From: a bacterium
GTDB taxonomy: Bacteria; UBA10199; 2-02-FULL-44-16; DYJF01
Assembly (NCBI GenBank): GCA_041739675.1
Contig: JBGSNL010000010.1
Span: forward strand, 1-16,865
Reading direction: 5' to 3'
Length of the DNA: 16,865 bases
Positions 1-16,865 of the stretch are shown piece by piece. The notes beneath the pieces are model-generated. The model had not been told where the DNA came from and did not search any database. It saw only the letters and a program-made list of their open reading frames with translations. Position 1 is the stretch's first letter. Each line of letters opens with the position of its first letter. A program made the translations under genes and the position numbers.

Positions 1-840
1 CGTGGCCGTCAGTGCGGGCTTTGGAATTGTGGAGCCCCACTTGTCGGGCGCGCCGCCAACCGTGTCCTGCAAGATGCTGTATGTCTCGCCGTCATTCTGG
101 TTGGCGCCCAGAAGTTCAAGTTCGCTTTTCGCCGCCCGTCCCTCAAACGTATCGCCGTACTTGCTCACGATCTTCTGAAAAGTTCTTAATGCCTCCTGAC
201 GATACGGCTCCGCCTTGACGATGAGTTCGTCGGGCGAGAACTGCTCGTTGTAGAGAACCCAGCTCCACGAGCGGTGGACGTACCAGATATCCTGATTGAC
301 GCGCGCCCAAAGGAGCAACGCCTTGCGGTTCATCTCGCCGCTTGAGTGTTTATCTAAATATGACTTCACCCTTGGAAGGACGTCATCGGGTTTGCCCACA
401 AGATTCTTGAGCAGGAGCTGGAACTCGGCCTCCGCCGCTTCTTTCGAGCCGGGGAATTTATCGAGCAGCTGCCTGTAATGGATTCCAGTATAAGGAACGT
501 ATGCGATATCGGTCACGAATCTGAACGCGCCGGACCCGTAAATCGAATTGAGTTTTTCCGCCTGGGCCTGCGCGCAACCGGAGGTTCCGCCGGTTTTTCC
601 CCAGTAACACATCTTTTCAATGCGCTCGCTGAAAACATCCTGCAGACGCTCCAGCGATTTTCCAAGAAGGAGAAGAGCTTCAGGAGATGGATTGGTCTGC
701 ACGAGCCTTGCCAGCGTCTGCGCGCCGGCCTCCACCTGTCCGGACATGATCATGCTTTTTGCGTTATCATACTCAGACGCAAATGCCGTAGCGCAGACAA
801 GGCACGCGAACAACGAAAGACACGCGATGGTTCTCTTCAT
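1..840 (-). CDS. Exported alpha-helical/TPR-like hypothetical protein, 3' partial (at least 280 aa)
   Basis: Not in the ORF track. Manual translation from ATG at 840 (ATGA overlap with the nuoB stop) is open to the window edge: MKRTIACLSLFACLVCATAFA/SEYDNAKSMIMSGQVEAGAQTLARLVQTNPSPEALLLLGKSLERLQ... It has a Sec-type signal (basic N-terminus, hydrophobic core, AFA cleavage site) and TPR/BamD-like helix-turn segments YRQLLDKFPGSKEAAEA and FQKIVSKYGDTFEGRAA. Confidence 0.85.
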   Translation of the reverse strand, partial: MKRTIACLSLFACLVCATAFASEYDNAKSMIMSGQVEAGAQTLARLVQTNPSPEALLLLGKSLERLQDVFSERIEKMCYWGKTGGTSGCAQAQAEKLNSIYGSGAFRFVTDIAYVPYTGIHYRQLLDKFPGSKEAAEAEFQLLLKNLVGKPDDVLPRVKSYLDKHSSGEMNRKALLLWARVNQDIWYVHRSWSWVLYNEQFSPDELIVKAEPYRQEALRTFQKIVSKYGDTFEGRAAKSELELLGANQNDGETYSILQDTVGGAPDKWGSTIPKPALTAT

Positions 841-1304
841 TTTTCCTCCCTTCCCAGCAGCACGTTCTGGATCTTGACGATCGCATCGAAGAGCTGCTCG
901 GGCCTCGGTGGACATCCCGGAATATAAACATCGACGGGGATGATCTCGTCTATCCCCTGGATCGTGTGATAATTGTCGTAAAAACCACCGCACGTTGCGC
1001 ATGCGCCGTAGGCGACCACCCACTTGGGATCGCCCATCTGCTCATAGATGCGTTTGAGTATCGGCGCTTGCTTGTATGAGACCGTACCCATCACAAGCAA
1101 AAGATCTGATTGCCTTGGCGAGAAGCGCACAAGCTCCGCGCCGAAACGCGAGATGTCGTAGCGCGACGATACCGCGCCCATGAATTCAATTGCGCAGCAC
1201 GCGGTGCCGAAGGGCATCGGCCAAAGCGAATACTTCCGCGCCCAATTGAGCACGTCTTTCACCCTGGTTGTGATAAAGCTCCCCGGCCCCATTAGTCTTC
1301 CCAC
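837..1304 (-). CDS. nuoB: NADH-quinone oxidoreductase subunit B
   Basis: Hallmark motifs WARKYSLWPMPFGTACCAIE, SPRQSDLL, DPKWVVAYGAC and PVDVYIPGCPPRPE, with the N2 Fe-S cysteine ligands present. Start is either GTG at 1304 or ATG at 1292 (TAATG overlap with the nuoA stop). Confidence 0.97.
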   Translation of the reverse strand: MGRLMGPGSFITTRVKDVLNWARKYSLWPMPFGTACCAIEFMGAVSSRYDISRFGAELVRFSPRQSDLLLVMGTVSYKQAPILKRIYEQMGDPKWVVAYGACATCGGFYDNYHTIQGIDEIIPVDVYIPGCPPRPEQLFDAIVKIQNVLLGREEK

Positions 1305-1666
1305 TCAAGTGCGCCTCTGCCCCAGGCGTAGATCAGGCCCAGAACCAGAATCCCCAGAAAAACCGCGGCGACGGCAAAGGCCATCGGGCCCTCTCCCGCC
1401 GCCTTGAAATCGCGAAACACGATCGCCCATGGATATAGAAAAACGACTTCGACGTCGAAGACGATGAAAAGAATCGCAACGAGAAAGAATTTCACCGAAA
1501 AACGCTGGCGTGAGCTGCCAACGGGATCGAGCCCGCACTCATAAGGAAGCAGCTTTTCTTCGCTTTTTCGGCCTCGCCCAAAAAGCGCGGAAATAAGGAC
1601 GATCCCCAACGCCGTCGCGGCGGCCAGGGCGAATAAAATCAGTATTGATATCGCGTTGATGGACAT
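1292..1666 (-). CDS. nuoA: NADH-quinone oxidoreductase subunit A
   Basis: PYECGLDP loop, FFLVAILFIVFDVEVVFLYPWA and C-terminal GALEWE; three hydrophobic segments. Start set at ATG 1666 (MSINAISIL, preceded by GGGGA) instead of 1711, which would overlap the upstream gene. Confidence 0.96.
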   Translation of the reverse strand: MSINAISILILFALAAATALGIVLISALFGRGRKSEEKLLPYECGLDPVGSSRQRFSVKFFLVAILFIVFDVEVVFLYPWAIVFRDFKAAGEGPMAFAVAAVFLGILVLGLIYAWGRGALEWED

Positions 1667-1695
1667 AATCCCCGTTTGCCCGTTCCTAGCAGGGA

Positions 1696-3894
1696 TTAAA
1701 AACGATGACAATAGGTATATAGGATAGCATTTATGAGAGCGGCAATGATCAGAACGGCCGCTGCGACAAGCAGAGTGGACATTAAACCGAAAATCGGGAT
1801 CATGATGATTGCGGCCAGAATGGAACCGATTGCGGCGCCCAGGTAGTCGGCGAAATTTATCAGGCCGGCGGATTTTCCGATCAGCTTTTTTTCCTTAACA
1901 AGACGGTCTGCGGCCATCTGATAGATGAGGCCGGCAAACGCGCCGCATATGAAATTTGCCAGCGGAAAACCAGCACGGCATACAAAAAACAAAAGCGGCA
2001 TATAAACGGCAAACGCGACGAGCATGAGAAAAATGACAAAAGGACGCGGCTCAAACCTTTTCAGAATCCCAATCGCCGCGTACGCGCCGAGGCCCAAACC
2101 CACCATGAACGCCGTGATTATAATGCCAAGGCGGTAGAACAGGAGCCCCACTTTTACCTGATACCAGATGAGCAGCACGACTTCATAGACGATGCTGGAA
2201 AATCCAACGGCGGCAAGCGTCCATGCAGAGACCAATTCCACTTTGCGCCCCTTTGAGAAGAGCAATGTGGCGATCCCGGCCGCGATCAGAATGGCAACAA
2301 TGTGCCAAATCCTGATTTTTTGCAGCGACTCCAAAAATTTGGCGGCGTTCTCGCCGGCCTTCGATGCCCACAAGACGAGCCCGGCATAATACGCTATGGG
2401 ACGGCGGTCGGTGTTGATGGAGGCCCTTGCGGCACTTTCTTCAATCAATTTTCGCGTTTGAGATACGCGTTCCGGAAAAATTCCGTAGAGCACCTGTGAC
2501 AAAAGTGTGGGCGCGCGCATCCCGGAGGCTTTGAGGCGCGAGCCCAATTCTTCTACATCGCCGGTGAGCGCCCCCTTCTCTTCCGACGCTGCAAAATAAT
2601 ATTCATCGAGCGGCAGCACGACGATGTGATCGAAAACGCCTTTCAGCGTCGCATAGACGGAACTTAAGAGATCCTGCGCCTCGCCGCTTATGTAATTCGT
2701 GGGCTCGAAGATGCCGAAGAAGATGACGCCGCCCGGCGCGAGGGCGCTTTTCGCGTCTTCGAAGAACTCCCTTGTGTAGTACCTGTTTGTCGCTGCTGTT
2801 GCCGGGTCGCCCGATTGAAGGATAATGATGTCGTATTTTCCGGCCGCGGTCCGCAGAAAATTCCTCCCGTCCACGAACTGAATGTCGAGCCGCGGATCTT
2901 CAGCCATCCCTTTGGGCACCATGATTGTTTTTTCCGCGGCCGTTACGTCGGGATCGATCTGCACATATGTAATTGAATCAAGAGGCACGTCGCGCCACTG
3001 GTTTATCATTCCCGAAAGTCCGCCGCCGATCAAAAGCACGCGCCTGGGATTTTTTGTCATTAGCAGAGGCAGCAAAGCGGCCGTTTCATATGTATCGGAG
3101 AGAGGTGTGGTGAACTGCGGCTCCCCGTCAAAAAAGAGAGTCTTCTCCCCCCTGTTTTCAGTCACCGTTATATTTCCAAAACGTGAATCGAAATTCGCAA
3201 TTGGATTGAATCCCCTCCATTGAACCTCGCTCACCTTCGAATCTATTCGCGCCGATGTGAAAAAAAGAATCGTGAAGATCACGACGACAAACATTGCAAA
3301 TAATTTTGCGGGGGCCTCTTTGAACAAAAGCAGGCCCGCGCCGGCAAGCAACAACGCTGAGATGAAAAAAGACCCCTGAAGCGGCGTCAGGTAGCAGATT
3401 GCGAACCACGAAAACAGAAGTCCGCCCGCCGCGCTACCGATGGAATCGAATATATAGACGATCCCTATGTCGTAAGATGTTCCCGTCGCCGGAATCTTCG
3501 CGGCGATCACAAGCGCCGCCCCGATCGCAAAGCATAGCGGCAATAATAAGAGGAAGGTCGAGAGGAGAATCATGGGCGGGCCCATCATCTGGGAGGGAGG
3601 AATGCCAAGGGCCGCCTTGGTCAGTGAAGATGCAATAACGGTCAGCGGCAAAATCACCGCGATGGCCAGAAAAACGAGGGTCAGTGCGCGCGGGACATTT
3701 TCTATTCTGTCTGCAAATTTTCCGGCGACGAAATTTCCCAGCCCCGCCCAGAGCATCCAGCCCGCAAAGACGGCGCCGATCGTGAGCTCGTTTCCGCCGA
3801 AGACGACCATGAACCGCCGCTGCAGAACAATCTGCCCCACAATCGCCGCAAAACCCAGCAGGGCAAAAACAATTGGATATCTTGCACGTTTCAT
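1696..3894 (-). CDS. Fused membrane domain / spermidine-synthase-like (class I SAM-binding fold) protein, with degenerate catalytic motifs
   Basis: 732 aa. N- and C-terminal multi-TM blocks (e.g. QIVLQRRFMVVFGGNELTIG, VYIFDSIGSAAGG, NFADYLGAAIGS) flank a soluble domain with SRFGNITV, VLLIGGGLSG, YVQIDPDV, DGRNFL, YDIIILQSGDP and NRYYTREFF...LAPGGV. Confidence 0.85.
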   Translation of the reverse strand: MKRARYPIVFALLGFAAIVGQIVLQRRFMVVFGGNELTIGAVFAGWMLWAGLGNFVAGKFADRIENVPRALTLVFLAIAVILPLTVIASSLTKAALGIPPSQMMGPPMILLSTFLLLLPLCFAIGAALVIAAKIPATGTSYDIGIVYIFDSIGSAAGGLLFSWFAICYLTPLQGSFFISALLLAGAGLLLFKEAPAKLFAMFVVVIFTILFFTSARIDSKVSEVQWRGFNPIANFDSRFGNITVTENRGEKTLFFDGEPQFTTPLSDTYETAALLPLLMTKNPRRVLLIGGGLSGMINQWRDVPLDSITYVQIDPDVTAAEKTIMVPKGMAEDPRLDIQFVDGRNFLRTAAGKYDIIILQSGDPATAATNRYYTREFFEDAKSALAPGGVIFFGIFEPTNYISGEAQDLLSSVYATLKGVFDHIVVLPLDEYYFAASEEKGALTGDVEELGSRLKASGMRAPTLLSQVLYGIFPERVSQTRKLIEESAARASINTDRRPIAYYAGLVLWASKAGENAAKFLESLQKIRIWHIVAILIAAGIATLLFSKGRKVELVSAWTLAAVGFSSIVYEVVLLIWYQVKVGLLFYRLGIIITAFMVGLGLGAYAAIGILKRFEPRPFVIFLMLVAFAVYMPLLFFVCRAGFPLANFICGAFAGLIYQMAADRLVKEKKLIGKSAGLINFADYLGAAIGSILAAIIMIPIFGLMSTLLVAAAVLIIAALINAILYTYCHRF

Positions 3895-3935
3895 GACCGC
3901 TTGCCTTTCCCTGTTTTTATGATAGGGCTACCGCC

Positions 3936-4526
3936 ATGTCGAGGAATATCGTTGTCTATGACATCGAGACGAAGAACGCCTTCGACGACGTGGGCGGGCG
4001 GGGCAATACGGCGGCGCTGGAGATAAGCGTGCTGGGCGCATATCTCTATTCTTCGAACGAGTACAAGATTTACGATGAAACAGAACTTCCTGAATTTGAA
4101 AAAATCCTGCAGAAAAAACCGCTGCTTGTGGGGTTCAACAGCAGGCGCTTCGACACACCCATATTGCAACGCTATATGCACTTCGATCTCAAGATTCTGC
4201 CCCAGCTTGACATCATGGAAGAGCTCACAAATATCCTTGGCCATCGCGTGAGCCTTGATAGTGTTGCGCAGGCAACTCTCGGCCGCGCAAAAACAGGTTC
4301 GGGATTGGACGCGATAAAATATTGGAAAAACGGCGAGATTGAAAAACTGAAAAAATACTGTCTTGAAGACGTCAAGATAACTAAAGAGATTTACGAATAC
4401 GGCGCAAAGCACGGCGAGCTCTTCTACACGCCGAAGTTCGGAACAACGAAGGGACGCGCCCCTGTTCACTGGAAGATAGCCCATCCGGATGAAAAAGAGG
4501 AAGTGAAACAACAAAGTCTGTTTTAG
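3936..4526 (+). CDS. Ribonuclease H-like (RNase_H_2 / YprB-like) DEDD 3'-5' exonuclease domain protein
   Basis: 196 aa with ExoI VVYDIET, ExoII GFNSRRFDTPIL and ExoIII KYCLEDV motifs. Confidence 0.88.
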   Translation: MSRNIVVYDIETKNAFDDVGGRGNTAALEISVLGAYLYSSNEYKIYDETELPEFEKILQKKPLLVGFNSRRFDTPILQRYMHFDLKILPQLDIMEELTNILGHRVSLDSVAQATLGRAKTGSGLDAIKYWKNGEIEKLKKYCLEDVKITKEIYEYGAKHGELFYTPKFGTTKGRAPVHWKIAHPDEKEEVKQQSLF

Positions 4527-4538
4527 CGGAGGTTTAAA

Positions 4539-5459
4539 GTGAGCGAATTATATGATGTCATAGTGATAGGCGGCGGGGCCTCGGGTGCAAGCGCTGCGGC
4601 CTTTACGGCAGGCCACGGCTGGAACACGCTGCTGGTCGATAAAAATATTCAGGACGGCTACCTTGGGGGCCTTGGCAATGTCTGCCAGTTTCCCGGCTTT
4701 CCCGACGGAGCTGTCGGCGCGGAAATCGTAGAGCGCTTGAGAAGGCAGGCCGAGAACGCAGGCGCGAAAACGCGCATCGCAGAAGCCACGGAAATCAATT
4801 TTGAAGCAGAGCCGCGCAAAGTGACGATCGGTGGCGAGACGCTTGAAGCGCAGACCATCGTTCTCGCAACCGGCGCGGCGGCCCGCACCGGGTATCTTCC
4901 CGGCGAAAAAGAATTTATGGGGCGCGGAGTTCTTCATGACGCAAAAATCGACGGGCCATGCAACGCCGGCTCCGAGATAGCAATCATCGGCAAATCGAAA
5001 CTCGCGGCCGACGAGGCCCTCTTCCTCACAAAATTTGCGCAGAAGATCCATTTTGTCATCCCGTCCAACCGTCTGGATGCGGATAACAAAATATTCGGAC
5101 TCATTCAGCATGACAAAAAGATAGAGCTCCATTTCAGCACGAGCCTCAAAACGATAAACGGGGGCGACAGGGTGACGTCGATCACGGTTTTCACCGGCGG
5201 ACAGGAAAAAGAGATTCAGGTCTCGACCGTCTTCACTTACATGCACGAATATCAGCCGATGAACCAGTTCATCAAGAACGCGCTGCAGACCGCGCAAAAC
5301 GGCTCGGTCATGGTGAACGAACAGTTTGAAACGTCGGCACCCGGCGTCTTCGCGTGCGGCGACATTCTGTGCGCCAAACCGCAGTTGCCGGCCATTTCGG
5401 TGGCGCAGGGAATACTCACCGGCATGGGCGTCGATCATTATCTGTCTCTTAAAAGGTAA
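4539..5459 (+). CDS. Thioredoxin-reductase-fold FAD-dependent oxidoreductase, atypical (no CxxC, degenerate NADPH motif)
   Basis: GTG start after GCGGAGG. FAD motifs DVIVIGGGASGASAA, IVLATGA and TSAPGVFACGD are present, as are FPGFP and PGEKEFMGRGV. The CxxC position reads HDAKIDG. Confidence 0.88.
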   Translation: MSELYDVIVIGGGASGASAAAFTAGHGWNTLLVDKNIQDGYLGGLGNVCQFPGFPDGAVGAEIVERLRRQAENAGAKTRIAEATEINFEAEPRKVTIGGETLEAQTIVLATGAAARTGYLPGEKEFMGRGVLHDAKIDGPCNAGSEIAIIGKSKLAADEALFLTKFAQKIHFVIPSNRLDADNKIFGLIQHDKKIELHFSTSLKTINGGDRVTSITVFTGGQEKEIQVSTVFTYMHEYQPMNQFIKNALQTAQNGSVMVNEQFETSAPGVFACGDILCAKPQLPAISVAQGILTGMGVDHYLSLKR

Positions 5460-5460
5460 C

Positions 5461-6123
5461 ATGCCCTTCAAAGCGATCATCTTCGATTTCGACGGGATCA
5501 TCACTGACACCGAGCCGGTGCATATGCAGGCGTGGCTTGAAGTCTTCCGCCCAATGGGCATCTCGTTCGGGAAAGAGGAATACGATACGCATTATCTGGG
5601 CTTGAACGACCGCGATTTTCTCGATGCGGTGGGCCGGATACACAACAGACCATTTCCCGCGGAAGAAAAAAATATTCTCATCGGCAAAAAACTCGAAAAG
5701 AGCCTCGCACTTTTAAGCAAGAGAATCCCGCTTCTTGACGGCGTCGAAGATTTTATCGAACTGCTGCAAAAAAAGTGTTTCTTTGCTATTTGCAGCGGCG
5801 CGAATAAAAGTGAGGTGAATTTCGTTTTGAAAAAACTGGAGTGGGCGGAACTCTTCGACCCCATCGTCACGCAGGAAGACGTCTCAAAAGGAAAGCCCGA
5901 CCCTGAAGGGTATAGTCTCGTATTGAAACGCCTTCAGGAGCGCGCGCCTTCGCACAATTTGACAGTCGATGATTGCCTTGCAATTGAAGATTCGCCGAAA
6001 GGAATCTCCGCCGCGCATGCCGCGGGGATCAAGTGCCTAGCGATCAGCAATTCATACCCACCCGATGCGTTAAATGAAGCCGAGTGGGTTCTCGAATCAC
6101 TTTCCGAATTTGAATTAGATTAG
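5461..6123 (+). CDS. HAD-superfamily phosphatase (beta-phosphoglucomutase/CbbY-like)
   Basis: Start reassigned to ATG 5461, 1 nt after the upstream stop. Motif I IIFDFDGIITDTEPVH, motif II ICSG, motif III GKPDPEGY, motif IV IEDSPKGI. Confidence 0.93.
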   Translation: MPFKAIIFDFDGIITDTEPVHMQAWLEVFRPMGISFGKEEYDTHYLGLNDRDFLDAVGRIHNRPFPAEEKNILIGKKLEKSLALLSKRIPLLDGVEDFIELLQKKCFFAICSGANKSEVNFVLKKLEWAELFDPIVTQEDVSKGKPDPEGYSLVLKRLQERAPSHNLTVDDCLAIEDSPKGISAAHAAGIKCLAISNSYPPDALNEAEWVLESLSEFELD

Positions 6124-7961
6124 CGGATGACTTCGAGTATCTTCGAAACTATCTTGTAGTTTCCGAACGGCGGGAAGATATAGGCGCCGGTGACCTGTTT
6201 TAGCCCTTTGGCCGCGGCAAGCGATTCTTTTGCAACCGATAATCCCACTTCCTGCTGCGCCTCTTTTGTGGCGGCCTTTTCCATCCGTTCTAGGATCTTT
6301 TTGGGGATCTGCATCCCGGGAACTTCGTTGTGCAGAAATTCCGCGTTTCTGATCGACGCAAGCGGAAGGATGCCGACAAGAAACGGAATGCGGGCGATAT
6401 CTTTGGTTCGATCGAAGAATTTTTCCAGAAGTTTTATATCAAATACGGGCTGTGAGAAAACGAACTCCGCGCCCGCCTCCACTTTTTTCCTGAAACGATT
6501 CACCTCAAGATCCAGATCGACCGCACCCGGATTGACGCCGCAGCCGATCAAAAGCTTTGTCGCTTCCTTCAGCGGACGTTCGGCAAAATCCAGCCCGCGA
6601 TTGAGATAGGAGACGAATTTTATAAGGCCTATCGAATCGATATCGAAAACTGCAGTGGCCTCGGGATAATTCCCCATTTTTGGCGGATCGCCCGTGATCA
6701 GAAGAACATTATTGAGGCCAAGCGCCGCCGCGCCGATCAAGTCCATCTGAATTCCCAAAAGATTTCTGTCGCGGCAGCAGTAATGGATGATCGGCTCGAT
6801 CCCCACCTGTTCCTTGATTAGAACGCCAAGGGCCATGGGGCTCATGCGCGCGACCGCGCGGGGCCCGTCGGCGATATTGACCGCATCGACGCCCATGTCC
6901 TTTAAAAGTTTTGCGCCGTCGATTGCGCTCTGAGGATTGATGCCGAGTGGCGGGTCAACTTCCACGCTGACCGTAAATTTTTTTCCGATTGCAGCGCCGA
7001 AGAGACTTTTCTCAGCAGTGGGAACAACTCTGATCCCGGGCGCCGCAGCAACCTCCGCTTTAGCGGCCCCGCCGTGCCGTGCGGGCTTTATGGCCTTCAG
7101 ATATTTTTTCGCCTCGCGGATATGAGCTGGTGTCGTTCCGCAGCAACCGCCGATGAGGGCGACACCCATCTGCGCGTATCTTCTCGCGTACTCCGCAAAA
7201 TATTCGGGCGACGCCAGATATATCAGGCGCCCCTGCACCATCTGCGGCAGACCGGCGTTGGGCATTGCCGACAAAGGCTTTGACGTCGCGGGCGCCATCT
7301 TTTTTATCGCTTCAAAAACGCCCTGCGGTCCGTCCGAACAGTTGACGCCGACCACATCGGCGCCCCACGAATCAATCGTGCGCGCGGCCTCCGCGGGGTC
7401 CAACCCCGCGAACTCCTCCTCGCCCATGTATTTCAGCGAAACCTGCGCCACAACCGGCAGATCGCACGCGGCGCGCACCGCCTTGTATGCTGTGTGAAGC
7501 TCTTCAAGATGCAAAAAGGTCTCAAGAATGATTACGTCGCACCCGCCGGATGCGAGCGCGGTAATCTGCTCTTCAAAAATTTTCTGCAACTCATCAGGCC
7601 CCAGAAGATCTGCGGATTTCACGGCCCAACTAACCGGACCGACCGCACCCCCCACGAACGCCTTATCCCCCGCAACCTCGTGCGCAATCTCCGCGCCCGC
7701 CTTGTTGATCGCGACAACCTTGTCTTCAAGTCCGAAGGCCGCAAGAGCCGGACGGTTGGCCGTGAAGGTGTTCGTTTCCAGAAGCCCCGCACCCGCATCC
7801 AGATACGTTTTATGTATCTCGCGGACCAACTGCGGATTGGATAAATTGAGCTCGTCATAGCTGCGGTTGATGAATATTCCGCGGCCGTAAAGCTCCGTTC
7901 CGATGGCGCCGTCGGCAAGGATGCCGTTTTCAGTGAGCTCTTTTAAAAAATTCCGCTTCAT
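6120..7961 (-). CDS. yitJ: Bifunctional homocysteine S-methyltransferase / 5,10-methylenetetrahydrofolate reductase
   Basis: 613 aa. N-terminal HMT domain (DGAIGTEL, ETNTF, GVNC, PNAGLP, IGGCCGTTPAHI Zn ligands) and C-terminal MTHFR domain (SVEVDPP, NIADGPRA, CRDRNLLG, ITGDPP, KKVEAGAEFVFSQPVFD, AEFLHNEVPG). Confidence 0.95.
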   Translation of the reverse strand: MKRNFLKELTENGILADGAIGTELYGRGIFINRSYDELNLSNPQLVREIHKTYLDAGAGLLETNTFTANRPALAAFGLEDKVVAINKAGAEIAHEVAGDKAFVGGAVGPVSWAVKSADLLGPDELQKIFEEQITALASGGCDVIILETFLHLEELHTAYKAVRAACDLPVVAQVSLKYMGEEEFAGLDPAEAARTIDSWGADVVGVNCSDGPQGVFEAIKKMAPATSKPLSAMPNAGLPQMVQGRLIYLASPEYFAEYARRYAQMGVALIGGCCGTTPAHIREAKKYLKAIKPARHGGAAKAEVAAAPGIRVVPTAEKSLFGAAIGKKFTVSVEVDPPLGINPQSAIDGAKLLKDMGVDAVNIADGPRAVARMSPMALGVLIKEQVGIEPIIHYCCRDRNLLGIQMDLIGAAALGLNNVLLITGDPPKMGNYPEATAVFDIDSIGLIKFVSYLNRGLDFAERPLKEATKLLIGCGVNPGAVDLDLEVNRFRKKVEAGAEFVFSQPVFDIKLLEKFFDRTKDIARIPFLVGILPLASIRNAEFLHNEVPGMQIPKKILERMEKAATKEAQQEVGLSVAKESLAAAKGLKQVTGAYIFPPFGNYKIVSKILEVIR

Positions 7962-8578
7962 TATAATAAAATGTCCTCCGTGGGCGCCGCCAGATATGGA
8001 TTGCTTTTTTTCTGATCGCCTATCGTGGACGTCGGTTTGGATCCGTAATCGTGGCCCGGATATACCGTGGTCTTATCCGGCAGTTTTGCGAGACCCGAGA
8101 GCGAAACCACCATCTCCCGAGGATCTGACCCCGGAAGATCGACGCGTCCGCATCCATCTACAAAAAGGGTGTCGCCGGTGAACAACGCATCGCCTATCAA
8201 AAAGGACTGCGACCCCGGCGTGTGGCCCGGCGTGTGGATGCAGCGTATTTTAACGCCCGCGATTTCGATCGTCTCGTCGTTCTTTGTTTTTCGCACGTCA
8301 AGATCGCCGGGAATCTCCCCCGCTTCCGCCTCATGCACATAAACGGGCACGGAGATTTTCCGCGCAAGGTCCTCCACCGCGTTGCAATGATCGAAATGAG
8401 TGTGGGTCAGAAGAATAGCCACGATCTTTTTGCCGCCCTTTTTCGCCTCATCTATTATCTGGTCGGCGCTCCATGCTGTGTCAATTGCAGCCACGCCGTC
8501 GCCCTCCTTTGAACCTACAAGGTAGGCGTAATTCATCATGGGGCCGATCGCTATCTGTTTGATAAAAAGATTGGACAT
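7961..8578 (-). CDS. MBL-fold metallo-hydrolase (glyoxalase II-like)
   Basis: THTHFDH metal motif, HTPGHTPGS, FTGDTLFVDGCGRVDLPG and VYPGHDY. Start reassigned to ATG 8578 (MSNLFIKQ), just after the DUF2203 stop. TAATG overlap with yitJ. Confidence 0.93.
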   Translation of the reverse strand: MSNLFIKQIAIGPMMNYAYLVGSKEGDGVAAIDTAWSADQIIDEAKKGGKKIVAILLTHTHFDHCNAVEDLARKISVPVYVHEAEAGEIPGDLDVRKTKNDETIEIAGVKIRCIHTPGHTPGSQSFLIGDALFTGDTLFVDGCGRVDLPGSDPREMVVSLSGLAKLPDKTTVYPGHDYGSKPTSTIGDQKKSNPYLAAPTEDILL

Positions 8579-8583
8579 GGAAA

Positions 8584-8955
8584 CTACTTGCCTAGTTCCT
8601 TTTCGACGCTGCCCGAAGTGAGGTCTCCGGAGGGGGCGCAGAAATAGCTCACGTGTTCGTCGCCAAGGCGCCATGTGAACCACCCCTCCCCGGCGTCAAA
8701 ATCCACTATCCAAAGACCCGTGGGTCTTAAACCCAGTTTTTTAAGCTTTACGGCCCAGCGTTTTATTATGAGATCAAGCTCCGTCGCCAGCCTGCCGAAA
8801 ATAGGCTCTTCGCGGGGGATGAAGCGAAGTTGCTCTTCGATTTTTTGGGCCTGTCTGGCAGCCTCCGCCGTTATCCTTTTGACGGTCGGGAGCAGGTTTT
8901 CGGCCTCCCCTTCCGTGAATTTCCTCTCGGAAAGTATCGGAATGATTTCAGCCAT
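8584..8955 (-). CDS. DUF2203-family protein (unknown function)
   Basis: 123 aa with the recalled DUF2203 pattern KFTEGEAENLLPTV...coiled segment...GLWIVDFD...WFTWRLGDEHVSYF. Family call is from memory of the motif, not from a search. Confidence 0.75.
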   Translation of the reverse strand: MAEIIPILSERKFTEGEAENLLPTVKRITAEAARQAQKIEEQLRFIPREEPIFGRLATELDLIIKRWAVKLKKLGLRPTGLWIVDFDAGEGWFTWRLGDEHVSYFCAPSGDLTSGSVEKELGK

Positions 8956-8961
8956 GTGGGC

Positions 8962-8989
8962 AATTTACCCCTTGCCTCCAAATTGTCAA
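8962..8989 (-). promoter_or_regulatory. Sigma-70-type promoter for the DUF2203-MBL-yitJ operon, probably leaderless
   Basis: Minus strand reads TTGACA (8989-8984), a 16-nt spacer, TAAATT (8967-8962), then 6 nt and the ATG at 8955. Confidence 0.65.
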
Positions 8990-9007
8990 TCTCTGACTGA
9001 AAAAAAG

Positions 9008-9036
9008 ACGCAACTTTTTATTGGAGGGACCGAAAA
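9008..9036 (+). promoter_or_regulatory. Conserved upstream motif copy 1, sigma-28 (FliA/SigD)-like promoter geometry
   Basis: ACGCAACTTTTTATTGGAGGGACCGAAAA = GCAACTTT-N11-ACCGAAAA, versus the sigma-28 consensus TAAAGTTT-N11-GCCGATAA. 22/29 identical, ungapped, to 12795-12823. Confidence 0.55.
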
Positions 9037-9106
9037 AGGGGCAGAAGGCGTACAGATTAACGTTGCGCGAGCAGTCCTAACCGGTATAGTTGATATTGAG
9101 GTCAAA

Positions 9107-10945
9107 ATGGCGCCTGAAAAACGTGACCTGGCAGTTCATGAAGCCTTTGATCGCGTCCGCGACTTCCTGACTTATCTTCACACTCCTTTCTCTTTTGCCG
9201 CCCTGAACGAAGTCGAAGAAGCGATGGCGAATAACGAGCCTCTAAGCGAGCATGAAGAGGACACTTGGCGAACCGTCATACGAACAATAAATGCCGCACA
9301 GGAAGGCGACAACTTCGAAGTGCAAAACCGCGCGGCACATCTGCGCGATGAATTTCTTGAACTTATAGGTCCTTTCACCTCCACAGTTCCGTCGATGCTC
9401 AGGTGGTATCAGGACGATTCATCCGTCCACAGGATCGCGCTCATCGCCGTTGACGTGAGAGGCAAGGCGATGGCTGCGGTGCGCCCGATCAATGTTACAA
9501 GCGCTGCCGCCCACGTTGACATGGGAAACGTCAGCGCGCTGGGAGGCGGCGAAGGAACGGCAACTATTCAGCAGAGAGATTTTGCCTGGACCGTGTTCCG
9601 CGATTCCGGCTCCAAGATTAACGCCATGGATATTTTCGAAAATACCCCCCCCATCGCTCTTACTATTCCGCCGGAATACCGGTACGATGAGCGATTCGGA
9701 TTGGATTCCTCTGCGGACACTGCGCTTATTCTGCGTTCTGCGCTGGAGGAGTTGAAGCTCATCGGTACAAAGGCCGTCCTCTCGCAGGATGTTCACCTGT
9801 TCGATATCCCTCAGGCAAGCACTCCGTCCGAAACGTCATTTTTTGGATTCGGCGCCAGAAGACTTCCCCCGGAGGAATGGATTGAGCTCATGGACGTGCC
9901 ACCATCGTTTAAGATGAAAGGTATTTTAAACGAAGAGATAACGCCGGAGATCGCCCGAACAGCCCTCAGAAATCTCGAACGTATCTACTACACCCTCAAA
10001 GAGGCGGGGATTGCCATGACGTCGTGGAACGAGGTCGTCATAAACCGCCGCACGGGTGAAGTCTTTCTTTCAGACGGGGACCTTCCTGTGCTGGTCAACA
10101 CCGACCTTCTTGAAAAGGCTTTGGCGAACCCTGAGGCTTTTTTGAGATCGGTTTACGAAAGAGATTCCTGGCCGCACTTTCCGAACCTTGTCGTTGTGGG
10201 AAGGTTTCGCAATCTCATAAAAGGGGACGCGCAGTTAGCAACGATAGTCCAGCTACTGGCCGACAAGGGCGGAGTCGAGTTGGGCACCGATATTGAAGGC
10301 CACGTTCAGAGGATCGTCGACAATTTCAGGCTTCTGGCCGAGTTCAAAGACGATCCGGTCCTCCGCGAAAGCGTCACGGACTTTCAAAAACTCAGAACGA
10401 TCCGGGTAATCGCGAAAAATTATATTGATGCTTTGGGCACAAATGGGATGCTCAACTTTTTCAGCTTTGTCATGAAAGAGATCGTGATGCGCGTGAAACA
10501 CGAAAAGTGGATCAGCGCAGCAGCCTCTCTTATCGAGGAAGCAATCATCTCCGGAGAGGCCAATGTGGATAAATTCTGGGCGAAAAACAGAGAGCGCATA
10601 ATGACGATGAACGAAGAGGGGAAAATCGAAAACGGCGGCGGAAGCAGCCCTTCGAACCCGCCGCCTGACGGTATTATAAATCCTGACGTGGGCGTGAACA
10701 GCCCGCCGAAGGCCGGCCAGGCGAAGGGGTCCACGGTCACGGGAACTTTTGAAACCAATGAAGTGTCGGGGGGCGGGACCATGCGCTTCCCGGGTGCGCT
10801 TTCCACAACACACATGCGTGTGGCGGCACATCAGCAGACTGACGTAGCCGGCCGCCGCATCCCCTACCATCACAATCTCGCCGTCTGGAGTGCGATGAGG
10901 GTCTTCGCGCCCGCTGTCAGGGGCACCATCCCCATACTGAACTGA
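9107..10945 (+). CDS. Hypothetical 612-aa protein, paralog of 10965-12764; possible degenerate kinase-like fold; Gly/Pro linker and basic C-terminal tail
   Basis: Long open frame. Start reassigned to ATG 9107 (MAPEKRD, GAGG 5 nt upstream) because the track's 8675 start overlaps two minus-strand genes and the paralog alignment begins near this Met. Confidence 0.85.
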   Translation: MAPEKRDLAVHEAFDRVRDFLTYLHTPFSFAALNEVEEAMANNEPLSEHEEDTWRTVIRTINAAQEGDNFEVQNRAAHLRDEFLELIGPFTSTVPSMLRWYQDDSSVHRIALIAVDVRGKAMAAVRPINVTSAAAHVDMGNVSALGGGEGTATIQQRDFAWTVFRDSGSKINAMDIFENTPPIALTIPPEYRYDERFGLDSSADTALILRSALEELKLIGTKAVLSQDVHLFDIPQASTPSETSFFGFGARRLPPEEWIELMDVPPSFKMKGILNEEITPEIARTALRNLERIYYTLKEAGIAMTSWNEVVINRRTGEVFLSDGDLPVLVNTDLLEKALANPEAFLRSVYERDSWPHFPNLVVVGRFRNLIKGDAQLATIVQLLADKGGVELGTDIEGHVQRIVDNFRLLAEFKDDPVLRESVTDFQKLRTIRVIAKNYIDALGTNGMLNFFSFVMKEIVMRVKHEKWISAAASLIEEAIISGEANVDKFWAKNRERIMTMNEEGKIENGGGSSPSNPPPDGIINPDVGVNSPPKAGQAKGSTVTGTFETNEVSGGGTMRFPGALSTTHMRVAAHQQTDVAGRRIPYHHNLAVWSAMRVFAPAVRGTIPILN

Positions 10946-10964
10946 AGAAAGAAAATATTAAAAT

Positions 10965-12764
10965 ATGAGTCCGCAATTTACCGATCCGATAAATACTTTG
11001 TTTGGTTATGTGCGCCTGCTGGGTGCCTCAAACGGCATAATATTTCTCTACGTAGACGATCTGGAAGAAAAGCTCCGCAGCGGAGAACCCTTCGATGCAA
11101 ATGAAGCCCAGACGTGGGGGGATATCTCAAGGATCGTGGGTCAACTGGACAATGAGACGGCAAAAAAAGCGCTGGACGAGTTGAACAGGCGATACAGCGC
11201 CACCGTGGCGTCCCAGGCCCGCGTGACATACCATCCTTTTTTCCAAAGCGGGCCGCGCGTGGAACATCTGAAACTCACCGCCATGGATATTTCCGGAGAG
11301 GCAACTACGCAGCAAAACCCGCTTGTATTCGTATCTCAACAACCAGTCGCTCTCGATTTCGACCAACTCTCCGATATAGCATGGAGCGCTCCGTTCCTGA
11401 CTTTTTCGCTGGATGAAAGATACTGGACCGTTCTTCTTACGGGCGAAAAGCTCCTTGCCGATGTAACAGATACATACATCTTTGACGCGGCACTTCTGAC
11501 CCGCATCTACCTGGGAGATAAGGGATATTTTCTGGGGAGAAGAAGTTTAATATTCTATGATGACATTCACTTCTTGAAAACGGACCAGCTTCCGGTATCT
11601 CCCGCGGCGAAACTCATCGGATTCAGTAGCCAGGCTCCAAATAGCGAAGGGTTGCTGCCCTTTTTCGTGAAAACGGGAGAGACCCCCGACGGGGAAATAG
11701 ATCTCGGTCCGAATCCCGCCATCACAAGGGAAAATGCCCAGAAGCTCCGCGAGAATTTTGTGAAACTGGGTCTGATGCTGAAATCGGCCGGCATTGTCAT
11801 GGACCGGACCGACTGGCTTCAGATGCAGTTCAACCCGGAGAGCGGTAAGTTGATATTCCATGAGAATGCCAGACCCTTCGTCTTCGACGCAGACCTTTTA
11901 TCGGCAGCGCTGGACGGGAACGGCTGGGCAGATAAGCCCGACTATCTTCCCGAAGAGACCGTTTATATTCCGGACCTCCGCATTTACGCCCAACCCGACC
12001 GCATCGTCGCAATACCTCATGAGTTTTTGATGGGAATTATCGGCATGCTGGACAACATAATAGAAGATCGGCAAGGCGATCAATACCGCAAGAGCATGGA
12101 AACGATTATCGATCTCTATATCCATCATGACGAGCAGGAAAACGATCTTTATACAAAATTTATCAACACATTCAGTGGAGGGATATTCAAGATAGCTCAA
12201 TACTACTTGAACACGATCGGCGACGACGGATTGTCCGTTTTCTTGAACCAGATATTCGCGGCGGTCATCATGATGACAAAGGGCGATTATGCCAACGTCA
12301 ATATAAACACCGATGAATGGTTTGACAAGGCGAAGCGTTTTATTGACGAGGCAAAACAGGAGGGCGGAAATTTCCACAGCTACTGGTTCAGAAATTACGA
12401 CCGCCTCTGGGGTATTGCAGAGGTCGTGACATTGAAAAGACGCGGCGGCGGCCGTGGCGGCCCGGCTCCGCAAAATGCCCCCGAGAGCGGCGGTGAAATG
12501 GAAGGCGGGCTTTCAGGCGGCCCCACTGGATTGGCAAGACCTGCAGAATCGACTGTCAGCGGGCTATTAATTCCGGACGAAACGACAGGCGGGGCTTTTG
12601 CATCGAGACAGATAGTGAGAGCAGCGGAAAACACCTTTAATTATAGACACTTAAGAAGGCAAAATCCGGCTATTAACACCATAAGAAGCGGGCAAAGGGT
12701 CTACCAAAGACCTGCGCTACCTGTCGCCCTCCGCCCCGCACAAACCTTGACTTTCAGCCCGTAA
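10965..12764 (+). CDS. Hypothetical 599-aa protein, paralog of 9107-10945
   Basis: Long open frame 19 nt after the previous stop (A/T-rich spacer, no clear SD). Colinear similarity to the upstream ORF over its whole length. Confidence 0.88.
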   Translation: MSPQFTDPINTLFGYVRLLGASNGIIFLYVDDLEEKLRSGEPFDANEAQTWGDISRIVGQLDNETAKKALDELNRRYSATVASQARVTYHPFFQSGPRVEHLKLTAMDISGEATTQQNPLVFVSQQPVALDFDQLSDIAWSAPFLTFSLDERYWTVLLTGEKLLADVTDTYIFDAALLTRIYLGDKGYFLGRRSLIFYDDIHFLKTDQLPVSPAAKLIGFSSQAPNSEGLLPFFVKTGETPDGEIDLGPNPAITRENAQKLRENFVKLGLMLKSAGIVMDRTDWLQMQFNPESGKLIFHENARPFVFDADLLSAALDGNGWADKPDYLPEETVYIPDLRIYAQPDRIVAIPHEFLMGIIGMLDNIIEDRQGDQYRKSMETIIDLYIHHDEQENDLYTKFINTFSGGIFKIAQYYLNTIGDDGLSVFLNQIFAAVIMMTKGDYANVNINTDEWFDKAKRFIDEAKQEGGNFHSYWFRNYDRLWGIAEVVTLKRRGGGRGGPAPQNAPESGGEMEGGLSGGPTGLARPAESTVSGLLIPDETTGGAFASRQIVRAAENTFNYRHLRRQNPAINTIRSGQRVYQRPALPVALRPAQTLTFSP

Positions 12765-12794
12765 TACCGTTAAAAGGCGCTCCCTCAAGAAAGT

Positions 12795-12823
12795 ACGCAA
12801 CCTTTTTTTGAAATAAGCGAAAA
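12795..12823 (+). promoter_or_regulatory. Conserved upstream motif copy 2, sigma-28-like promoter geometry
   Basis: ACGCAACCTTTTTTTGAAATAAGCGAAAA = GCAACCTT-N11-AGCGAAAA, the same spacing as copy 1, ending 13 nt upstream of ATG 12837. Confidence 0.55.
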
Positions 12824-12836
12824 CTACGCAAAAACT

Positions 12837-15800
12837 ATGGCAACAGACCTTATAGCTAATTTATCGTCGGATTCACAAAGACGCCAGGACGCGGCCAGGG
12901 CGGTGGAAGAATACGTGGCCCGCACGAACCCCACGGGCAATGAACTTTCGAACCTCAGGCAAATCCGCGACGCCCTTTTGGTCGAGGGCAATTCATTTAT
13001 AGCGCTTGACGAAACCCAGACGGAGCTGCTCGGGCGAATCACAGGGGCAAGCGCGCCGTCCGCATTGGCATCCGCCGCCAGATTTTCGGATACCGCCCCG
13101 GCGCTTGATCTGTATGTGCCGTTCGTTCAAAGACGGGGCGGCGACACCCTTCGCACATTCATAGACGACAATCTCGATGCGTTAGGTCTTGGCATCGGTG
13201 TTTCTCCAGCTGAAAGACGCGAACTTGTTCAGAACTTTTTTGAAAAAACCGGCATCAGACTGGGCACCGCCAAAAGATGGGGCACGCCGCGCGAAAATAA
13301 CGAATTTGTCGAACCCGCCGATCTGGATCAGGTCCTCGCGGTTTTCACGTGGCTGGACAACCAAGCGAGAGAAAACGGCGCCAGAGTCGACATCATCGAA
13401 TATTTTGCGTCGATTTATCCGCAAATCGCATCGATGATCGAACGCTCCAGCGGAAACGAGATCGTAATCCGCGTTCCGAAGTTCATGGAGGGGATATCGT
13501 TCGACGAATACAGCTACTCAAGTTTCGCTCAGGCGGCGCAGCGCGCAAGGCTGGTCCCGGAGATGGCCGAAGCGACAAAGGGCGGCCACATAAGGGGTGA
13601 AGTGGAGCGCCCGCGCTTTGAAACGCTCGATAGATACGCAACACTGATATCGCAGAAGGCCGAAGGAGACGATGCCCATCGCCGGCAAATATTCGACTTT
13701 CTCGTGGTCTTGAGACTTCTTTCGATATTTAAAAACACGGTTCCGATCCGCGACGAAGCCGGAAGACTCCTCACCACGCCGAATCCGCTTGTGAGAACCG
13801 CATACGCAATTCGTATTGTTCCTGAAAACGAGTTGACCGATTATCTTTCGTTCGCCGGAACCGCCCGCTTCAGCACACAGAGATGGCCCTTCTCCGATAT
13901 CGCTAGCGGGCGAATGGACCGCATGTTCGACATCCTTGAAAGACGGCTCACTGCGATGAAATTGCTCTCATCTGTGATCGAAACAGATGAAGCGCAGATG
14001 CGGCAGTTCGAGCAGAGATTGGGCGAATTTACTGTCCAACATGAAATTCATAAAGCCAACATTCAGGACCGCAATGCCCCTGCTGAAGTGAGAACACTTG
14101 AATATTTGAACGAGGTAAAGGAATTTTACCGCAGGTTCAATCTCTTCTTCGGACAGAAGCTCTTCTACACACACATCCGCGGTACGGTGCAGCAGGGAAA
14201 CATAACGGCCGCCTTTGAGATAGTTCCAAAGATAAACGGCATACCCATCAACTCTTTGGCCCACGGCCGCGTGACCGTTTTCACGGACGATTTAATCGAG
14301 ACGGCCAATCGAGAGGACTGGCCGGAAGGTGAACTTGAAACTGCTTTCAAGCTTAGAGTGATCACGAACCGTATGGTTGCAAGCGGCGCCGCAGATAGAA
14401 GCATCCTGGACTCCGCGCAATCGATTTTGAGCGCGGTTACGGGGCTTAATCTTGGAATCGACGCAGGACTTCTTTCAAAAGCGGCAGATGCCCTGGTGGC
14501 GCTAAATAAAAAAACGGGCGGAGAAGATGCGGTCGAAACGTCGCTTTATTCTTTTTTGAGGCTTCGAACCACAGGCACCCAGCCTACATCCCGTTATTAT
14601 CTCTACAGCGCAATGCCATGGCAGACAAAGATGGCAGAGTATTACCAGTCGCAGGGCTATTCCCCGGATACGTTGGAGATAGACACAGCGATTGCCGAAT
14701 CCTACTTCGTTTCGGTGAGACATCCCCTGTTTGTCTACAACGAAGGAAGATTGGAATCTGAGATTTCAAAATTATACGACAACCCGCAAGATGCGTCGGC
14801 GGCGCGCGAACGCATGATCGGATTTTTCAAAGCCATCGGTGTGCGCACCGACCCGGCGGAGATCCATCCTCTGACTCCGGAAGAAACAGGGCCCGATCTC
14901 AAAGCGATCGAATGGGCGTTCCGCGATTATCTCGAACTTTTCCCCGGAGCAAGGGTGCTCGGCGCACAGATTGAAATCAACGAAGCGCTGCTCGTTGAAG
15001 TTGTCGACCGTCAGATAGCGGAGCATCCGAATGCGGGCCTCCGCCGCGGCTTCATCATGCGGGGCGTGAAAAAAGCAATTGAAGATTTCAACCGCGGCAG
15101 AACCCAGTCGCTGGGAGAGATAGCCGTGGAAAATTATCCACTTCCCACCGGCGGACTTCTCGATAAACGATTCAACGCCTTTGTAAGCAGCTGGGAAGCA
15201 AGGACAGGCGCCCAGCTTGACCGCACGGCGCTGCTCGTCACCTACAACATCCTAAAAGACAACGGGCTTTCAGCCGACGCAATTGAAGACAACTTGAGAA
15301 ATGCGGGCGTTGCCGAACTGGATTTGGACGACCATATAGAATTTATGACCGAATGGCTTCCAAGAAGCCGCGCGTACCGCAGCGCCTTTGAGCATGTTAT
15401 CACCGCCGGCGATGTCACACAATTCCTTCAAAAAAAGGAAAACGAGCAATACAATTCACCGCTTGTTTCGGCGGAAGATATTGCATCCATAGCGCTTGAA
15501 TACGTGAAGCAGCGCCTCGCATCTCCCCCGCAAATAAATGTCGACGTGGATTCGATCATCGCCTCGCAGATCGGACACAGTTTCGATCCGTACCCTTCCG
15601 TCAAGGCCCAGGCAATCCCCTTCTACCGCATGATGGTGGGTCTTTATCTGAAAGACCTATACCCGCGCGTAAAGGAGCTTCGGGAACTGGCCGTCGCTGC
15701 AATCGACGATGCAGCTGAAACTTTCGAGGGCTTCGACTACGCTGGTGCATATACTGCTCTTGAAAGGTCGGTTTTAACTACGCTCGGATTTTCAAACGCG

Positions 15801-16865
15801 GAAGATCTTCAGAGACTCGATCTGCAGGTAACGCTTCTGTCTGAGATCTTGGGCACCCCCGAACCGTATGCGCGTCTCATGGATAGAATGGGCCGCGCCT
15901 ACAACAGGTTCGATGCAAGAATGCATGCCGCGGCCGTTGAAAATGAAAGACGGGAACATGCGATCGCCCTGGCCGAAGGAACGCTTCAGAATTTCATCGG
16001 AGACGTTGAAAGATTCACGTTCCAATATTCGGCTGCAATTTTTGCCGATGGCATGGATCGCGGCACAATTGCCAGGGCAAGGGCGAAAATTGAAGAGGGA
16101 TTGAGAACGGCAAGCGGGCTCACCAGACAGTTCAAAGGCTCCGTAGACAGTGAGTGGGACGAATTCAAAACTTTGGCACCGATTGTCGGCAAGGAGGACC
16201 ACTTCACGGAGATACTCGATGTCGTTCCAGATACTATTGGAGCTCTCGAGGCAAAACTGAGAGAAGAAGAGGAGCTTTTAGATCTCCGCCTTGAAGAGAT
16301 AGGCGACGAGGAAAAACAGACAGCCATCAATTCGGATGCGATGCAAACCGTATCACAGGCGGACAAACTGAAAGACAGAATTTCAGCGCTTGAAAGTACG
16401 GTTACCGGCGCTGCTTCGAATATCGACGACTTCCGGACAACCAACATCGGTGCTGCCCTCAGTTCTCCGCCGGCAACTGAGAACTTTGATTCTTACAACC
16501 TCGCATGGGCAAATTTTACGAGTTTCTCACAGCATATCGATAGTTACAGGCAACAGATCGAATCGCTTCAAAAAAATCTGGACGAGTTGGCCGCCGATCC
16601 GGTCGCCGCACAGCTTCACGTCTCCGAAGAGATTGCCACGGACGACGCGAGGACAAGAACTCAAAAGGCGAGAGAGGATCTTGAGCAGGTTGTATCCGCG
16701 GCGCAGACGGCAATTGAAGATGCGCGCTCAAAACTTTCGGCCGCCGAAACGGGGCTTCACAATCTCGAATTGAAACTTCAAAGCGATGAGGCATTAATCG
16801 CACTTCCATCATCCGTAACGATGCCTCAGAGGACCAGCATCGCAAATACTGAACTCGTCCGCCAG
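12837..16865 (+). CDS. Very large hypothetical protein, 3' partial (at least 1343 aa), largely helical with a coiled-coil-like distal region
   Basis: Not in the ORF track because it has no stop in the window. Manual translation from ATG 12837 (MATDLIANLSSDSQRRQDAARAVEEYVARTNPTGNELSNLRQIRDALL...) stays open for 4029 nt to ...SIANTELVRQ. The track shows only short alternative-frame or antisense ORFs here. Confidence 0.88.
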   Translation, partial: MATDLIANLSSDSQRRQDAARAVEEYVARTNPTGNELSNLRQIRDALLVEGNSFIALDETQTELLGRITGASAPSALASAARFSDTAPALDLYVPFVQRRGGDTLRTFIDDNLDALGLGIGVSPAERRELVQNFFEKTGIRLGTAKRWGTPRENNEFVEPADLDQVLAVFTWLDNQARENGARVDIIEYFASIYPQIASMIERSSGNEIVIRVPKFMEGISFDEYSYSSFAQAAQRARLVPEMAEATKGGHIRGEVERPRFETLDRYATLISQKAEGDDAHRRQIFDFLVVLRLLSIFKNTVPIRDEAGRLLTTPNPLVRTAYAIRIVPENELTDYLSFAGTARFSTQRWPFSDIASGRMDRMFDILERRLTAMKLLSSVIETDEAQMRQFEQRLGEFTVQHEIHKANIQDRNAPAEVRTLEYLNEVKEFYRRFNLFFGQKLFYTHIRGTVQQGNITAAFEIVPKINGIPINSLAHGRVTVFTDDLIETANREDWPEGELETAFKLRVITNRMVASGAADRSILDSAQSILSAVTGLNLGIDAGLLSKAADALVALNKKTGGEDAVETSLYSFLRLRTTGTQPTSRYYLYSAMPWQTKMAEYYQSQGYSPDTLEIDTAIAESYFVSVRHPLFVYNEGRLESEISKLYDNPQDASAARERMIGFFKAIGVRTDPAEIHPLTPEETGPDLKAIEWAFRDYLELFPGARVLGAQIEINEALLVEVVDRQIAEHPNAGLRRGFIMRGVKKAIEDFNRGRTQSLGEIAVENYPLPTGGLLDKRFNAFVSSWEARTGAQLDRTALLVTYNILKDNGLSADAIEDNLRNAGVAELDLDDHIEFMTEWLPRSRAYRSAFEHVITAGDVTQFLQKKENEQYNSPLVSAEDIASIALEYVKQRLASPPQINVDVDSIIASQIGHSFDPYPSVKAQAIPFYRMMVGLYLKDLYPRVKELRELAVAAIDDAAETFEGFDYAGAYTALERSVLTTLGFSNAEDLQRLDLQVTLLSEILGTPEPYARLMDRMGRAYNRFDARMHAAAVENERREHAIALAEGTLQNFIGDVERFTFQYSAAIFADGMDRGTIARARAKIEEGLRTASGLTRQFKGSVDSEWDEFKTLAPIVGKEDHFTEILDVVPDTIGALEAKLREEEELLDLRLEEIGDEEKQTAINSDAMQTVSQADKLKDRISALESTVTGAASNIDDFRTTNIGAALSSPPATENFDSYNLAWANFTSFSQHIDSYRQQIESLQKNLDELAADPVAAQLHVSEEIATDDARTRTQKAREDLEQVVSAAQTAIEDARSKLSAAETGLHNLELKLQSDEALIALPSSVTMPQRTSIANTELVRQ

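Follow-up and report, generated by a model that had tools for sequence, protein, structure and literature searches.

Three consecutive large genes on the + strand of a bacterial contig raise the question of what their products are and whether they leave the cell that makes them. The window, a stretch of 16,865 nucleotides, is the entire contig C47 of a genome (G000) that is 94.6% complete. A preliminary description had proposed that the genes, designated ORF1, ORF2 and ORF3 (Table 1), form a co-regulated cassette of effector-like proteins that belong to no recognised family, lack Cys, signal peptides and transmembrane helices, and are exported by a Sec-independent machine under an alternative sigma factor, for example as effectors of a predatory or host-associated bacterium.

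Table 1. Positions of the features discussed in the window
Feature	Position	Strand	Description and basis
Promoter motif, copy 1	9008..9036	+	GCAAC-TTTT ... CCGAAAA, 16 nt from GCAAC to CGA; PWM score 30.6
GAGGT ribosome-binding site	9098..9102	+	Precedes ATG at 9107; from sequence
ORF1	9107-10945	+	612 aa, 0 Cys, pI 5.3; orphan, paralogue of ORF2, tail-bearing
ORF1 residues ~250-390	9854..10276	+	Possible degenerate protein-kinase C-lobe (weak); low-confidence models
ORF1 linker	10619..10729	+	Gly/Pro/Ser-rich, predicted disordered; sequence, and pLDDT ~20-32 over residues 502-612
ORF1 tail	10730..10942	+	STVTG..E..SGG motif, then basic Lys-free end; alignment; E 3e-16
ORF2	10965-12764	+	599 aa, 0 Cys, pI 5.0; tail-bearing
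ORF2 tail	12549..12761	+	STVSG..E..GG motif, then Arg-rich end; E 8e-13
Promoter motif, copy 2	12795..12823	+	13 nt before ORF3 start; PWM score 33.9
ORF3	12837-16865	+	First 1343 aa of orphan, 0 Cys; 3'-open at contig end

The descriptive part of that proposal stands. The three ORFs gave no Pfam match over the cut-off and no NCBIfam match at E<=1e-4, and a hydrophobicity scan of ORF1 and ORF2 (ORF3, being 3'-open, was left out) found no signal-peptide-like or transmembrane-like segment. Searches of a 5.8-billion protein collection with ORF1 returned only ORF1 itself among 8,000 candidates per search. No ESM Atlas entry reached 0.9 for ORF1 and none was usable for ORF3, and no sequence match to a solved structure was found in the PDB. 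A homologue of ORF1 at 35% in genome_contigs (L210) is not counted as independent, and metagenomes gave one weak fragment match (L209). An assembly artefact was ruled out: two other studies produced contigs of ~90% identity that span long parts of all three ORFs.

ORF1 starts at an ATG behind GAGGT, and the equivalent Met opens its orthologue in a genome of the same genus (G001). ORF2 follows after 19 nt, and the two genes are probably co-transcribed. Their products share the C-terminal architecture noticed at the outset; however, the paralogy extends over nearly the full length of the proteins (21% identity over 554 columns, E 1e-19).

ORF3 is probably the N-terminal part of an orphan of ~2000 aa. 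The G001 orthologue has 1977 aa, of which residues 14-1351 align to the ORF3 of the window (36.6%) and residues 1360-1930 to another contig of G000 (28.6%, E 2e-54). The probable continuation on that contig (G000:C6:75522-73600, - strand) ends in a long form of the tail, an outcome in favour of the preliminary proposal. The adjacency of C47 and C6, like that of C36 and C37 described below, rests on synteny because neither pair of contig ends has an exact overlap. Weak matches to SipB and FliJ on residues 1213-1307 of ORF3 are under the cut-off and were read as generic coiled coil.

A profile seeded from just the two window tails matches 38 of the 14,570 stop-terminated frames of the genome, with a clean gap in score between E 8.5e-9 and E 1.2e-3. 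The tail combines a V-[ST]-G-L..E motif with a downstream stretch that is rich in Arg/Ala and almost without Lys or acidic residues. The motif lies 62-73 aa from the C-terminus in all 39 proteins compared, and the final 50 aa carry a net charge of +4 to +12 (+7 in ORF2). Synonymous codons are free to vary at the motif, which is therefore kept at the protein level. A DNA-repeat origin was ruled out, as exact runs of at least 20 nt are common to only 11 of 703 pairs, all of them in one array on C36/C37.

The bodies of these ~40 proteins are mostly unrelated orphans, as the preliminary description had anticipated. Scarcity of Cys is a trend and no rule (20/39 tail proteins have none; 0.18% versus 1.1%). 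A signal-peptide-like start occurs in none of 37 tail proteins but in 348 of 1286 other ORFs. The identifiable bodies include an SNF2 helicase, a GHKL ATPase, a RelA/SpoT-type HD domain whose motifs are intact and, in G001, an ABC1 kinase. These recognisable bodies need a cytoplasm. The tail genes are spread over ~20 loci and total ~91 kb, or 4.8% of the genome. In the C36/C37 array the proteins are modular, with shared ends and swapped middles; no repeat family was found among 40 proteins. Gene lists show no evident immunity-like small partner genes between tandem tail genes, a difference from the antibacterial type IV effectors of Xanthomonas.

The 29-bp motif shared by the two transcription units is also real. 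Its two copies agree at 22 of 29 bases, against 19 for the best of 300 random pairs of upstream regions, and both are retained in G001 before the orthologues of ORF1 and ORF3. A scan of the genome with a PWM identified 60 sites scoring at least 18, compared with one in a reversed-genome control. The sites carry a sigma-28-type -10 box, GCCGATAA, with base counts among the 60 of G45 C40 C59 G60 A60 T42 A57 A59; the PWM is of fixed length and the spacing is fixed across the sites. The sigma-28 -35 box, TAAAG or TTAAG in the extended E. coli consensus and in Bdellovibrio, is not present across the 60 sites, which have GCAAC-TTTT instead. The motif was found in all 41 genomes of the class that were tested.

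A promoter site lies directly upstream of 17 of 41 tail genes, compared with 27 of 842 other ORFs of at least 300 aa. However, 14 of the 41 tail genes lack a site and 5 lie at contig edges, and sites also precede smc, a DEAD-box-like helicase gene and genes for signal-peptide proteins. The preliminary interpretation is thereby supported in part: the window is one of ~20 scattered loci and no local cassette, and the promoter motif is sigma-28-like and genome-wide but not specific to effectors.

A gene for a FliA-like sigma factor sits inside the type III secretion cluster of G000, and in 32 of the 37 relatives that have both genes it lies on the same contig as sctJ, within ~4 kb. In one relative (G022) two promoter sites directly follow the export operon. 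The FliA regulon of the attack phase of Bdellovibrio bacteriovorus, in which TTAAG-N16-CCGATA was found in 92 of 140 promoters, is the nearest parallel: excerpts of PMC3627812 describe a sigma-28-type global life-stage switch over many non-flagellar, uncharacterised genes, with an identical -10 box. In contrast, the promoter here, which is predicted from sequence, has a different -35 element, the sigma gene lies within a non-flagellar type III cluster, and flagellin is lacking from 39 of 41 genomes, G000 included.

The search for a secretion apparatus, which the window itself does not contain, found one Sec-independent exporter elsewhere in the genome, a type III system without a flagellum. 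SctV scored 791.8 bits against a cut-off of 692, above FlhA, and SctR is over its cut-off; SctT (E 3e-43) is just under its own, as is SctU (356.4 versus 358). The export apparatus SctRSTUV is accordingly present, with SctS scanned in G022 alone. It is accompanied by SctJ (E 3e-39, under the cut-off, versus 1e-10 for FliF), SctN (over the cut-off, with FliI clade 2 scoring equally), a SctL/FliH-like protein, and FliM-like and FliG-like C-ring parts. Two LcrH-like chaperones were also found. No dedicated secretin SctC was found in the 94.6% complete genome: its two secretins score best as GspD and PilQ and belong to type II and pilus clusters, respectively. Among 30 cluster-linked proteins scanned, Pfam gave no match for the needle (SctF), tip or translocon, and unassigned ORFs beside the two chaperones could be divergent translocators. 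A search for CesT was negative (0/21), its controls being equally silent.

These features resemble the needleless T3SS* of Myxococcus xanthus (MXAN_2434-2464), which likewise has the export apparatus, SctJ, SctN, SctL, C-ring-like parts and several LcrH-like chaperones and lacks flagellin, a recognisable needle and a secretin of its own. Abby and Rocha (2012) reportedly described it as the 'Myxo' non-flagellar T3SS. The best named matches of SctV, in 1 of 64 parts of the collection, were from Archangium (52-54%). The system described here differs in being near-universal in a class with small genomes, in its FliA-like gene (read in this lineage alone), and in that the three PF00437 matches over the cut-off (GspE, PilB, PilT) include no Tad/Kil-type ATPase.

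Four tail genes directly precede sctU in G000, and four more probably adjoin that locus across a contig break. In 11 of 20 relatives the corresponding interval is short and is bounded by a divergent kinase gene. The adjacency, seen in G000 alone, could be chance among ~20 loci.

Our leading interpretation, which we advance tentatively, is that the ~40 tail proteins are cargo of this myxobacteria-like type III system, that the tail is recognised by the exporter or a chaperone, and that the FliA-like sigma factor switches on over half of them. The sigma factor would read the promoter motif in one life stage, and the motif and basic end would be bound in the producer's cytoplasm, by analogy with flagellar C-terminal signals and chaperone sites. 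The bodies would pass into another cell, probably bacterial, with which the producer is in contact, and act there as enzymes or enzyme mimics. Such export, like the predatory or host-associated life suggested at the outset, is conjecture. Precedent for this kind of information exists in flagellar type III export, where excerpts of PMC10936197 describe C-terminal export signals and chaperone sites that direct FlgE, FlgC, FlgG and late subunits to the export gate. However, those excerpts deal with structural subunits that have individual signals or chaperones, and the literature searched, as far as its available text goes, offers no flagellar counterpart to one portable tail common to dozens of cargo proteins that are otherwise unrelated.

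It is unlikely, though less so than the readings that follow, that the proteins are type III cargo exported through ordinary, poorly conserved N-terminal signals, with the tail acting after delivery as a membrane or nucleic-acid anchor or in setting lifetime. According to excerpts of PMC10025392, canonical type III signals are N-terminal. Effectors are normally found through such signals, which have no consensus. The first 20 residues of the tail proteins are indeed enriched in S/T/P/G (0.35 versus 0.23) and poor in Lys (0.016 versus 0.072), and a tag of the form M-x-[SAGV]-[GA]-[GA], a pattern selected post hoc with the data already seen, begins 15 of 37 tail proteins compared with 11 of 1286 others. 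This tag could be the real export signal. A target peculiar to the lineage, to which the tail is adapted, would also explain the restriction to one genus and the differences between species. However, 22 of the 37 proteins, including ORF1 and ORF2, lack the tag. Moreover, bodies as different as helicases, ATPases, hydrolases and kinase-like proteins would be expected to share an export address more readily than an identical address for use after delivery, and the acidic motif, with its constant distance from the end, has more specificity than a patch of charge.

We consider it improbable that the tail proteins stay in their own cytoplasm, with the tail as a stage-specific tag for sorting or turnover (a protease adaptor site, a storage body or a nucleic-acid-binding arm). 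The recognisable domains are those of ordinary cytoplasmic enzymes, export here is inferred, the promoter precedes non-exported genes as well, and the type III system has no identified outer-membrane channel or needle, all of which would suit such a role. However, ~91 kb of fast-diverging orphans with shared ends and swapped middles resembles an arms-race repertoire, and an encapsulin shell gene was found in none of six genomes (controls were positive in three).

Other exporters were sought by their marker proteins. VirB10 was not found in G000 (0/1), and VirD4 is absent from G000 and all three family members, with one weak partial match in 21 genomes. A heuristic list of Walker A proteins (ORFs >380 aa) contains no VirB4-like ATPase, no ATPase was best scored as DotB (the Dot/Icm check was made through that ATPase alone), and neither TssC nor a sheath protein gave a match. 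The best type I HlyD score was 36 bits against a cut-off of 209, and neither a cognate HlyD-type adaptor nor RTX-type repeats were found. The genome does encode type II secretion and type IV pili; however, type II substrates require a Sec or Tat signal, and the tail proteins have none. Least probable is export by another route, such as a type IV or type I system that escaped recognition or assembly, or delivery linked to pili or vesicles, even though the genome is incomplete and both Arg-rich C-terminal signals (PMC10025392, in excerpt) and a layout of conserved motif plus tail (PMC8740702, in excerpt) are known from type IV substrates.

The closest type IV comparison is the XVIPCD of the Xanthomonas effectors (X-Tfe), in which, as excerpts of PMC8740702 describe, one C-terminal module with conserved motifs and a biased tail is joined to unrelated bodies. 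That module is folded, ~120 aa long, Gln-tailed and read by VirD4. The tail described here shares the charged, conserved C-terminal character of type IV effectors but is 62-73 aa long, predicted to be disordered and Arg/Ala-rich, and neither VirD4 nor VirB10 was found with it.

The distribution of the tail is narrow among the genomes and candidates searched, which counts against the leading interpretation. The profile has no match in 40 relatives, and in the protein collection it returned only G000 proteins among 7,999 candidates. No such tail was found in sampled regulon ORFs of three genomes of other genera (44 in G002, 35 in G008 and 61 in G009), although all three retain the type III machine and the promoter. 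Were the tail read by conserved core components, it would be expected to be commoner across relatives. In G001 the orthologous bodies end in a version of the tail peculiar to that genome; the bodies are 20-50% identical between the two genomes, compared with 81% for SctJ. Tail scores were 13.2 for 10 orthologue pairs and 11.6 for non-orthologous pairs across genomes, compared with 34.5 and 19.5 for pairs within a genome, the latter being inflated because the test anchors cores with genome-specific patterns. From these sequences, the differences between the two genomes look like concerted change. In the literature searched (most subscription journals lie outside it) nothing was found on the tail, its promoter or secretion in this lineage.

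A broader proposal, more doubtful than the cargo assignment itself, is that the whole class has kept the flagellar sigma-28 switch, lost the flagellum and delivers proteins into other bacteria by an ancestral needleless type III system, whose ~40 cargo proteins in this genus bear a portable C-terminal tag subject to concerted change across the genome. The effectors of the M. xanthus T3SS* are described as unknown (PMC10433427), and the tail proteins are candidate substrates for a system of that type. One short profile yields a closed list of ~40 candidates together with a promoter and a sigma factor, which makes the cargo question testable. If the proposal is true, a portable C-terminal address would reverse the N-terminal rule for type III effectors, and a targeting code would have changed in concert genome-wide. 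Even if the tail is no signal, the sigma-28-like regulon, which is class-wide and tied to a type III cluster without a flagellum, offers dozens of new protein families and points to a life stage that depends on contact in this large lineage of uncultured bacteria.

ORF1 and ORF2 may themselves be degenerate kinases, in which case they would be kinase-fold cargo. Their AlphaFold models are of low confidence (pLDDT 43 and 37), and the matches to a two-lobed kinase fold are consistent yet sub-threshold. No Asp of a catalytic loop or DFG motif is invariant between alignment positions 204 and 416 in three aligned homologues. For ORF1 residues ~250-390, all 46 Foldseek rows are kinase-fold entries, with a best E of 0.012 and no row at E<=0.001. 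All 14 VIA-align rows for the same low-confidence region are kinases or share the chain range of Rio2 (best row: Z 6.4, rmsd 3.1, 83 aligned). The top structural rows are the Rio kinases and the minimal effector kinases NleH1, OspG and HopBF1 (Z 5.7-6.4), from which ORF1 differs in having no conserved HRD or DFG Asp, and the similarity is below Z 8 on a model of pLDDT 43.

The C-terminal end shared by ORF1 and ORF2, two of the three large ORFs in the window, belongs to a family of tails that is real and genome-wide in this organism (G000) and apparently undescribed. Starting from no more than the last 85 residues of these two proteins, an HMM was iterated over 14,570 stop-terminated six-frame segments and converged on 38 of them at E<1e-3, with a gap in scores between 8.5e-9 and 1.2e-3. 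The 36-row tail alignment gives 40 matches in the genome, so that an architecture seen in two proteins by the preliminary description recurs widely. The motif S-T-V-[TS]-G-[LT]..[GN]-E-[TV]-S-G is 62-73 residues away from the C-terminus in 39/39 tail proteins and follows a Gly/Pro/Ser linker; ORF1 residues 502-612 are disordered in the AlphaFold model. The last 50 residues contain 15.7% Arg, 18.3% Ala, 0.3% Lys and 1.2% Asp+Glu, with a net charge of +7.4 versus +0.8 for the proteome. Genes for the tail or its long form number 41, are spread over 20 contigs and, with ORF3, cover about 91 kb. A DNA repeat as the origin of the tail is ruled out by synonymous variation in the motif codons and by long exact DNA sharing in one array only; selection therefore acts on the protein.

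The bodies are mostly unrelated except in local paralogue groups, and only three of the 40 tail proteins scanned have a Pfam domain over cut-off (GHKL ATPase, SNF2 helicase, HD_4). The HD domain keeps its alarmone hydrolase motifs and matches a solved HD protein at E 1e-22, making this protein a candidate suppressor of a target's stringent response. As described for the window proteins, signal-peptide-like starts are absent (0/37), and one of 37 has a TM-like stretch.

The window makes up the entire contig C47, one of 88 in a 1.91 Mb genome rated 94.6% complete; the best named matches of a housekeeping gene are MAGs labelled Pseudomonadota, bacterium or Deltaproteobacteria, at 73% or less. ORF1-ORF3 follow a run of housekeeping genes. 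They contain no cysteine and have neither a Pfam match over cut-off nor an NCBIfam match, in agreement with the preliminary description; their pI is 4.9-5.3 and their Lys content 3.1-3.7%. ORF1 and ORF2 align at 21% identity over 554 columns (E 1e-19) and are, on this alignment, distant paralogues. Contigs from two other studies, about 90% identical, span long parts of all three ORFs, and the locus is therefore real. Gene order is the same in G001, a genome of the same genus, where ORF3 has a complete orthologue of 1977 aa; residues 14-1351 of this orthologue match ORF3 and residues 1360-1930 the end of contig C6. The two contig ends do not overlap, and we infer their join from this orthologue. 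The C-terminus sought for ORF3 would then be that of the C6 frame, which carries the motif 126 residues before its C-terminus. This long form has a short Trp-containing insert between motif and basic end, and a second long form is on C34.

Features of the window, its genome (G000; C, contigs) and relatives (L, extracted loci)
Feature	Location	Strand	Details
ORF1	window 9107-10945	+	612 aa
ORF2	window 10965-12764	+	599 aa
ORF3	window 12837 to contig end	+	1343 aa
Listed window neighbours	837-1711, 6120-7961, 7961-8955	-	
SctV	C31		
SctJ	C5		with TPR protein and FliA-like gene
SctT/R/N/L	C87		with FliK-like, FliM-like and FliG-like genes
SctU	C37		
Two LcrH-like chaperones	C12, C66		adjoining unassigned ORFs
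Tandem tail-gene array	C36:91-9785 and C37:23-10316		probably eight genes
HD tail protein	C37:5725-8754		RelA/SpoT-type hydrolase domain, motifs intact
N-terminal tag carriers	C36, C37, C54, C71, C6, C8, C81; L237:9212-10345		
Orphan before FliA-like gene	C5:19283-19672 (L108:5284-5670)		129 aa
G022 run after sctT	L236:8591-19711		two promoter sites, five large orphan ORFs, TPR gene, 298-aa ORF
DUF7790 tail proteins of G001	L150:192-4815		three in tandem

The 29-bp motif reported before both transcription units (9008-9036 and 12795-12823) agrees at 22/29 bases, compared with 19 for the best of 300 random upstream pairs. A PWM iterated from these copies finds 60 sites at a score of at least 18, and one in the reversed genome. 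The consensus is an A/T run, GCAAC-TTTT, a spacer, then GCCGATAA. Its -10 box is the same as that given for Bdellovibrio attack-phase FliA promoters (TTAAG-N16-CCGATA; PMC3627812), whereas the -35 box is different. A fixed promoter pattern occurs in 41/41 genomes of the class, with 3-71 copies each (0-2 in reversed controls). Only three sigma-70-family genes were found in the genome (RpoD-sized, RpoH-like and FliA/WhiG-like, the last cut by a contig end), and the FliA-like factor would read the motif. A site lies directly upstream of 17/41 tail genes and reaches five more via an upstream co-oriented gene; five are at contig edges and 14 have no site. Other ORFs of at least 300 aa have one in 27/842 cases, an odds ratio of 21 for tail genes, the p value of which is overstated, as the window sites themselves served to seed the PWM and the paralogues are non-independent. 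The proposed expression under an alternative sigma factor fits the FliA-type -10 box, but not as an effector-only regulon. The 30 non-tail genes that it also includes, 11 of them with signal-peptide-like starts, make it look like a life-stage programme. None of the sites found precedes the type III genes on C5, C87, C31, C12 and C66.

An inventory of export machines returned type III genes (Table) and two secretins, scoring best as GspD and PilQ. Flagellin, VirB10, VirD4, TssC, contractile sheath, encapsulin and a type I HlyD over cut-off were not found in this genome. Among 41 class genomes, SctV occurs in 40 (37 over cut-off), SctJ in 39, a FliA-like gene in 38 and flagellin in two; in 32 of the 37 relatives that have both, sctJ and the FliA-like gene share a contig and are no more than ~4 kb apart. 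Two relatives (G014, G033) have a full flagellar FliA, an FlhA-like gene and flagellin besides the class-wide cluster. The type III gene make-up matches the myxobacterial system as described: no secretin or needle, LcrH homologues, and effectors unknown (PMC10433427, PMC12075869, PMC3459982). The best named SctV matches, in one of 64 collection parts scanned, are from Archangium.

Four tail genes directly precede sctU, and four more on C36 run to a contig end that stops inside a promoter motif. The array, probably of eight genes, is positioned between a kinase gene and sctU; at that place a kinase gene is 61-208 nt from sctU in 11/20 relatives. This adjacency is specific to G000 and, alone, a weak link to the type III system. 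Array proteins have their N-terminal 30-65 aa and tails in common and mostly different middles, as if recombination had shuffled the cargo bodies. Fifteen of 37 tail proteins, 4/30 of the remaining regulon proteins and the final gene of the type III operon in G001 have the N-terminal tag M-x-[SAGV]-[GA]-[GA], which could be an export signal. A further physical link comes from G022, in which two promoter sites directly after sctT are followed by five large orphan ORFs, a TPR gene and a 298-aa ORF, candidate filament or translocon parts of the type III system. Two of the five orphans end in a common ..AELQQEE..MRF helix.

The tail profile has no match in G001 (83% complete), where the tail takes a form of its own, V-[ST]-[GA]-L-[LM]-x-x-G-E. 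A tail pattern fits 22/26 proteins of a hand-assembled list and lies 51-63 residues from the end in 21 of these; net charge over the last 40 residues is +2 to +6, with 0.4% Asp+Glu. A profile of 14 such tails hits 22 places in G001, the 14 seeds included, at E<=0.05 and none in G000, G002, G003 or G004. Only 19 core columns of the two genomes' profiles are alignable (probability 21.5%, E 0.001). Sixteen of the 26 G001 proteins have a body homologue among G000 tail proteins. Tail cores of ten orthologue pairs score 13.2 (an eleventh was left out, its G001 protein having no motif), close to the 11.6 of unrelated cross-genome pairs. Same-genome scores are higher, at 34.5 (G000) and 19.5 (G001), and are inflated by anchoring with genome-specific patterns. 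The direction fits tails changing together within a genome, as would be expected if one partner reads them all. In promoter-linked ORFs sampled from G002 (n=44), G008 (n=35) and G009 (n=61), no comparable tail was seen in the part listed. Three tandem G001 tail proteins have DUF7790 over cut-off.

Judged from sequence, a plausible mechanism is that the tail proteins, expressed with the FliA-like regulon, are cargo of the type III system, which we consider probable. Recognition of the cargo by its tail, inside the producer, is a more tentative proposal, to which we give somewhat less than even weight. The target would be a bacterium: the handful of bodies that can be recognised are bacterial-type, and the 40 + 28 proteins searched gave no match to ankyrin, LRR, F-box or similar families. 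The main objection lies in the difference in range, with the tail restricted to one genus and the machine class-wide; a putative genus-specific chaperone would reconcile the two. Each ingredient has precedent, including a global FliA regulon: C-terminal effector modules in XVIPCD (PMC8740702) and type IV signals (PMC10025392), and C-terminal type III signals in flagellar subunits (PMC10936197). The combination of tail, promoter and type III system was not found in the literature searched, as judged by title and start of abstract.

The structure models of ORF1 and ORF2 are poor, with pLDDT of 43 and 37. With a trimmed model, 46/46 Foldseek rows are kinase-fold entries (best E 0.012), and for ORF1 residues ~250-390 all 14 VIA-align rows are kinases or in Rio2's range, none passing the threshold in either search. 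NleH1 is the top VIA-align row (Z 6.4, rmsd 3.1, 83 aligned), with OspG and HopBF1 also leading. The models slightly favour a kinase-like fold. Such a kinase would probably be inactive or atypical; no invariant catalytic aspartate was found across the three homologues aligned.

A top-scoring promoter site ends at 4725 (+) of C38, inside a dnaG-like ORF ~2.5 kb before the RpoD-sized sigma gene, with near-identical sites in G001, G002 and G003. It may be an internal promoter restoring the housekeeping sigma factor, or a coding coincidence. The orphan just before the FliA-like gene has no family match and is in the position of a possible exported anti-sigma factor; similar-sized ORFs precede this gene in G001, G022 and G035. 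The window neighbours look ordinary: NuoA/NuoB-like and homocysteine methyltransferase/MTHFR-like genes, these recognised by eye, together with DUF2203 and a protein of metallo-beta-lactamase fold. G001 differs in having the methyltransferase gene inverted relative to ORF1 and in lacking an ORF2 counterpart at this position.
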